From a virus, in IMG/VR virus record IMGVR_UViG_3300000062_000003, positions 5,628-69,627 of that record: DNA of 64,000 nt; one strand, given 5' to 3'. The notes under the pieces were generated by a model, which was not told the DNA's origin, searched no databases, and worked only from the letters and a program-made list of their open reading frames with translations. Positions 1 to 64,000 of this stretch are shown piece after piece (the first letter of the stretch is position 1; each line of letters opens with the position of its first letter). A program made the position numbers and the translations under genes.

Positions 1-317
1 TTGTACAATATAGAATCGTTTTTATTATCGTTTTCAATACTTGCAATTTCTTTAGCTGCATCGAAGTCACGCACTTGACCACACCAATCATACTCACATA
101 ATTTGTTATAGAAAACCGAAAAGTCGTCATCTGTAATGATTCCAGCTTCGGCAGCGTCATTTAAGATATTAGCTTGCTCATCGAAATAGTCTATATCCGC
201 CTGATACTGTGTTTCTACTTGGTCAAATACTATCTTTGTGGTCACGATAGAGGTACCGATAGATATTCCGATTACTAATACTACTACTGCTAATGCTTTA
301 AAAATGTTTGATTTCAT
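1..317 (-). CDS. Hypothetical protein with N-terminal signal/TM anchor, truncated by window edge
   Basis: Manual translation from ATG at 317 (MKSNIFKALAVVVLVIGISIGTSIVTTK...) is open to position 1. Not in the ORF track because no stop lies in the window. Confidence 0.7.
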   Translation of the reverse strand, partial: MKSNIFKALAVVVLVIGISIGTSIVTTKIVFDQVETQYQADIDYFDEQANILNDAAEAGIITDDDFSVFYNKLCEYDWCGQVRDFDAAKEIASIENDNKNDSILY

Positions 318-343
318 AATGTTTTGAATTTATAAATGAATAA

Positions 344-535
344 TTAAAATAATTTTGTTAATTTGTTGAGCAAGTACGCCATGTACCACAATGCTGCACC
401 GACTAGCTTAGATATTATCAGATACAGAAGAAGGATGTTACCGCCTTCTTCTACTATACCTGCAATTAGTAAAATAGTTCCCGCAATAATACAGATTATC
501 TGTAAAATGATTAAAATTACTTTTGTAAGTTTCAT
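344..535 (-). CDS. Small two-TM membrane protein
   Basis: 63 aa with two hydrophobic stretches, co-oriented with neighbours, AT-rich leader. Confidence 0.65.
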   Translation of the reverse strand: MKLTKVILIILQIICIIAGTILLIAGIVEEGGNILLLYLIISKLVGAALWYMAYLLNKLTKLF

Positions 536-651
536 GATGTTATATTATTTGATTTGTTGTTTTCTAAAAAGAATAAGCCCCGCGTTTCACAATGAAGAGC
601 TTAAAAAGAATTAATTTTTAACTTAAAACTTTATTTTTCCAAAGTTATTAA

Positions 652-963
652 TTATGAATTTAAATACTTATAAACTAACAGTAAGTCATCCAAGGTTATA
701 TCTTCTCCACTTGTTAATACATGGGAATCTTCTAATTGAACAGTGACCTCCCTGTCATTAAGCATTATGAACGCAATCTTTTCAGTGATTGCTACTTTTC
801 CATATGAATCTAGAAAACTATAAGTTAAGTATGGAATATTGTTGTTATAGTCTTCGAAAGGATTACATGCAACAGTTATTCCTTTGTATTTTTCAAGTAA
901 CAAACGTATAATCTCTGTTTCTATCTCGCTGTATAAATTATTTCTTTGTTGTGTTATGTTCAT
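652..963 (-). CDS. Hypothetical early protein
   Basis: 103-aa ORF with phage-like composition; start codon 15 nt from the parS palindrome. Confidence 0.7.
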   Translation of the reverse strand: MNITQQRNNLYSEIETEIIRLLLEKYKGITVACNPFEDYNNNIPYLTYSFLDSYGKVAITEKIAFIMLNDREVTVQLEDSHVLTSGEDITLDDLLLVYKYLNS

Positions 964-977
964 CGTTTCAAGTATTA

Positions 978-993
978 TGTTCCACGTGGAACA
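978..993. promoter_or_regulatory. parS: parS-type palindrome TGTTCCACGTGGAACA (copy 1)
   Basis: Perfect 16-bp palindrome matching the chromosomal ParB-binding consensus TGTTNCACGTGNAACA; intergenic. Confidence 0.85.
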
Positions 994-1045
994 ATTTTGT
1001 TATTACTTTGGTTTGTAACATGGCTGTAAGACGTGTTTAATGATG

Positions 1046-1353
1046 TGGAAACTTACGGATTCGAACCGTTACAAACCTTATTTAGTTCCTATTTAGTTCA
1101 CTTGTGGGCGGATTCAAAAAGTATGTCTCCGCCCTTAGTGAGTTTTTTTTGCTGTTATAATTTGCAACCCCAATAATCTCATACGTATTTCGATAGGCTC
1201 AAATTCGGTTAGTATTGTGCATATATTTTCCTCCGCTCATTCTTACATTATTCCGCTATAACATTCATGGAAAAGCTCAAACGTTCCACACCGTTGTTAG
1301 GTAGTACTTGTTGTCATGGCATTTATAAATGTGTCGGTCAGTAGGCAGACCCC
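1046..1353 (-). ncRNA. Possible tmRNA-like or tRNA-like structured RNA
   Basis: 3' end reads ACGG-TTCGAAT-CCGT-A-AGTTTCC-A (T-arm plus acceptor half). Candidate 5' half GGGGTCT at 1353 would give G3:U70, but pairing is imperfect. Confidence 0.3.
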
Positions 1354-1394
1354 TGTTTCTGCAATCAGAGGCTTTAATCCGATGGCTTATACAT

Positions 1395-1410
1395 TGTTCC
1401 ACGTGGAACA
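1395..1410. promoter_or_regulatory. parS: parS-type palindrome TGTTCCACGTGGAACA (copy 2)
   Basis: Second identical 16-mer, extended to a 20-bp palindrome (ATTGTTCCACGTGGAACAAT, 1393-1412). Confidence 0.85.
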
Positions 1411-1553
1411 ATCTTATAAGTTACTAACATCCATCTGCTTATTTTTAATAACTTACGTTATTAATTTCAGCCATCCATTCAAAGAAATTTTAAAAAAACC
1501 TATTTTACAATAGTAAATAATTTGTATCTCGCTCGTACGCTTTATTTATACTA

Positions 1554-1561
1554 CAAAGTAA
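1554..1561 (-). promoter_or_regulatory. Bacteroidota-type -7 promoter element (TTACTTTG variant)
   Basis: Near-match to TAnnTTTG; one of four tandem leftward elements. Confidence 0.5.
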
Positions 1562-1857
1562 AGACTTATTTCTGATATATGAAAACATTTTTAGTTAAAC
1601 TATTTGCTTTTAAATGTTAAAACTATGTTATCAAAATATCTAAGAACGCTTTATGAAGTTGTTTGAAATTAGGTAGGTTCATTAGTTGCTTGTATCAACT
1701 GTATATTGCTATATATCACTACCTTTGCGCCTTATCACTCTACTACTAATTTGCCAATTTTCGTTACAGTTCAGCCAGTTTGTAGCAAGTACCCTCTACT
1801 AGTACCTAATTTCAAGATTTCAACTTTATTTCTATATGTTAGCTTTCTAACACGTTA

Positions 1858-1888
1858 CAAAGTAACAAAGAATATTTTTAAGTACAAA
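1858..1888 (-). promoter_or_regulatory. Bacteroidota-type promoter (-33 TTTG, -7 TTACTTTG)
   Basis: TTTG at 1885-1888, 19-nt spacer, TTACTTTG at 1858-1865. Confidence 0.6.
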
Positions 1889-2071
1889 GGAAAAAGTGTT
1901 AAACTTTTAGTTAAAAATGTAAGTCGGTTTTTTACGGCGTTGGTAGGTCGCTCTCCTAACTTCATTACCCAATCTAATGGTATGGATAACGATAGCATAT
2001 AATTACTTATACAATTAGCCTACATTTCTATTTCAGTACCTTATAAACTTGTTATCTCTCTAACAACAATA

Positions 2072-2079
2072 CAAAGATA
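2072..2079 (-). promoter_or_regulatory. Bacteroidota-type -7 promoter element TATCTTTG
   Basis: Exact TAnnTTTG in AT-rich intergenic DNA. Confidence 0.6.
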
Positions 2080-2300
2080 TGGTTTACTTTTTATATATGC
2101 AAGCATTTTACAAATTATTTTTCAAAAAAGTTTCAATTTATTTAGTAATCTATTTTAAGACGATATAAAAGACTTTATAATTAAATGAATATCTAGTATT
2201 ATAATGGATATAAAGTTTATTAGAATTGATTTATATGTATAAATATAGTGGTCATGGTGGTGGTGTGATTCAATCCCCCTGTCCACTGGATTACACAAAC

Positions 2301-2326
2301 AAAAAAAGGACTACCAAAAGTAGTCC
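2301..2326 (-). terminator. Intrinsic terminator
   Basis: GGACTAC-TTTTG-GTAGTCC hairpin followed by T7 on the minus strand, downstream of CDS 2351-2872. Confidence 0.8.
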
Positions 2327-2350
2327 CTTATCTAAAATATTAATATAGTA

Positions 2351-2872
2351 CTATAAACGAATCTCCTTATTAGTTCTAAGGTTAAATATTGCCTTTTGAT
2401 TGTGTACAACACCCAACTTAACCGCCTCCGCTTTATAGTGTACAATAACTGAACATTCCAAATGATAAACCATTTCTTTTGTATCATACCTTCCACAGAT
2501 AATTCCACCATTCCAAAGAGCAAATAAAACAGCACTCTCAATACTAGCTCCTTGCGTCTCTGCAAATGCAACTAAATAACCCTTTTTAGCTATGTGTTTC
2601 TCTTTGAATAAGTCAAAAGTAAATCCATTTGGATGCTCAGAATACAAAGTACCTACTAACTCACTATAATAAACAAGGTCGCTTTCTGGTATCTCAGATA
2701 AGTATCTGGATATTAAGCCCTCATTTAAGCGCAATACGCAATCAGTATCATACATAAATAAGTATCTCATACTTGTAGCTTCATTGCTTCTCCCCTGATA
2801 ACAAACATACATATTAACCGCTCCACCTGTGTAAAGATAAACATTTCCTTTTGTTAATTGACTTGCTTTCAT
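2351..2872 (-). CDS. Early protein; C-terminal domain possibly SAM-lyase-like
   Basis: 173 aa with its own promoter and terminator. C-terminal pattern GxY...E.SV.V..KAEA..L....Q.AI resembles T3 SAMase by eye. Confidence 0.75.
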   Translation of the reverse strand: MKASQLTKGNVYLYTGGAVNMYVCYQGRSNEATSMRYLFMYDTDCVLRLNEGLISRYLSEIPESDLVYYSELVGTLYSEHPNGFTFDLFKEKHIAKKGYLVAFAETQGASIESAVLFALWNGGIICGRYDTKEMVYHLECSVIVHYKAEAVKLGVVHNQKAIFNLRTNKEIRL

Positions 2873-2933
2873 AATTGTAATTGTTAAAATTGTTAATTTA
2901 ATTTGTTGATTATATCCTCTCTCGAATACCCTA

Positions 2934-2965
2934 CAAAGTAAATACTTTTATTTTGAATAAACAAA
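2934..2965 (-). promoter_or_regulatory. Bacteroidota-type promoter (-33 TTTG, -7 TTACTTTG)
   Basis: TTTG at 2962-2965, 20-nt spacer, TTACTTTG at 2934-2941; precedes CDS 2351-2872. Confidence 0.65.
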
Positions 2966-3202
2966 CATTTCATCAATTATTTTTCAATTAAAATCAATTT
3001 CCCTATTATACATATAAAAAGGAAGCAAGAATATACATAACATAGACAGCGACTTAAATACAGCTTGTTTAAGACATTATTATAGCGAAAATGATACATT
3101 TATATACTTACAGAAAATAATGCCTTAAAATAAAAAAAATCTAGTTTTTAGTAAGGTGCAAATTATTTTTTGACCTGAGAATATTTACCGCTGCTCTCCG
3201 AT

Positions 3203-3350
3203 GGGTGGGGGTACAGGGAAAATGGTTTTCGGTGCGGGGAGCTGTGGGTAGGTGGATACTCACACACAACATACATCCTATTTTTTTTCACGCATAATAC
3301 ATACAGTAAATTTCTTCACACAACATATATTCTAATTTTTACACAACATA
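3203..3350. other. G-rich patch followed by three ACACAACATA direct repeats; putative genome-end/packaging region
   Basis: Five G3-G5 runs in 3203-3255, then ACACAACATA at 3264, 3318 and 3341, within about 550 bp of non-coding DNA. Confidence 0.4.
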
Positions 3351-3379
3351 TTCACAATAACTTTCAAATATCCACCCTT

Positions 3380-3415
3380 AAAAAGAAAATCCCCCAGTAT
3401 TTTACTACTGAGGGA
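3380..3415 (-). terminator. Intrinsic terminator ending the left-arm operon
   Basis: Imperfect TCCC-TCAGTA/TACTG-GGG hairpin followed by ATTTTCTTTTT on the minus strand. Confidence 0.6.
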
Positions 3416-3440
3416 CACCTTGATGTAACATTTTAAAATA

Positions 3441-3878
3441 TTACCACCTGTTTATCTTATCTAAAGACTCTTGTATTGTCAGCTGCCACTCAAGTAATCC
3501 TACAAAATGTAGTACATCTGATTTGCTTGGTGGCTCAGGCAATTGTGATGCCTTCTCCAGCATACTTGAAGCTAAAGCATTTATTATATCTCTAGGTATT
3601 ATATAATACCTATCAGCTCCCCACTCTGGAATATACACTCTCCACTCAACAGGTGTAAAAACAGTACGGTCTACCATTTCCACATTTCTGTATGTGTTTA
3701 TGAAAGTAGTTACCAAGTTGGAGATTTTTTTGTTATTGCTAACTGGAGCTGTAATTAGTTCGGCAGCTAATTTTTTTATATAGTTTTGTCCTTTCATTTT
3801 TGCTGAAAGATTCTCTTCAAGCAGTTTTTGATATTCTTCCTCTTTATTTTTATCTTCTTTACTTTTGAAAATTCCCAT
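3441..3878 (-). CDS. Hypothetical protein
   Basis: 145-aa ORF in a tightly packed operon. Confidence 0.75.
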   Translation of the reverse strand: MGIFKSKEDKNKEEEYQKLLEENLSAKMKGQNYIKKLAAELITAPVSNNKKISNLVTTFINTYRNVEMVDRTVFTPVEWRVYIPEWGADRYYIIPRDIINALASSMLEKASQLPEPPSKSDVLHFVGLLEWQLTIQESLDKINRW

Positions 3879-3985
3879 TTTATTGTGTTTTTATGTTTGT
3901 CATATAAATTTTCTATTTTTGCTATCGCCCATATGGTCATGGGCATGCCTAGTACTATTCCTAATATTATTAGTATATCCAACAT
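3794..3985 (-). CDS. Small membrane-anchored hypothetical protein
   Basis: N-terminal TM then basic tail; overlaps both neighbours. Confidence 0.5.
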   Translation of the reverse strand: MLDILIILGIVLGMPMTIWAIAKIENLYDKHKNTIKWEFSKVKKIKIKRKNIKNCLKRIFQQK

Positions 3986-4158
3986 ATCTTTTTTGGATAA
4001 TATTTTAGTAACTCTTTAATTTTAGCTAGCATTGGGGTTGTGGTAACAGGATGTTCAATAACTTCTTTATACCAACCACTGACAACTGATGTATCAACAG
4101 AACCCTCATAGGGGTCTAAACCTGCTAAATACTTACCACTAATTTTATTCTCCATCAC
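3970..4158 (-). CDS. Hypothetical protein
   Basis: 62-aa ORF with overlapping start/stop arrangement. Confidence 0.6.
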   Translation of the reverse strand: MMENKISGKYLAGLDPYEGSVDTSVVSGWYKEVIEHPVTTTPMLAKIKELLKYYPKKICWIY

Positions 4159-4570
4159 TCATTACTATTACATTAAGCTGATTCATCCTACCTGGCATTG
4201 CATAATTAGCTATGTCAACTGGTGCGTCTTTATCATAGTTAGTAGAAGTTAATCTACCATACAGGTCATCAGTATAAGTCCCTGAGATACATCGTTCAGG
4301 AATACAACTTCCTTCATTTCTAAGAGAATTTAATTTACCTCTAAGCTCTCTTATGTCTACACTTACCTTCTCCAATTCTTTCTGGTATTCCTTTTCTGTT
4401 GGAGTGAGAATATTATGAGACCTTAAGACTTGTTCGATAAATACCTTCGATATCCCTTCCCAATCAATATTATCCTGACTACCTAATTCTACTAGTTTGA
4501 CTTGTATCTCTAGCATTTGAATTAGTACTTGTGCTAATTTACGCTCCTTGTTTTCCGAAGATTGTTCCAT
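4145..4570 (-). CDS. Hypothetical protein with coiled coil
   Basis: 141-aa ORF in operon. Confidence 0.7.
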   Translation of the reverse strand: MEQSSENKERKLAQVLIQMLEIQVKLVELGSQDNIDWEGISKVFIEQVLRSHNILTPTEKEYQKELEKVSVDIRELRGKLNSLRNEGSCIPERCISGTYTDDLYGRLTSTNYDKDAPVDIANYAMPGRMNQLNVIVMSDGE

Positions 4571-4952
4571 ATTCTACTAAATTATTTGTTATATATTTTA
4601 AAGTCATTTGTATTACTTCATAGTATGTGAATGTTCCCATGTATGCAACAGGCCTATCATTTACTAAAACTTCATGTGTCTCTGGGTGTACTTCTATAGA
4701 TACTCCATATCTCTTTTCTAGCCATAAGCTTGTTTCTACATAACTAGGAGCACATAGCTTCTCGTTTCCACTATATAGAAGAGATTTTGACTTATATAAT
4801 GCACCGTTTTTATAAAAGTAATAAGAGTCAAATCCCATTTTAAGCTTTTTGAGATTTTCTGATACATGTATATCACATAACATCAAAGTAGCTGATGAAT
4901 CACTGCATTTAGTGTATTTTTTCTTTTTGAATAAATTACTTAACCATCCCAT
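4539..4952 (-). CDS. Hypothetical protein
   Basis: 137-aa ORF in operon. Confidence 0.7.
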   Translation of the reverse strand: MGWLSNLFKKKKYTKCSDSSATLMLCDIHVSENLKKLKMGFDSYYFYKNGALYKSKSLLYSGNEKLCAPSYVETSLWLEKRYGVSIEVHPETHEVLVNDRPVAYMGTFTYYEVIQMTLKYITNNLVEYGTIFGKQGA

Positions 4953-4953
4953 T

Positions 4954-5181
4954 TTATAATAGTTTTATGAATCCACCTAATGTTATTGCTAGTAAAATGC
5001 CAAATATTGTGGTCAGGGTTGCTGACTGAGTGAACTCATTTTTTAATCCTGGATTTTCTCCTACACCAAGTTGTTTCTCTCTTTCTATCTCTCTGTATGA
5101 TACATACATCACCAACATATTCGTTAGAAGACATAGCATTAAAATTGCAAGAGCTATTGTTGTTAGTATAAATGTTATCAT
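4954..5181 (-). CDS. Two-TM membrane protein
   Basis: 75 aa with two hydrophobic helices; 4-bp overlap with the upstream gene. Confidence 0.7.
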   Translation of the reverse strand: MITFILTTIALAILMLCLLTNMLVMYVSYREIEREKQLGVGENPGLKNEFTQSATLTTIFGILLAITLGGFIKLL

Positions 5182-5576
5182 TGCTTATCCCAAGTTGCTA
5201 CACTACCCTCAAAGAAATCACTTTTTTTATACCCTTTTATATATTTCCTAAGTGTCTCTGTAGATACTCCAACTTTACGTGTTCCTGGCAATACTTTATT
5301 GCTTGCTAAACTTGTTTTATATACTGAGATTGGTTTACGTGCTGTAACTGGAAATATTTCATTAGCAAATTGACGAGCAGTACTTACTGTTTTAAATTTA
5401 TGCTTTACTTCTCCTTTGTCAGTGGACGACCAATACACTGTTCTTCCATCTACTATACAACAAGTTTCTAATGTTTCTATTAAATCTCCTTCTGCAAACT
5501 CTTGTCCTTTTTCAAGACAAATAACATAGTGGTCAGAGGTCGAATTTCTATATGATGTTATTCTACTATATGACAT
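5178..5576 (-). CDS. Hypothetical protein
   Basis: 132-aa ORF in operon. Confidence 0.7.
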   Translation of the reverse strand: MSYSRITSYRNSTSDHYVICLEKGQEFAEGDLIETLETCCIVDGRTVYWSSTDKGEVKHKFKTVSTARQFANEIFPVTARKPISVYKTSLASNKVLPGTRKVGVSTETLRKYIKGYKKSDFFEGSVATWDKQ

Positions 5577-6193
5577 GGTTTTAAATCTTTTTCTTCTATT
5601 AATGTGTAAGTGAATGAATTTCCATATATTTTACTTGCTTTTTCTGCAAGTTTCATTACATAGTCAAAATCACTTACTTTCTGTGATACTTGACATCCTG
5701 CACTGTTGGCTCCTACCACCTGTGAATTAACTCCTGCCTTGTGGTAGTTGATTCCAAAGTATCCGTATTCAGTAGTTGCTTCGTCCAGGTCAAGTAAATT
5801 ATCTTTGTTTCCGTCTCTGTAAACAATACATCCGTTACCTCGCTGACATAAGGCTCTGTACTTGCCATTGTGAAGGTCTAACTTCCAAATACTTCTATAT
5901 TGTCCTGGCTTTAGAATTGCAACTCCTTTTTTAGCTGATGGATTGTTCATATAATGAAGTCCTGGTACAGTTGTCAGGGGATGGATATATCTCTTCCAGT
6001 CACCCTCATCATCTTTATACTCAACTACTAAAAAGTCGTCAAATGTGTTTTTGTTTTCGTTATTCTTTCGCCCTGCCCTGACCCCGATTATATTAAGATT
6101 ATAACTCCCTCTTTCAAAATAGGAGTATCCTTTACTCTTTAGTATATCTTCAAAATTAGCTTGGGCTACTTTACCTAATAATTTTTCATTCAT
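5558..6193 (-). CDS. YkuD/L,D-transpeptidase-fold peptidoglycan enzyme (putative endolysin)
   Basis: GINYH-x11-SAGCQV catalytic His/Cys signature; LNIIGVR, FDD and PGQY motifs. Confidence 0.75.
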   Translation of the reverse strand: MNEKLLGKVAQANFEDILKSKGYSYFERGSYNLNIIGVRAGRKNNENKNTFDDFLVVEYKDDEGDWKRYIHPLTTVPGLHYMNNPSAKKGVAILKPGQYRSIWKLDLHNGKYRALCQRGNGCIVYRDGNKDNLLDLDEATTEYGYFGINYHKAGVNSQVVGANSAGCQVSQKVSDFDYVMKLAEKASKIYGNSFTYTLIEEKDLKPCHIVE

Positions 6194-6422
6194 ATGCTTC
6201 AGTATCTTTAAAGTATGTATACTTACATTTTTCGCATTTCTTTACTTGTATCTTCCAATATTCGAATCGTTCATCATTGGTATTTATGAAATGCCCACCA
6301 CAATATGGACATCTACCTAATATATTCCACTTGAATCTTCTTATACAGGAAAAAATCTTTTCTACAATTTTATTCATATTTTTGCAATGAGTGAAATGGT
6401 ATGTCAAAACTTTCTTGTCCAC
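6186..6422 (-). CDS. Small zinc-ribbon protein
   Basis: CPYC...CEKC motif. Confidence 0.6.
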   Translation of the reverse strand: MDKKVLTYHFTHCKNMNKIVEKIFSCIRRFKWNILGRCPYCGGHFINTNDERFEYWKIQVKKCEKCKYTYFKDTEAYE

Positions 6423-6765
6423 ACTGTACTAAAAAAGAAACAGATATAGTAGATGTATTTCCACTTTCAGTAAAGCTTAATCCATGCATTATTACCATAC
6501 CTTCCTTTTCTTCACCTTCTAAATTCACATGTACTCTTGCAGGAGAGTTTCTACAAATCAATTCCCTGGCAAATTCATTAAATTCTAGAACATATTCTTC
6601 AGAAGAGCTTCTGGTCAATAATTCTGCCATGGTTAATGCCCCTACCAGATGAGAAGGTATTGCCTCTGTGGGTAAAATATCTCTAAACAAATAGTACTTT
6701 CCTTCTTTTTCCTTAATAGAAAAATACTCATAGATAAGTTTATGCAACAAAGTTATAAAGTTCAT
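6370..6765 (-). CDS. Hypothetical protein
   Basis: 131 aa, downstream of TAATTTTG at 6790-6797. Confidence 0.7.
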   Translation of the reverse strand: MNFITLLHKLIYEYFSIKEKEGKYYLFRDILPTEAIPSHLVGALTMAELLTRSSSEEYVLEFNEFARELICRNSPARVHVNLEGEEKEGMVIMHGLSFTESGNTSTISVSFLVQCGQESFDIPFHSLQKYE

Positions 6766-6789
6766 ATTATAATGTTTTTATTATACATA

Positions 6790-6797
6790 CAAAATTA
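6790..6797 (-). promoter_or_regulatory. -7 promoter element TAATTTTG
   Basis: Exact TAnnTTTG about 25 nt upstream of the operon's first ATG. Confidence 0.65.
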
Positions 6798-6840
6798 CCT
6801 ATTATTGTTCAATATATCAACCTATAATAGTTAATAAATA

Positions 6841-6871
6841 AAAAAAGTTCCAGATATAAAATCTAGAACCT
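6841..6871 (-). terminator. Intrinsic terminator downstream of the tRNA
   Basis: GTTCTAGA/TCTGGAAC hairpin plus T-run on the minus strand. Confidence 0.75.
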
Positions 6872-6950
6872 TGATTAAGTGTGGTCTTTCCTCACAGAGC
6901 ACCTCCCTGTTTTTTTGTCCGAAAAACACCTCTTATTTCGGACATCTTTG

Positions 6951-7022
6951 AGCACTGTGGGAGAGTCGAACTCCCGTATCCACTTTACAAGAGTGGTGTA
7001 ATAACCACTATACGAACAGTGC
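6951..7022 (-). tRNA. tRNA-Thr(UGU)
   Basis: Acceptor GCACTGT/ACAGTGC, anticodon arm CCACT-CTTGTAA-AGTGG, T-arm GGGAG-TTCGACT-CTCCC; CCA not encoded. Confidence 0.92.
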
Positions 7023-7030
7023 CTTCCTAT

Positions 7031-7174
7031 TTACCTATTGGCAAATGTTTTATCTTTGAATTTAGAAGCTACAGCTTCATTAACCTCAAACTTACGTTTA
7101 CCTTTAGCACATATTCCTTCGCGAGTACCAAAGATATTTATAGGTAATGTTGGTTTCATTTTGTTTTTCTTCAT
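7031..7174 (-). CDS. Small basic hypothetical protein (47 aa)
   Basis: Manual translation MKKNKMKPTLPINIFGTREGICAKGKRKF...; fills the gap between a CDS and the tRNA; below the ORF-track cutoff. Confidence 0.5.
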   Translation of the reverse strand: MKKNKMKPTLPINIFGTREGICAKGKRKFEVNEAVASKFKDKTFANR

Positions 7175-7186
7175 AGTAGTATTGGA

Positions 7187-7642
7187 TTAAGGTTTTGGAA
7201 TTAAATATCTTAAAGCTGTAGTATCATATTTATATGCTTTACCTGTTTCATATCTTTCCACTCCACCTAGTTTATCTGCCCAATTCTCTGGGTATACAGA
7301 GTAGTAACTATGTTGTAGAGAAAACCAATCTCTAATAAGTAAGTGAAGAATAGATGGAAGACCTACTAAAGGAAGATATAGCCATCCTAAATATTTACTT
7401 TGCTTGCAGTGACCATACTCATGTAATAAAGTAGGAATGTTACCCTCACTTTTGGAATTTATTATAATACATTTTCCTAAAGAAATGCCTCCAGTCATTT
7501 TAGAACTATACATAACATTCACATCTTTGAATGTGAATAATTTAGCAGTACTGTTATAACAAATGAGGCTAATAATAAACCCTAAAGTGTTCTGTGGTAA
7601 CTGCCATAAAAACAGTAAAGATTGTATAATATATTGTTTCAT
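7187..7642 (-). CDS. Membrane-associated HExxH zinc-metallopeptidase-like protein
   Basis: WQLPQN, GISLG, LLHEYGHCKQ and E.WAD motifs. Confidence 0.7.
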   Translation of the reverse strand: MKQYIIQSLLFLWQLPQNTLGFIISLICYNSTAKLFTFKDVNVMYSSKMTGGISLGKCIIINSKSEGNIPTLLHEYGHCKQSKYLGWLYLPLVGLPSILHLLIRDWFSLQHSYYSVYPENWADKLGGVERYETGKAYKYDTTALRYLIPKP

Positions 7643-7762
7643 TACTCTAAATTTTATTTGTTAAATAAGCACCCCTTTCGTAGTAGAGGTGCTCTGCATA
7701 GACATCTAGGTTTGTGGAGGGTAACGGACTCCTTAAGATGTTCTATATCATTGTTGTATATA

Positions 7763-7770
7763 CAAAGATA
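7763..7770 (-). promoter_or_regulatory. -7 promoter element TATCTTTG
   Basis: Exact TAnnTTTG followed by a structured ~110-nt leader. Confidence 0.6.
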
Positions 7771-7801
7771 CTATGTCTATTCTAAATAAACAACTTTATA
7801 T

Positions 7802-8107
7802 TTACAAAGTATCTGATTTATCTCTATAAACTAGTATATACTCTTCTTTTGTGCGTTTATAAATTATAGAATCTCTACCTTTTAAATCTTCCATTATTAA
7901 TTCTACATCCTTAACTTTACATCCACAATCACTTCTCCATTTGGGATGATTAACAATTACTGAGGTAGTAAGCCTAGTAGCTGTCATTCCATTAACTGGT
8001 TCACCAAATACTTTGATGCCACATGGATATGAATCAACTATTTCTACCTTTGATTCTAGTACTAACTTCTCAGCATTAAAAACTTCAACCTCTTTTTTCA
8101 TACTCAT
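7802..8107 (-). CDS. Hypothetical protein
   Basis: 101-aa ORF. Confidence 0.7.
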   Translation of the reverse strand: MSMKKEVEVFNAEKLVLESKVEIVDSYPCGIKVFGEPVNGMTATRLTTSVIVNHPKWRSDCGCKVKDVELIMEDLKGRDSIIYKRTKEEYILVYRDKSDTL

Positions 8108-8129
8108 GTTTGGGTTAATTTGTTATTAC

Positions 8130-8588
8130 TTAAATATTTAATTTGATGTACTCATACATCTTTGCTTTTAATTTTGTTATATATTGTTCGGTTCCTGCAC
8201 TGGCTGCATGCAACCTAATAGCTCTATCTATATCTTTTGTGGGATTATGATGTGCTTGTACTATATCAAACATCTCCCGTGACCTCTTGGGGTCAGTGCG
8301 GTCATCATACTCAAATTTCTTATACCCAACTAATCTGTTAGCCTCATCAACATAAATATATAATTGTTGAAATAAACCAAGTGCTGAACTGTTTGGATTC
8401 TTTGCAGTAGGGATACCTCTACTTTCCATCCATATTAATGCATTTATAAATGCTTCCCACCTTACTTCTTTACTTTCTACAACCTCTATTTTGTGTGTTA
8501 TTGTAGAAATCGGATGTGCTTTTTGCTCTGTTGATACTGCTGTAGAAGCAAGTAATAGTACAAGTAACATCCCTTTGATAATGTTCAT
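8130..8588 (-). CDS. Secreted lysozyme-like/lytic transglycosylase (SLT-type)
   Basis: Signal peptide, then LIWMESRG (catalytic E-S), NPNSSALGLFQ. Confidence 0.8.
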   Translation of the reverse strand: MNIIKGMLLVLLLASTAVSTEQKAHPISTITHKIEVVESKEVRWEAFINALIWMESRGIPTAKNPNSSALGLFQQLYIYVDEANRLVGYKKFEYDDRTDPKRSREMFDIVQAHHNPTKDIDRAIRLHAASAGTEQYITKLKAKMYEYIKLNI

Positions 8589-8649
8589 AATTTATAATTT
8601 AAAAATTCTCAGGGAGCAAAGTTACTGAAAATTACCAACATAGCAAAAA

Positions 8650-8925
8650 TTATATGTTAAAATAATAGTTAAAATCAGTTAAAATAATATTATATTGTTG
8701 TTTGGATAAGGCTTCAGGTATCGCACTAGTAATTTCTACAGGTACATTTTCCCTAAAATAAGAAAAGTCTTTATATTTTATAGCTAGGTAGAATTGTCGT
8801 TCAAAATCACAGTGGTCAAGGATGTGCTGACCAACTTCTTCAATCAATTCCCTATACAGCTGATGACTTACATATAATAAATCGTCCTGTTCTTTAGCTA
8901 CTACCTTTTGTCGAATACTATCCAT
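8650..8925 (-). CDS. Hypothetical protein
   Basis: 91-aa ORF. Confidence 0.65.
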   Translation of the reverse strand: MDSIRQKVVAKEQDDLLYVSHQLYRELIEEVGQHILDHCDFERQFYLAIKYKDFSYFRENVPVEITSAIPEALSKQQYNIILTDFNYYFNI

Positions 8926-8937
8926 TTAATTTGAATG

Positions 8938-8968
8938 AAAAAATGTGGCAGTATTCCACCACATTTTC
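8938..8968 (-). terminator. Intrinsic terminator after SSB
   Basis: AAAATGTGG/CCACATTTT inverted repeat plus T-run. Confidence 0.7.
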
Positions 8969-9002
8969 AAATTATGTAACTGTGTGTGTTTTCAATTAAT
9001 TA

Positions 9003-9827
9003 TCAAAAAGGCATCTCATCATCTATAGGAAGTTCTTTACCCTTTACTGTCTCCACATTCTTGGGAGCTACAGGTTTACTTTGCTTCTCATTAGATTTTG
9101 GTGAAGGTGCTGTAGAAGCCTTTAGTTCCTTCGCAATACGTTCTAATTGTTGTTCAAGTACAGTGTTCAAATATTCGTCTTGCTCTGAGAAATCCCATAC
9201 CTCTTTGCCAAATTTTTTAACGACTGCTGGTGATGGAATCACTCCATCTGGGTTCTTGTCTGATTTATATAGTATAGCTGACTTAACAAAATCTCTTTCT
9301 GTACCATTCATATAATTGAAGAATGCAGATATGGAATATGTTTTTTGACCATTATCTTTTACATACTCTTTCTTGCTGGTAGATACAGAATACTCAACAC
9401 TTAAATCAATATTTGGAAGTATTGTAATAATTCCTTTAACTATTTGATTTAGTCCAGTACCCTTTGTATTGTATACTGGTAGTGATATGCATTCTTGATT
9501 TCCTTCTGCTGCCTTTATAAAAATACGAAGCATTGGAACTTCTCCAGTATCAAATTTAGCATTACTAATATCAATGCCTGATATTTTACCATACTCAGTA
9601 CAGTTATATTGTTTGTGGTAGTATTTAGCTCCAGATTGAGAGCTTACTATTTCTGCTACTCCTATATCTGAGCCATCATAACCAGGATTCTCAGCCTGAC
9701 GTTGTAGGAAGATTGTTTTGTCAGTATCTCCTGCCTTATGGAACAATTTACCATTACTGTTTATCTTTAGATATAAAGTACTTGTACCTGCTCCATTTCC
9801 TCCATAATTGTTTGCTACTTCTGCCAT
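9003..9827 (-). CDS. ssb: Single-stranded DNA-binding protein (crAss-type)
   Basis: Flexible tail ending in acidic DDEMPF; next to recA; TAATTTTG promoter at 9879-9886. Confidence 0.75.
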   Translation of the reverse strand: MAEVANNYGGNGAGTSTLYLKINSNGKLFHKAGDTDKTIFLQRQAENPGYDGSDIGVAEIVSSQSGAKYYHKQYNCTEYGKISGIDISNAKFDTGEVPMLRIFIKAAEGNQECISLPVYNTKGTGLNQIVKGIITILPNIDLSVEYSVSTSKKEYVKDNGQKTYSISAFFNYMNGTERDFVKSAILYKSDKNPDGVIPSPAVVKKFGKEVWDFSEQDEYLNTVLEQQLERIAKELKASTAPSPKSNEKQSKPVAPKNVETVKGKELPIDDEMPF

Positions 9828-9929
9828 AATTGTTTAATTTTTTTGGTTGTTTAAAATATTATTGTTGTTTACTGAGTACAAAATTACTCATATAGTTTTA
9901 TATACTAAAATCTATTTTCTTAAAATATA

Positions 9930-10469
9930 TTAATTAGCATTATTAGGTTGTATGGCCTTCCTGAAAAACTTACCTAAAATATTGTCATTCACAAAGATAT
10001 CTTTATTTTGCGGCTCTAATACTCCTTCTGAAAATAAGAAAGCAGTTTCTAAAAATGTTAGTTGAGACTTTGTAGATGCTACTCCTAATACACAACGATG
10101 TACAACAGTCACTTTTCCTGATTGTAAGTCGGATATTAGTTGTTTATCTTTGAAACTACCGAAGTATAACTTCCAATCAGTCTCCCTGACCACCTTTTTC
10201 TTCTTACTACCACGTTTATCTTCCATAGCAGCCAATTCTTTCTTCCCTTTATCTACTTTATTTTCAGAAAGAATTTGTTTTCTACCTATATATCGTTTAC
10301 CATTAGAAAATTGTACCTCATATACAAATCCTATTATGTGGTCACGGTCAATGTCTATAATATGTTTTTCCGCATATGCCCTCTTGAAATCTTCTATTGT
10401 TTCTATATAAAAAGCAGTACCATACTTAGCGGTAGCTGACCATCTTGGTAGTCTTGAATTTATTCTCAT
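9930..10469 (-). CDS. GIY-YIG family nuclease
   Basis: GFVY-x8-YIGRKQ and ETDWKLYFGS motifs; 4-bp overlap with the recA stop. Confidence 0.75.
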   Translation of the reverse strand: MRINSRLPRWSATAKYGTAFYIETIEDFKRAYAEKHIIDIDRDHIIGFVYEVQFSNGKRYIGRKQILSENKVDKGKKELAAMEDKRGSKKKKVVRETDWKLYFGSFKDKQLISDLQSGKVTVVHRCVLGVASTKSQLTFLETAFLFSEGVLEPQNKDIFVNDNILGKFFRKAIQPNNAN

Positions 10470-11518
10470 ACAAAATTATCTATTTTCTCAATTAATTCTA
10501 AATTATCTTCTAGTAAATTTAACATAGCAATCTCTCCCTGTGCAAGGGAAACCTGTGTAAGTTCTCCATTTTCGTCCTTATCTAGGAACTTATACCAAGA
10601 ACCAGCTTTAATTATAGCTCCTTTAGTTAGTGCATCTGTAAGTACTTCTGACATAAATTTGAAACCATCCCCATAAAACATTTTCCATATAGTCTTACCT
10701 TTGGGCATTCCATTCTTATTCTTATATACAGTGACCTTTACATCATTTCCTATTTGCTCTTCTCCTGTTTTTATTGCAGTAGTACCAACCATGTCAATAC
10801 GGACAAATGCATAATACTCCTTAGCAGTTCCTCCAGGAGTAGTCGTTGGCGCACCATATCCACCAATATTCTCTCTGAATTGATTAATCATCACTACGGC
10901 TGTTTTAGTGCGATTTACGGCAGTCAATGCTTTTTTAATACCATTAGACATTCCGCTTGCTTTAAGTCCCATACGGTTAGATATCATGCTGTCATTTTGA
11001 AGGTCAGCCTCTACCATCATAGCATCTATAGAATCAATAACTATAAGGTCATAGTTTTGGAAATAAGTATTCTTTGTTTTGTCGGTCAGGGTGAATTTAT
11101 CTAAATCACAGCACGAAGCATATAAAGTAGAATAAATATCATCCATATCTAAAGTACGTGCAACATCTACTTTGCTCATATCAACACCTAATTTAATTGC
11201 ATATTGTACTTTAAAAGCATGCTCTGCGTCAATAAATAGCACTCTGAAGTCAGGGTTGATTTTTTGATTGTATGCAATTGTCTGTAATACTAATGTAGTT
11301 TTTCCACTAGATTGCATTCCATTTAATAATGTAAAATAACCTTTAGCAAATCCACCACCTATTTTATCATTTAACCAACGAGATGGTGTAGGGATAGCTT
11401 CTATTACATCATCCTTAGGAAGTTCATAGATATCAATATTAAGAGAGTTCTTAATTCTTGCTAGAGTACTTGCCTTAGATTCTCCTGGTTTAATTTCTGT
11501 AGTTTGTTTTCTTGCCAT
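10466..11518 (-). CDS. recA: RecA/UvsX-like recombinase
   Basis: Walker A GMQSSGKTT, FIDAEH, IVIDSI, INQFRENIG, TTPGG and KNK motifs; TAAATTTG promoter at 11540-11547. Confidence 0.95.
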   Translation of the reverse strand: MARKQTTEIKPGESKASTLARIKNSLNIDIYELPKDDVIEAIPTPSRWLNDKIGGGFAKGYFTLLNGMQSSGKTTLVLQTIAYNQKINPDFRVLFIDAEHAFKVQYAIKLGVDMSKVDVARTLDMDDIYSTLYASCCDLDKFTLTDKTKNTYFQNYDLIVIDSIDAMMVEADLQNDSMISNRMGLKASGMSNGIKKALTAVNRTKTAVVMINQFRENIGGYGAPTTTPGGTAKEYYAFVRIDMVGTTAIKTGEEQIGNDVKVTVYKNKNGMPKGKTIWKMFYGDGFKFMSEVLTDALTKGAIIKAGSWYKFLDKDENGELTQVSLAQGEIAMLNLLEDNLELIEKIDNFV

Positions 11519-12361
11519 ATATTATCTTTCTATTAAGTACAAATTTAATAATTTATATTTTAATACACAAATAGAAAAAGTTAATTTAATATAAATCAGA
11601 TATATAAGTAAAATTATGTATGTTTAACAATATAAATTTGTATACATTATTATATTGTAGTATCTTTACATCAGTTTAAAGAGATAAACTCTGTTATTTG
11701 ACTATGTGATATACGATTCTAACAGTAATTATTGGTACAGGTATTTTTACCAGACAGATATATAGTGAGTATTTTTCTGAATTGAAGAACTACGAAAAAC
11801 TTCTTTTCACTAAGGGCAACCGATTGCTTATTATATATTTCCGAAGCCAAGTTCAAACACGTTAAAGGGCGTGGGCTTTGTAGACGTTGGATTGTAGGCG
11901 CGCCATTAATTTGGAAACATAGTGCTGAGGTTTCTCCGATACTGTCAAAAATATCCTTAGTATAAGTATTATAATCATACTGTTGTCCTCTCCTTCGTAG
12001 GGAGTTACAGGCAAAAAGGACTTTAGGTAACATTAATCTTCGGATTATAGAGACGGGCAGTTTAAATGATTATGTGTGAAAGCTAAGGATGAAATCGGCG
12101 CAGGTAACTGTTGCTCAACTTTTTGAAGAAAATTCATTAAGGGCTTTTTCCTATGTACATACATTAAGTATTTAAAATAATATATTTTTCAGCCAATTAT
12201 AATATTTAAAGAATATAATATCAGCCAGTTAATAAGTTTAGCAGTTAATTTGTTATACTTATTATTAGTAAAGCAGATAATTTATATATCTTAAATATCT
12301 GGGTATACCCCTAGTGCAAACTAGACGCTTTCGAGGTCAGGGTACTAGCTTTTGAATCTTA

Positions 12362-12475
12362 TAGCTAGAATTTAAACTAGCTAGAATTTAAACTAGCTAG
12401 AATTTAAACTAGCTAGAATTTAAACTAGCTAGAATTTAAACTAGCTAGAATTTAAACTAGCTAGAATTTAAACTA
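12362..12475. repeat. Tandem array 7 x TAGCTAGAATTTAAAC (iteron-like; origin candidate)
   Basis: Seven perfect 16-bp units with no spacers, in the divergent intergenic region; flanked by GGTCAGGG (12335-12342) and CCCTGACC (12481-12488). Confidence 0.9.
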
Positions 12476-12661
12476 CACACCCCTGACCACCTTATTAAAG
12501 TTAAATATAGTTATAAATTAACTAATATCTTATATCCTGTATATTAGTAAGGCTATAGGCAATAACTATGTGAAATTCTTTCCTTTGCATGTTGTGATAA
12601 CAGTATATATCGGATACCGCATGTAGAAACCAATTACAATACAGTCAGGTATTTCGAGATT

Positions 12662-12694
12662 AAGTGTATTAGAGCCATCTAATACACTTTTTTT
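12662..12694 (+). terminator. Intrinsic terminator in the putative origin region
   Basis: AAGTGTATTAGA/TCTAATACACTT hairpin plus T-run. Confidence 0.75.
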
Positions 12695-12759
12695 CGTTTT
12701 ATACCATATGGAAATAGTTAAATTAAGTTAAAATATTTGGAAATGTAGTAATTATGTTG

Positions 12760-12767
12760 TATATTTG
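12760..12767 (+). promoter_or_regulatory. -7 promoter element TATATTTG for the rightward operon
   Basis: Exact TAnnTTTG 4 nt upstream of ATG 12772. Confidence 0.6.
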
Positions 12768-12771
12768 TTGG

Positions 12772-12927
12772 ATGAAGTTTATTCTTAGGTATTTTAAATC
12801 TCTATATTTTAAAAATAGAAAGATAGATAAGAAATGTGATAACTGTGTAAGACAACATACACTACACTGTCCAAATAGTTTCTTCTGTTATGCTACTGAA
12901 GAAAAACCGTTCTTTTTAAGTAAATAA
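12772..12927 (+). CDS. Small Cys/His-rich protein (51 aa), possibly leaderless
   Basis: MKFILRYF...KCDNCVRQHTLHCPNSFFC; manual translation, below the ORF-track cutoff. Confidence 0.55.
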   Translation: MKFILRYFKSLYFKNRKIDKKCDNCVRQHTLHCPNSFFCYATEEKPFFLSK

Positions 12928-12938
12928 AAAAATAAAGT

Positions 12939-13361
12939 ATGCAAAAGAGTTTTTCTTTGGATGTTACAGTTACAGCCAAAAGTAATTATGATAAGTTATT
13001 AAGTGCAATTAAGATGTATGTACGACTCAAGGAAGTTATCTTAATGAACGAAATATCTGATGAAGCTCTTGGAACTAAGTTAAAGGAGTTGCGCTTGCCT
13101 ATTGAGGAGAAATGCCTCAAGGTTCTTACATATTATGTAATGTATGGATTCTCAAAGGAGACTAATGCAGAATGTTGCAAGGAATTAAAACTTAGCAGAC
13201 AAACTAATACACAGATTATTTCATATCTAACAAAACAGGGGTTTTTAACAAAAGATATTTTCAATCAGACAATGCGCCATATTAATGAAGAATTAATAGC
13301 ATTGAAACAATTGATAACAAGACAAGAGAGGAGTATTATCTCTATTGAGTTTGTATCATGA
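12939..13361 (+). CDS. Hypothetical protein, possible HTH
   Basis: 140 aa; helical pattern CKELKLSRQTNTQIISYLTKQG. Confidence 0.75.
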   Translation: MQKSFSLDVTVTAKSNYDKLLSAIKMYVRLKEVILMNEISDEALGTKLKELRLPIEEKCLKVLTYYVMYGFSKETNAECCKELKLSRQTNTQIISYLTKQGFLTKDIFNQTMRHINEELIALKQLITRQERSIISIEFVS

Positions 13362-13798
13362 ACAATGGGAACAGGGAAATTTATGAAACAGAAGTTGAGA
13401 TATTAGAAAAGGTTTATCAACAATTACAACAACAAGGGGAGTATATAACAAGAACCCAATTACAATATCTATATAAGGTTATTACAAAATATATAACATC
13501 ACAGAGCCACTCCCCAGACACTCTTGGAATAGTACTACCACATCTAGGATGTCTTTACTTATCAGAAAAATCTATTTTAAGTAAGTTAAGAGGACTCAGG
13601 AAAACAAAACAATATGATAGGTTCGATTTATACACACAAAAGTTAGACAAATTATATAATGAAGTCCCTGAAGAGCAGATGTATAAATCTATATATTTTC
13701 AACCTAGGCTAAGAAATATAAAGAAATTAACTAATGGAATAACAATTCAAGAAGTTATTAGAAGGCAAAATAATGATTACGAAAAAATCAAAGGTTAA
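13358..13798 (+). CDS. HU/IHF-like DNA-binding protein (putative)
   Basis: Helix-helix then IVLPHLGCLYL, resembling the HU/IHF V.L.xFG.F strand. Confidence 0.5.
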   Translation: MNNGNREIYETEVEILEKVYQQLQQQGEYITRTQLQYLYKVITKYITSQSHSPDTLGIVLPHLGCLYLSEKSILSKLRGLRKTKQYDRFDLYTQKLDKLYNEVPEEQMYKSIYFQPRLRNIKKLTNGITIQEVIRRQNNDYEKIKG

Positions 13799-14438
13799 TA
13801 CAATAGTAAGCGCATTTTTATCTACCATACGAGGGATAGATGAAAATATGGATGTACCAGAGAAGGAGTTAGATAATCGCCGATTATCATGTGATGGGTG
13901 TCCTTATAATAGTAAAAACGTACCAGACGACAAGAAAAGTCTGTATAACACTGCACGAAACACTACATTAGGTACATTTTGTACTATTTGCAATTGTAAT
14001 ATAAAGGAAAAGACATTATCACCAAATGAGCAATGTGCATTAGTGGAAAAGGGCAGAAAACCACTATGGAATAGGCTGGCAGTTTTAACAGAGGGAAAGA
14101 CAGTTGACTTAATAAACCTATCTCCTGACAAAATAAATATAGATGCCGACAAAAACAACTACTTAATATATACTGATGTTATACTACTGGATTTAAATTT
14201 TAAGTTTGGTATTAGAACAAAGGAGATAATAGAAAACATTCTATATGTAAGGAGTACCTGCCCTTGCATAAAAGTAAATGATTTTACATCTAGTGATACC
14301 ATGATAGAGGTTAATGCTACAATTAAAGCAGGAACAATAAAACAAGGATTATTCAGTAAATTTTTATATGTTTCCTATACTTCCACCCAAGGAGAAACTG
14401 TGCGGTTAGGAATACAACTAAAGGGACAGAAAGCATGA
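13773..14438 (+). CDS. Cys-rich protein with C-terminal Ig-like domain
   Basis: RRLSCDGCP...CTICNC...QC cluster, then a beta-rich domain. Confidence 0.75.
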   Translation: MITKKSKVNTIVSAFLSTIRGIDENMDVPEKELDNRRLSCDGCPYNSKNVPDDKKSLYNTARNTTLGTFCTICNCNIKEKTLSPNEQCALVEKGRKPLWNRLAVLTEGKTVDLINLSPDKINIDADKNNYLIYTDVILLDLNFKFGIRTKEIIENILYVRSTCPCIKVNDFTSSDTMIEVNATIKAGTIKQGLFSKFLYVSYTSTQGETVRLGIQLKGQKA

Positions 14439-14665
14439 AAAAAGCAGTAATACAAAGAGAGTTAAGTACTCTCATAGACGAGTCACCCCTAACTATAGGA
14501 GAGATTCTATACTCTATAATGGTAGGAACAAAGGTAACTAAAATAGCCGAAATTAAGTACTTAGATAATGACACTATTATAAAAGCTATAGATAATGAAA
14601 GAAAAGCAGTAACTGACCAACCAATGTCAGATACAGAGTTTAATAATTGGATTAACAGTAAATAA
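14435..14665 (+). CDS. Hypothetical protein
   Basis: 76 aa; 4-bp overlap with the upstream gene. Confidence 0.7.
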   Translation: MKKAVIQRELSTLIDESPLTIGEILYSIMVGTKVTKIAEIKYLDNDTIIKAIDNERKAVTDQPMSDTEFNNWINSK

Positions 14666-14671
14666 TATATC

Positions 14672-15142
14672 ATGATAGATTTTGTAGTAAAAGAGATAAA
14701 AGATAAAGCTAGTTTATGTGGGTTTTATATGGGGAAAGGAACAGAGTTAGCCACTACCTTGACCAAGGAGATAGGAGATGTAAATACTAACCATACTGTA
14801 TTAATAAAACAAGGTACATATACTTTAGAGCAGTATATTGAGTTCAAGAAGAGATTTTATTTTTCAACATTACTAAGAGAAGACACTCATAAACATATAA
14901 TAGCTGCTAACACTTTGTATGAGTTATTTCTATTTTTATCTAAGCAAGAAAACAAAAAACCTGAGGATTACTTCACACCAGAGGAAATAAAGTTCTTAGA
15001 AAGTAATGCGGATGCCAGTCTTGGTGTAACAGCTAAAGTAAAGAATGAAATTGTGTTTAAAAATCCTGAGGTTGAAAAATTTATTAATGATAGACTTGCA
15101 GAGACTGCACCAGCTGAATTTGAAAAACTTTTAAACTCGTAA
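14672..15142 (+). CDS. Hypothetical protein
   Basis: 156 aa in operon. Confidence 0.75.
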   Translation: MIDFVVKEIKDKASLCGFYMGKGTELATTLTKEIGDVNTNHTVLIKQGTYTLEQYIEFKKRFYFSTLLREDTHKHIIAANTLYELFLFLSKQENKKPEDYFTPEEIKFLESNADASLGVTAKVKNEIVFKNPEVEKFINDRLAETAPAEFEKLLNS

Positions 15143-15145
15143 TAT

Positions 15146-15586
15146 ATGGCAAGTATTGGCAGGAAGCCGAAAAGTGGTGAGTTAGTAGTACTTGAGAATC
15201 ATATAAGAGTAGCACAAGATGTATTAGTAAGTTTGGATGCACAAATACAAGCATTTAATGCTAAAGGTAAGCGTTTCAAAACTATTATACAGAATATGGA
15301 TGAGTTCACCAAGCTATATAAATTTCACCTTGAGTATGCATCTGAATATTCTAGATTAATAGGGCTTATTAGGTACTGTGAAGATACACAAAAACAGTCT
15401 AAAAAACTACGGGAGGGGTCAGTTATCTCTCCTGTTATTGATTTAGTATCTAATGAAAGTACGTTAGCACAAGCATTGGCTAATCTACTTACCGAGTTTG
15501 GTATGGAACTTCCAGATAGCGTATTAAATACTTATTCTGATAATATGGAACCTAAGAGCAAGAGGAGCAAGAAAAACAAAGACTAA
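15146..15586 (+). CDS. Hypothetical protein, possible terminase small subunit
   Basis: Directly upstream of the terminase large subunit; N-terminal GRKPK and coiled coil. Assignment by position only. Confidence 0.55.
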   Translation: MASIGRKPKSGELVVLENHIRVAQDVLVSLDAQIQAFNAKGKRFKTIIQNMDEFTKLYKFHLEYASEYSRLIGLIRYCEDTQKQSKKLREGSVISPVIDLVSNESTLAQALANLLTEFGMELPDSVLNTYSDNMEPKSKRSKKNKD

Positions 15587-15595
15587 CCACTGACC

Positions 15596-17716
15596 ATGTT
15601 ATATAACACCTTTCACATATACAACAAAAACGCACCAGAGTGGGACAGTACAGTAGATAAATTCGAAGCCCAAGCTCCCGAAGTTCAACTCTATTATATG
15701 TTAGAGTTTTTAAAACTACGTAGAGGTGTTTCATTTGGTACTGTAAAAATACATCCTTGGTTATACTGGCATCTCAACTATTTTAATATAATGGTTGACC
15801 AGCAAGATGAATTTGGTAATTCTGCTGGGTCTAAAAGAATGTTGCCATCCTTCCGTGACAACGAATGGATAATAAATGAACACTTACTAGAGGCTGACTC
15901 TGGGAGAAAGAAAGGTATCATGATTATGGGAAGCCGTCGCTTGAGTAAATCAGTGTTCGAGGCATCCTATACAGGTTGGAACGCCACAGTTAAAGAGGGA
16001 GGTGATGACAGACCATGCCTGATTGCTGGAGGAAGTGTAAAGGATTTAAATAACATCACAGCTTATCTTGAAACTGGGATGAAACTAATGCATCCTATGT
16101 TTAATCTTTACCCTCCCACTACTACAAACTGGATGGGAGACAGTGGAGTTAAATTTGGATATAAAGATACTCGAAACGTAGGACATATTCACTCAACAGT
16201 AAGAGTTGTAAACCTAGCATCTGGTAGTCAATCTATGGCGGGATGGACTCCCATAAGTGCAGTATTTGATGAAGTTGGTAAAGTAGATATAAAGCATCAC
16301 TTCTCGGTCGCAAGTCCGTCATTATCCACACCTTACGGATGGCGTGTAGCCCCTGTGCTTTCTGGAACAGGAGGAAGCGTAGACTTAGTACAACCTTCAA
16401 AAGAGATGTTTTATCATCCAGAACTCCACAATTTCGTAAAAATGAAGTGGGATATGCTGGACAATCATACTCCTCCAGACCTTAGAACATGGTCAACAGG
16501 TTTAGAGTGCGGAGTATTTTTACCTGGACAAGTATCTCTAGAGTTTCCAAAACGGAAGACTACATTTGCAAAGTATTTAAAGGTTGAAAATGAGTATTTA
16601 GATAAAATAGAATTTAATGAGACCAATTGGGAATTTGCTACTCCGAAGTTAAAGGAAGACCAAGAGAATGCCAGGCTGGTAGATATGCAAACATATCTAA
16701 ATAGAAAGACCCATTACCCAGGAGATGTTCCTGATTGTTTTCTTGATAATAAAATAAACCCATTCCCTGCTGCGGATGCTCTTACTCATAGATTAGAACT
16801 AGAGAATAGCGGTCAAACAGACTTTGGATATGATGTAAAATTAGAACAAGGTACTAATAAACTAATAATAACTCCAAGTGAGAAATTATTAGCTGGATTC
16901 CCATTTGAAGGAGGTAACATTGATTCTCCAGTACAGATATTTATAAGTCCTCCAGAGATACCTAAATTTAATAATTTATTTGTAGGAGGACTGGACTGTT
17001 ACAAACAGGATAAGTCTTCCACATCTTCCTTAGGTACTTTCTACATCCTTCAACGGATGGGCAAGATTAATGACCGTAACTCTTACAAGATTGCTGCATC
17101 ATTAGCAACACGCCCCGACTCCTCCGAAGAGTTCTATACATCAATACGAACATTACAATTAGGGTATGGAGCTAAAACACTACAAGAAGCAGCCGACCTT
17201 GGGTATGAACAATTTCTCAAGTTAAAATATAAGAGCCAGCTCCATCTGTTGTTAGTAGATGGTAGAAGAATCTCCAAAACAGGTATAGGTAAACTGGGAG
17301 GGCAATCTAATGTACAATTTGGACTGTTTCCCACAAAACTTCATAAACAATTAGTATTAGATGCTGCTGTCAGATACTGCCAGGAAGAAGTAGAAATACG
17401 AAATGAAGATGGAGATTCCGAATTAAAAAAAGGAGTATATCGAATAGACGATGTTGCTCTTTTAAAAGAAATAGAAGGATATTCAGATGGTCGAAATGTA
17501 GACCGTATAGTAGCATTTGGACATGCTGTGTTATGGGCAGAGTATCTTGATTCAATTCACGCAGTCCCTGACACCAATACAACACAAGAGGAACAAGAAG
17601 CAGCCAATGTTAAACATAGACCACCAATAAATGAAATTAAAAAGTATAACGAGCATGCTATAAGACAGAGACGAAGGGTGTTAGGTGGTGGAAGAGCTTT
17701 TGGCTACAGAAGATAG
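15596..17716 (+). CDS. terL: Terminase large subunit
   Basis: ATPase GSRRLSKS (Walker A-like) and VFDEVGK (Walker B); nuclease GGLDCY and NVDRIVAFG. Confidence 0.92.
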   Translation: MLYNTFHIYNKNAPEWDSTVDKFEAQAPEVQLYYMLEFLKLRRGVSFGTVKIHPWLYWHLNYFNIMVDQQDEFGNSAGSKRMLPSFRDNEWIINEHLLEADSGRKKGIMIMGSRRLSKSVFEASYTGWNATVKEGGDDRPCLIAGGSVKDLNNITAYLETGMKLMHPMFNLYPPTTTNWMGDSGVKFGYKDTRNVGHIHSTVRVVNLASGSQSMAGWTPISAVFDEVGKVDIKHHFSVASPSLSTPYGWRVAPVLSGTGGSVDLVQPSKEMFYHPELHNFVKMKWDMLDNHTPPDLRTWSTGLECGVFLPGQVSLEFPKRKTTFAKYLKVENEYLDKIEFNETNWEFATPKLKEDQENARLVDMQTYLNRKTHYPGDVPDCFLDNKINPFPAADALTHRLELENSGQTDFGYDVKLEQGTNKLIITPSEKLLAGFPFEGGNIDSPVQIFISPPEIPKFNNLFVGGLDCYKQDKSSTSSLGTFYILQRMGKINDRNSYKIAASLATRPDSSEEFYTSIRTLQLGYGAKTLQEAADLGYEQFLKLKYKSQLHLLLVDGRRISKTGIGKLGGQSNVQFGLFPTKLHKQLVLDAAVRYCQEEVEIRNEDGDSELKKGVYRIDDVALLKEIEGYSDGRNVDRIVAFGHAVLWAEYLDSIHAVPDTNTTQEEQEAANVKHRPPINEIKKYNEHAIRQRRRVLGGGRAFGYRR

Positions 17717-17799
17717 TACACAACCACAAAAAACTATCCTGAACTACTTACAATAAGTCATCTACCAAATATATATTTTATTATACATATATTTGGTAG

Positions 17800-17807
17800 T
17801 ACCTTTG
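17800..17807 (+). promoter_or_regulatory. -7 promoter element TACCTTTG upstream of portal
   Basis: Exact TAnnTTTG immediately after the inverted repeat at 17762-17799. Confidence 0.6.
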
Positions 17808-17831
17808 TATATAAATTTGCAAATTTAAATT

Positions 17832-20573
17832 ATGGAGATTAATAGACGTGTTCGCAATTCATATTTTGGAGCTATACCACCACAAGCAATAAGTTCCAGT
17901 AAGAAAAATAAAAAGCATTATGAGGAAACTATGGATGCTTTGGAATATATTGGCGAACTTCAATATATAGATAATGCTAAGTATGAAGATGTACTTAGAA
18001 TGATTGCAGGACGACAATCTGTTAAAGAAGCACGCGAACTCCTTCCTTATTTAAAAAATGTTACTCCTGACATGCTGGAGGAGCATATACCTAGCTATAT
18101 ACGTCACTATGACCTTATTGGACAGATAATTAATGCTGTTAAGGAGACATATATGCTTACCAGGGATGATTATTTTATTAGTAGTACTGATGAAATATCC
18201 ACCAATGAGTTCATAAGGACGCGCAGTATGTTAATGCAAAATTATCTACAACAATCTTTTAGTAAGGAGCTTGATATGCTACTTCAAGCACAAGGTTATG
18301 AAGTAGATTTAAGTCTGGTACAATTCTCATCAGAAGAAGAGCAAGTAGAGTATTCTGATTTTCTAGAGAGAATGCGACAAGAGCTGACTCCAGAAGGAAT
18401 TGACTTATATATGAAAGATACTTACAAAGTAGCAGCTGTTAGATGGGGAGAAGGTATACTTGATAATGATTTTACTAGATTTAATGAGGAGGAGTTAATA
18501 CGCGAGAATCTCACAGAGTTTTTAGCAGCAGGAAAATGTTTTAGACATTATCGGGTTGGACATGATTTCTATGAACCAGAAGTATGGAGACTTCGTGAAA
18601 CATTCTATTCTAAAGAGTCTAACACAAGATATGCTAACAGACGTGAATATATCGGACGTATATTATTTTTGACAGCCTCACAACTAATAAATAGGTATGC
18701 CGAAAAACTACCCGCAAAGACAAGTGAGAAGTTACAGAGCAGAATGTATGAGGAACCTAATAATAGTCTTCTACCTCCAGAATTAACCACTCCTTTTAAT
18801 AGTGATAAACGCATGTTGATGCCATCATCTGACTATCTAGAGAGGCAGGTAACTAAGAACCTAGAGGATGTATTTAAAATACCCCTGACCTCCTTATTAG
18901 TACAAGATGACTGTAATGTAAGAGCAGTACCAGGATTTTCTAGTAGTACCTTTACAGGCTTACCAGGACATCCTATTGATTTATATAGTGCAGCTAGATT
19001 CCACAATAATGGAGAGCTTAGACAAGACGTATTCCAAGTCACAGAAGCATACTTTACTGACTATCAAAAGATGGGATTACTATGCTTAGAAAATGAATAT
19101 GGGATAAAAGTATTTGAATATGTAACTGATGATTTACTTGCTGACTTTATTAGTGAGTTAGGAATAACACAAATCCAAGCCAAGTCACTTGAGGAAATGG
19201 AACGAAATCCAGAGGCAAATACTGTCACTTGGTTTTATAAACAATATTCCAGAAAAGGCCTTAAAATAAATCTAGATAATATAGGGGAGAAATCATTCTA
19301 TCACACAGAGAAAACACCATATCAGATATATAGTCATAGTAACATGTTCGAAACTATGCACCCTGTTGCAGGGTATATAGGGTCAGGGATAGGGGATAAA
19401 CTTGAGAATACTCAAGCCTTGTATAATATGGCTATGAATCAACTTCAAGATATTGCAGAAAAAGAGGTTGGTGTAATATTTTTATTTGACCAAGCATTTT
19501 TAAGGTCTGACAATAAAGAAGATGGACAATCTTCAGAAGCAATGGAGATGGCCATGAGTATAGCCAAATCGTTAGGGTATTTAGGGATAAATACATCATC
19601 TGATGGATTTGCTTCTGCGATGTCGAGTGGACAATTCCACCCAATCAACTTATCTATGACTGAGAATATGCAGTCAAGAATGCAACTTGCATTATATTAC
19701 AAACAACAAGCATATGACCTAATTGGGGTACGATTAGGACAAGCAGCTCCTCCAGATGCATATAAAACAGCAGAAGGTATTAGAATTGACAGGGAAGCAA
19801 TGTATGCACAACTAGAGCATTATTATTCACAGTTTTCTGACTTCCTTCGTGAATCATATAATATCCATCTTGCAGTAGCACAGTTTTGTCAGAAGAATAA
19901 TAAGGATATTACTCTACAATATAGTAAAAGTGATGGAGAACAAGTATTCCTACAATTTACAGATGATAATTTTGCACTACGCAAATTAGGAGTTAATATT
20001 ACAACTAATGCAAAACAACGCAAACAACAGGAGCAAATGAAACAGTATCTTCTATCTAATAATACTATGATAGAAGACCCATTAATTTTTGCATCCATTC
20101 TGACTTCAGATAATATGACTACAATGTTAGCAGCAGCAAAACAACATGGAATAAAACAGCAAGCTCAACAACAGCAATCTCAACAACATGCTATGCAACA
20201 GATACAAGCACAATCTGAGGCAGCTAAAGACCAAGAATACTTTTCATGGTATCTTGAAGAAACTTCTAAACAACGAGATAGAGAGAACAAGATTCAACTT
20301 GAAGGTATAGAGGCAATGGGACGTGCTTTATATAGAAATGCAGGTACAGAAAACGCTGATGTAATTAATGACCAAGTTAGACAGAGTCTTCAACAGCAAA
20401 AGATAGAGGGAGAATTAGCAGATAAACAAGTAAAGAATGATATTAGAGTTAATGAGAGTCAACAAAGACTTGCTTACCAAGAACGCGCACTAGACCAAAG
20501 AGATAGAGAACTGGATTTGAAAGAGCGTAAGTTAGAGACAGATAAATTTATAGCAACTGTGAATAAAAATTGA
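17832..20573 (+). CDS. Portal protein (crAss-type)
   Basis: 913 aa after terL; long helical protein with Q-rich coiled-coil C-terminus; terL-portal-scaffold-MCP synteny. Confidence 0.88.
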   Translation: MEINRRVRNSYFGAIPPQAISSSKKNKKHYEETMDALEYIGELQYIDNAKYEDVLRMIAGRQSVKEARELLPYLKNVTPDMLEEHIPSYIRHYDLIGQIINAVKETYMLTRDDYFISSTDEISTNEFIRTRSMLMQNYLQQSFSKELDMLLQAQGYEVDLSLVQFSSEEEQVEYSDFLERMRQELTPEGIDLYMKDTYKVAAVRWGEGILDNDFTRFNEEELIRENLTEFLAAGKCFRHYRVGHDFYEPEVWRLRETFYSKESNTRYANRREYIGRILFLTASQLINRYAEKLPAKTSEKLQSRMYEEPNNSLLPPELTTPFNSDKRMLMPSSDYLERQVTKNLEDVFKIPLTSLLVQDDCNVRAVPGFSSSTFTGLPGHPIDLYSAARFHNNGELRQDVFQVTEAYFTDYQKMGLLCLENEYGIKVFEYVTDDLLADFISELGITQIQAKSLEEMERNPEANTVTWFYKQYSRKGLKINLDNIGEKSFYHTEKTPYQIYSHSNMFETMHPVAGYIGSGIGDKLENTQALYNMAMNQLQDIAEKEVGVIFLFDQAFLRSDNKEDGQSSEAMEMAMSIAKSLGYLGINTSSDGFASAMSSGQFHPINLSMTENMQSRMQLALYYKQQAYDLIGVRLGQAAPPDAYKTAEGIRIDREAMYAQLEHYYSQFSDFLRESYNIHLAVAQFCQKNNKDITLQYSKSDGEQVFLQFTDDNFALRKLGVNITTNAKQRKQQEQMKQYLLSNNTMIEDPLIFASILTSDNMTTMLAAAKQHGIKQQAQQQQSQQHAMQQIQAQSEAAKDQEYFSWYLEETSKQRDRENKIQLEGIEAMGRALYRNAGTENADVINDQVRQSLQQQKIEGELADKQVKNDIRVNESQQRLAYQERALDQRDRELDLKERKLETDKFIATVNKN

Positions 20574-20574
20574 T

Positions 20575-20907
20575 ATGAGATGTTTTCTTAAATTGTTAGG
20601 GTACAAAAAATATCAGTGTCCAAATTGTAAAAAGTATAATTACTTCAAAGGGAAAGTAGAATGGGACTCTATAGTTGGCTTTTGTCGAAAATGTGACCAT
20701 CCTGTATGGCTGGTAGTATTTTTATTCTTGTTAGTAGGATGTAATACATATAATATACACCTTTCATATACAACAGAAGACACCCAAGGAATATCTACAG
20801 AGATGCCTATAGGAAAATATAATAATAGATTTGATGCACAATTTCAACAAGCAGACAGTGTTTTTAAGTATCAACTTGTGAAGTATAAAGATATAAAATC
20901 AGAGTAA
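20575..20907 (+). CDS. Small accessory protein with Zn ribbon and lipobox-like segment
   Basis: CPNC...CRKC followed by VWLVVFLFLLVGC. Confidence 0.55.
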   Translation: MRCFLKLLGYKKYQCPNCKKYNYFKGKVEWDSIVGFCRKCDHPVWLVVFLFLLVGCNTYNIHLSYTTEDTQGISTEMPIGKYNNRFDAQFQQADSVFKYQLVKYKDIKSE

Positions 20908-21005
20908 TATGAATTAACTGATTTTAACTAGCGAATTAACATATATTTTTTGAGAGTTCAGATAAATTTTAACATAAAATATAAAAACAGTAAATTTGTA
21001 CGAAA

Positions 21006-22154
21006 ATGGAAACACCAATAGGCAATCAATCAGGGATTTTCAAATTTAGATTGGGGGATTTAACAGAAGTAGATGAATCACAAGCAATATCTAATGCAAG
21101 TAATATCCTGGATGAAGTAAATAAACCAGAAGAACCTAAACCTGCTAGTACAATAGAGGCAGGTACACAGTCAGTAGAATCAGCAAAGACACTGCCTTCA
21201 ACAAACGAAGAAAGTATCTCCTATTATAATACATATATGTATTTAGTAAGTATAGGTAAGTTACCCAAATACGAAGCAGTAACAATAGGAGAGGAGCAAG
21301 TTCCTATCGAAGAATACTTAACTTCTAGAGAGGCATTAGATGCATTATTAAAAACAGTAGAGACTGAGGAGAGAGCAGAGAAGGATACTAACTCTGTCGA
21401 TTTGAGTATTCTTTCACCTGTGATGCGAGCGGTAATTGAAACTATGGTAAATGGTGGAGATGTTAAAGCTGCACTTAGAGCATATGATGTTGCTAATGAT
21501 ACGATGGCTCAAATAGACCTTAGTACAGAGGAAGGACTTCAATTAGCAGTAGTAGCATATTATAGAAGCAAAGGCCTCCAAGATGATGCTATTGTAGCAA
21601 TGATTAAGGGATACATGGCTGAGGGTAAACTAGAATCGGAAGGAAGAATTTGTTATGAAAAACTGAATGCAGAGAACGAACAAACTATCATAGCCAAACA
21701 GCAAGCAGCTATCAAGGCTAAAAATGACGAGGTAGAACGTTTGAAGCAGGTAAAGGCTGAAATGCGTAATAAACTTCGGGATTCAGGAATGTCAGAAAGT
21801 AAAGCAAGGGTAGTAGTTGAGAAATATCTAGCACCTCTTCCAAATCAACAAGCAGGATTTTATATAGACTCTATTTATGCACAACGATTAGATGACCCAG
21901 AATATGGAGCAGACTTGATTCTTTTCTTGGATAACAAAGAAGAATATATAAAAACTAAAAGTGCAGAACTTGTAAACAAAACAAAGCTTGATGTAGTTAA
22001 AGGAGTAGTAGCTGGTACAGAAGGTGGAGGACGAAGTCTGAATTTAACTATGGCGAAACCTAATGTTTATAATAAACCTAAACCTGAGGCATTACCAGAA
22101 AATCCAACCCCTGACCAAGGAACAAACAGTACAACTATAAAAGTACAACTATAG
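21006..22154 (+). CDS. Capsid scaffold/assembly protein (putative)
   Basis: Acidic helical 382 aa between portal and MCP; TAAATTTG at 20991-20998. Confidence 0.7.
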   Translation: METPIGNQSGIFKFRLGDLTEVDESQAISNASNILDEVNKPEEPKPASTIEAGTQSVESAKTLPSTNEESISYYNTYMYLVSIGKLPKYEAVTIGEEQVPIEEYLTSREALDALLKTVETEERAEKDTNSVDLSILSPVMRAVIETMVNGGDVKAALRAYDVANDTMAQIDLSTEEGLQLAVVAYYRSKGLQDDAIVAMIKGYMAEGKLESEGRICYEKLNAENEQTIIAKQQAAIKAKNDEVERLKQVKAEMRNKLRDSGMSESKARVVVEKYLAPLPNQQAGFYIDSIYAQRLDDPEYGADLILFLDNKEEYIKTKSAELVNKTKLDVVKGVVAGTEGGGRSLNLTMAKPNVYNKPKPEALPENPTPDQGTNSTTIKVQL

Positions 22155-22195
22155 AATACAATAAGTAATAAAAACTATTAAATAACTTAAAAAGC

Positions 22196-23989
22196 ATGAG
22201 TAATCTAATTGACAAAGGACTTTTAATCACACGAAATGGTGATAGAGCCGTGCATCTGACTACAGCAGGCAAACTAAAGACTATACATAGTGGTCTGAAG
22301 GATTTGTCAACTGTAAACGAAATGTTCAAATTCAAGCAAGACCAGACACATCTTGGAATGTTACATACATTTGATGCCCTAGGTACTGCTATGGGACATA
22401 CTAACACTATCCCACGGATAATGACAGATATGTTGCAGAAGAAGGCTGTTATTAACCTGGAAGATGGCCGTACTACATTTACATATAGTACACCTATTAC
22501 TCGTTACAATGGTCTTAAAATAATGCGTACTACTTCTCCGTCAGAAGCAAATGACCGACCAGGACTTGATGGTACACCATTCCCTATTTATTTGAATAAA
22601 GCAATGCGTCAAGGCGATGTGTTGACTTATGATAAAGAGGATGGTATTCAAATTATAGTATCTGAGGACTATGATATTGAACCAGCTGGTGATATGTATA
22701 AACACTATGTAAAAATTACACAAGGAGCTGGTGATTTGTACTTCCCAATGGATAAACTTACTGCTGGTACAGAATATTTCAAAATCACACATTCAATGGG
22801 TGAGTTTTCAGAAGACTATTCTGAGTTCAACTATGATTTTGAAGTTGAAGAACTCGTACAAGAGTTTTCTTTGGCTAATCAGATTGGTGTTGCTACTGCT
22901 TCTACACTATATGGTGCAGAAAAGTCTATGAATGGACTGTCTGGAAGTACAAAGAATATACTTGATAAAGTATTGAATAGTGTAAATCTATTCCAATCGA
23001 GCACAAATAAACCATACGATATGTTGGTTCTTTTGGACAACTATGTTGCTGGAGAAACAGTTGGTGTTGATGGTTTACTAAGTATTAATCCAACAACAGA
23101 CTCTGTAATGTCTTTGTTTGAGGCTATGGCTGTATCTGAACTTATTAGACTTGAGACCTCACAGATGCTGTGGGCTAAGGAAGGTATGATTACAGAAATA
23201 AACGGCTACAAACGCATCAATGAAGGTCTATACACACAAATGAGACGTGGCAATATCCTTACTTATGCAGTTCCAGGAGGTGTGGATATGGCTTTCTTAC
23301 AGAAGTTGTCAGACTCTGTGTTTATTCACAACTTAGATATGCCAGTAACTAACCGTAGAATAAAACTTCGTGTAGGTAAAGGTCTTGCAGAAAATCTAGA
23401 CTTTATCAAGCAGAATCATGGTCGTTCAGTACTTTCTTCTCCTGCATATCAAACATTGATGGGAGCAGACAAGTTCTTACCTAAACCACCAGTACATGGC
23501 GACTTATCAAACCTTACTGTAGATGAAATACGTATCGGAAATGTGTATCTACCTGGAGTAGGATATCTTGATTACGAACATGAACCATCTTTGGATTATA
23601 CTTCAGGACAAGATAGATTTACAAATAAACTATACAATAGCAGCGGTCGTTCCAGAAGCACTTATTCTGGCTACCTAGATGTGAGGGATGCTAATGCTAC
23701 AAATGTGTTCTCTGACCCTAACATACGTTTTGCACAGCCCTTGGAAGGTAATAGCTCATTGATGGCTAGTTCAGTATTCTATGTAAAACCTCGCAGGTCA
23801 TTACATTGGGGATGGGAACAAGGTCGTATGAACAGTGTGTCACATTTGGTTGAGAATCTTTCTCATATTAGCTCTACCAAGTCAATGACTACAGAGTTCT
23901 GGATGCATGCTCGTTCAGCTGCTTGGATAGCAGACAAATCTGCAATGTTTGTAGTAGAACTTGAAAGACCTCGATTGACTATAATTTAA
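22196..23989 (+). CDS. Major capsid protein
   Basis: 597 aa in the canonical position; INEGLYTQMRRGN, YEHEPSLD and WGWEQGR motifs resemble crAss-like MCPs; strong terminator follows. Confidence 0.85.
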   Translation: MSNLIDKGLLITRNGDRAVHLTTAGKLKTIHSGLKDLSTVNEMFKFKQDQTHLGMLHTFDALGTAMGHTNTIPRIMTDMLQKKAVINLEDGRTTFTYSTPITRYNGLKIMRTTSPSEANDRPGLDGTPFPIYLNKAMRQGDVLTYDKEDGIQIIVSEDYDIEPAGDMYKHYVKITQGAGDLYFPMDKLTAGTEYFKITHSMGEFSEDYSEFNYDFEVEELVQEFSLANQIGVATASTLYGAEKSMNGLSGSTKNILDKVLNSVNLFQSSTNKPYDMLVLLDNYVAGETVGVDGLLSINPTTDSVMSLFEAMAVSELIRLETSQMLWAKEGMITEINGYKRINEGLYTQMRRGNILTYAVPGGVDMAFLQKLSDSVFIHNLDMPVTNRRIKLRVGKGLAENLDFIKQNHGRSVLSSPAYQTLMGADKFLPKPPVHGDLSNLTVDEIRIGNVYLPGVGYLDYEHEPSLDYTSGQDRFTNKLYNSSGRSRSTYSGYLDVRDANATNVFSDPNIRFAQPLEGNSSLMASSVFYVKPRRSLHWGWEQGRMNSVSHLVENLSHISSTKSMTTEFWMHARSAAWIADKSAMFVVELERPRLTII

Positions 23990-24008
23990 GTCAATACTAC
24001 ATAGCAAA

Positions 24009-24048
24009 TATTACTTGGAGGACTAAACCTCCTCCAAGTATATTTTTT
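24009..24048 (+). terminator. Intrinsic terminator after MCP
   Basis: TACTTGGAGG/CCTCCAAGTA stem plus T-run. Confidence 0.8.
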
Positions 24049-24066
24049 AAACTAAAAAAATATAAA

Positions 24067-25206
24067 ATGACAAAAAAATTATCACGAAAACTATTTGGGG
24101 TTACATTTGAAGAGGGGAAAGTTTATGTAGTTAAAGATAAAACTACCAGGTATTCAACTCCAGAAGAGAAAAAGAAAGGGTTTTTTAAAGACCCACATGA
24201 AGGAGTTCATGAATCACATCAGATTGGATTCAAAGAAATAGGAGACCAAAGAGGGGCTGATGGAATACCTCTAGGAACCTTCCTAACAGGATTTACAGTT
24301 GACTGTCCTATTTGGCAAACTCTAGGAGTAGATGATAGAACCAAACAGGAAATTGTAAAGTTTTTACAGGAATTTATTGTTACTCCTTATGAAAATAAAC
24401 TAGGATTGAAAGGACATCTTTCACCCTCTAATTACTTATTTTGGCGAGGTTACAGATACCTGATGCATACTGGGTCAATATTTAATTTAGATTTAGTGGA
24501 GCATCGAATGGCATTGTATTTTGCACTACTGAATGGTAATATTGCTACTCAAGAAAATCTTTCTAATCCTACATTGATTGAGACACCTTACAAGATAGAG
24601 GATTACAGCCTAGCAAAAGACGAGCAAGAAGAATTATTGGATAAAAAGGATGATGCACGTACTTATCTAGGAGATTTGCTGGAGAATGATTTCACATATT
24701 TACTATCAATTATGAAGTATATGAGTCTTTTCTCAGCAGACACAACCCCAGACAAGGATTATGTACGTAAAACATTCTTGAAGATATTAGAAGGAATGGA
24801 TTTAAAAACTTCTATGAGTCAGTTATTCCAAGTATTTGATATGGCACAGACTATGGAAGGAAAATCCAAAATAGAGTGGACTGCCAGAGTGAAAGACCTT
24901 CGCACATTCAACATCCTTGTTATTGCTAATAAAACTTGGAGATTCCAAGGAACAGCACTAGGAGTAACTATAGATGATGTTATTTACAAGTTAAGTGGTG
25001 CTGATGAGACTTTCGATGATTTCATTAGAGACGAGATACTTTCAAGGCTACAAGAAGAGTATGCTAAGAGAAAAGGGTACCAAGCACCTGTATTTTCTGA
25101 AAAGAAGGAAAAGGTTAATAAAGTAACTCCAAAAAAGAAAACAAAAAAGAAAACTGCTTCTACTAAAAAAGAGGGCAGTAGTAAAGATACCCCTGTTTCC
25201 ATTTAG
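24067..25206 (+). CDS. Conserved hypothetical protein of the capsid module
   Basis: 379 aa directly after MCP; basic C-terminus. Confidence 0.75.
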   Translation: MTKKLSRKLFGVTFEEGKVYVVKDKTTRYSTPEEKKKGFFKDPHEGVHESHQIGFKEIGDQRGADGIPLGTFLTGFTVDCPIWQTLGVDDRTKQEIVKFLQEFIVTPYENKLGLKGHLSPSNYLFWRGYRYLMHTGSIFNLDLVEHRMALYFALLNGNIATQENLSNPTLIETPYKIEDYSLAKDEQEELLDKKDDARTYLGDLLENDFTYLLSIMKYMSLFSADTTPDKDYVRKTFLKILEGMDLKTSMSQLFQVFDMAQTMEGKSKIEWTARVKDLRTFNILVIANKTWRFQGTALGVTIDDVIYKLSGADETFDDFIRDEILSRLQEEYAKRKGYQAPVFSEKKEKVNKVTPKKKTKKKTASTKKEGSSKDTPVSI

Positions 25207-25272
25207 TTGGTGATAATTAGAATCATGTGAGGGTAGCAAAAAGCCCTCCATGATTTAATTAAATGTTAAGTT

Positions 25273-25914
25273 ATGCAAGTTGAAGAAATATTTGACCTTA
25301 CTAAAGAACTAGTAGATACTAACTCTAACAATCAGGTAACAATAGATGAAGCTAGATTTGTTATCTTTTATAACAAAGCACAAGAGGTTTACTTGAGAAC
25401 TATACTTGACAATACCAGACAGAATGACAAGGTACAATATGCACAGAAGTTTCTTGTACCAGCTAAGAAGTTAAAAGGGAAGCCAGGTATGATTAAGCAA
25501 GAGCAGAGATTCCAACTACCTCCTGACTTCGTAAAGCGTGAAGAGATAATAGTAACAGGTACAAAAGGAGAGTGTAGTGATTTAATGTATGTAGAAGAAG
25601 TTAAACCAAGTGATATAACTTTTTTACTAACAGATGAATATCACAAACCTAGTTTTGATTTCAGAGAGAGTTTTTATTATATAGGAGATGACAGTATAGT
25701 TATTTATAATGATGGGAATTTTAAAATATCAGATGTCGGATTAGTATACTACAGACAGCCTAAAAGAATAGATATGGCTGGTAATCTAGATGCACTTGGA
25801 AATCCTACTAAGACTATAGAAACTGAATGGGAAGATACAGCAATTCATGATATAGTTGAGATATTAGTTTCTAGATATGCAGTGGCAAAACTACCAATTA
25901 GAGGCAAGAATTAA
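25273..25914 (+). CDS. Tail ring/head-tail connector protein (putative)
   Basis: 213 aa; FYNKAQ, FDFRE and YYRQPKRID pattern typical of crAss-like ring proteins. Confidence 0.65.
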   Translation: MQVEEIFDLTKELVDTNSNNQVTIDEARFVIFYNKAQEVYLRTILDNTRQNDKVQYAQKFLVPAKKLKGKPGMIKQEQRFQLPPDFVKREEIIVTGTKGECSDLMYVEEVKPSDITFLLTDEYHKPSFDFRESFYYIGDDSIVIYNDGNFKISDVGLVYYRQPKRIDMAGNLDALGNPTKTIETEWEDTAIHDIVEILVSRYAVAKLPIRGKN

Positions 25915-25939
25915 TAATAATTTTTAAAACAATAAAAAC

Positions 25940-27907
25940 ATGTTACATCAAGGAGAGCACCGTTATATAGCGGTAAATAATGTAAAAACAACTGGAGATG
26001 CATCAGTACTAGCAGTAGGACAAGCAGGGTTGTTTTTTGAGACTCGACTAGGCGAGAAAGGAAAGAAAGCAGTAGATATTAATACTGACCTAGTATTTCC
26101 AAAAAATGAGAAATTTGTACTAAGAGCTGGTATTCCTGGAGGACTTCCTTATCGTGGTCGACCATTTAAGTCAGCTGCCTCATTTCCGTTTGATAAATCA
26201 CAGATTGTAGAAGTAGGTGTTTCTGCACCACTCGACAATCAACTTACAGTAGATAAATTGGTTATAGGATTTGATGGTTCAGATGACTCTACAGCACCCG
26301 AACTATTTCCTGGAGAGACACGTGCCATTACACTACAACTAACAGGTGACATTCTGTCATTTCTAGGATTTTCAGATGGAATCGCAACATTTAACTACAC
26401 TGTAGCTGCACCAATATGTCCAGCTGATGAGTGTGTTAACTGTGACCCTTGTGCTCCTGTAGATATGCTTCCAATATTTGAAAAACTAATGGAAGAAATC
26501 AAGGATACAAGACTTCCAGGCGGAAATAAACTAGGTGATGTTATCAATGTTTATCTGGTTAAAAAATGCAATACTCTTCCTGGAGTAACTGAAGAGGATG
26601 TAAAAGAGTACATTATGATAGTACCAGATGGTGGTACACATCTTGATGGACAGGCAGTACAAGCAACTACTAATGGTGAGGTAACACGAGTAGGTCGCAC
26701 AGGTGGAATTTCTACTTATTCTGTAAAAGAGTTTCCAACATTTACCCTGACTAAGGAAGATTTAGTTATAAAAGAAGGAGATTTCTTCGCAGAATGTGAC
26801 GAATGTCCAACAGGATATACAGAATCTAACATTGGAGGTGTAGTTTATAATGTATCTTTCCGTCCTTCAGAAACAAATGCTGCTACAGTTATATCTGCAT
26901 TCCCTGGAACTAAGAATGGTAACAGTGTAAAATATGAAGATACTCGTAATGATGTTGGTGTTGTAGCAGTTATAGCTGAAAGTGTAGTAGCTCCAGCTGA
27001 CATTGACACTCTTCTAGCTACAGCTGGTATTATAGATGTATCTATACAAGGAGAAGTAGCTACTGTATGTTTAGCAACAGGTGAGACAAGATTCGAATGG
27101 AAAGAGGTAGATTCAACATGTAAAGTTACTAAGGCACTTTTCTATATTGACTTGCAAGATACGGATTGTGGAGGAGCAAATAGTCGTTTGGAGGAACTAC
27201 AACGTGCATATCCAAACAATAATGTAACTGCACTTGGACAACAAGCTGCTTGTATCTCACGCTACCAAGCTGAAGTATATACTAATGAAGTATGTATCAG
27301 CTGTCAAAATGCATCAGATACTTACAAAGCATCCGCCCCTAGGGACTATCAAGGTGCTGAGTGGAGATGTGTTGAAGGTGTAGCTGCTGTAGGCTGTAGA
27401 GTAGGATTGAAGTTGGAAGGTAAGGTTATGGACTTCTTCCCTAATGAATGCCTTCGTACTATTGTTCCTTATTACCTAGGTTCTGCGCACATTAAAGCAT
27501 CTGCTGGATGGAATCGCACAAATACATTGGCAAATCCAAGTATTGACCTTAAACCTTGGTCAGTTAAACAGTTGCAAGCAGCTAATGAGATTACACATCT
27601 TGGTGCAGGATTTATGCCACTTGTTCGCAAGGATATGGAGTTCTTCTTGGGAGAAAATGAAAGCGATACTTATATTGAACGTTTCTTTAAGGGCGAAGAA
27701 AGTATCTTGGATATGCGTACTCAATATGTTGACTACTGGGTTAAACTAGCGAAAACTAATAGATATGCACATGGTTATAAACACTCTAAAGAAGTTATTT
27801 ATCACTTCATTGTAGAGTTTGGACAACATCAGGAGGTTGAAGACCTTATAAATGCTATCGCCAAACTTGGCGGAGCAGATGCAGTAGCTGCGGATGCATC
27901 TCTATAA
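25940..27907 (+). CDS. Structural protein, probable auxiliary capsid/decoration protein
   Basis: 655 aa, Cys-rich and beta-rich; followed by a hairpin at about 27917-27945. Confidence 0.65.
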   Translation: MLHQGEHRYIAVNNVKTTGDASVLAVGQAGLFFETRLGEKGKKAVDINTDLVFPKNEKFVLRAGIPGGLPYRGRPFKSAASFPFDKSQIVEVGVSAPLDNQLTVDKLVIGFDGSDDSTAPELFPGETRAITLQLTGDILSFLGFSDGIATFNYTVAAPICPADECVNCDPCAPVDMLPIFEKLMEEIKDTRLPGGNKLGDVINVYLVKKCNTLPGVTEEDVKEYIMIVPDGGTHLDGQAVQATTNGEVTRVGRTGGISTYSVKEFPTFTLTKEDLVIKEGDFFAECDECPTGYTESNIGGVVYNVSFRPSETNAATVISAFPGTKNGNSVKYEDTRNDVGVVAVIAESVVAPADIDTLLATAGIIDVSIQGEVATVCLATGETRFEWKEVDSTCKVTKALFYIDLQDTDCGGANSRLEELQRAYPNNNVTALGQQAACISRYQAEVYTNEVCISCQNASDTYKASAPRDYQGAEWRCVEGVAAVGCRVGLKLEGKVMDFFPNECLRTIVPYYLGSAHIKASAGWNRTNTLANPSIDLKPWSVKQLQAANEITHLGAGFMPLVRKDMEFFLGENESDTYIERFFKGEESILDMRTQYVDYWVKLAKTNRYAHGYKHSKEVIYHFIVEFGQHQEVEDLINAIAKLGGADAVAADASL

Positions 27908-27963
27908 CAACAATAACTGTACACCTCTTAAATGGGGTGTACAGTATATTATATTTTTATAAT

Positions 27964-28692
27964 ATGACTAAAAAACTAATTATCATTTCATATGTTGTAT
28001 TGATACTTACTATAATAGGCTTAGTAGTATATTACAATATAGCTTTGGGGGCAAAGGATGACTTAAGCTATCAGTTAAAGAAACAACTTATAGAGGCAGA
28101 TAATGTGAAAAAGTTAGACTCAACAAACTATGTTAAAGTTGTTAATGATTTGAACACTGAGAAAGAGTTATCTAATATATTAAAAAATGAAAATAATGAG
28201 CTTTTTCAAAAAGCTAAGAAATATGAACTTCTTTATTTTGGAAGTTTACAAACACAAAAAGTAATTCAACTAGATACTGTATTGTTGTATGTTGATAAAC
28301 AAACTCAGGCAACCACCCTGACCGATTGGTTCCCAACAATAGACAACCCATTTATAAAATATACAGCAGTAATAGATAGTACAAATGCAAAAACTGAATT
28401 TACAGTATATCCATTTAAGTTGGACTTCTCAATAGTTAATGATACAGAAAATGTACAGAGAGTAATTTTTAACACTCCAACATGGTTACAGGTAGAAGAT
28501 ATCCAAATTTATTCTAAAAGCCAACATACAGCTTTAAAATCAGCCAAATGGTATATAGGAGCTGGGGTTATTCATACTAATAACACTTCTACTATTTTAG
28601 GAACATTGGATTATAGTAAAGATAGGTGGATGTATGGAGTCATGGGAGGTAGTAATCTTATTGGTGGCAGTATAAAATATAATATTTTTTAA
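27964..28692 (+). CDS. Membrane-anchored coiled-coil protein (spanin-like candidate)
   Basis: N-terminal TM (MTKKLIIISYVVLILTIIGLVVYY), coiled coil, beta-rich C-terminus; ATG 27964 preferred over the ORF-track start. Confidence 0.6.
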   Translation: MTKKLIIISYVVLILTIIGLVVYYNIALGAKDDLSYQLKKQLIEADNVKKLDSTNYVKVVNDLNTEKELSNILKNENNELFQKAKKYELLYFGSLQTQKVIQLDTVLLYVDKQTQATTLTDWFPTIDNPFIKYTAVIDSTNAKTEFTVYPFKLDFSIVNDTENVQRVIFNTPTWLQVEDIQIYSKSQHTALKSAKWYIGAGVIHTNNTSTILGTLDYSKDRWMYGVMGGSNLIGGSIKYNIF

Positions 28693-28696
28693 CAGA

Positions 28697-29236
28697 ATGG
28701 CACTTACAGCAATAAACATAGATTTTAATATATTAGATGATACTATTGAACCAAAACAGATTGTGTTAATAGACACTTCTGATTGGGGAGAAATAGAGAA
28801 TAATCCTGCTGTAATAGAGATTGTTCCACCAGGTTACAAAACTCCTGTAGTGAATCCATTTATGAAAAATGAGGTTACAGTAGTAACAGCCAAGTCATTA
28901 GGATTACAGAAAGAAACCTGTAGATATGATGTAGATTTACCAGATGGAGTTTATCAAATAACAGTTAAAGGCTCTCCCGATACTTTTTATAGAGAGAAAT
29001 TTTTTCTTAAAACAGACCAATTACGTTTAGAGTTTGATAAGTTACTGGTATCTATGTTAGATGGATGTAACAATATGAGTGCTGCTAATCAGGAAATGTT
29101 TGTTAAGATTTATTTTATGTTGTTGGCAGCAAGAGCACATATTAGGCTAGGAAACTGGTGTAAAGCACATGAGATATATTTAGAAGCAGAAAAATTACTA
29201 AAAAATATGAATTGTCATGGGGTGTTGCGGAAATAG
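28697..29236 (+). CDS. Tail hub-like structural protein
   Basis: LIDTSDW..NP.VIEIVPPG and LPDGVYQI motifs; position before the fibre genes. Confidence 0.6.
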   Translation: MALTAINIDFNILDDTIEPKQIVLIDTSDWGEIENNPAVIEIVPPGYKTPVVNPFMKNEVTVVTAKSLGLQKETCRYDVDLPDGVYQITVKGSPDTFYREKFFLKTDQLRLEFDKLLVSMLDGCNNMSAANQEMFVKIYFMLLAARAHIRLGNWCKAHEIYLEAEKLLKNMNCHGVLRK

Positions 29237-29525
29237 AAATAAAATAACTAGGAACTATTATCAAGAAAAGTTTACTAGTCCTACAGAGAAGAAAGGTAGT
29301 AAAGCAGTTAAGAAAGGAGCACAGCGAGACTGTCCTGTGACCTACGAAATGCTACTTCAACTATTTAATAAACTAGCACATTCTGACTCTCCCAAAGAAG
29401 AGAAAGAACAAATAAGGTATCAAATAGCTAAGTGGATAGACACTATATACAAAGAGTGTCCAGACGAAATGAAATACAACCAAATACTGATTAAGATAGA
29501 TGGCACAGACACTAGTCAGGATTAA
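29217..29525 (+). CDS. Small structural protein (MGCCG N-terminus)
   Basis: 102 aa, overlapping neighbours. Confidence 0.65.
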   Translation: MGCCGNRNKITRNYYQEKFTSPTEKKGSKAVKKGAQRDCPVTYEMLLQLFNKLAHSDSPKEEKEQIRYQIAKWIDTIYKECPDEMKYNQILIKIDGTDTSQD

Positions 29526-29748
29526 TGATAACAACTTACGATACATGATAGATTTACGGTTTGAAAGTTTAGCTGACAGATTTGTAAATCACAATAAATT
29601 TTATATTGGTGACATGATATCGGGATTTGACATGCTAACTACTATAGTTATGCAGGAAGTTATCTGTTTGACTGATTATACAAAGTGTGAGGAATGTACT
29701 ATATCTAATCAATTAAATATGTATAAAGGAAATGAGATGCGACTCTAG
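29500..29748 (+). CDS. Small structural/hypothetical protein
   Basis: 82 aa in operon. Confidence 0.6.
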   Translation: MAQTLVRINDNNLRYMIDLRFESLADRFVNHNKFYIGDMISGFDMLTTIVMQEVICLTDYTKCEECTISNQLNMYKGNEMRL

Positions 29749-29852
29749 AGGTTGCATTCCTCTTTAATATATAAAACATAGGTATTTGTACACATAAAGT
29801 TGGTTTAGTAACTTTGTAGTATATTTATTAAAAATAATAAACATATCAAAAT

Positions 29853-30278
29853 ATGTCATGTGATTATAGAATACCAGAGTGTAACTGCGGGTCAAGAGTA
29901 AATGCAGTTTGTGTGGACTACGAAGGTAATATACCAGAATGTTCAGATATAGCAGGTACTAGCCAGCGAATACATGCACAAATGGTATTAGAAGACCTGT
30001 ATACTCTAGCATGTGATTTGAAAAACGAACTGGATGTATCTGACATACAGCTTGCTTGTCTAGAACATGATGGCACCCTAAAGGATTTGTTGGTACAAAT
30101 TGGAGAAACTTTGTGTTCAATATCTTGTTCTTTAGGATGTGATGATGAGTTTTCTAATTGTCAGTTGAACTATGGTACCCTTATTGATAAGTGTGGTGCA
30201 CCAGTAGTTATAGTTAATCAGTGTGAGTTTAATCAGTTTGTATTAGATAAACTAAATGAGATAATCGACAATGCCTAA
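29853..30278 (+). CDS. Cys-rich tail fibre subunit
   Basis: C.C...AVCVDYEG motif shared with 30534; TAACTTTG at 29809-29816. Confidence 0.7.
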   Translation: MSCDYRIPECNCGSRVNAVCVDYEGNIPECSDIAGTSQRIHAQMVLEDLYTLACDLKNELDVSDIQLACLEHDGTLKDLLVQIGETLCSISCSLGCDDEFSNCQLNYGTLIDKCGAPVVIVNQCEFNQFVLDKLNEIIDNA

Positions 30279-30522
30279 TCCAGTTAGAAAAGTCAGAAAA
30301 TTAGGGGTTGACAATACTAGAAGTATCTGCGCTGCCCCAATGCTATCTAGGTGTATTGTAATGGAGAAACCAGAGCACTCTGACTCTGAGATTGTTATTG
30401 TAAATGGAGAAACACTAAATGATACCTTAGAAAGAATGTGGTCAGAGGTACTCTCTATGAGAAAGCAGTTAAAAGCAGCACAAGCAGAGATAAAAAATTT
30501 AAAAGCATTAAATAACAAATAA
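30271..30522 (+). CDS. Small tail fibre-associated protein
   Basis: 83 aa with C-terminal coiled coil. Confidence 0.65.
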   Translation: MPNPVRKVRKLGVDNTRSICAAPMLSRCIVMEKPEHSDSEIVIVNGETLNDTLERMWSEVLSMRKQLKAAQAEIKNLKALNNK

Positions 30523-30533
30523 AATATACAAAA

Positions 30534-31430
30534 ATGGCAAGAAATAACTGTAGTTGTGGAGGAAGCTCAGGATGTGCGCACTATAACACCTCTGGATGTG
30601 AGGTGACTGTAGCAACTGAATGTGTATTCTACCAAGGAAATAGACCTCTCGACAAAATTGGAGGTACCTATGGTGAGAGACTGGAGACATTGTTGGTCAA
30701 TATAAATAGTCTCTTTGGGTCTGTTTTGGAGCAGATTCAGGATGGATTTATTGGACAGAATGTAGGGGGTGGAATTGAGATATATAAGGGGCTAAACTCA
30801 GATGATATTGGAGAGATTAGGACTTTGAGAAGTACGGAAAGCATTGTAGTAACTAATGATGCTGATACTATTTCATTTGCTGTAAGAACTTCTTGGATAG
30901 AGTCTCTCTTAAACCCAATTAATTCTGACATTGATGATATCAAAAATCAACTGGTTGATATAAATTCTAAGTTAGTATTGTATGACCAACTAATTTCAGA
31001 TATCCAAATAAAAAATATAGCACAAGATGCAGATATTCAAGACCTTAAACAGAAATACCTGAATCTACAACAGGATGTTACTAACCTTCATTCTGAGGTA
31101 AATGTTATTCACCAGGAAATTTTAGATATCAAGTCTGATGTATCACAACTTCAATCTGATGTTAACAGTTTGATGCAAGAAGTCTCAGATATAAAGATTA
31201 AATTAGGTGGACTTACTAAAACATTGTCTGAGGAGTTTGTTGGACAAAATATTGTGGCTACTTCAAATACTATAGATAGTATTGTTGGTGTATATTTCCA
31301 AGGACTAAAACTGGATGCATCTAAATATACTTTCCAAGCACCAAATCAGATTGCACTTCAGTTAGCTTCTTCTGGAATATTAGTAGAGGCAGGTGATGTT
31401 GTTCAAGTTGTATATAATGTAAAACTATAA
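30534..31430 (+). CDS. Tail fibre protein with coiled coil
   Basis: Cys-rich N-terminus (ECVFYQG), NVGGGIEIYKG repeat, long heptad region. Confidence 0.75.
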   Translation: MARNNCSCGGSSGCAHYNTSGCEVTVATECVFYQGNRPLDKIGGTYGERLETLLVNINSLFGSVLEQIQDGFIGQNVGGGIEIYKGLNSDDIGEIRTLRSTESIVVTNDADTISFAVRTSWIESLLNPINSDIDDIKNQLVDINSKLVLYDQLISDIQIKNIAQDADIQDLKQKYLNLQQDVTNLHSEVNVIHQEILDIKSDVSQLQSDVNSLMQEVSDIKIKLGGLTKTLSEEFVGQNIVATSNTIDSIVGVYFQGLKLDASKYTFQAPNQIALQLASSGILVEAGDVVQVVYNVKL

Positions 31431-31442
31431 GAAAGTAAAAAT

Positions 31443-33722
31443 ATGGCAGGAATTTTAAGAGGTGCAGTTTTACTAGATAGGTCAGTTGCTGGTATTAAGT
31501 TAATGGATGGTACAGTAGGTACAGTACAACTTATGAATGCATCAGTTACTATGGCGAAACTAGCACAAGATGTAATTGATTATATAGATAATATAGGCAC
31601 TATAACTGTAGAGGATACACTTACCTCTACATCAACTGTGAATGCATTATCAGCAAATCAGGGAAGGGCTTTAAAAGCATTAATAGACTCTATTGCAATA
31701 CCTAGTGTATTAGATAGTTTAACATCAACTTCAACTACAGCAGCTTTGTCAGCAAATCAAGGACGAGTACTTAAAGGACAAGTTGACGGAAAACAAGCAA
31801 CACTAGTCTCTGGTACAAATATCAAGACTATTAATAACACAACTATACTAGGCTCAGGAAATATTGCAGTACAACCCGTATTAGTATCAGGTACTAGTAT
31901 AAAGACAATTAATGGGGAGTCAGTGTTAGGCGCAGGAGATATAGTCATTTCAGGAGGCTCTACCACAACAGTCCTAGACACCCTGACCTCTTCTTCCGCC
32001 ACCGATGCTCTTTCTGCTAACCAAGGTAGGGTTTTAAAGGCTCTTATAGATGCAATAACTGTACCTAGTGTAATAGATAATCTTACTTCTACTTCCACAA
32101 CTAATGCATTATCGGCTAATCAAGGTCGTGCACTAAAAACATTAGTGGATGGTAAACAAGCAACTTTAGTTAGTGGCACTAATATTAAGACAATTGCTGG
32201 CAATACTATTTTAGGAACAGGTGACTTGTCATTAGTATCATTGGGGGCAGCTCCAGCAAGTCATAGCCATGCTAATTTGGCAGTACAGGTGCAGGGAGTA
32301 ACTAGAGGTAATTATGATACAAGTTCTGCACAAACCATCAACATCACCCGTGACCAACTAAATGTATTTTCTAAGTCAGAGGTAATAACTGAAATAGAGA
32401 CTAGGGTAGTTGAGAATCCAAATATGATGCTTGTACCAGTAGAGGCAATAACATCTGTAACACCTACAGGAATCACGTTTTCTATGGTAGGAAACAGAGA
32501 TGTTTATGCAGAGATGGATATTGTTAACAATAAAAAACTTGAAGAGGTTTCTGCAAGTAGAGCAATAGCATGTGGTACACAGTGTAGATTATTTATCCGC
32601 AACTCAGGAACATCTGAATGTATAGTGGATATCTCTGATGTACAACCACGAAATAAATCTTTTCAAGATGATATAACAATACCTGTAGGTGGATTTGCTG
32701 AAGTAATTATTATGGGATATGGTCTTAATAGGGTAACAACAACCCTGACCACTGAAATACCAGCACCCCCAGAAACAACAACATATCATATAAGTGTAGA
32801 CCCACAACAAGATAATATAACATATGAAGCACAACCAGTACAGTTTGATGTAACATCATATTCTCTAACAGGCGGAGTACGTACTCCTGTACTTCCAACA
32901 ATTACTAACTTACCAACTTGGGCAAGCATAACTAATATTGGAGCACCATCTGCACAAGGAGTGTACCCAGTAGAAATAGCGGTAACTGCTTCAACAGAGG
33001 AATATACTAGAGTAGCTAATCTTATTATAGATAATGGACATGTGACTGGTGCCTTCTCACTAAGTCAAGCAGGAGCACCTGTAACTACATATCACCTATC
33101 ATTCGACCCTTCAGCAGCTGCTGTAGGAGATTTTCTTACAACAGCAACTGTAGATGTCACTTCTTATTCAGAGTTAAATGGAGTACGTACACCACTAGAA
33201 CCTATTGTACAAACAGCAACACTACCAAGTTGGTTAGCATCAACAGGTCTTACATATGTGTCAGGTGAGACTTACCAATGGACATTTGAATCACAACAGA
33301 ATAATTTGACAGGTTCTATAAGAAATGCAAATGTAGGTATAGGACACCAGAGTATATATGGAGTACACACTACATATAATGTATTACAGCCACCAACATC
33401 AGGAGACCTCTTTGATAGACATATTACATTTAATTTCTATGTTACACATCCTGAACAGGCACCAGTTTATTTGTTTAAAAATGAACCTACCTTATCTCCT
33501 GACCAATATTTAACCACTATGATGGTACCCCCTGTAGGAACTCCTGTAGTTCTGTTTTGGAATAGTAGTGAAGGATTTAGAATAAATAGCGGAGGTAGTT
33601 CTACATTTACAGAGCTGGTACAACCAGACACTCTAATTTTGCCATACATACTAGAAAATAATTCATTTGTACAAATGCCTATATTTGTTTTGGAGAACAA
33701 TTCACAGATAGTACAGATATAA
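31443..33722 (+). CDS. Tail fibre/receptor-binding protein with LSANQGR repeats and BACON-like domains
   Basis: 4x D.LTS.S...ALSANQGR, 3x LVSGT.IKTI, two Ig-like BACON-type units near the C-terminus. Confidence 0.8.
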   Translation: MAGILRGAVLLDRSVAGIKLMDGTVGTVQLMNASVTMAKLAQDVIDYIDNIGTITVEDTLTSTSTVNALSANQGRALKALIDSIAIPSVLDSLTSTSTTAALSANQGRVLKGQVDGKQATLVSGTNIKTINNTTILGSGNIAVQPVLVSGTSIKTINGESVLGAGDIVISGGSTTTVLDTLTSSSATDALSANQGRVLKALIDAITVPSVIDNLTSTSTTNALSANQGRALKTLVDGKQATLVSGTNIKTIAGNTILGTGDLSLVSLGAAPASHSHANLAVQVQGVTRGNYDTSSAQTINITRDQLNVFSKSEVITEIETRVVENPNMMLVPVEAITSVTPTGITFSMVGNRDVYAEMDIVNNKKLEEVSASRAIACGTQCRLFIRNSGTSECIVDISDVQPRNKSFQDDITIPVGGFAEVIIMGYGLNRVTTTLTTEIPAPPETTTYHISVDPQQDNITYEAQPVQFDVTSYSLTGGVRTPVLPTITNLPTWASITNIGAPSAQGVYPVEIAVTASTEEYTRVANLIIDNGHVTGAFSLSQAGAPVTTYHLSFDPSAAAVGDFLTTATVDVTSYSELNGVRTPLEPIVQTATLPSWLASTGLTYVSGETYQWTFESQQNNLTGSIRNANVGIGHQSIYGVHTTYNVLQPPTSGDLFDRHITFNFYVTHPEQAPVYLFKNEPTLSPDQYLTTMMVPPVGTPVVLFWNSSEGFRINSGGSSTFTELVQPDTLILPYILENNSFVQMPIFVLENNSQIVQI

Positions 33723-33738
33723 GTTAATGATATGTAAA

Positions 33739-33779
33739 TGACCTGGTAGTTAGATTGTAGTATCAGGTCGTTTTTTTTC
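33739..33779 (+). terminator. Intrinsic terminator after the fibre gene
   Basis: GACCTGGTA/TATCAGGTC stem plus T-run. Confidence 0.75.
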
Positions 33780-33812
33780 TAATTGATAAATATCCCCCCC
33801 CCTAGTAATTAT

Positions 33813-34436
33813 ATGAAATATATTATAACACCACAAAGACATTATTTAAGAAAAATTATTAACTGCCAACGTGGTGGGCTTCTTACTTTGGCAGCTATAC
33901 TGAGTACTTTTATACTAACTGGATGTACTAGTATAGTGGGAATGTCTTCGGAAACATTTATAGGAGGAGTACCAACTAAAGATGTAATGATGCCTGTTGT
34001 AATAGAGATATTTGGGGTTATCTTTTATCTTTTATTCTTAGTAGTAGATTTTGGTACTGGAGTATGGGCTGCTAAAAAGGCATCCTCAAGACGAAAGTCG
34101 AAAGATAGCGTTATTAGAGCAGATAAGCTGTATAGGACTTTCTGGAAGTTACTAGGAGTACTTCTTCTAACAGGGCTTATAGGTACATTAGGAGTATTTG
34201 CATCAGTAATTTACCATCAATGGGCATATAAGACCTTAATGTGGGTACAAATAGTTATTTTAGTAGCAGCATGTCTGTATGAATTTCAGAGCATAGGAGA
34301 GAACATAAAAAAAGCTACAGGAACTAAGCCAGCTATTTTTGACTTTATAGGAGTTCTTTTTACTATTTTTAGAAGACGAGTTGTGGATAAAGTAGCAGGT
34401 GCAAGTTCTACTGAGGAAGAGAATAAGTTAGTTTAA
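33813..34436 (+). CDS. Holin (phage holin family 4-like)
   Basis: Multiple TMs; VDFGTGVWAAKK, FWKL and YEFQSIGEN motifs. ATG 33813 used; TTG 33783 is an alternative start. Confidence 0.8.
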   Translation: MKYIITPQRHYLRKIINCQRGGLLTLAAILSTFILTGCTSIVGMSSETFIGGVPTKDVMMPVVIEIFGVIFYLLFLVVDFGTGVWAAKKASSRRKSKDSVIRADKLYRTFWKLLGVLLLTGLIGTLGVFASVIYHQWAYKTLMWVQIVILVAACLYEFQSIGENIKKATGTKPAIFDFIGVLFTIFRRRVVDKVAGASSTEEENKLV

Positions 34437-34467
34437 GTATTGATATTTTAAAGATATAATGATAATT

Positions 34468-34500
34468 AAAGTAGATGGAATATTTCGTCTACTTTTTTTG
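34468..34500 (+). terminator. Intrinsic terminator after holin
   Basis: AAAGTAGATG/CGTCTACTTT stem plus T-run. Confidence 0.75.
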
Positions 34501-34519
34501 ATTTTTTAAATATAGAAAT

Positions 34520-36124
34520 TTGATAATCAATGGTAAAAAGTGTATCTTTGTTGATTATCAAAATGATACTACATATATGACTACTGAAGTAAAAGAGTAT
34601 ATATTAAGTAATTACAAACAAGCTAGTAGTGTTAGTGAATTATCCAGAAATATAATAGACAAGTTTAAAATAACTTTTAAAAGAGAGGATTCTGTTAGAA
34701 GGTGGGTATCTTCGTTTTTAGCAAGGGAGTTACATAATAATGTTACACCTACTACAGATAAAACAACAGATATTAAACCCCTACAACTTAATGAGAGTAA
34801 GTATTACATCTTAACATGGGAGCAGAATAACAGCAAATTACACAAACAATTGTGGGAGAATATACTAGCATATAAGGAGTTTTTAAATGCAGAATTAGCA
34901 GTTATATTAGGTGTTTACCACAAACCCGACCCTAGAAATGGGTCTGTATATTATAATAAGGAAACCAATCCTTACTGGGATTTTACAAGACATGATATCC
35001 ATAAATATGTAAATATTCTTTCGGATGTTAATGTATCTCCTACAGCAGAGTACCCACTTAGAGGTCTGGAGGGTATCAGTAGAGATAAAACATCTATTAT
35101 AGGACATCCTAAACGTCATTTTCAATGTTTACCCACATTAGAAGGCACACCTCACAAAGCGTTATTTACAACTATGTCAATAACTTTGCCAAATTATATA
35201 CATTCTAAGTTAGGTAAGAAAGCAGAATTTGTTCATAAGAATGGATTTGTTATAGTTGAAATTCGCAATGAAGATGTGTTTCATATAAGGCAAGTAGAAG
35301 CAGAAATAAATGGTTCATTCATAGATTTAATACATGAAGTAAGCAATGGGGAGGTAAAAATAAATGACTATGCTGCTGCTATTGTTTGGGGAGATATTCA
35401 TGTAGGTAGTACAGATACACATGTTAAGATGGAAACTGATAGGTTAGTTAACAGACTTAATATTCCTATATCAATATTTCATGACCTTGCAGATGGTGAA
35501 TCTGTAAATAATCATATAGTAAACGACCCAATACAGCAGATTAAGAGGTTAGATAAATTTCAAGATGATGTATTTGAGGAGATTAATCAAATAACAAAGT
35601 TTATAAAGGAAGTTCCTACTTCACAAAATATTATTGTCAACTCCAATCACGACAACCGATTCGACAGATGGATAAAAGATATAGATTGGAAAAAGGATAT
35701 AAAAAATGCCAGAGCCTACCTATGGTTAGCAGACATAGCTTTAAATGCTCAAAATGACAAGGGTATTTTAGCAAATATATTGGATAATAACCCAGATATA
35801 AACACAAAAGTAACAACACTAGGTCTTAATGATTCATATAGAATAGGTGGGTTTGAATTAGGAATGCATGGACATATTGGACAGGGGGGGACAAGAGGTT
35901 CTTTAACCCAGTTTGCAAAATTAAATACACCAACTATAACAGGCCACAGCCATTCTCCAGGGGTAATAAATGATAGTTATTCAGTAGGAACTTCAACATA
36001 CTTGCGACTTGGATATAATGTAGGAGCATCTAATTGGGCGCAAGCACACTGTTTGTTACATAAGAATAATACAGTACAACATATAATGTTTACTAGAGGA
36101 CATTATACAACTTTTGATATTTAA
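34520..36124 (+). CDS. Calcineurin-like metallophosphoesterase with N-terminal HTH-like region
   Basis: GDIH, HDLADG, SNHD, MHGH and GHSH metal-binding motifs. Confidence 0.85.
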   Translation: MIINGKKCIFVDYQNDTTYMTTEVKEYILSNYKQASSVSELSRNIIDKFKITFKREDSVRRWVSSFLARELHNNVTPTTDKTTDIKPLQLNESKYYILTWEQNNSKLHKQLWENILAYKEFLNAELAVILGVYHKPDPRNGSVYYNKETNPYWDFTRHDIHKYVNILSDVNVSPTAEYPLRGLEGISRDKTSIIGHPKRHFQCLPTLEGTPHKALFTTMSITLPNYIHSKLGKKAEFVHKNGFVIVEIRNEDVFHIRQVEAEINGSFIDLIHEVSNGEVKINDYAAAIVWGDIHVGSTDTHVKMETDRLVNRLNIPISIFHDLADGESVNNHIVNDPIQQIKRLDKFQDDVFEEINQITKFIKEVPTSQNIIVNSNHDNRFDRWIKDIDWKKDIKNARAYLWLADIALNAQNDKGILANILDNNPDINTKVTTLGLNDSYRIGGFELGMHGHIGQGGTRGSLTQFAKLNTPTITGHSHSPGVINDSYSVGTSTYLRLGYNVGASNWAQAHCLLHKNNTVQHIMFTRGHYTTFDI

Positions 36125-36126
36125 TA

Positions 36127-36819
36127 TTGAATACTATGACAAATCGGGAATTAGTTAGTCAAATTTCTGGACAATTAAAAATGATAAACAAAGATGACCG
36201 AATTTCTCGTAGGCTCATCTTAGGAACAGCATTAAGATATTCTACAACTTTACATTCTCAGAAATTATTAGAAGGTACACTATTCAGAGAGGATAGTTTG
36301 TTTACTAAGTTGGAATGTGTGGAAATGGAGAAGGTAACTGCACAACGATGCGGATTAGCAGTACGGTGTAGTGTATTGATGAGAAGTAAAGAAAAACTAC
36401 CACATTCAGTCAGCAGTCGTTTTGGAAATTCAGTAATTATGGTTACCAACATCACTGACACTGTAGAGTTAAAAAAGGTAATATATGAAAATATAGTAGA
36501 TAAAACAACCCCCAGATATGCAGATTTAATTCCCAATACTCCATCATGGTTTGTATTTGATGATTATTTATATATTAAAGACTTCTCGATAGAGGCTGTA
36601 AATGTCCTTATTTTCTCCCTTCAACGGGATGACACTGCTAATAATGACAAAGGTAAGACAGGGGAATGCACCAATCACTGGGACTTAACATTTGTTTGCT
36701 CTGATAAGTTATTAGTTCCTATCATGCAATATACCATTCAGGAGTTAACTACCACGCGACAAATTGTGGAGGATGAACTTCCAGATGGAAATAGTAATGC
36801 TAAAGGAGGACAAGTTTAA
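36127..36819 (+). CDS. Tail ring/tubular protein (putative)
   Basis: MTNRELVS..., C..M..V...C...C and C.DKLL pattern of crAss-like ring proteins. Confidence 0.65.
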   Translation: MNTMTNRELVSQISGQLKMINKDDRISRRLILGTALRYSTTLHSQKLLEGTLFREDSLFTKLECVEMEKVTAQRCGLAVRCSVLMRSKEKLPHSVSSRFGNSVIMVTNITDTVELKKVIYENIVDKTTPRYADLIPNTPSWFVFDDYLYIKDFSIEAVNVLIFSLQRDDTANNDKGKTGECTNHWDLTFVCSDKLLVPIMQYTIQELTTTRQIVEDELPDGNSNAKGGQV

Positions 36820-36821
36820 GA

Positions 36822-37310
36822 ATGTCAGAAAAAATTAGTAGAGCTAAGGGAAAAGTATATTTAACAGGAAGTGATTTTGTTAAATTTTATACACATCAAG
36901 TCCATCAGTGTTCGCGACCTAAAGAAAAAAGAATTGTAGGCACAAACAAGGTAATTAATATTGTGGGCATGATTTTTGATGAAGTTGCCAAATCAGTAAC
37001 TCAAAATATAGCAGGAATACATTTATACAATATTGGATATTTTGGAGTCTGGAGAAGTTCTACAAATTTACTAGTATCTACTTATAAAAATAAAGAGATA
37101 TTCCTTAACAGCCATACAGATGGATATCAATATGTCTTAGATTTCTTCCCTGACACCACTAACAATACAGTTCTACATGGTTGGACAATGGATAGAATGT
37201 TCAGTAGACCAGTAAAACAAACATTAAGTGCAAATCTAAGGAAGGGGTATAAGTATAAGAATTTTTATGAAATATTCCTAAATAATAGGGAAAATGGTAT
37301 AAAAAATTGA
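36822..37310 (+). CDS. IHF/HU-like protein
   Basis: IFDEVAK...GIHLYNIGYFGVW; crAss-like phages carry IHF-like genes next to the tail genes. Confidence 0.6.
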   Translation: MSEKISRAKGKVYLTGSDFVKFYTHQVHQCSRPKEKRIVGTNKVINIVGMIFDEVAKSVTQNIAGIHLYNIGYFGVWRSSTNLLVSTYKNKEIFLNSHTDGYQYVLDFFPDTTNNTVLHGWTMDRMFSRPVKQTLSANLRKGYKYKNFYEIFLNNRENGIKN

Positions 37311-37314
37311 CATT

Positions 37315-38235
37315 ATGAATATTTTTGAAGACAAAATAGGTATAGACCAACTTATCAGCGAGGTACAAACTATGCTTCGTAAGTATAAGGACTCAGGATT
37401 TGTGACTGAGGCCAACATTATAGCTTTTACAATGGATAAACTAAAAGTGTTTGGAAATAATGTCATGGTAGACTATGAAGATGTAGTACCTATTGCTGAT
37501 TTTAGAGGCATGTTACCAAGTAATCTGTATAGAGTAAATGCAATGTATAAATGTCATTCTTGCGAGCCTATACAATCTCCATGTGACCCTTGTTCCAGTT
37601 GTGAGAGCGAAGAAGACAACTTATGTAAGCCAAGACCATACCCAGTAGCACAAAAGATGTTTAAATGGGCTGAAACTACCAGATATAGAGAGACAGAAAA
37701 TTCATGTGAGAATTGTGATTCTGAAATAGAGACTACAGTTGGCTGTGAAATGACCTATGTACCAGAAGTGGCACGGTTTCGGCTTAGAGGTAGGACACCC
37801 CTGACCTTTGGGAAAGGAATGCTTTCAGGAATGTGTACAGATGAATGTAGAAATTGTCAAGATAGGTCTTCTAAGTATCAAGTGGAAATAATGAGCGAAA
37901 GGATGCTTAAGACATCTTTTCCAAGTGGCTCTATTTATGTTCAATACTATGGGATTCCTTTGGATGAGAATAACAGACCAATGATTCAGAACTCAAATAA
38001 AGGATTTGTTTATGAGCACATAAAGTACTATGTGTTGATGAAGATTTTAGAGTACATTATTATTGAAAACGAACAAGCAATACCAGTATATCAATTGATG
38101 AGTCAGAAAGCTATGGAAACAGCAAGACCAGCATCAGTAGATGCGAAAGTTAGCACCTTCTCTAACACATCATATGTTCGTATGCGTGCTCAGAATAGAC
38201 GTAATACAGAACAGTATTTTCGTACTCGACCTTAA
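37315..38235 (+). CDS. Tail ring/tubular protein (putative)
   Basis: 306 aa, Cys-rich insert, SGSIYVQYYG..LDE motif; precedes the muzzle gene. Confidence 0.65.
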   Translation: MNIFEDKIGIDQLISEVQTMLRKYKDSGFVTEANIIAFTMDKLKVFGNNVMVDYEDVVPIADFRGMLPSNLYRVNAMYKCHSCEPIQSPCDPCSSCESEEDNLCKPRPYPVAQKMFKWAETTRYRETENSCENCDSEIETTVGCEMTYVPEVARFRLRGRTPLTFGKGMLSGMCTDECRNCQDRSSKYQVEIMSERMLKTSFPSGSIYVQYYGIPLDENNRPMIQNSNKGFVYEHIKYYVLMKILEYIIIENEQAIPVYQLMSQKAMETARPASVDAKVSTFSNTSYVRMRAQNRRNTEQYFRTRP

Positions 38236-38266
38236 TTATTTCTAAACAACCTAAAACTAACATACT

Positions 38267-41200
38267 GTGGTTAGACAAGATAAATATAATGTCCCGCAAG
38301 CAGGGATGGATACTGATACACATCCAATGGAACTTAAGGATGCATCATATACTTTCGCTAAAAATGCAATCCTAAATAGTGAAGGAGGAGATGGTATGGT
38401 AAAGCTACAAAATGAACCATCCAATTTATTAAATAGTGTTCTTCCTGTAGGATTTGTAGTAATAGGTAATATTTATGATGCACTTACTAACAGGGTGTAC
38501 TTATTCTTGGCTAATGACACTACGAAAGTTTCTGAAATAGGATTTATAACATTAGGAAGTGAGCTAGACCTTAAAGATAATGATTGGAGCTACGCCTGTG
38601 ACCACAAAGAGATTATTACAGAGAAGTTAGAGGAAATAGCACAATTACCATCTAATGTGTACACTACCTTACTTTCAGATGATTGTAATGGTACATTGAA
38701 TTTCTCTATTACACATCCATTTCGCGAAGGTACTATTGATTTAAAAAATGAGAAGTGTGGAAAAGTATTATATTTTACAGATAATCTGAATCCAACAAGG
38801 AGGTTAGAGTTAGATAATATTGATTGGTACAAGCAAAGTGATGAGGAGTCAGAAGGAGTTCGAACCAACTTAGATTACAATATCATTTCCCCAATCCCTG
38901 ACTGGGTACATCAAGTAAAAACAGCTACAGGATATTCATATACAGTGGATAATAACACTGAAGTAGCAGGACGTAATACTACTCTATTACTACAGCAAGA
39001 CGAAAGTGGAAGACAAGTTGCAATAACCATTAGACAAGATGGTATATTTATTCCTCCTACACCAGTAGATTGGAAATATACATTTGAATTAGTACCTGAA
39101 ACAATAGCTGCGTCAGGCTTAGGTGGAGTGTTTCCAGTATCTTTAGACAGTTTTAGAGATAATCAATTGACTCCATTTCAACATGAAGAACTTTCAGTAA
39201 GTTTAGAAGGACTCCCAAATTGGATTCAGTATGATTCTGAAACTAAGGAGTTTGTTATAAGTGAAAATTTAGGAACCATACCCAGGGAGACCAGCCTTTT
39301 ACTAAGACAGGCTGAAAGTAATAGTATACTTAGACTTACTATTATACAGGAGGTGGCTCCTCCAGCACCAGACCCTGACCCCGAATGGCGATATATACTT
39401 AATGTAGCACCAGTATCTCAACAATGCTCCAGTGCATCACATATAATTCCTTATAGTATTCTAAGCTATAAACAAGATATACATCACCCTGACATATTAA
39501 ATAACATTGATTACACTATAACCAGTGATTCTCCTTGGTTAGTAGTAGATACTTTCTTTGGACAATTAAATATAGCAGCTAATACTACAAGTGCAGTTAG
39601 GGAAGGAATAGTTACAGTAACTCAGAACGAGTCAGGATATACTGAAACAATAACTATAAAGCAAGGAGTAACGATAAATATTTATCCTGACCCGCCAGCA
39701 CCTCAGTTACCCATAGATTTTTTATTTACAGAAAGTAGTTTAACTAATACAGAGTTTTTCTTTATTGGTACTGATATTTCTGCCAGAAATACAGATGTAA
39801 GTAGTTACCGATATCTATTCAGTAATCCAGATAACCATATTCCCATAGATTTCAGGTTGAGAGCATTGGATAGTTGGGTTACTATAGAAAACACTTCTGA
39901 TAATACTTATTCAATTACTCCAAGTACAAATTCAGGAGATGACAGGGAGACATATGTTGTGTTTGAACAACGTATTAATGGAGTAGTGATTGAAGTTGGG
40001 AGGTATAAAGTGTTCCAACAAGGTATCCCTTTTACCTATACTTTCAGGCTATTACCTACTGTAATGGTATTTAGTAATACTGAAGGACAACAAACAATAA
40101 ATCCTCGAACAAGCAATAAAAGCAATTCTTCCACACCAATACCAGTAGGTTATGCAATTGAGTCAGGATACCCATCTTGGGTAACTCCTGCATTAGATAG
40201 GATTTCTGTAGAAAATAATCTAGGAGGATATCGTACTACAAGTGTTACTTATACACAAGAAGAATCAGGAAAACAGATTGTAATTGAAGTTAGACAGCAG
40301 GCACAGCCAGTTGTAACATTTTCGAGTGCATATTCTTCTGAAATAGAAATATCTGCAATATCAGATGCACAAGTTTCAGAATCACCATCTGACTTATTAA
40401 GAGATTCTATATTGCAAGCAAATTCTTCGCTCACTACATCTTTTATTTTATTTGCCAATCCTTCAAATTTATCTTTTACAGCAGATGATACAAGTAGTAA
40501 GCATATATTTGTGACAAGTTATAGGGAGGACTTTGACCCCTCATCCACGCCCCTGACCTGTGTAAATGTTGAAAGACTAAGACTAAGACCTAGATACAGT
40601 AAACCATGTATAACTCCTATTGCTATCTCTAATGGAGGTAATCTAAAAATGGGAGTATATGAGTATGTTGTAGCAGCATGTGACAAACAAGGCAATGAGT
40701 TCACTCCATTTTATGCAGCTACTACACCAGTATCTATATTTAATAAGGCAGATGTTATTATGGGGCAGCCAGAAATGGCTGGTAATTCAAATATGGGAGT
40801 CCTATTACAAGTGGAATGGGATGACCCCAGGGTAAAATATTATAAAATAGTAGTTGCTCAAACAGCCAGTTTAGATAGTACTACAACATATTATGAAGAG
40901 GGTATTTATCCAATATACACTAGAACTATAACTCATACTGATGATTTCAGTAAACAACCTACTACATTACAGCATCTTTATCAGATGCCGATGGTGTATG
41001 AGAAAACCAGAATGTTAACTTCTTCAAATGGGTATTTATTTGAAGGTGGAATAACTGTTAAGAAAGCCTTAAATTTGCAGCCAGCAGCTCTTCTGATAGG
41101 AGCATTAGCATTGTGGCAAACAGTAGAAACACTAGAAGGACTATACTCAAATGGAACATCTTCTGCACTATATAAATCAGCATTACGAGATGAAGTGTAT

Positions 41201-44200
41201 CCATATGGAATCAGATTCACAGGTAAAAGTGGATATGTGTCAGATACTTTTGTAATGGCTTCCAGACCTTCAAGACCTTTTGATGTAGAAGTATTACTTA
41301 GTACAAATATGAATGTAGAGTCTATTCGTAATGGAGCACAAGCTTGTACAATGGAGACTAGGTTGTTTAGATATCAGTTTGAAAATACTGCAACATTATT
41401 AGATTATAAAATTGAAGATGAATCATTAGTAGATGTAGGAGGCGGGGCAATAAATTTAAGTACAAATTGTAATGTAAAACCATATGAGACAGGTGAATTT
41501 GCATATTGGGAATCTGAGACAACCTACCCTGACAACGATGAGTTGTTTAATGCACAAAATCTACATATAGAGGAGTCTGATTTACCAGATATACCATATG
41601 TAAAAGATACTTTTGAAGAATTTTTTGTAGAAAGTAAAACTGGAGGACAATACACACTAAATTCTAATGCAGACTTTAGAAATAAAGGTATAAGACATTT
41701 TAAATATCCAGATTTCAATGTCTCTCCATTTATGGATTGTACAGAAGAAGCAACCTCTGACCCAAAAGCTCAGTTTACAGATAGTAATATATATCCTATT
41801 GGATTTTATATACATGAAGATGTGGTTAAATTTGCTTTAGATATATCTTTAAAAAATGGCTTATTGACACAAGAGGAGTACAATGATATAGATGGGTTTG
41901 AAATACTTCGAGGAGATAGAACAATTCACAAAAGTATTATAGCAAAAGGACTTGGCTATGACATGTACAGCTATAATGATACTACTAGCCAACCTGAACA
42001 AGAAATATGGTATCCTAATTTTCCTTACAATGATTTAACTTCCAATAAGTTACAATATATAAGAAGAGGTAGTGATAGAGATTCTGGTACTATAATACCA
42101 CACCCATATGAGGGTAAAAAAAATAATAAATTTGCTTTCCATTCCCCTGACATCTCTTTCCACAAACCACAACTACCCCAAGAACTAGTACTAGAAGGAT
42201 ATCAATATGGATGGTCTAAGGGAGTGTTCAATCAAGTAAGAGACCATTCTAGGTGGGTGATACTGACTAGCAATGCTTTTAATATAGCAAGAACACTAGC
42301 AATGGCTGAGGTGTTATTAGATGTACTAGGTAAGTATGGTGATAACATAATGGCACAAGCAACAATAAAGGATAGGGATATAACAGGTACAGTGGATTAT
42401 ACGAGTGGGCTAGGCCTAACCTCTACTAAGGTAGTTACAGTAACTTCTGTACCACCAGCTGTTGCTACTGATACTACAACAAGTGCACCATTTAAGGTAG
42501 ATTATGACTTGACACTATCTACAGACACAGGATGGCAAGAAAAGATAGTGATGGGACTATCTGCTGCTACTATATTGGGAAGTATAGGAGCATCCTATGC
42601 AGAAGCATATACAAGATGGTTAGAAATATTTAAAAAGTTTGGAGAACCAATAAATTTTGCATACTATTACACTTCAGTAGGACACTACAATAAAGGAGTC
42701 AAAAACTTAGATAATAATAACAATACTACAGAGAGTAACTTACGAACATTAATGGCTGCACATTATATATCCAATGCAGGCATGGTTAGTGTGAGTGAGC
42801 AGACAGGAATAAATACAAGAGAACAAGTTAAACTAAATGCTAGAGATAGAGAATCTTTCGTATATTTAAGTACAGGAGAACACTATCCATTAGATGTAAA
42901 TAGTAATGTAAGAAAAGAATTTGATGAGAGTAGAGTAATTGCAGGCGATGATGGATATACTGGTAATAATGACAGAGAAGTTTTTGCAGATATAGCATCT
43001 CCTTACTTCTCATTAAAACAGTATTTACCAAACCAATATGCATCAGTAAATTCTATTAAATGGTTACCCACAGGCCATTGTGGTATTTTTGGAAGGAAAA
43101 AACACCACCAAATATTTGGAGGAGATACTTTCATAACTAGATATGCACTAAAGAGAAAGGTTCCATTTTGGTATTCTACAGCACATGGCTTACGGGACAG
43201 GGAGCAATTTAATTATACACAGTATGACAATATAGGACAAAATGTTTATTATGCTAATTATGATACTTCAGATATAGAAGAGTTGGATATTCAAGGGATA
43301 CCAGCTGCAATTGCAGCATTAATTGGCATCAATGCTCCAACGCCCAAATGGAGAACAGATGCGAAGTTTGATACACTGCATGAAAGTGGAAATTATGTAA
43401 GAGAGTCTAGTAAACTATACTTATACTACTATGGTATCCCATCATTCTTATGTGAGTCAAGTGTAAATTGTGATTATAGATTTGCGAAAGCCAGACCAGA
43501 AGAAATGTTTTACCCACAAGTAGAAGATTATGTAGAATGGACACAGGAGAGTACAGTTAGTATTAGAGAAGATAATAAATTCTTTTATAATAATGTTTAC
43601 TCTAAAAATGCCATGTTAGCAAATGGCGGGGTACTACCAGAAACATATGAAAAAGAAGAGTATGATTGTAGGTTTGATATGCCAAATGGAGTAATCTACT
43701 CTATGCAAGATACTGGTGAGCAGGATATGACAGACCCTTGGTCAGTGTTCAGACCTTTAGATTTCTATCAATTTCCATCAAGTTTTGGAAGACTAGTACG
43801 ACTTAAAGGGATAGAGTCGAGTCAGGTATTAGGATTATTTGAAAATCAAGTGGTATTATATAATGCTATAGATGTTTTACGTGAAAGAACTGAATCTACT
43901 ACTAGAGAACTTGGAACAGGTGGAATATTTGCTAAGAGACCAGTAGAGTTCTTCAAAAGTGATTTAGGCTATGGAGGTTCACAGCACAGTGCTTTACTAT
44001 CTACTCCATATGGACATTTCTATATAGATTGTCAAAGAGGATTTTTTATGTTAATCCAACCAAATGGGAAAGGTATGCAGCCAATTTCTAAAGGTAAAAG
44101 TCGTTGGTTTAAGAAACATCTTCCATTTAAGATTCTAAAGGGAGGCATTAAGGGATTAACCTCTTTAGATGTAGATAATAATTACAATCATCTAGGAGTG

Positions 44201-45079
44201 ACTTTAGGGTGGGATAACAAGTATGATAGGATTATTTTCACAAAAGTTGATTATATTGTAAATAAGGAATGGAGAAATAAATTAATGTACGAAGAGGGTC
44301 GCCTCTACAAATTAACCGAAGAAGGATTTAGAGGAGAAGAAGTAGTTATCACTGATTCGAATATATTTAAGAATGCTTCGTTTACAATGTCCTACTCACC
44401 AGTTCAAGGGTATTGGTCATCGTATCACTCCTATACTCCTAATTATATTATTAGTAATTCTGAAACTTTTGCAACAGGATATAATATTGGTAATAAAAAT
44501 GGAATAGTTGATTCTAGTATATGGGAACATAACAGAACGGAACAATCTTTCTGCGTATTTCAGAATAAGTTATATTCATTTGAGATTGAGTATCCAGTTA
44601 CAAATACTGCTGCTAACAACTCATTGAGTAATGTAGCATACTGGCTGGATTGTAGGAGGTATAAAGATGCCACTAATTACGCAGCCCTGACCAGGATAGG
44701 ATTTGACGAAACCTTCATATACAATGAAACTGAAAACACAGGAGTAATGAATCTTGTTGTCGAAGAGAAAAATAATAGAAGGCAGTATATAGAATATCCA
44801 AAATATGTAGGAAACAATTTGCACATTTTAGTAGCTAACAGAGATAAAGAATGGAATCTTAACTCTATATATAATAGAATAAGAAGAGAAAATGTAAATG
44901 TCCCACAATTATTGTCTGATGTAAATGAGATTGATTTTGAGCCTAATTCTTCTGTTATTGACCGTAGTACAAGAAAACAAGATTTTCTTCGTGGAAACTG
45001 GTTTAAAATGCGCCTGAGAGCTAAGAAATCATCCTATAAGTTAATTTCAAATTGGTTTAGAAGTTCTATACAATCTTGA
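38267..45079 (+). CDS. Tail stabilisation (muzzle) protein with an inserted BACON array
   Basis: 2270 aa; G.DTD.HP...Y..AKNA N-terminus, RDEVYPYGIRF, GGDTFI.R and FGRL motifs; BACON-like repeats at 38849-40528. Confidence 0.85.
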   Translation: MVRQDKYNVPQAGMDTDTHPMELKDASYTFAKNAILNSEGGDGMVKLQNEPSNLLNSVLPVGFVVIGNIYDALTNRVYLFLANDTTKVSEIGFITLGSELDLKDNDWSYACDHKEIITEKLEEIAQLPSNVYTTLLSDDCNGTLNFSITHPFREGTIDLKNEKCGKVLYFTDNLNPTRRLELDNIDWYKQSDEESEGVRTNLDYNIISPIPDWVHQVKTATGYSYTVDNNTEVAGRNTTLLLQQDESGRQVAITIRQDGIFIPPTPVDWKYTFELVPETIAASGLGGVFPVSLDSFRDNQLTPFQHEELSVSLEGLPNWIQYDSETKEFVISENLGTIPRETSLLLRQAESNSILRLTIIQEVAPPAPDPDPEWRYILNVAPVSQQCSSASHIIPYSILSYKQDIHHPDILNNIDYTITSDSPWLVVDTFFGQLNIAANTTSAVREGIVTVTQNESGYTETITIKQGVTINIYPDPPAPQLPIDFLFTESSLTNTEFFFIGTDISARNTDVSSYRYLFSNPDNHIPIDFRLRALDSWVTIENTSDNTYSITPSTNSGDDRETYVVFEQRINGVVIEVGRYKVFQQGIPFTYTFRLLPTVMVFSNTEGQQTINPRTSNKSNSSTPIPVGYAIESGYPSWVTPALDRISVENNLGGYRTTSVTYTQEESGKQIVIEVRQQAQPVVTFSSAYSSEIEISAISDAQVSESPSDLLRDSILQANSSLTTSFILFANPSNLSFTADDTSSKHIFVTSYREDFDPSSTPLTCVNVERLRLRPRYSKPCITPIAISNGGNLKMGVYEYVVAACDKQGNEFTPFYAATTPVSIFNKADVIMGQPEMAGNSNMGVLLQVEWDDPRVKYYKIVVAQTASLDSTTTYYEEGIYPIYTRTITHTDDFSKQPTTLQHLYQMPMVYEKTRMLTSSNGYLFEGGITVKKALNLQPAALLIGALALWQTVETLEGLYSNGTSSALYKSALRDEVYPYGIRFTGKSGYVSDTFVMASRPSRPFDVEVLLSTNMNVESIRNGAQACTMETRLFRYQFENTATLLDYKIEDESLVDVGGGAINLSTNCNVKPYETGEFAYWESETTYPDNDELFNAQNLHIEESDLPDIPYVKDTFEEFFVESKTGGQYTLNSNADFRNKGIRHFKYPDFNVSPFMDCTEEATSDPKAQFTDSNIYPIGFYIHEDVVKFALDISLKNGLLTQEEYNDIDGFEILRGDRTIHKSIIAKGLGYDMYSYNDTTSQPEQEIWYPNFPYNDLTSNKLQYIRRGSDRDSGTIIPHPYEGKKNNKFAFHSPDISFHKPQLPQELVLEGYQYGWSKGVFNQVRDHSRWVILTSNAFNIARTLAMAEVLLDVLGKYGDNIMAQATIKDRDITGTVDYTSGLGLTSTKVVTVTSVPPAVATDTTTSAPFKVDYDLTLSTDTGWQEKIVMGLSAATILGSIGASYAEAYTRWLEIFKKFGEPINFAYYYTSVGHYNKGVKNLDNNNNTTESNLRTLMAAHYISNAGMVSVSEQTGINTREQVKLNARDRESFVYLSTGEHYPLDVNSNVRKEFDESRVIAGDDGYTGNNDREVFADIASPYFSLKQYLPNQYASVNSIKWLPTGHCGIFGRKKHHQIFGGDTFITRYALKRKVPFWYSTAHGLRDREQFNYTQYDNIGQNVYYANYDTSDIEELDIQGIPAAIAALIGINAPTPKWRTDAKFDTLHESGNYVRESSKLYLYYYGIPSFLCESSVNCDYRFAKARPEEMFYPQVEDYVEWTQESTVSIREDNKFFYNNVYSKNAMLANGGVLPETYEKEEYDCRFDMPNGVIYSMQDTGEQDMTDPWSVFRPLDFYQFPSSFGRLVRLKGIESSQVLGLFENQVVLYNAIDVLRERTESTTRELGTGGIFAKRPVEFFKSDLGYGGSQHSALLSTPYGHFYIDCQRGFFMLIQPNGKGMQPISKGKSRWFKKHLPFKILKGGIKGLTSLDVDNNYNHLGVTLGWDNKYDRIIFTKVDYIVNKEWRNKLMYEEGRLYKLTEEGFRGEEVVITDSNIFKNASFTMSYSPVQGYWSSYHSYTPNYIISNSETFATGYNIGNKNGIVDSSIWEHNRTEQSFCVFQNKLYSFEIEYPVTNTAANNSLSNVAYWLDCRRYKDATNYAALTRIGFDETFIYNETENTGVMNLVVEEKNNRRQYIEYPKYVGNNLHILVANRDKEWNLNSIYNRIRRENVNVPQLLSDVNEIDFEPNSSVIDRSTRKQDFLRGNWFKMRLRAKKSSYKLISNWFRSSIQS
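38849..40528 (+). repeat. In-frame 560-aa array of BACON-like Ig domains
   Basis: Repeated P.W...N....R......Q.ES......I.Q units: one C-terminal half, four complete units, a linker and one N-terminal half. Confidence 0.8.
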
Positions 45080-45097
45080 CCATAAATAAAATACTAT

Positions 45098-46951
45098 ATG
45101 CCTACACGAGATTTAAGAAATAATCAAGTTGAACCTTTAGCTAGTGAGAGTACCAGCACCTCAACCCCTGACCCCTCACTACAAATAGTCAAAAGAAAAC
45201 AAAGAAATACTAAAGAAACACCTAATACTACTAATAGTACCAATACAACACATACTATTGTTTCAGGGGATATCCTTAGTCGTATTGCTAAAGATAATGG
45301 AGTAACCTTAGAAGGACTTTTAGCTGTAAATCCAGGTATAAGTAATCCTAACAATGTACCAATAGGACAGGTAGTGAACATACCTAGACCAGATGGAATA
45401 TCATCTACTATTACTCAAGAGTTAGTACAAGCAGAGCAGGAGTATCGACAAAAAAGACAAAAAGCGCGCCCAAAAGATAATGTAAGTTCTGTATACTCTG
45501 TAATAAAAGGAGATAATTTAAGTAAGATAGCAAGAGCACATAATGTATCAGTTCAAACTATATTACAGAACAACCCTGACATTAGAGATGCTAATCAAAT
45601 AGAAATAGGGCAGGAAATAAAAATTCCTACTAATCCTTCTAACCAGCGTACTATACCTATGAACTTTTCTACTATTCAGAAAAGGGAAGAAGAAATAAAT
45701 CAGATGTCAGATGTTGATATTATCAATCATTATCATAAGACCCAGAAAACGGGTAAAGCATACATGATAGATGATAAAGCAAATGGGAGAACATCAGTCT
45801 ATAGAAATGGACAGTTAATTAAATCATATGTAAGTGTACATGGAAAAGCTGCTGACCTGGACGATATGACCATTACTTATGTAGATAAGAAAACAAAAGA
45901 GATTATAGATGGAGCAGGTAATATGTCCACTCCAGCAGGTGTCTATAAACTTGTTCCTAGTGGTAGGTATTATGGAGCACCTGCTTTTATGAGGCAGTTA
46001 CCCATACAGTTTGCTAAGAAAATGGAAGATGGTATTCCTTCTTCTGTACATGTGCGAAATGTAAGAGATGGGTCTAAGTTTAAGACTAATGGATGTACAG
46101 GGATGGCAGCCTGTGACCTAAGGGATATGGCTAAGTATATAAAAGAACCTACTGAATCATACATTTTACCTGTAGAGGAAGGTAATAGATTTTATTTACG
46201 CAATGGAGAGCTACAATTTAGAACTAATAACGTAGCAGAAACTCCAGCACATAATACTATGAACTATGCACCAGCTACTAGTATACTGAGCAACAAACAT
46301 CGTAATTTAACAGAACATCAACAAGAAGTTGCTGCTGCCTTCGTAAAATCTTTAGCTGATAATAAGGTAGCCATACAACAAGCAACAGGGCTTAATAATG
46401 ATAGTTATATTCAATTAGCTAAAGTAGCTTATGGAATGCTAGGAGCAGAGTCTACTTTTGGTAAGGAAAACTCTGCACTAGAAAATGTAGGTAAATTTTT
46501 AGGAAAGGCTACTGGACTGCATTCTACAAGTCCTGATATATATTCTAAGCATGATACCTATGAGCCAGTATTAAGGTTTTTAGGCCAATCTACAAATAAT
46601 AGGTCAGTTGGACTTACTCAAATAAGAATGACCCAATTATCAAAGGAAGATAAGAAGTTATTAAAGCAATTTAGGATACATAGACATTCACTAGTCAATT
46701 CTCCTGAAAAGGCTGCAATAGCCACAATGATAAAACTAGCAACTGCATATAAAAATCATGGACATAATATAGAAAGAGCACTCAGTAAAGAGTGGAATAG
46801 TGGGGTACATTATCAGGATATTGTTAATGACTATAGCAGAGACTTGGAGTTTAATCAAGACTATCCAGTAACTGAGGAAGAGTACAACAAGTACTGGGGG
46901 GGGGGTCGCCAGTTACACCAACATTCAAGGAAGGAGGTACTACTATGGTAA
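45098..46951 (+). CDS. Virion peptidoglycan enzyme: 2x LysM + YkuD/LDT-like + lysozyme-like domain
   Basis: HTIVSGDILSRIA and YSVIKGDNLSKIA (LysM); STPAGVY...SVH...TNGC (YkuD); GMLGAES...GLTQ (lysozyme-like). Confidence 0.85.
   Translation: MPTRDLRNNQVEPLASESTSTSTPDPSLQIVKRKQRNTKETPNTTNSTNTTHTIVSGDILSRIAKDNGVTLEGLLAVNPGISNPNNVPIGQVVNIPRPDGISSTITQELVQAEQEYRQKRQKARPKDNVSSVYSVIKGDNLSKIARAHNVSVQTILQNNPDIRDANQIEIGQEIKIPTNPSNQRTIPMNFSTIQKREEEINQMSDVDIINHYHKTQKTGKAYMIDDKANGRTSVYRNGQLIKSYVSVHGKAADLDDMTITYVDKKTKEIIDGAGNMSTPAGVYKLVPSGRYYGAPAFMRQLPIQFAKKMEDGIPSSVHVRNVRDGSKFKTNGCTGMAACDLRDMAKYIKEPTESYILPVEEGNRFYLRNGELQFRTNNVAETPAHNTMNYAPATSILSNKHRNLTEHQQEVAAAFVKSLADNKVAIQQATGLNNDSYIQLAKVAYGMLGAESTFGKENSALENVGKFLGKATGLHSTSPDIYSKHDTYEPVLRFLGQSTNNRSVGLTQIRMTQLSKEDKKLLKQFRIHRHSLVNSPEKAAIATMIKLATAYKNHGHNIERALSKEWNSGVHYQDIVNDYSRDLEFNQDYPVTEEEYNKYWGGGRQLHQHSRKEVLLW
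46896..46905 (+). repeat. G10 homopolymer at the junction of two hydrolase genes
   Basis: Ten consecutive G in a roughly one-third GC genome. Confidence 0.9.
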
Positions 46952-48618
46952 CTAATAAAAAGCCAGCATTCCTTTCCACACCCTGCCCATGTTCTTTTGA
47001 GATTGGTGGCAGTATAAAGCAATCAGCATTACAATCTCTAGTAACATCACAACTAGGTAATTTTTCAGTTCCTAGATTTTTCACAGGAGGCCAAGTAGAA
47101 GGAGACAGATTGAGAAAATTAGCTTCTGAAGGGGGGCAGTATTCCAGAGCCAACACAGCCCTGACCCCAGAAGCTGAAGCAGAAAAAGAAGCAGGACTAG
47201 CAGGTGGAATAGGTACAATTGGTGTTAGTAATATCCTCCAAGCTTCTCATCCAAAAGTTGATAAGTTTTTTGATGCTGTAGGCCTAGGGGTTAGTGCTGT
47301 AGATGTAGCAGGATATACCTTAGGATTTGAAGATGGAGGACAAGTACTCTATGGTGAGAATGGGTTTACTGCACCTGCCTACACAACTTATGGTTCGATA
47401 GCACCTCAACCATCAACTGTTGAGCCAACTGTTCCTGTTACACCAAGTTACGATGCTCCAGCAAGAAGAAGCAACCTTATTTGGAAGCCAGGAGTAACTT
47501 CTGCCAATCTAGACCCTGAGATGGTAAGTATTTTAGATGAGTATGACAGACGAGGGGTAGGAATCAGAATCACCAGTGGATTTGCTCAGAATGGACATAG
47601 TGATAAAAGTAGACATTATCATGGTAGGGCTATTGATATCACACCAATACCAGGACAGACATATCAACAACTACTGGCTAATATCAACGCGCACCCTGAC
47701 CTCGTAGATAGATTTATAGCAGCAGGATATAAAATACATGATGAAACTCAAGGGGGCGGTAAAGGATGGTCAGGTGCACATTTACATATCGGAGACGACT
47801 CTAAATTGAGTACTAATAGTTGGAGAACAATGACAGTAAAAGATAATACAGCAATGAATAACTATTTGTCAAATAATGCAAATGAGGCATATAATTTCTT
47901 TATAGGAAAAGGCCTGTCTCCTGTAGCAGCTGCTGGAATTGTTGGTAATTTTATGCAAGAATCTTCGAAAGACCTTAAAACTACAGCATGGAATAAGGCA
48001 GAGGGTGCATTTGGAGTAGGACAATGGAGAGGAGAAAGGTACACTGCATTGAGTGCTTTTGCAAGTAAAAGAGGAGCTTTTAAACATGAGTTTCCTACAC
48101 AATTAGAATTTACATGGCATGAGATGAATACCACACATAAATCAGCACTCAATAAATTAATGGCTGCTACAACAGTAGAGGAGGCAACAGATGCATTCAA
48201 TGCAGAGTTTGAACGTTCTGCGGATAGGAAAGGTACAGCAGGATGGAATAATAGAGTAACATTTGCCAACCAAGTATATAATAGTCATAATACACCTGAG
48301 TTGGGATATCCAGAGTATGCGCCCAGTTATGATATTCCTTCCCAACCACACACCCCTGACCCCCTATACCAATTCAGTAAATACATGGAAGAGTATCTAT
48401 CAAAACAACAAGAGGTTCAACAATACAACTCTGAACAGTTTAATAAGATACAGGAAGAACACCAACAACAACAGACAGAAAAGAAAGCTAAAAAAGCACA
48501 AGATGATGCAATAAAACAAGAATTATTAAATCGACAAAAAGAACGAGATGCAGTATTACAAGCAGCTTCTACATTAGAAATACCAACTGACCAATTAATC
48601 AGAGATTTTGGTATTTGA
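46945..48618 (+). CDS. Virion protein: peptidase M15-like + phage tail lysozyme domain
   Basis: RITSG...SRHYHGRAIDI...HLHI (M15); GLSPVAAAGIVGNFMQES...GVGQW (tail lysozyme). Confidence 0.85.
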   Translation: MVTNKKPAFLSTPCPCSFEIGGSIKQSALQSLVTSQLGNFSVPRFFTGGQVEGDRLRKLASEGGQYSRANTALTPEAEAEKEAGLAGGIGTIGVSNILQASHPKVDKFFDAVGLGVSAVDVAGYTLGFEDGGQVLYGENGFTAPAYTTYGSIAPQPSTVEPTVPVTPSYDAPARRSNLIWKPGVTSANLDPEMVSILDEYDRRGVGIRITSGFAQNGHSDKSRHYHGRAIDITPIPGQTYQQLLANINAHPDLVDRFIAAGYKIHDETQGGGKGWSGAHLHIGDDSKLSTNSWRTMTVKDNTAMNNYLSNNANEAYNFFIGKGLSPVAAAGIVGNFMQESSKDLKTTAWNKAEGAFGVGQWRGERYTALSAFASKRGAFKHEFPTQLEFTWHEMNTTHKSALNKLMAATTVEEATDAFNAEFERSADRKGTAGWNNRVTFANQVYNSHNTPELGYPEYAPSYDIPSQPHTPDPLYQFSKYMEEYLSKQQEVQQYNSEQFNKIQEEHQQQQTEKKAKKAQDDAIKQELLNRQKERDAVLQAASTLEIPTDQLIRDFGI

Positions 48619-48690
48619 TATACATATAAACTTGCACAAAATTTATAAATAAGTTAACTTTGTGGTTCTAAAGTACTAAAAATCATCCAC

Positions 48691-51384
48691 ATGGCATATA
48701 TTACAGATGAATATTTCTATAACAACCCTATTCCTACAAATCAAGGAATAGCACCTGTACCTGCTTCAAATCAAGGTATTACCCCATTTACACCAGGTAC
48801 ATCCGAACCTTCTACAAATGATTTAACCAGATTATTCAATTTTCGACCAGGAAGTGATGTATTAAGTGATGAAGATTTATTAAGAGAATTGAGAAGCACT
48901 GCATCCCCTGCTCTGACTAATAAATATGGACTTTATAATTCTCCATCTGAGATAATGGGAGAACCTACAGACGAACCTTTAGTTCCTCAAACTAACAATA
49001 CACCCCAAACAAATCAACCAAGTAGCTTTCAACAGTTTTTAAATGACCCATCTCTTTTAGCTGGCATATCTGATATGGGAACTAATCTTAATAGGCTAGG
49101 ACGTGCTATTGGCTATAATCCTACTGGAGAAAATATTAGAAATCAAGGACAAGCCAGAAGAGGTAAAACCTTAAGTATTATTGGACATACAGGAGGTGCG
49201 CTATTACAAGGGGCTAAAAATATTCTAGGAGGAATGGCAAGTCAGAGACTCTACCAAGAAACTATGGATGCTTATTATCGTCAACAACGAGAAGCAATGC
49301 AAAACAAGGTAGAGTTTATAGGAAGAAAAGGAGGAGTAATCAGAGAATTTGCCAATGGAGGTGTTTTAGCTGAGTTGGAAGCTGGTGAGTATATTAGAAC
49401 TCCTGATGGACAAGTAGAACAAGTACAAGGTAGGACACATGAGCAAGGAGGAGAGTTGTATAATTTGGAGGCAATGACTGAGGTGACCTCTGACAACCTT
49501 AAAATAGGAAAAGCAGGAATAACTCAGCTAGAAAAAATGTATCCAAATCTAAAGCTTAAACTGAATCCTACTGATACATATGCAGACGTTATTAGAAAAG
49601 CTGAAGCTAGAATAGGTATTCCAAAAAAAGATGAAGAAATACTAGCAGCACAAGAACAGCTGGATACCTTAAATAGAGAAGATACTGCAACATATGGAAT
49701 GAATAGTGTATTCCTCCAAAAGAAACTAGAAACATTACAACAGGAGAAACAATTCTTGGAAGATACTAGATTGGAGTTTATAGATGTGATATTTGGACTG
49801 CAAGAAAGTGGGAAAAGAGGTAAAACACCTAAGACTGACCAGTTTTTTGAGAATGGTGGGTCAGTATCCGAAAACCAGATGAAGATTTTTGCACGCAAGA
49901 CTGGATATCCAATGTCTTATGTTCAAGAATATTTTAAGAGAAAGTCTATTCCTAAATTTGATAATGGAGGGGGAGTAGCTCGTGAATTTGAATTAATGTT
50001 AAATCCACATAGAGTAGGAGCAGATGCTCCAGGTAGTTATACTCATCAAAGTTTGACACCAACTGAAGTAGGCTCTCCAACCTCAGGAGATGTGACAGAA
50101 TCCACATTCACTGACCGCGTAAATACCATACTAAACCTGTTTCCAAAAGCTAATGATTATTTCAACATAGAAAGAGATAAAGCAGGTACAGTAACAAAGT
50201 TAACATTTAAAGAAGCAGATTCAGCCAGACACTTCCAAAAATATATCAACAGGGTTTATGATAACTATGAAAAGTATGCAGGGAAACATATAAAGGATGA
50301 AGCACAAAGAAAAGAATTTAGAGAGGCAGTAGCCTCATTTAGGTTCGATGAGACAGAGAAAGACCCAGTACGTGCCTTTGATAATATATTTGGTAACTTT
50401 ACATCTTCTCGAAGTAATATTGCACTTCCACTAGTAACAACTTCAGAGTTGGAGGCATTAAAAGGTAAGAATATTAATAATTTTTCACAACTTTTTGGGG
50501 ATGGAGTTGATTTAAAATCACTATCTTTGTCTGATGAAACAATAAAACGAATAGAAGGGCTAAAAGAAGAGTTTGGGGATGACTTTGCACCTATGTTAAT
50601 GGGCATTCCAACTCCTACAACACCTTCGCCAACCGCACCAGCAACAACTTCAGAGACTCCACAAGAAAAAATAGACCCTAACAAAGGGTTAGATAATCCA
50701 CCAAATCTACAAACTAATAAAGCTCCATTTAGAACTCCATACATACCAAATCAATATAGGTATGATTATGATACAGTGGATGCGCATTTAATGGTGACAC
50801 CTAGGTTTGGAAGGTTAAATCCAGTTGCAGTAGACCCTACAAGACAAATTAAAGAGGTGTATAATGCAGCAGATGCTGGTTTCGGTAAAATGGAAGGTAT
50901 GGCAGATGCACAAAGACTGGCTGTTACTTCGAATATAATAGCTAATTCGCAAGCAGCTGTTAATCAAGCAATAGCTGATGCTGAGGCGAAAAACACTATT
51001 AATCAATATACAACAGACCAGTTTAATATTGGACAAGGAGATAAAGAAGAGGCTGCTAGAATAGGTGCAATGATGAGTTATGAGCAGAGACAACTAACAG
51101 CAGATGCTATTACTAGAGCAAATAATTTTGAGTTGGAGAATTATAATAGAAGAACAACTATACAGAACTATAATCGTGTTATAAATATGAGAAATACTCA
51201 TAATTTATTTGAAGATTATGGAGTAGACCAGTTTGGTGGGGTATACAGAGCAACTCAAAATGATAAGCTAACACTTGCTGAAAATATAGCTGCAAGACAA
51301 GCACTGTTATCACAAATGGAAGCAGCACAAGCAGGTATAACTGCTCCAACAAGACAACATAATAAAACTACAAGGACATCATGA
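48691..51384 (+). CDS. Cargo/ejection protein
   Basis: 897 aa; ELEAGE...G.THEQGG motif and FxxGG repeats; TAACTTTG at 48655-48662. Confidence 0.75.
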   Translation: MAYITDEYFYNNPIPTNQGIAPVPASNQGITPFTPGTSEPSTNDLTRLFNFRPGSDVLSDEDLLRELRSTASPALTNKYGLYNSPSEIMGEPTDEPLVPQTNNTPQTNQPSSFQQFLNDPSLLAGISDMGTNLNRLGRAIGYNPTGENIRNQGQARRGKTLSIIGHTGGALLQGAKNILGGMASQRLYQETMDAYYRQQREAMQNKVEFIGRKGGVIREFANGGVLAELEAGEYIRTPDGQVEQVQGRTHEQGGELYNLEAMTEVTSDNLKIGKAGITQLEKMYPNLKLKLNPTDTYADVIRKAEARIGIPKKDEEILAAQEQLDTLNREDTATYGMNSVFLQKKLETLQQEKQFLEDTRLEFIDVIFGLQESGKRGKTPKTDQFFENGGSVSENQMKIFARKTGYPMSYVQEYFKRKSIPKFDNGGGVAREFELMLNPHRVGADAPGSYTHQSLTPTEVGSPTSGDVTESTFTDRVNTILNLFPKANDYFNIERDKAGTVTKLTFKEADSARHFQKYINRVYDNYEKYAGKHIKDEAQRKEFREAVASFRFDETEKDPVRAFDNIFGNFTSSRSNIALPLVTTSELEALKGKNINNFSQLFGDGVDLKSLSLSDETIKRIEGLKEEFGDDFAPMLMGIPTPTTPSPTAPATTSETPQEKIDPNKGLDNPPNLQTNKAPFRTPYIPNQYRYDYDTVDAHLMVTPRFGRLNPVAVDPTRQIKEVYNAADAGFGKMEGMADAQRLAVTSNIIANSQAAVNQAIADAEAKNTINQYTTDQFNIGQGDKEEAARIGAMMSYEQRQLTADAITRANNFELENYNRRTTIQNYNRVINMRNTHNLFEDYGVDQFGGVYRATQNDKLTLAENIAARQALLSQMEAAQAGITAPTRQHNKTTRTS

Positions 51385-54300
51385 GTTCAGCATACGGAAT
51401 AGTTAGAAATTATAGCCAGCAATATATTGCTCCATATGATACAGAGCAGTTGATGCAGATTGCTTCATTTAAACAAAATACATTAGACCAGAATAGGAAG
51501 TTGGTAGATACTTATGTAGACCAAATGACTAATTTGGATTTGATTAAAGGGATAGATAGAGACTATTTGAATGCACGTCTTGCAAAAACAATGTCAAATA
51601 TCAACAGTACTGGGGCTGACTTAGGTTCCAGCACTGTTGTACGTAATATCCAGAGACATTTACTATCTGCTGTTGATGAAAATGTAATGGAGGCAATTAA
51701 CTCTACTGCATTAGTACGTAGAGATATGGCCACTATTCAGGCATCTAAAGATAGAAATGATAAAACATATGGGTTGACAAATGAAGCTTGGACGATGGCA
51801 GGGGTGAATGAATACATGGCTTCCAACTCCCTGACCACAAAATATTCTAAATATAACTCAAGACCATATGTAAACTTTATAGATGTAGATGCTGAAGTAG
51901 ATAAAAGAGTAGCCGATTTGATGAATAATAGAGGAGAGACTACAATAGATACTCCTATGAACGATGGTAGGATATTGACTACTAAAGCTAAGAATTTATC
52001 TCCTGACCAGTTGAGAGCTTATGTGCTCAAGACCCTGACTCCGAATGAGCAACAACAACTAATGATAAATGGATGGTATAGATACGGACAAACAGGAGAC
52101 CAAGCATTATCAGAAGCATTCACAGGATATACAACATCTAAACTAACAGGCTTAGATGCAGATATAGGTAGTTACGAAAATAAACTACCATCTTTATCAG
52201 GTACAGAAAAGGACAGAGCATTGGCTCAAATCCAAGAATTGAAAGCTGAAAGGCAAAGGATTGTTTCTACAGTTGAAAACACTACCTCTTCTGATGGTAT
52301 GAAATTATTTTTAGAATCTGAAAGGTTAGTTGAAGGATTAGCCTATAAGTATTCTATGAATCCTACTTCTTACACTTATTCAGAAGATAAAGCATTCTTC
52401 TCTTGGCAGAATTTACAACTAGCACATAGAAAGGATGCTCGTGAAGAAATTGAACTAGGACTCAAACAACAAGAATTTGCACTTAAAGCATCAAATGCAC
52501 AACAACAGCAAGATTTATTGTATGCCCCTACTGTTACCCCAACTCCACCACATGGTAGAACCAATGCAGAGAACAATGCAGCTTTAATGGCAGAGTTTGC
52601 AACCAGTATTCAAATACAAGCAGAGAATATTATTGCTGAGTTAGGTAAGTTAGATACGACTAATTTAACCACTCCAAATAACCCAGAGAGTCTTACTAAA
52701 ATAAGTAAACTTATATCAGATAATCTAGATAAAGTAAAACAAGATACACCTGGAATAACAGATGAAGAGGCTACTATACAGGCATTAGATATGATAGTTT
52801 CAGACCCTAATAATGCTATATATTCAGTACTTCCTAAGAATAGTACACTTGTTAAGCAAATGCAAGACTATCACACTGCTAGGGTAGATTACAGAGCAGT
52901 AGAGGCTTTCTCATATCAACTAATAAGTGATAAGGTAAATTCGGAGACAGTGAATTGGCGTGTATTTGAGAATGCAATAACTGCTGGACTTGGTTATGGG
53001 GAAGCATCTAATCTGATGTACATACCAGGCCTCGGAAAAACAGCTCGTGAGTTTTTCGCTGAGAATCCTCAACTTAGAGATGGAAGAGCTCTGGAGGTAC
53101 ACATGAAGAACAATCCAGAAGATGCAAAAGCTTTTACACAAGCATTAAGTGTTGATAAGTTAATTGAAAATATAAGGACTCTTACTGGACAACATGCTGG
53201 AGCAATAACACGAGTAGCTGCTGATGGTACTATACAGATAAGAATGAATGCTGAAAAATCTGGAGAAAATACTCAAACTACCAGAAATAGGATAACTAGT
53301 GCATTAGTAGCTGATATGGTTCGTGTACAGAAAAATATAGGCAATTCATTTAACCCAAGTTCATTTTTAAGGATGGAGGAGGATAGCCAAGGGCATTTAG
53401 TAATGACTATTAGGCCAACTAAAAATGAGACTGTAGATACATTAGTAGCTAATAGAATACGACAATCAAACTATCAAAGAGATATGTTATCTATGATGGT
53501 TGACCACTCTCCAATACCTACTATGCTTAACTCTGTGCAAGGTTTACTAGAATACACTAAGGCAGGAGAGAGGTCTATACTACCAGGTACCAATATTTAT
53601 GAACGTTATAATAGCACTCTTTCCTCTGTATTTCCAGATGCTGACCTAGAAGCAGTACACACAGAGATTGCAGGTAAGTTACCACAGAATAATGGAATAG
53701 TTGTGACAAAAAAGGATAACCCATATAGACAAGCTCAATTAGTAGGATTAATTTCAGCTGTAACTGATGCAGATGGAAAGGGGGTGGCTGTGGATGAAAA
53801 TGCACCTGTCTTAGTAACACCAAGTAATACTCCTCAAACTGTAAAACTAATCCAACAAGTATACAAAGTGAACAAAGGAGAGTCTGTAGGGTATCCAGTA
53901 GAAAGAGAAGTTCCAGTAAACTATGTACAACATTTGTTTCCTCAGGGTACTGATTTATTAAGACCTTCTAACACAGGGTTTGGAGCAGGTGCCCCTATTG
54001 TAAGGACATCAATCCCATCCTATATGAAGACGGGGGGGAACAGTAATGCCACAGATAGATTAGAAGATTTAGGTATTAGAAGAGAAACTATAGCATGGGG
54101 AGTAGGAAATGATGCTACACAATTTCTACTGGAAAAAGGTAATTTTAATATGTCAGAACAAGAGGCTGCTGCTAGAGGATTTACCCAACAAGCATGGCAG
54201 GAGTATACCACATTAAGAGATGGTATTAAAAGTATCATAGCGACTCCTCAACGATTCTCCCTAGACTCAAGTGATTCTCCTAGAGGTAAGATTCAAATGA

Positions 54301-54503
54301 GTATATATAGGGGTGAGGACAATGCACCATTATTCACATTAGATACAGGGAGAGCCAGTGATGATGTAGCTTTTAAAAGAGCTGTTGCACATTGTCCTAA
54401 CATAGGATTAACAGCTACATTGGCCATTTTGATAGAAAAGATGCATAGGGATGAAGGGGCAAAGGAGCTTCTTCTCCAAATGATAAATACTGAAAGTAAA
54501 TAA
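51381..54503 (+). CDS. Cargo/ejection protein
   Basis: 1040 aa; N-terminal Y..PYD..Q....KQ...DQN pattern; 4-bp overlap with the upstream gene. Confidence 0.75.
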   Translation: MSSAYGIVRNYSQQYIAPYDTEQLMQIASFKQNTLDQNRKLVDTYVDQMTNLDLIKGIDRDYLNARLAKTMSNINSTGADLGSSTVVRNIQRHLLSAVDENVMEAINSTALVRRDMATIQASKDRNDKTYGLTNEAWTMAGVNEYMASNSLTTKYSKYNSRPYVNFIDVDAEVDKRVADLMNNRGETTIDTPMNDGRILTTKAKNLSPDQLRAYVLKTLTPNEQQQLMINGWYRYGQTGDQALSEAFTGYTTSKLTGLDADIGSYENKLPSLSGTEKDRALAQIQELKAERQRIVSTVENTTSSDGMKLFLESERLVEGLAYKYSMNPTSYTYSEDKAFFSWQNLQLAHRKDAREEIELGLKQQEFALKASNAQQQQDLLYAPTVTPTPPHGRTNAENNAALMAEFATSIQIQAENIIAELGKLDTTNLTTPNNPESLTKISKLISDNLDKVKQDTPGITDEEATIQALDMIVSDPNNAIYSVLPKNSTLVKQMQDYHTARVDYRAVEAFSYQLISDKVNSETVNWRVFENAITAGLGYGEASNLMYIPGLGKTAREFFAENPQLRDGRALEVHMKNNPEDAKAFTQALSVDKLIENIRTLTGQHAGAITRVAADGTIQIRMNAEKSGENTQTTRNRITSALVADMVRVQKNIGNSFNPSSFLRMEEDSQGHLVMTIRPTKNETVDTLVANRIRQSNYQRDMLSMMVDHSPIPTMLNSVQGLLEYTKAGERSILPGTNIYERYNSTLSSVFPDADLEAVHTEIAGKLPQNNGIVVTKKDNPYRQAQLVGLISAVTDADGKGVAVDENAPVLVTPSNTPQTVKLIQQVYKVNKGESVGYPVEREVPVNYVQHLFPQGTDLLRPSNTGFGAGAPIVRTSIPSYMKTGGNSNATDRLEDLGIRRETIAWGVGNDATQFLLEKGNFNMSEQEAAARGFTQQAWQEYTTLRDGIKSIIATPQRFSLDSSDSPRGKIQMSIYRGEDNAPLFTLDTGRASDDVAFKRAVAHCPNIGLTATLAILIEKMHRDEGAKELLLQMINTESK

Positions 54504-54510
54504 TTTAAGT

Positions 54511-57500
54511 ATGGCAGAACAAGTAGCTCCAGCACAAGAATTTTTAGCACCTACTGCACCAGCTTCTACTCTACAGCAGTTTATGGCTCCCACAGCACCT
54601 GTAAGTACATCTCCTGAAGTGCAGTACCCTACTGAGCTGAATCTGAATCAGAGTGCAATGTTTCCTCAGATAGGACTTAATACACAAACTTCTGTAGGAG
54701 GATTAGGCTTTACCAACCAACCCATGACTCCTGAGTATAAATCATTATCTAAGGCACAAGTACCCTTTATTGCTCAAGATATAAGAAGAAAAGAAAATAC
54801 TGGACTCACTTATCTTGACGACCAAGCCATAAGAGATAATATTTGGGGACAAATAGCACCTCCCAGACGTTCTATGGTGGAGTATACTGTTAATCAAGAT
54901 GAGGTATTCGGACGATTATCAGATGGAACATTAATAGCTAAAGTTCCAAATTATATAGGTGGAACTGACAATCAAGACAGATTAGCAAAAGGACAGAGCA
55001 CAGCAGAGAGATGGGTAAATGGTATAGGTAAACTTGTAGGTAATACATTTACTAATTTATTAGGTGGAACTATTGGAGTAGCAACAGGGATTACTAATGC
55101 TTTTCAAGAAGGTAGACTATCTGCTATCTATGATGATTCATTTAACAACTGGTTAGATGATTTAAATACCAGAATGGACTATCAGTTGCCTAACTATAAG
55201 TCAATTGAAGAACGTCAGATGGGTCTACTTAGCTCACTAACTACAGCTAATTTCTGGGCTAATGATGTTTTAAAAGGACTTTCTTTCTTGACAGGTGCGG
55301 TATTATCAGAAGCAGTCTGGGGCACTCTCACAGGAGGTGCAGCAACCCCTATAGTAGCAGCTAGAGCAGCAATGCGTGCTAAAAATATATTTTCTACTAC
55401 ACACAGGTTGGGAGATGCAGCAAGAGCTGGAAAGAATGTACTACAAGCATATAATAGGGCATTAATGGCTAATAAAACTGTAGGGGCAGCAAATCAACTT
55501 AGGTTCTTTGTTACTTCTTCATTTTATGAGTCAGGGGTGGAGGCTCGACATATGTTCAATGAGGCGATGGATAATTATATGGATACCTTCCAACAAGCAC
55601 ATGGTCGTACACCAAATCAAGAAGAACTTGCAGAGTTTGTAGATAAAGCACGGGATACTTCTAATGCTGTATTTGGAGCTAATGTAGCCATAGTAGGTAG
55701 TTCAAATTTCTTTCAATTAGGGTCGTATTTTGGACTCAAACCATCCCTGACCCCGAAACTAAAAAACTTTGTAGCCAGAAATGTATTTGGACATAAAGTA
55801 ACAACAAAAGCAGGTAATACATTAGTACAAACTGCTACTAGAGGAAATAGATTACAACGTACATTAGAAACAGGGGTTAATGTATTAAAAAGACCTGTAG
55901 TAGAAGGAGTATGGGAAGAGGGGTCACAGGGAGTTGTAAGTAATGCTGGAAAAGCATGGTTAGATAGTAGATTTAATCCAAAAGCTACAAAAGAAAATAT
56001 AGACCTATCAGAGGCTCTAGCACAAGGATTTTCACAAGCATATGGTACAACAGAAGGTCAGAAAGAAATAGCCTTAGGATTCATTATAGGTATCTTAGGT
56101 GGAGGCATGGCTAAAGGTGAACAAGGCAAGAACATGGTCTTCGGATTTAATGAAGCATCTCAGCAACTATCTGCCGAACAAGCACGGGCTAATGTCTTTA
56201 ATACAGCTGCTGATAATGTGATAAAACAAGGCCTGCCAGCTCATGCACAGAAGCTGCTACGACTAAACCAAGCCTCTACATCACTAGAGGAGGCAAATGA
56301 GTATGCTGAACAAGGGAAGTTAACAGAGGCAGACATTAAACTGTCAGAATCTAATTTTACACAATTACTTGCTGCTACTGAACAAGACAAACTGGATGAG
56401 GTACAACATAACATGAATACTGTTATTGATAGTGCTGACAGGTCTATGTTTGGTAGCGAATTTTCTGAAATTTCGGACGAGGAGTTTGCGTCTTATAAAA
56501 GTGATATGAAAAGCATGTATGCTAGAGATGTTGCAAATTATAAAAAGGCTCTTGAGTATGCACAGGCACTTTCTCCTACTTTTACAGCAGCTGGAAAAAT
56601 AAAAGAAGTAGATAATCTAACTTCAGTGTTAGCTCTTAATATCTTTCAAGGGATGGATAGACAAGGTGCTACACGAGAATTAACAACAGCTATTGGCACC
56701 TTATTGGGTGACACTGGAATTACTAACTCAATGAACACTTTACAAGGTGTATCTGATAGGTCTAGACAGTTAGGTCAGGATTATAATTATAGACAGCAAC
56801 AGTTAGCACAGTTGCAAGATAAGTTGGTTGCTACCCAACAAAAACTAGCTGCTATAGTACCTGGGAACACAGTTTCACAAGAAGCTGCACAAGAACGTAT
56901 AGCAGAGGAAGACAAACTGCGTGGTGATATTGCACAGGTTATAGCTGAAATAACTATAGTACAAAATGAAATAGATGCATTAGGCCAACAGGCTAGTACA
57001 GTTGATGATAGTATGCAGCTTCTCACACATCAGTTTGGACTAACTAATGATGGTACATATCGTGGACATATTTCTCCTATAACAATTGCACAAGTTGCTG
57101 AAGCTATTACTAAAGGAGAGCAATTGCAAAATCTCCTTAACTCAATGCGTCGAGACCCTAATGTTACAGATTCTCAAGTACAAACAGTAGAGTTTCTGTT
57201 ACAGGAGTATCAAAAGAATGTAGCTGCCACAGATAGATTTTTATCTACAGCTGCTAGGTTATCTGATAGACGAATGACTATGGCAGCCCCAGCAGTGGGA
57301 CAATTTAAATGGCTTCCAAATATCGCAGGCAAGTTCATTGAAGCAGCACATAGAAGTAATGAAACAGATGCACCGATTCCCTCAGCATTAGCAGAAAAGA
57401 TAGAACAGGAACATCCTAATTTGACTGAAGAACAGAAGTTTTCTTTAGCTACTCTATTAGCTATGCAGCAACCAACAGCAGAGACTGCAAATAGTACTCC

Positions 57501-59799
57501 TGTAGCTGTACCTCGTACTAATGATATTTCTGACCAGCAATGGGAAGAGGTGATGAATGGCAATATATCAGATGCATTAATGGGACAAGTGAGAGATAAA
57601 CTATTAATGAAACAACCTCTGACACCAAGGGAAATGGAAGTATTCAGAAGACGTTCAGAGATATGGCAACAAGTATATGATGAACGATTAAGAAGAGGTA
57701 GACAACTACCTAAACCTATAGCATCAGATGCAAGCCCTATAGTACAGGTAGAACACAGTATAGAGACTGCTTTTGCAATGTCACCAACTTTACAAGCACG
57801 CAGTAAAGGAGAATTGAAACCTCCTACTCCTGCTGAGATAGCTGAGTTTAAAAGGCTGGATAAACAAATACGTAAGAAATCATTTAACAGACCTACCTTG
57901 TCAGCTAAACAGCAAGCAAAAGTAAGACGACATGCTGAGTTATGGGAAAAAATTGACCAATATGGCATGTTAGTAGGTACTATACTTCCTGGAGGAGTAA
58001 CTTTAGCAGAGGCCTATGCTAATTTAGCAATGTTAGAGGAGCATAATCAACCTTCGACTACTGCGGTTGTTTCAGAAGTAGATGTTAATTTAATGTTGGA
58101 AACACAGCCTTCTTTGGAAGCAGAGACTAGAGGAGATACAAATATGCATTCTTTAGTGTATGATAAAGTTACTGTAGGTTCATCTGGTAAAGCTGAATGG
58201 GTACCTGGACAAGTGGTTGAAAATACAGTAACACTACAAGGACTTACTCTAAATGGATTTCTTCAATATTTTGTAGGAAATACAGTAGTAATGAGGTTAG
58301 GCCAAGCTCTAGAAGTGGTAGACCCACAGAGTTATTCTCCTAACCCAGGGGATACCTTCACTGTACAACTAGAAAATGGCAGTAAAATAGCAGTACATAT
58401 TTCAGAGAGAGGTACTTTAGCACTTGATATAAATGATGCAACAACTATTGAGGCAAATTCAATTCTTCAGTTTGCGTATCTAGGGAACTTTTCATCTAAT
58501 TATAAATTTTTGTTAACTCAAGATTATCAAGTAGTTCAATCAGATTACAATGGGGAGCTAGGAGTTGATTTGAATGTGGAGCATATTTACAATTTGGAAG
58601 CAGGTACACCCGTGACCCCGAAAGTTAATCTAGATTTACCATACAATCAACAACTACTAGAGGAATATAATAATAGTGATAAAGGAGAAACAGCTTATAA
58701 GAGATTACGAGATAATCTAGTAATAGAAGTATATGATGCACAAGGAAACTGGGTGTCACTGATGAAAGCAATGCATTCCGACTCTGCTAACACACCATCT
58801 TTCTATGCACTTAAAAAGTTACGTACTGAGATGACTAATAAACTCACAGCAGTGCAGCCTATATCCAGATTAGATGGACATCTTGAGGTACAACCAATTA
58901 CAGTAGGTACAGCAGAGGGAAGTGAGGTAGCAGAGGATACAGAATATCAAATATTTGACAATAGAACTGGGTTACCACATTCAAGCACTACTTATTCGAC
59001 TATTGAGGAGGCTGAAACAGCTGTAGCACAGACTATTAAGGAGGATGTTCAATCAATGAGGGATTCTGCTATAAATTCAGACAAGCAATTAATAGTGGAA
59101 GATGTTTTGCCAGGTGCGCCTTATATTAATGTAGTGGATGGTGCAGTTCAATTTACTGCTATCCCAGACAGTCCAAATGCAAGGGGTAAGATAGCTGATG
59201 TAGGATACATAGAAGATGGGAAGTTGGTCTTATTAGGAAATACCAGCAATGTCCAAATGTACCCTTGGACATCTCATATTACACAGGATACAAAAGGCCT
59301 TTATAAAGGACGCAGGGTGCCTGTAGTAGCTTTAAGAATAGGTAATAAGATTTACGCTTATCAGGCGCAATTATCCACTCAGGAGATAAGTATTGTACCT
59401 GAGATAGATATAGTGATTGCTAATGAGAGCCTGTCCTCATTTGAGAAATTACAATCTATAAATCAAATTATAGCAGATGCAGGACTATCTACAGGACAGT
59501 ATGGATTCTCAGCATTTGATTTAAATCAAGATGCATATGATAAGAAGACTGCTGCAATAGAACAGGCAACAATTGCTACTGATATAAGAACAATCATCAC
59601 CAACCCTGACTCCACATTAGATTCAGTATTAAACCAAATGGCACTTGATGTAAACCTAGAGCAGGATATCGCACATTCACCAAAACTAAAATTACGATTA
59701 GACTCACCTGGAACAGAGGTAGAAAACATCTCTCAGGTAGTAAATATATCAGTAGAAGACCAAGCTGAAGTAAGTAATGAAATTATCACACCTTGTTAA
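54511..59799 (+). CDS. Giant cargo/ejection protein with TM-like Gly/Ala-rich segments
   Basis: 1762 aa; QST.ERW.NG..K, ESGVEAR and EG..EEG.QG motifs. Confidence 0.8.
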   Translation: MAEQVAPAQEFLAPTAPASTLQQFMAPTAPVSTSPEVQYPTELNLNQSAMFPQIGLNTQTSVGGLGFTNQPMTPEYKSLSKAQVPFIAQDIRRKENTGLTYLDDQAIRDNIWGQIAPPRRSMVEYTVNQDEVFGRLSDGTLIAKVPNYIGGTDNQDRLAKGQSTAERWVNGIGKLVGNTFTNLLGGTIGVATGITNAFQEGRLSAIYDDSFNNWLDDLNTRMDYQLPNYKSIEERQMGLLSSLTTANFWANDVLKGLSFLTGAVLSEAVWGTLTGGAATPIVAARAAMRAKNIFSTTHRLGDAARAGKNVLQAYNRALMANKTVGAANQLRFFVTSSFYESGVEARHMFNEAMDNYMDTFQQAHGRTPNQEELAEFVDKARDTSNAVFGANVAIVGSSNFFQLGSYFGLKPSLTPKLKNFVARNVFGHKVTTKAGNTLVQTATRGNRLQRTLETGVNVLKRPVVEGVWEEGSQGVVSNAGKAWLDSRFNPKATKENIDLSEALAQGFSQAYGTTEGQKEIALGFIIGILGGGMAKGEQGKNMVFGFNEASQQLSAEQARANVFNTAADNVIKQGLPAHAQKLLRLNQASTSLEEANEYAEQGKLTEADIKLSESNFTQLLAATEQDKLDEVQHNMNTVIDSADRSMFGSEFSEISDEEFASYKSDMKSMYARDVANYKKALEYAQALSPTFTAAGKIKEVDNLTSVLALNIFQGMDRQGATRELTTAIGTLLGDTGITNSMNTLQGVSDRSRQLGQDYNYRQQQLAQLQDKLVATQQKLAAIVPGNTVSQEAAQERIAEEDKLRGDIAQVIAEITIVQNEIDALGQQASTVDDSMQLLTHQFGLTNDGTYRGHISPITIAQVAEAITKGEQLQNLLNSMRRDPNVTDSQVQTVEFLLQEYQKNVAATDRFLSTAARLSDRRMTMAAPAVGQFKWLPNIAGKFIEAAHRSNETDAPIPSALAEKIEQEHPNLTEEQKFSLATLLAMQQPTAETANSTPVAVPRTNDISDQQWEEVMNGNISDALMGQVRDKLLMKQPLTPREMEVFRRRSEIWQQVYDERLRRGRQLPKPIASDASPIVQVEHSIETAFAMSPTLQARSKGELKPPTPAEIAEFKRLDKQIRKKSFNRPTLSAKQQAKVRRHAELWEKIDQYGMLVGTILPGGVTLAEAYANLAMLEEHNQPSTTAVVSEVDVNLMLETQPSLEAETRGDTNMHSLVYDKVTVGSSGKAEWVPGQVVENTVTLQGLTLNGFLQYFVGNTVVMRLGQALEVVDPQSYSPNPGDTFTVQLENGSKIAVHISERGTLALDINDATTIEANSILQFAYLGNFSSNYKFLLTQDYQVVQSDYNGELGVDLNVEHIYNLEAGTPVTPKVNLDLPYNQQLLEEYNNSDKGETAYKRLRDNLVIEVYDAQGNWVSLMKAMHSDSANTPSFYALKKLRTEMTNKLTAVQPISRLDGHLEVQPITVGTAEGSEVAEDTEYQIFDNRTGLPHSSTTYSTIEEAETAVAQTIKEDVQSMRDSAINSDKQLIVEDVLPGAPYINVVDGAVQFTAIPDSPNARGKIADVGYIEDGKLVLLGNTSNVQMYPWTSHITQDTKGLYKGRRVPVVALRIGNKIYAYQAQLSTQEISIVPEIDIVIANESLSSFEKLQSINQIIADAGLSTGQYGFSAFDLNQDAYDKKTAAIEQATIATDIRTIITNPDSTLDSVLNQMALDVNLEQDIAHSPKLKLRLDSPGTEVENISQVVNISVEDQAEVSNEIITPC

Positions 59800-59805
59800 A
59801 TAGAT

Positions 59806-62145
59806 ATGGGACTAGCATGTAGAATAATAAGAAAAGAAGATGGTGGAATCTCTGTATTAGATAGATATGGAGAGACATCTGCTTTATATAGGGATTTAGT
59901 CAGCACACTCACAGTACAACAGCAGAATCAAGCTACTATACCTATTTCTAGTGTAGTATCCGCAGAAGAAAGGGCTGTGTACGACCAAGCTGTTTTCAGA
60001 GGAACTTTACTAATTGCTCCTAATGGAGAATTGTCTAATTTATCCAAGTCACAGTGGTTATTAACAAGAACTCCATCTTTTATAGGTAGTTATGGAAACT
60101 GGTCAGCAGGAGAGACTAATTTGGATTTAGATGCTAATGGTGAACCCATCTTTAATAACAATAGTGTCCCTGATGGTGTTGGATTAATAGAACAAGAAAC
60201 AAGAGACTCTTTGGAGTCTTTAGTTAGTTTTTCTGGAGTAGAAAACCAAGCCCTGTTGCTTTGGGGGTTTTCTAACTTGCCAGAATTTCAACAGAATTTT
60301 GGAACTGAAGAAGAGCCTGGTATAGAGCAGTTTTTAGATTTTTACTATAATTTTGGTAAAGGAGAGGTGCGGACAGCACAAGACAGGTCTAATTTGATGG
60401 CAGCAGCAAGTGCAACAGATTTAACTACTGCTCAATTGATGGCTTCACAGAGAAGCAACGACCCTGACCCTATAATTAAGCATGAATTAAGCTCTTCTAC
60501 AGAGTTTAATGTTTCCCCTATAGAGAAGTCTAGTATAGTAGAGAAACTTCAATATGCGAGCTCTCAGGCATCTATTTTGGGTACTACAGAGCAGCATACT
60601 GAATCGGATATTTTTGAACTACTAGATGCTACATATGCAATGAGGGTGTCAGGGGTGGAAGATATTAGAAAACTAGCTACAGAGCTTCCAGAAGCACTTG
60701 CAGAGAGTATTTTATCAAATGCTTCACTTCAACAAGAATTACTTGATTACTATCAGTATCTAGAGCCAGTAACACATTTTACAGTAGTAGAAGGACAACT
60801 TATACCTGTACAAGATACTCATGTACGTACTACATTAGATAATACTATTATACAAGGGGCAAACATGGGGGATGTAAGCACTACTTTAAATACATTAACT
60901 TCAATAGATGAAACTACTTGGGAGCGCTCATTGCCTTTAGTATATAGATTATTACAATCTGTGGAAGAGCAAACTATTGCAGCGAATATAGATACTATAG
61001 GCCTATCTAATAAAGCAATGACAAAACCATTTGTGGAAACACAGGTATATTTACAACAAGTAGCAGTGTTAGTAGAATTGGTACAGGAGGGAGTAGCAAC
61101 ACAGGATGAGGTGACTCAGTTTGTAGATAGTCATATAAGTTATTTTGATATTCAGGAACCTGTTGTTACTTCATTAGAGTCGAATCAAGAGGCTGCTCCA
61201 TTAGCTATTATAGAGGGACAAGTAGACGAGAGTAGTTTATTTTCTGATAACCTATTGGTGAGAGTACGTGATAATGTGTATACATCTGTAGATGCTGATA
61301 ATATATTTACTGAGTTGTTGCAAATTGGTAACCCAACAATACCTGCTTACTTGTATGAAGGAGTAATGCTAGGAAGTTCTTTATTAGAAAATAGGTTAAA
61401 GGATTTCTTCACCCGTGTGGATTATGGAGTATATTTCACTGATAGGGATACACAGGCTAAGTATAATATGTCTAGGTATATGTTTTCTCTTGAGCAACAA
61501 GTCCCTGACCTCGCCAATGAATCATCCAAGTTAAGTGTTATCAATAATGATATAGATTTCGACTATCTTACTACTTCATTTGTTCCAGAGTTTATGAATT
61601 ATATATTAGAGGAAAAGTTAAATAATTCTCAGATATATAATAGATTATTAAAGAATTTTTATGTTAGTGATATAGGTTTAGAGGTCAGGGGGGATATATC
61701 AGCAATGCAACAAGAACTCTCTAATTGGATTTCTGAGATACCATTAGCCAAAGACTTATTTGATTATGCTGCCATTAGTGATAATCAAAACCTGTTAAAT
61801 ATTATGGAGTTTGTACCAGAAGCAGTAATGAGTCCACAAAGTTTAGTTGAGATTGCATCTTTAAATCCTGAAGCAATTCTTCCATTAACTGGAGTACCTA
61901 CAAATCCACTGTTAAATGGAAATATGCAGTTACCTAGTTATGCAGGTGAGGTTGTAAAAGTACGAGGTATATTACATAAAATAGTTGATAGAGTAAATAA
62001 CATATACTCACCAGATTTACAAGCACCAGAAATTCTTACAATAGCCAATCCTTTAACATCAGAGTCAGGAGTAGAGGCGCAAACCCAAACCATGACCACT
62101 GCACAACAAACAGAAATGAATCAAAGAATAGACGAATGTAGTTAA
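59806..62145 (+). CDS. Large virion/polyvalent-type protein
   Basis: 779 aa; APNG..SNL...QW...RTPSF...GNW motif; N-terminus similar to the protein at 62682. Confidence 0.75.
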   Translation: MGLACRIIRKEDGGISVLDRYGETSALYRDLVSTLTVQQQNQATIPISSVVSAEERAVYDQAVFRGTLLIAPNGELSNLSKSQWLLTRTPSFIGSYGNWSAGETNLDLDANGEPIFNNNSVPDGVGLIEQETRDSLESLVSFSGVENQALLLWGFSNLPEFQQNFGTEEEPGIEQFLDFYYNFGKGEVRTAQDRSNLMAAASATDLTTAQLMASQRSNDPDPIIKHELSSSTEFNVSPIEKSSIVEKLQYASSQASILGTTEQHTESDIFELLDATYAMRVSGVEDIRKLATELPEALAESILSNASLQQELLDYYQYLEPVTHFTVVEGQLIPVQDTHVRTTLDNTIIQGANMGDVSTTLNTLTSIDETTWERSLPLVYRLLQSVEEQTIAANIDTIGLSNKAMTKPFVETQVYLQQVAVLVELVQEGVATQDEVTQFVDSHISYFDIQEPVVTSLESNQEAAPLAIIEGQVDESSLFSDNLLVRVRDNVYTSVDADNIFTELLQIGNPTIPAYLYEGVMLGSSLLENRLKDFFTRVDYGVYFTDRDTQAKYNMSRYMFSLEQQVPDLANESSKLSVINNDIDFDYLTTSFVPEFMNYILEEKLNNSQIYNRLLKNFYVSDIGLEVRGDISAMQQELSNWISEIPLAKDLFDYAAISDNQNLLNIMEFVPEAVMSPQSLVEIASLNPEAILPLTGVPTNPLLNGNMQLPSYAGEVVKVRGILHKIVDRVNNIYSPDLQAPEILTIANPLTSESGVEAQTQTMTTAQQTEMNQRIDECS

Positions 62146-62233
62146 CCTGTTTTAACAATATTATTTAGTTAAATTATATAATTGTATGTACCTTTGCATT
62201 TTAGTATCATAGGTACAGTAAAATAAGTTACAG

Positions 62234-62692
62234 ATGGCAATAAAGGAAGAAGAATGCAAACTACGATACTTTTATGGGGAAAGCTATATAGCAGTTAATA
62301 AGACTAAAGAGTATGAGCTTGACCCATGTAGTGGAGGTGGTACACATAAGGTTGAATATGAGGTTACTAAGTATCATCCAGATATTTTTGGATTAATGCA
62401 TCTCCAAGGATTTGGAATGCGTAAAGTAACAGTAAATAAGATGCGTATGACAGTACCTCCAACTCTACGAGAAGACAGAGGTGAAGTAGGGCTTTACTAT
62501 AGAGTTCGTCAAGGTCTTATTTTTGCCTTTGATAAATCACCAGATGTTAACTATAAAATGATTAAATTAAAATCTATCAGACCAAGGGATGTTAGAATTT
62601 TGTTTAGACGAGTAGATGGTACTCCAATTACCTCAGAAGAGTTAGAATTAGTAAAAACTTCCAAATATATATTTATAAGAAATGGCTTGTAA
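62234..62692 (+). CDS. Hypothetical protein with its own promoter, between giant virion genes
   Basis: 152 aa; TACCTTTG at 62189-62196; overlaps the next gene by 11 nt. Confidence 0.7.
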   Translation: MAIKEEECKLRYFYGESYIAVNKTKEYELDPCSGGGTHKVEYEVTKYHPDIFGLMHLQGFGMRKVTVNKMRMTVPPTLREDRGEVGLYYRVRQGLIFAFDKSPDVNYKMIKLKSIRPRDVRILFRRVDGTPITSEELELVKTSKYIFIRNGL

Positions 62693-64000
62693 TATTGAGC
62701 GTAAACGAGGACAGGCAGTAAATGTTAAGTTAGAAAATGGACAAGACTCTGTTTTGTTTAATAAACTTGCTACATCTCCTCTTATTTCAAATACAGAAGA
62801 TGCTTTGGTGGAGTATGAGAAAATAGCAATCAAAGCCCCTGACAACTTACTAGAAGGATATCCTACAAACTTATTGGAAAGTACAGGAGAACCGAAGATG
62901 TTCTACAAATCAGGAGACTACATCTCTACCTCACTCAATCAAGTACTGAACAATAAACAAAGCAATGTAATTGAAATAGGGGTAGTATATCCAAATGGAA
63001 GAGAAGTCCTTAATACTGACAGAAGAGTCAACATAAAATTACCAATGTCCCATATAGTTACTATGGAAACCAGCTTAGGTATAGAGGGGGCTATAGTAAA
63101 CTCTGATAACTTTGTTACATACAGACAGTACGAGCTACCAAATCAGGAATCTGGTATGGGTGCAGTACTTGATGGTGTTAAAAACTCTCTGATAAGTGAT
63201 ACTAAACGTATTACAAATGAGGGACAATCTGTGTTTGTAAGTACTGGAGTGGATATTACTGAAAGGCGTTCCAATAAACAGTCAGTAATGAGTGATGTTA
63301 GAATCAAGGCTGATGTAATGAACTTAGAGAGTACAGAAACAGATTCCTTCTCATTTACAGTAGATTCTCGTTCAGAGTTCCGTACCGACAACCAAACTCT
63401 GACCCAGGAAGAGTTCGAACAAAAACTATTACAGAATGATGCTGAAGTCTTAGGGGATAGTAATATCTTTGGTAATCTACAGAAATTAACAGATAATAAA
63501 GGATTGGAAGAACAGCCTTTTAGACTTACATCAGAAAATACTTCCCCTGTTTTATCAAAGGAACTGAGAGAAAAGTTAGAGAGAGCACTACTAGACTTAG
63601 GTGTTAGTAGAGAGTCCCTAGAGGCTTACAAGGAGAGACATAGAGCAAAATATGGTAAGGAAGTAGATATTGCTGGATTTGCAGACTTAGCAAATAGAAC
63701 TATTGGGTTTCTAGATGGAGACACTACTACCTTTACAGAAGAGGTCTCTCACTTTCTGGTAGAGGCTATGCAAGGCACCCCTGAGTTTGCAGCAGCAATG
63801 CTTGAAGTGATATCTACACAGGAATATGCAGAGGCGCGCGCGCAGTATAAAACAGTGTATGAGGCAATGTATGAAGGTGTACAGTTGGAAGAAGCATATC
63901 GGAAGGAGGCACTGGGTAAAGTACTTCAGAGGTATCTACTTGACCAATCTTATACTCCTACTGCAACTGCTACATCTCAATCAACAAGTATATGGCAACA
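62682..64000 (+). CDS. Giant virion protein with zincin-like motif, truncated by window edge
   Basis: Manual translation MACNIERKRGQAVNVKLENGQDSVLF... is open to the window end; TFTEEVSHFLVE...RKEALGK resembles the zincin-like domains of giant crAss-like proteins. Confidence 0.8.
   Translation, partial: MACNIERKRGQAVNVKLENGQDSVLFNKLATSPLISNTEDALVEYEKIAIKAPDNLLEGYPTNLLESTGEPKMFYKSGDYISTSLNQVLNNKQSNVIEIGVVYPNGREVLNTDRRVNIKLPMSHIVTMETSLGIEGAIVNSDNFVTYRQYELPNQESGMGAVLDGVKNSLISDTKRITNEGQSVFVSTGVDITERRSNKQSVMSDVRIKADVMNLESTETDSFSFTVDSRSEFRTDNQTLTQEEFEQKLLQNDAEVLGDSNIFGNLQKLTDNKGLEEQPFRLTSENTSPVLSKELREKLERALLDLGVSRESLEAYKERHRAKYGKEVDIAGFADLANRTIGFLDGDTTTFTEEVSHFLVEAMQGTPEFAAAMLEVISTQEYAEARAQYKTVYEAMYEGVQLEEAYRKEALGKVLQRYLLDQSYTPTATATSQSTSIWQ

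Follow-up and report, generated by a model that had tools for sequence, protein, structure and literature searches.

The window (the whole stretch of DNA that was analysed, 64,000 nucleotides from a 110,764-bp contig of an uncultured crAss-like phage) contains two consecutive ORFs, here called ORF1 and ORF2, which follow a block of ring and muzzle genes and whose stop and start codons overlap (Table 1). Shortly before its stop codon, ORF1 runs through a homopolymer of ten guanines (G10).

Table 1. Features of the ORF1/ORF2 locus and of the genes upstream of it, in window coordinates.
Feature	Position	Strand	Remarks
Upstream block	36127..45079	+	Ring/muzzle context fixing the slot; synteny with L005, L013 and phi4:1
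CrAss_Ring_2	36127-36819	+	
162-aa ORF		+	Between CrAss_Ring_2 and CrAss_Ring_1
CrAss_Ring_1	37315-38235	+	
Muzzle-like protein, 2270 aa	38267-45079	+	BACON domain; directly upstream of the ORF1 block
ORF1 as found, 617 aa	45098..46951	+	N-terminal low-complexity segment, LysM x2, YkuD-like, lysozyme-like, 15-residue tail past the G tract
LysM x2, ~residues 52-96 and 133-177 of ORF1	45251..45628	+	Pfam PF01476, E 8.8e-25, two stretches; PDB profile matches to LysM proteins
YkuD-like domain (L,D-transpeptidase fold), residues 226-352 of ORF1	45773..46153	+	Pfam PF03734; invariant His318 and Asn-Gly-Cys 331-333
Lysozyme-like/lytic-transglycosylase-like domain, ~residues 395-604 of ORF1	46280..46903	+	Invariant Glu451 in G-x-E-S
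G10 tract	46896..46905	+	In the ORF1 frame: Trp codon bases 2-3, GGG GGG, GGT bases 1-2
13 ORF2-frame (-1) codons 5′ of the ATG, SPVTPTFKEGGTT	46906..46944	+	Includes the first F-x-x-G-G, 46924-46938
ORF1-frame tail RQLHQHSRKEVLLW and TAA stop	46907..46951	+	Codon usage non-coding-like; no resemblance to the tails of stand-alone homologues
ORF2 as found, 557 aa	46945..48618	+	ATG 46945 overlaps the ORF1 stop (ATGGTAA)
Gly-rich linker, ~165 residues	46945..47436	+	FEIGG, FFTGG, SEGG, FEDGG
LAS-type zinc peptidase (peptidase M15/Hedgehog-N fold), residues 165-305 of ORF2	47437..47859	+	Invariant His, Asp and H-x-H
Phage_lysozyme2 (phage tail lysozyme), residues 310-446 of ORF2	47872..48282	+	Pfam PF18013, E 1.3e-30

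Domain content of ORF1 and ORF2

The initial annotation had read the two ORFs together as LysM-LysM-YkuD-lysozyme-M15-tail lysozyme, and this order agrees with Pfam matches, profile searches and a modelled fold. For the YkuD-like domain, the match of ORF1 to PF03734 is borderline (22.9 bits, cutoff 23.4), and a homologue (P0008) reaches 28.9 bits, above the cutoff. The lysozyme-like domain was recognized mainly from its predicted structure. A profile of ORF1 matched only LysM proteins among PDB sequences and a Foldseek search of the C-terminal domain against the PDB returned nothing at E ≤0.001; the AlphaFold2 model of the domain (pLDDT 86.2) was aligned by VIA-align almost exclusively, among the best 44 rows, to muramidases, lytic transglycosylases, endolysins and related lysozyme-like glycosidases, with muramidases, MltF, MltC, Slt70 and phage endolysins at Z 9.5-6. 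Another homologue (P0025) matches PF01464. The domain ends in a conserved boundary, Y-K-x-G-G, here N-K-Y-W-G-G.

In ORF2, a homologue of the Gly-rich linker was not detected, a clear transmembrane helix is absent from it (maximum 19-residue Kyte-Doolittle value, 1.28) and a structure-atlas look-up of residues 1-175 gave scores of at most 0.82 with TM values of at most 0.30. The M15-type domain matched Hedgehog N-domains in a profile search against the PDB (E 1.7e-7), and the best Peptidase_M15_3 match among the family members of this domain has an E value of 6.9e-6. The Phage_lysozyme2 region recovered by tblastn virion proteins of the Cellulophaga phages phi4:1 and phi17:2, as well as tail lysins of Bacillus and Staphylococcus phages. 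Combining wall-binding with wall-cleaving domains in which the catalytic residues are kept, ORF1 and ORF2 are predicted from their sequences to be peptidoglycan hydrolases of the virion type.

The G tract as the point of coding-frame change

The description of the junction in the initial annotation holds on the sequence. The G10 run (46896-46905, + strand) is crossed by ORF1, the C-terminus of which reads YW-GGG-RQLHQHSRKEVLLW up to the stop codon, and the frame of ORF2, which is -1 relative to that of ORF1, is open back through the run, where it reads GGG-SPVTPT-FKEGG-TT-M. This frame is blocked as far as 46875 and open from 46876. One additional G (G11) or two fewer (G8) join both ORFs into the single stop-free protein of about 1173 aa that had been anticipated (1173 or 1172 aa, respectively; the 1172-aa product corresponds to the G8-like read-through P0003), with the junction peptide YWGGGSPVTPTFK (W-G-G-G-S-P-V-T...), and the G10 and G9 states truncate the product 15-17 residues past the tract. 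The run is the longest of its kind in the 64-kb window, in which no other G run exceeds 7, and it is the sole coding homopolymer of at least 8 nt in the whole contig, the A10, G8 and C9 (33794-33802) runs of which are intergenic. No other pair of ORFs in the contig is joined via a long homopolymer, and long ORFs, of as many as 2270 aa, are unbroken.

It is at this tract that the coding frame changes, and the sequence that follows is coding-like only in the frame of ORF2. The proposed kinship of FKEGG (46924-46938) with the F-x-x-G-G motif repeated in ORF2 (FEIGG, FFTGG, FEDGG) is borne out, as FKEGG is the first of four F..GG clustered in the ORF2 frame (46924-47340) and lies upstream of the only ATG, GTG or TTG there. 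The six-frame translation of the contig contains 18 such motifs in 221,524 residues, a background of 8e-5 per residue that yields a chance of ~7e-4 for the stretch upstream of the ORF2 ATG. The 13 ORF2-frame codons that follow the tract score +3.5 bits for codon usage, a value reached by 1.2% of stop-free off-frame windows, and the score of the ORF1-frame tail is -8.9 bits, attained by none of 4136 true-frame windows. The sign of a sliding codon-usage test flips at the tract as well, although this test is noisy, ORF2-internal windows starting at 46954-46978 giving ~+5 bits in the wrong direction. The tail itself is unrelated to the hydrophobic C-terminus conserved among stand-alone homologues (consensus like LGIKNIIGI). 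Since ORF1 matches its homologues as far as the invariant Y-K-x-G-G, partly encoded by the tract, and since the -1 frame is not open before 46876, the frame must change between 46876 and 46948.

Several long homologues (P0004-7, P0008/9, P0021, P0025 and P0027) continue beyond this GG within a single polypeptide and carry more x-G-G motifs further on. A profile of the 60 residues that follow the GG in these proteins, searched against six-frame fragments of the contig, did not single out the N-terminus of ORF2 (every E ≥2.6), so that no alignable homology is claimed across the junction and continuity rests on the motifs.

An AGGAGG upstream of ATG 46945 had been suggested as possibly allowing separate initiation, and the surrounding sequence (AAGGAGGT, 46931-46938) does end 6 nt 5′ of the ATG; it lies inside the codons AAG GAA GGA GGT, which encode K-E-G-G. 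We rejected it as a functional ribosome-binding site: 45 of the 48 gene starts in the window are devoid of any Shine-Dalgarno (SD)-like sequence, and the + strand contains 30 copies of AGGAGG. In a phage that makes no use of SD sites, the hexamer does not argue for a separate start. The A/T-rich context typical of nearly all other starts is missing 5′ of ATG 46945. A scan for sigma-70 promoters and terminators around the junction stayed at background level.

Near-identical DNA was not found by megablast against phages, an exact pattern across the tract allowing G6 to G14 had no match in viral or metagenome contig collections, and scans of viral and metagenome contigs with peptide patterns from ORF1, ORF2 and the junction region did not recover a close relative.

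Homologues and the genomic slot

The order of Ring_2, Ring_1 and muzzle genes ahead of this slot recurs at three related loci (L005, L008 and L013). In L013, a single 386-aa gene separates the muzzle-like gene from the large conserved gene that comes next, and L005 has a 704-aa gene in the same layout except for an extra ANT-domain gene. In Cellulophaga phage phi4:1, gp041 (YP_008240629.1, 739 aa) is the sole gene in the slot that ORF1 and ORF2 occupy, a slot shared by its phi17:2 homologue; it follows a virion protein of ~2290 aa (phrog_37948, E 1e-296 to the 2270-aa protein of the window) and precedes virion proteins of 895, 974 and 1957 aa. The Phage_lysozyme2 domain of gp041 is 38-39% identical to that of ORF2, and its record annotates detection of the protein in virions by MS/MS. 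Unlike the locus in the window, gp041 is a single gene with an N-terminal lysozyme and is devoid of LysM, YkuD, transglycosylase and M15 domains and of the G tract. The order Ring2, Ring1, muzzle and large protein is also that of PhicrAss001, in which gp45 and gp46 are cargo proteins to which no peptidoglycan-hydrolase domain is ascribed (Bayfield et al. 2023, PMC10172136); ORF1 and ORF2 are likened to them by gene order, not by sequence similarity. Their position, together with the phi4:1 proteomics, suggests a putative cargo role for ORF1 and ORF2.

Whether homologues are fused, as the initial annotation proposed to check, receives a divided answer: they are neither always split nor always fused, and both architectures were found. 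Alongside the long homologues stand pairs of separate, overlapping genes, LysM-YkuD-lysozyme followed by Phage_lysozyme2, in L008, L009, L012 and one GenBank assembly; the overlap is 13 nt, of the same 3n+1 class as in the window, and the order of the modules is the same. In the TAG-recoded crAss-like pairs (P0023/P0024; L008, L009 and L012), the ORF1 homologue is 40-42% identical to ORF1, lies downstream of a crAss_MUZ gene and is directly followed by the tail-lysozyme gene in the -1 frame. These pairs differ from the window in that a TAA closes the -1 frame six codons before the ATG, that no homopolymer is present, that the first protein ends in the conserved hydrophobic tail, and that the second has neither linker nor M15 domain. 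Many stand-alone homologues of ORF1 (504-560 aa) end soon after the GG motif, and P0059 carries the M15 and lysozyme2 module as a stand-alone protein. A G tract at the GG boundary was absent from all homologues examined.

A probable single interrupted gene and its alternatives

Because G10 lies exactly at a one-base frame jump, ORF1 and ORF2 are most likely one gene. That they belong together is supported by the motif array, the switch in codon usage, the unconserved tail, the single-gene slot in syntenic relatives and the long homologues. Our preferred reading, which we regard as probable, is that they form a single gene for virion cargo in a crAss-like phage, broken by an error or a variant in the length of the G tract, rather than a case of programmed recoding or an evolved two-gene layout. 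The intact product would measure ~1173 aa and comprise, in order, two LysM domains, the YkuD-like and lysozyme-like domains, the Gly-rich F-x-x-G-G linker, the LAS/M15 peptidase and the tail lysozyme. Its frame would be broken at a Gly-Gly domain boundary, G10 being one base short of the in-frame G11 and two over the in-frame G8. Slippage may have lengthened the tract within a glycine linker, which tolerates steps of ±3 nt, and G10 could be either a miscall in the consensus or a length that an unstable tract really adopts. With G10, the phage would still produce the LysM-YkuD-lysozyme part, and ORF2 would presumably be translated only via re-initiation at the overlapping ATG.

Against a one-gene reading stand the split, overlapping pairs of some crAss-like relatives of ~42% identity, in which a stop closes the -1 frame, and the ATGGTAA overlap, a normal arrangement for translational coupling. 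It is conceivable, if unlikely, that there are two true genes, ORF1 ending at 46951 and ORF2 starting by coupled translation at ATG 46945, with a G run that merely encodes Gly-Gly-Gly and an open -1 frame in which FKEGG is a relic or a product of chance. The overlapping pairs with the same module order in L008, L009, L012 and the GenBank assembly, the many stand-alone homologues that stop shortly past the GG and the stand-alone protein P0059 all favour such an arrangement, and chance alone would fairly often leave 13-23 codons of the -1 frame open (estimated at 0.2-0.4). It has to accommodate, however, the presence of FKEGG 5′ of the start (chance ~7e-4), an ORF1 tail that is non-coding-like and unlike those of homologues, a start codon out of keeping with the A/T-rich context of nearly all others, and an ORF2 that would open with a linker of ~165 residues seen in no stand-alone relative. 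Still less credible is programmed recoding on a true G10, in which a -1 slip on G_GGG_GGG, or slippage of the RNA polymerase, would set a fixed ratio of short to fused product. ORF2 does lie in the -1 frame with an open overlap of 76 nt, and the tRNA-Gly in both the P site and the A site would re-pair perfectly after a -1 slip on the G run. Efficient -1 slip sites of the form X_XXY_YYZ, however, need A or U as Y, and the documented cases of transcriptional slippage mostly involve A/T runs; here, the sole candidate heptamer is G_GGG_GGG, the A-site codon of which, GGG, is non-canonical. The folds downstream of the tract (46906-46990 and 46880-47030) are no stabler than those of shuffled sequences (MFE z +0.87 and +1.07), no hairpin or pseudoknot 5-9 nt downstream rises above the shuffled background, and stimulators of the SD type are not expected in a phage with SD-less genes. 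The slip site is also absent from L008 and L012, which have the same gene pair and a closed -1 frame. The programmed -1 frameshift that the initial annotation had considered thus finds no footing in downstream structure, in the A-site codon or in conservation among relatives. The tail chaperone genes G/GT of phage lambda resemble the locus in having an overlapping -1 ORF that extends the upstream product, but they belong to a different gene class, and the window is without a canonical heptamer, a stimulatory structure or conservation of the site.

The tract could instead be, in line with the switch between split and fused cargo inferred in the initial annotation, a real, selected contingency locus of a crAss-like phage of Bacteroidota, at which ±1 slippage keeps the phage population mixed, G8 and G11 giving a fused four-enzyme cargo polyprotein and G9 and G10 a LysM-YkuD-lysozyme protein cut short, to which a separate start might or might not add ORF2, as a form of bet-hedging over the host envelope or the packaging of cargo. 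We consider this improbable. As in known loci of this kind, a homopolymer of at least ~7 nt lies in a coding region and a change of one unit alters the product in a definable way; the G10 run stands alone among long coding homopolymers in 110 kb, exactly at the frame junction, and codon preference does not account for it, since GGG is little used among Gly codons (12%). The ATG overlapping the ORF1 stop could give active enzymes in both states, and lengths of G/C tracts differ among related crAss-like contigs. There are also precedents. Genes of Campylobacter phages carry hypermutable polyG tracts, which were shown to differ in length among members of a phage population, with effects on receptor-binding proteins and host range (Sorensen et al. 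2021, Cell Rep 35:109214, as cited in PMC12823448). These phages are the closest precedent, with a G run of ~10 in a virion-associated gene in which ±1 switches frame and protein; the window, by contrast, is known from one consensus and concerns a putatively ejected wall hydrolase of a crAss-like phage, which would toggle between fused and truncated rather than between on and off. The contingency loci T2 agt and T4 rIIA are repeats in ORFs, mostly of ~6-9 nt, that undergo reversible frameshifts by polymerase slippage at deep-read frequencies of ~1e-4 to 1e-3 (Gomez, Barrick and Waters 2025, bioRxiv 10.1101/2025.10.21.683753); the window resembles them in its simple-sequence repeat within a phage ORF, and it is represented by a single consensus sequence. 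Against selection, the tract is not kept at the GG boundary in any relative, nor is the genome enriched in such tracts: this coding tract is its only one, whereas phase-variable genomes usually have several. Moreover, a Gly-rich linker that tolerates slippage of ±3 nt can gain a G run neutrally. Were the locus nevertheless of this kind, phase variation in phages would extend from receptor-binding proteins to injected cargo and to the Crassvirales-like lineage.

For annotation, the reading of one broken gene means that ORF1 and ORF2 should be treated as a single frameshifted cargo gene, the product of which would be unusually rich in wall-degrading parts, with two LysM domains and four enzyme-type domains. 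If reads give G11 or G8, the interruption is a homopolymer miscall only; if heterogeneity of the tract is real, no polyG contingency locus would have been reported earlier in a crAss-like phage or in an ejected enzyme as opposed to a receptor-binding protein, and the tract would connect with the G/C runs of varying length between genes of related crAss-like contigs. Across 17 such related contigs, the G/C tract at one conserved intergenic site ranges from G6 to G14, so that differences in tract length, whether real or technical, are common in the group.

The frame junction at the G tract

The window (G000:C1:5628-69627) comes from an IMG/VR virus record of 110,764 bp with an estimated completeness of 73%. 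As the initial annotation stated, a G10 run stands at the junction of ORF1, the LysM-LysM-YkuD-lysozyme-like frame that crosses it, and ORF2, which encodes a linker, an M15 peptidase and a phage lysozyme, and the ORF2 frame (-1 relative to ORF1) is open back through the run from 46876, reading GGG-SPVTPT-FKEGG-TT-M. The two frames are joined by one added G or by the removal of two; the third meets a stop soon past the tract. P0003, the joined translation (G8-like read-through, code set by hand), runs for 1172 aa with zero stops. The position of G10 at the frame junction is confirmed and is more than chance. Indeed, in a window of ~35% G+C, each further base makes G runs about five-fold rarer and none but G10 exceeds seven, and the other long tracts across the whole contig (A10, G8 and C9) are all intergenic. 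Codon preference does not explain the run, since GGG makes up only 12% of glycine codons. No second long-ORF pair joined via a long homopolymer was found in the whole contig, no general sign of homopolymer errors was seen there, and the viral and metagenome contig collections searched yielded no near-identical contigs. The A10 tract, which directly precedes an ATG, and the G8 tract would be usable as error controls for G10.

Coordinates of reading frames, tracts and neighbouring elements (window positions unless prefixed; C1, whole contig; L, related viral loci)
Feature	Position	Remarks
ORF1	45098-46951	617 aa; C-terminal end ...NKYW-GGG-RQLHQHSRKEVLLW, then stop
G10 homopolymer	46896-46905	Inside ORF1
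ORF2	46945-48618	557 aa; ATG overlaps ORF1 stop as ATGGTAA
F-x-x-G-G array	46924-47340	Linker; FKEGG, FEIGG, FFTGG, FEDGG, plus SEGG
F-[AED]-N-G-G, three copies	49348-49971	Next gene (897 aa)
Region of T8-tailed hairpin and C9	33745-33816	GACCTG...CAGGTC; 3' of tail-fibre gene stop
C9	33794-33802	After hairpin; intergenic; 11 nt before likely ATG 33814
A10	C1:77641-77650	Outside window
G8	C1:85622-85629	Outside window; intergenic
TTATTAACATATA element, examples	L036:2216-2227, L019:2247-2260	
C8-C10	L036:7407-7416	Follows a GGGG able to pair with it
ANT-domain gene	L005:10566-11396, L006:12321-13151	
Aspartic protease gene	L012:2565-3041	158 aa

One gene or two

ORF1 carries two LysM domains, a YkuD-like domain with invariant His and Asn-Gly-Cys residues (borderline score in the window, above threshold in one homologue) and a helical C-terminal domain. 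At Z 9.5-6, the AlphaFold model of this last domain (pLDDT 86) matches muramidases, the lytic transglycosylases MltF, MltC and Slt70, g-type lysozyme and phage endolysins, and down to Z 5 the structure matches are nearly all peptidoglycan hydrolases of the lysozyme-like type or related glycosidases; Foldseek by itself gave no significant match to the model. The first ~165 residues of ORF2 are glycine-rich, with no relatives detected, and precede a LAS/M15-type zinc peptidase and a Phage_lysozyme2 domain.

The initial idea of a fusion, taken as the intended reading frame, is backed by the F..GG array, codon usage and an unconserved 0-frame tail. The contig has 18 F..GG occurrences among 221,524 six-frame residues. 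Four cluster in the ORF2 frame, and FKEGG (46924), the first of them, precedes the only codon in that frame that could serve as a start. With codon tables drawn from long genes of the window, and scoring limited to stop-free windows, a coding-like +3.5 bits was obtained for the 13 ORF2-frame codons from tract to ATG (1.2% of off-frame windows do as well), and -8.9 bits for the ORF1-frame tail, with 0 of 4136 true-frame windows scoring so low. A sliding codon test switched sign at the tract and not at ATG 46945; it is noisy, one stretch within ORF2 reaching ~+5 bits in the wrong direction. The AGGAGG in AAGGAGGT before this ATG, once suggested to allow separate initiation, was rejected as a start signal because 45 of the 48 predicted starts in the window lack an SD-like sequence (upstream regions are A/T-rich) and AGGAGG is common within genes; here it falls in K-E-G-G codons. 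The array, codon usage and SD-less starts favour one gene with a frame change at the tract. Continuity across the junction is motif-level only: when the post-GG region of long homologues was made into a profile, it had no significant match to the ORF2 N-terminus.

Both architectures are present among homologues. The ORF1-type module occurs as a stand-alone protein (504-560 aa) and as the N-terminal part of larger ones (650-1260 aa), always with an invariant Y-K-x-G-G boundary motif, partly encoded in the window by the G tract. Stand-alone proteins end 8-13 residues past this motif with a conserved hydrophobic tail, to which the hydrophilic 0-frame tail of the window is unrelated; long ones carry more x-G-G motifs past it. 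Three loci (L008, L009 and L012) have a tail-lysozyme gene that comes next after the ORF1 homologue and overlaps it in the -1 frame; these are real gene pairs, since TAA closes the -1 frame and no homopolymer is present. Among syntenic relatives, those closest to the ORF2 catalytic part have a single gene in the slot directly after the muzzle-like gene (386 aa in L013, 704 aa in L005). A basic variant of the array motif (e.g., K-K-R-M-G-G, K-A-K-V-G-G) is seen in the long homologues P0004-7, and the F-x-x-G-G array could be a signal for processing or packaging.

Origin of the frame break

Most likely, ORF1 and ORF2 form a single cargo peptidoglycan-hydrolase gene, and the length of the G homopolymer disrupts its frame in this assembly. 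The break would lie at the DNA level, with the tract either miscalled in the consensus or truly variant and unstable, a cause that is left because programmed and transcriptional slippage are unlikely. Programmed -1 frameshifting, also suggested initially, is very improbable: shuffled sequences fold as well as the downstream region does, an A-site GGG is non-canonical, and the slip site is not conserved in relatives. Transcriptional slippage is documented chiefly on A/T runs, which argues against it here. A neutral origin is plausible, with the run growing through three-base slippage steps in a glycine linker. A true two-gene arrangement, as in the three loci with real pairs, is unlikely for ORF1 and ORF2 given the array and codon usage.

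The reading of G10 as a selected phase-variable switch draws on a long tract inside an ORF and on its defined effect on the frame. The nearest precedents are the contingency loci reported in T2 and T4 (bioRxiv 10.1101/2025.10.21.683753) and, in Campylobacter phages, polyG tracts that are hypermutable (Sorensen et al., 2021, cited in PMC12823448). G10 shows neither conservation in relatives nor enrichment in the genome and is known here from one consensus sequence; a switch is thus doubtful, and the interest of the tract modest unless reads reveal real length heterogeneity.

Genomic setting and other tracts

ORF1 is preceded by CrAss_Ring_2, a small ORF, CrAss_Ring_1 and a 2270-aa BACON-bearing protein (E 1e-296 against a phi4:1 virion protein family), and ORF2 is followed by genes for proteins of 897, 1040 and 1762 aa. 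The order matches that of crAss-like phages, whose ejected cargo is encoded past the muzzle gene (PMC10172136). Cellulophaga phage phi4:1 is arranged likewise, with one gene in the slot, gp041 (739 aa, tail-lysozyme domain), detected in virions by MS/MS according to its record annotation. The absence of SD sites is as expected for a Bacteroidota-type host, to which SD-less A/T-rich starts and BACON domains in the muzzle-like protein point.

G-tract length differences are frequent in the related crAss-like group, whatever their cause, because a conserved intergenic element lying ~40 nt 5' of a gene start (L018-L053) carries, between TTATTAACATATA and TATTTTGCCGCCTCTCCC, a run of 6 to 14 G in 17 contigs (G6, one; G7, one; G8, four; G9, five; G10, three; G12, two; G14, one). 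This element and the second site, with C8-C10, may represent hairpins, terminators or hypervariable tracts. The T8-tailed hairpin of the window looks like a terminator; the C9 beyond it, the window's second long G/C homopolymer, precedes a holin-like gene (Phage_holin_4_1, E 1e-5).

In two loci, among them L005, the closest relative of the ORF2 catalytic part, an ANT-domain (anti-repressor) gene separates the hydrolase cargo gene from the large cargo gene that comes next; in L005 it is additional and just 3' of the slot gene. A retropepsin-like aspartic protease gene (Asp_protease_2/gag-asp_proteas) directly follows the tail-lysozyme gene, beside cargo hydrolases, in the crAss-like relatives L012 and a GenBank assembly. 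Correct translation of the crAss-like loci L003 and L008-L012, which have ORF1 homologues, requires TAG to be read as Gln; the long ORFs of the window are intact under the standard code.
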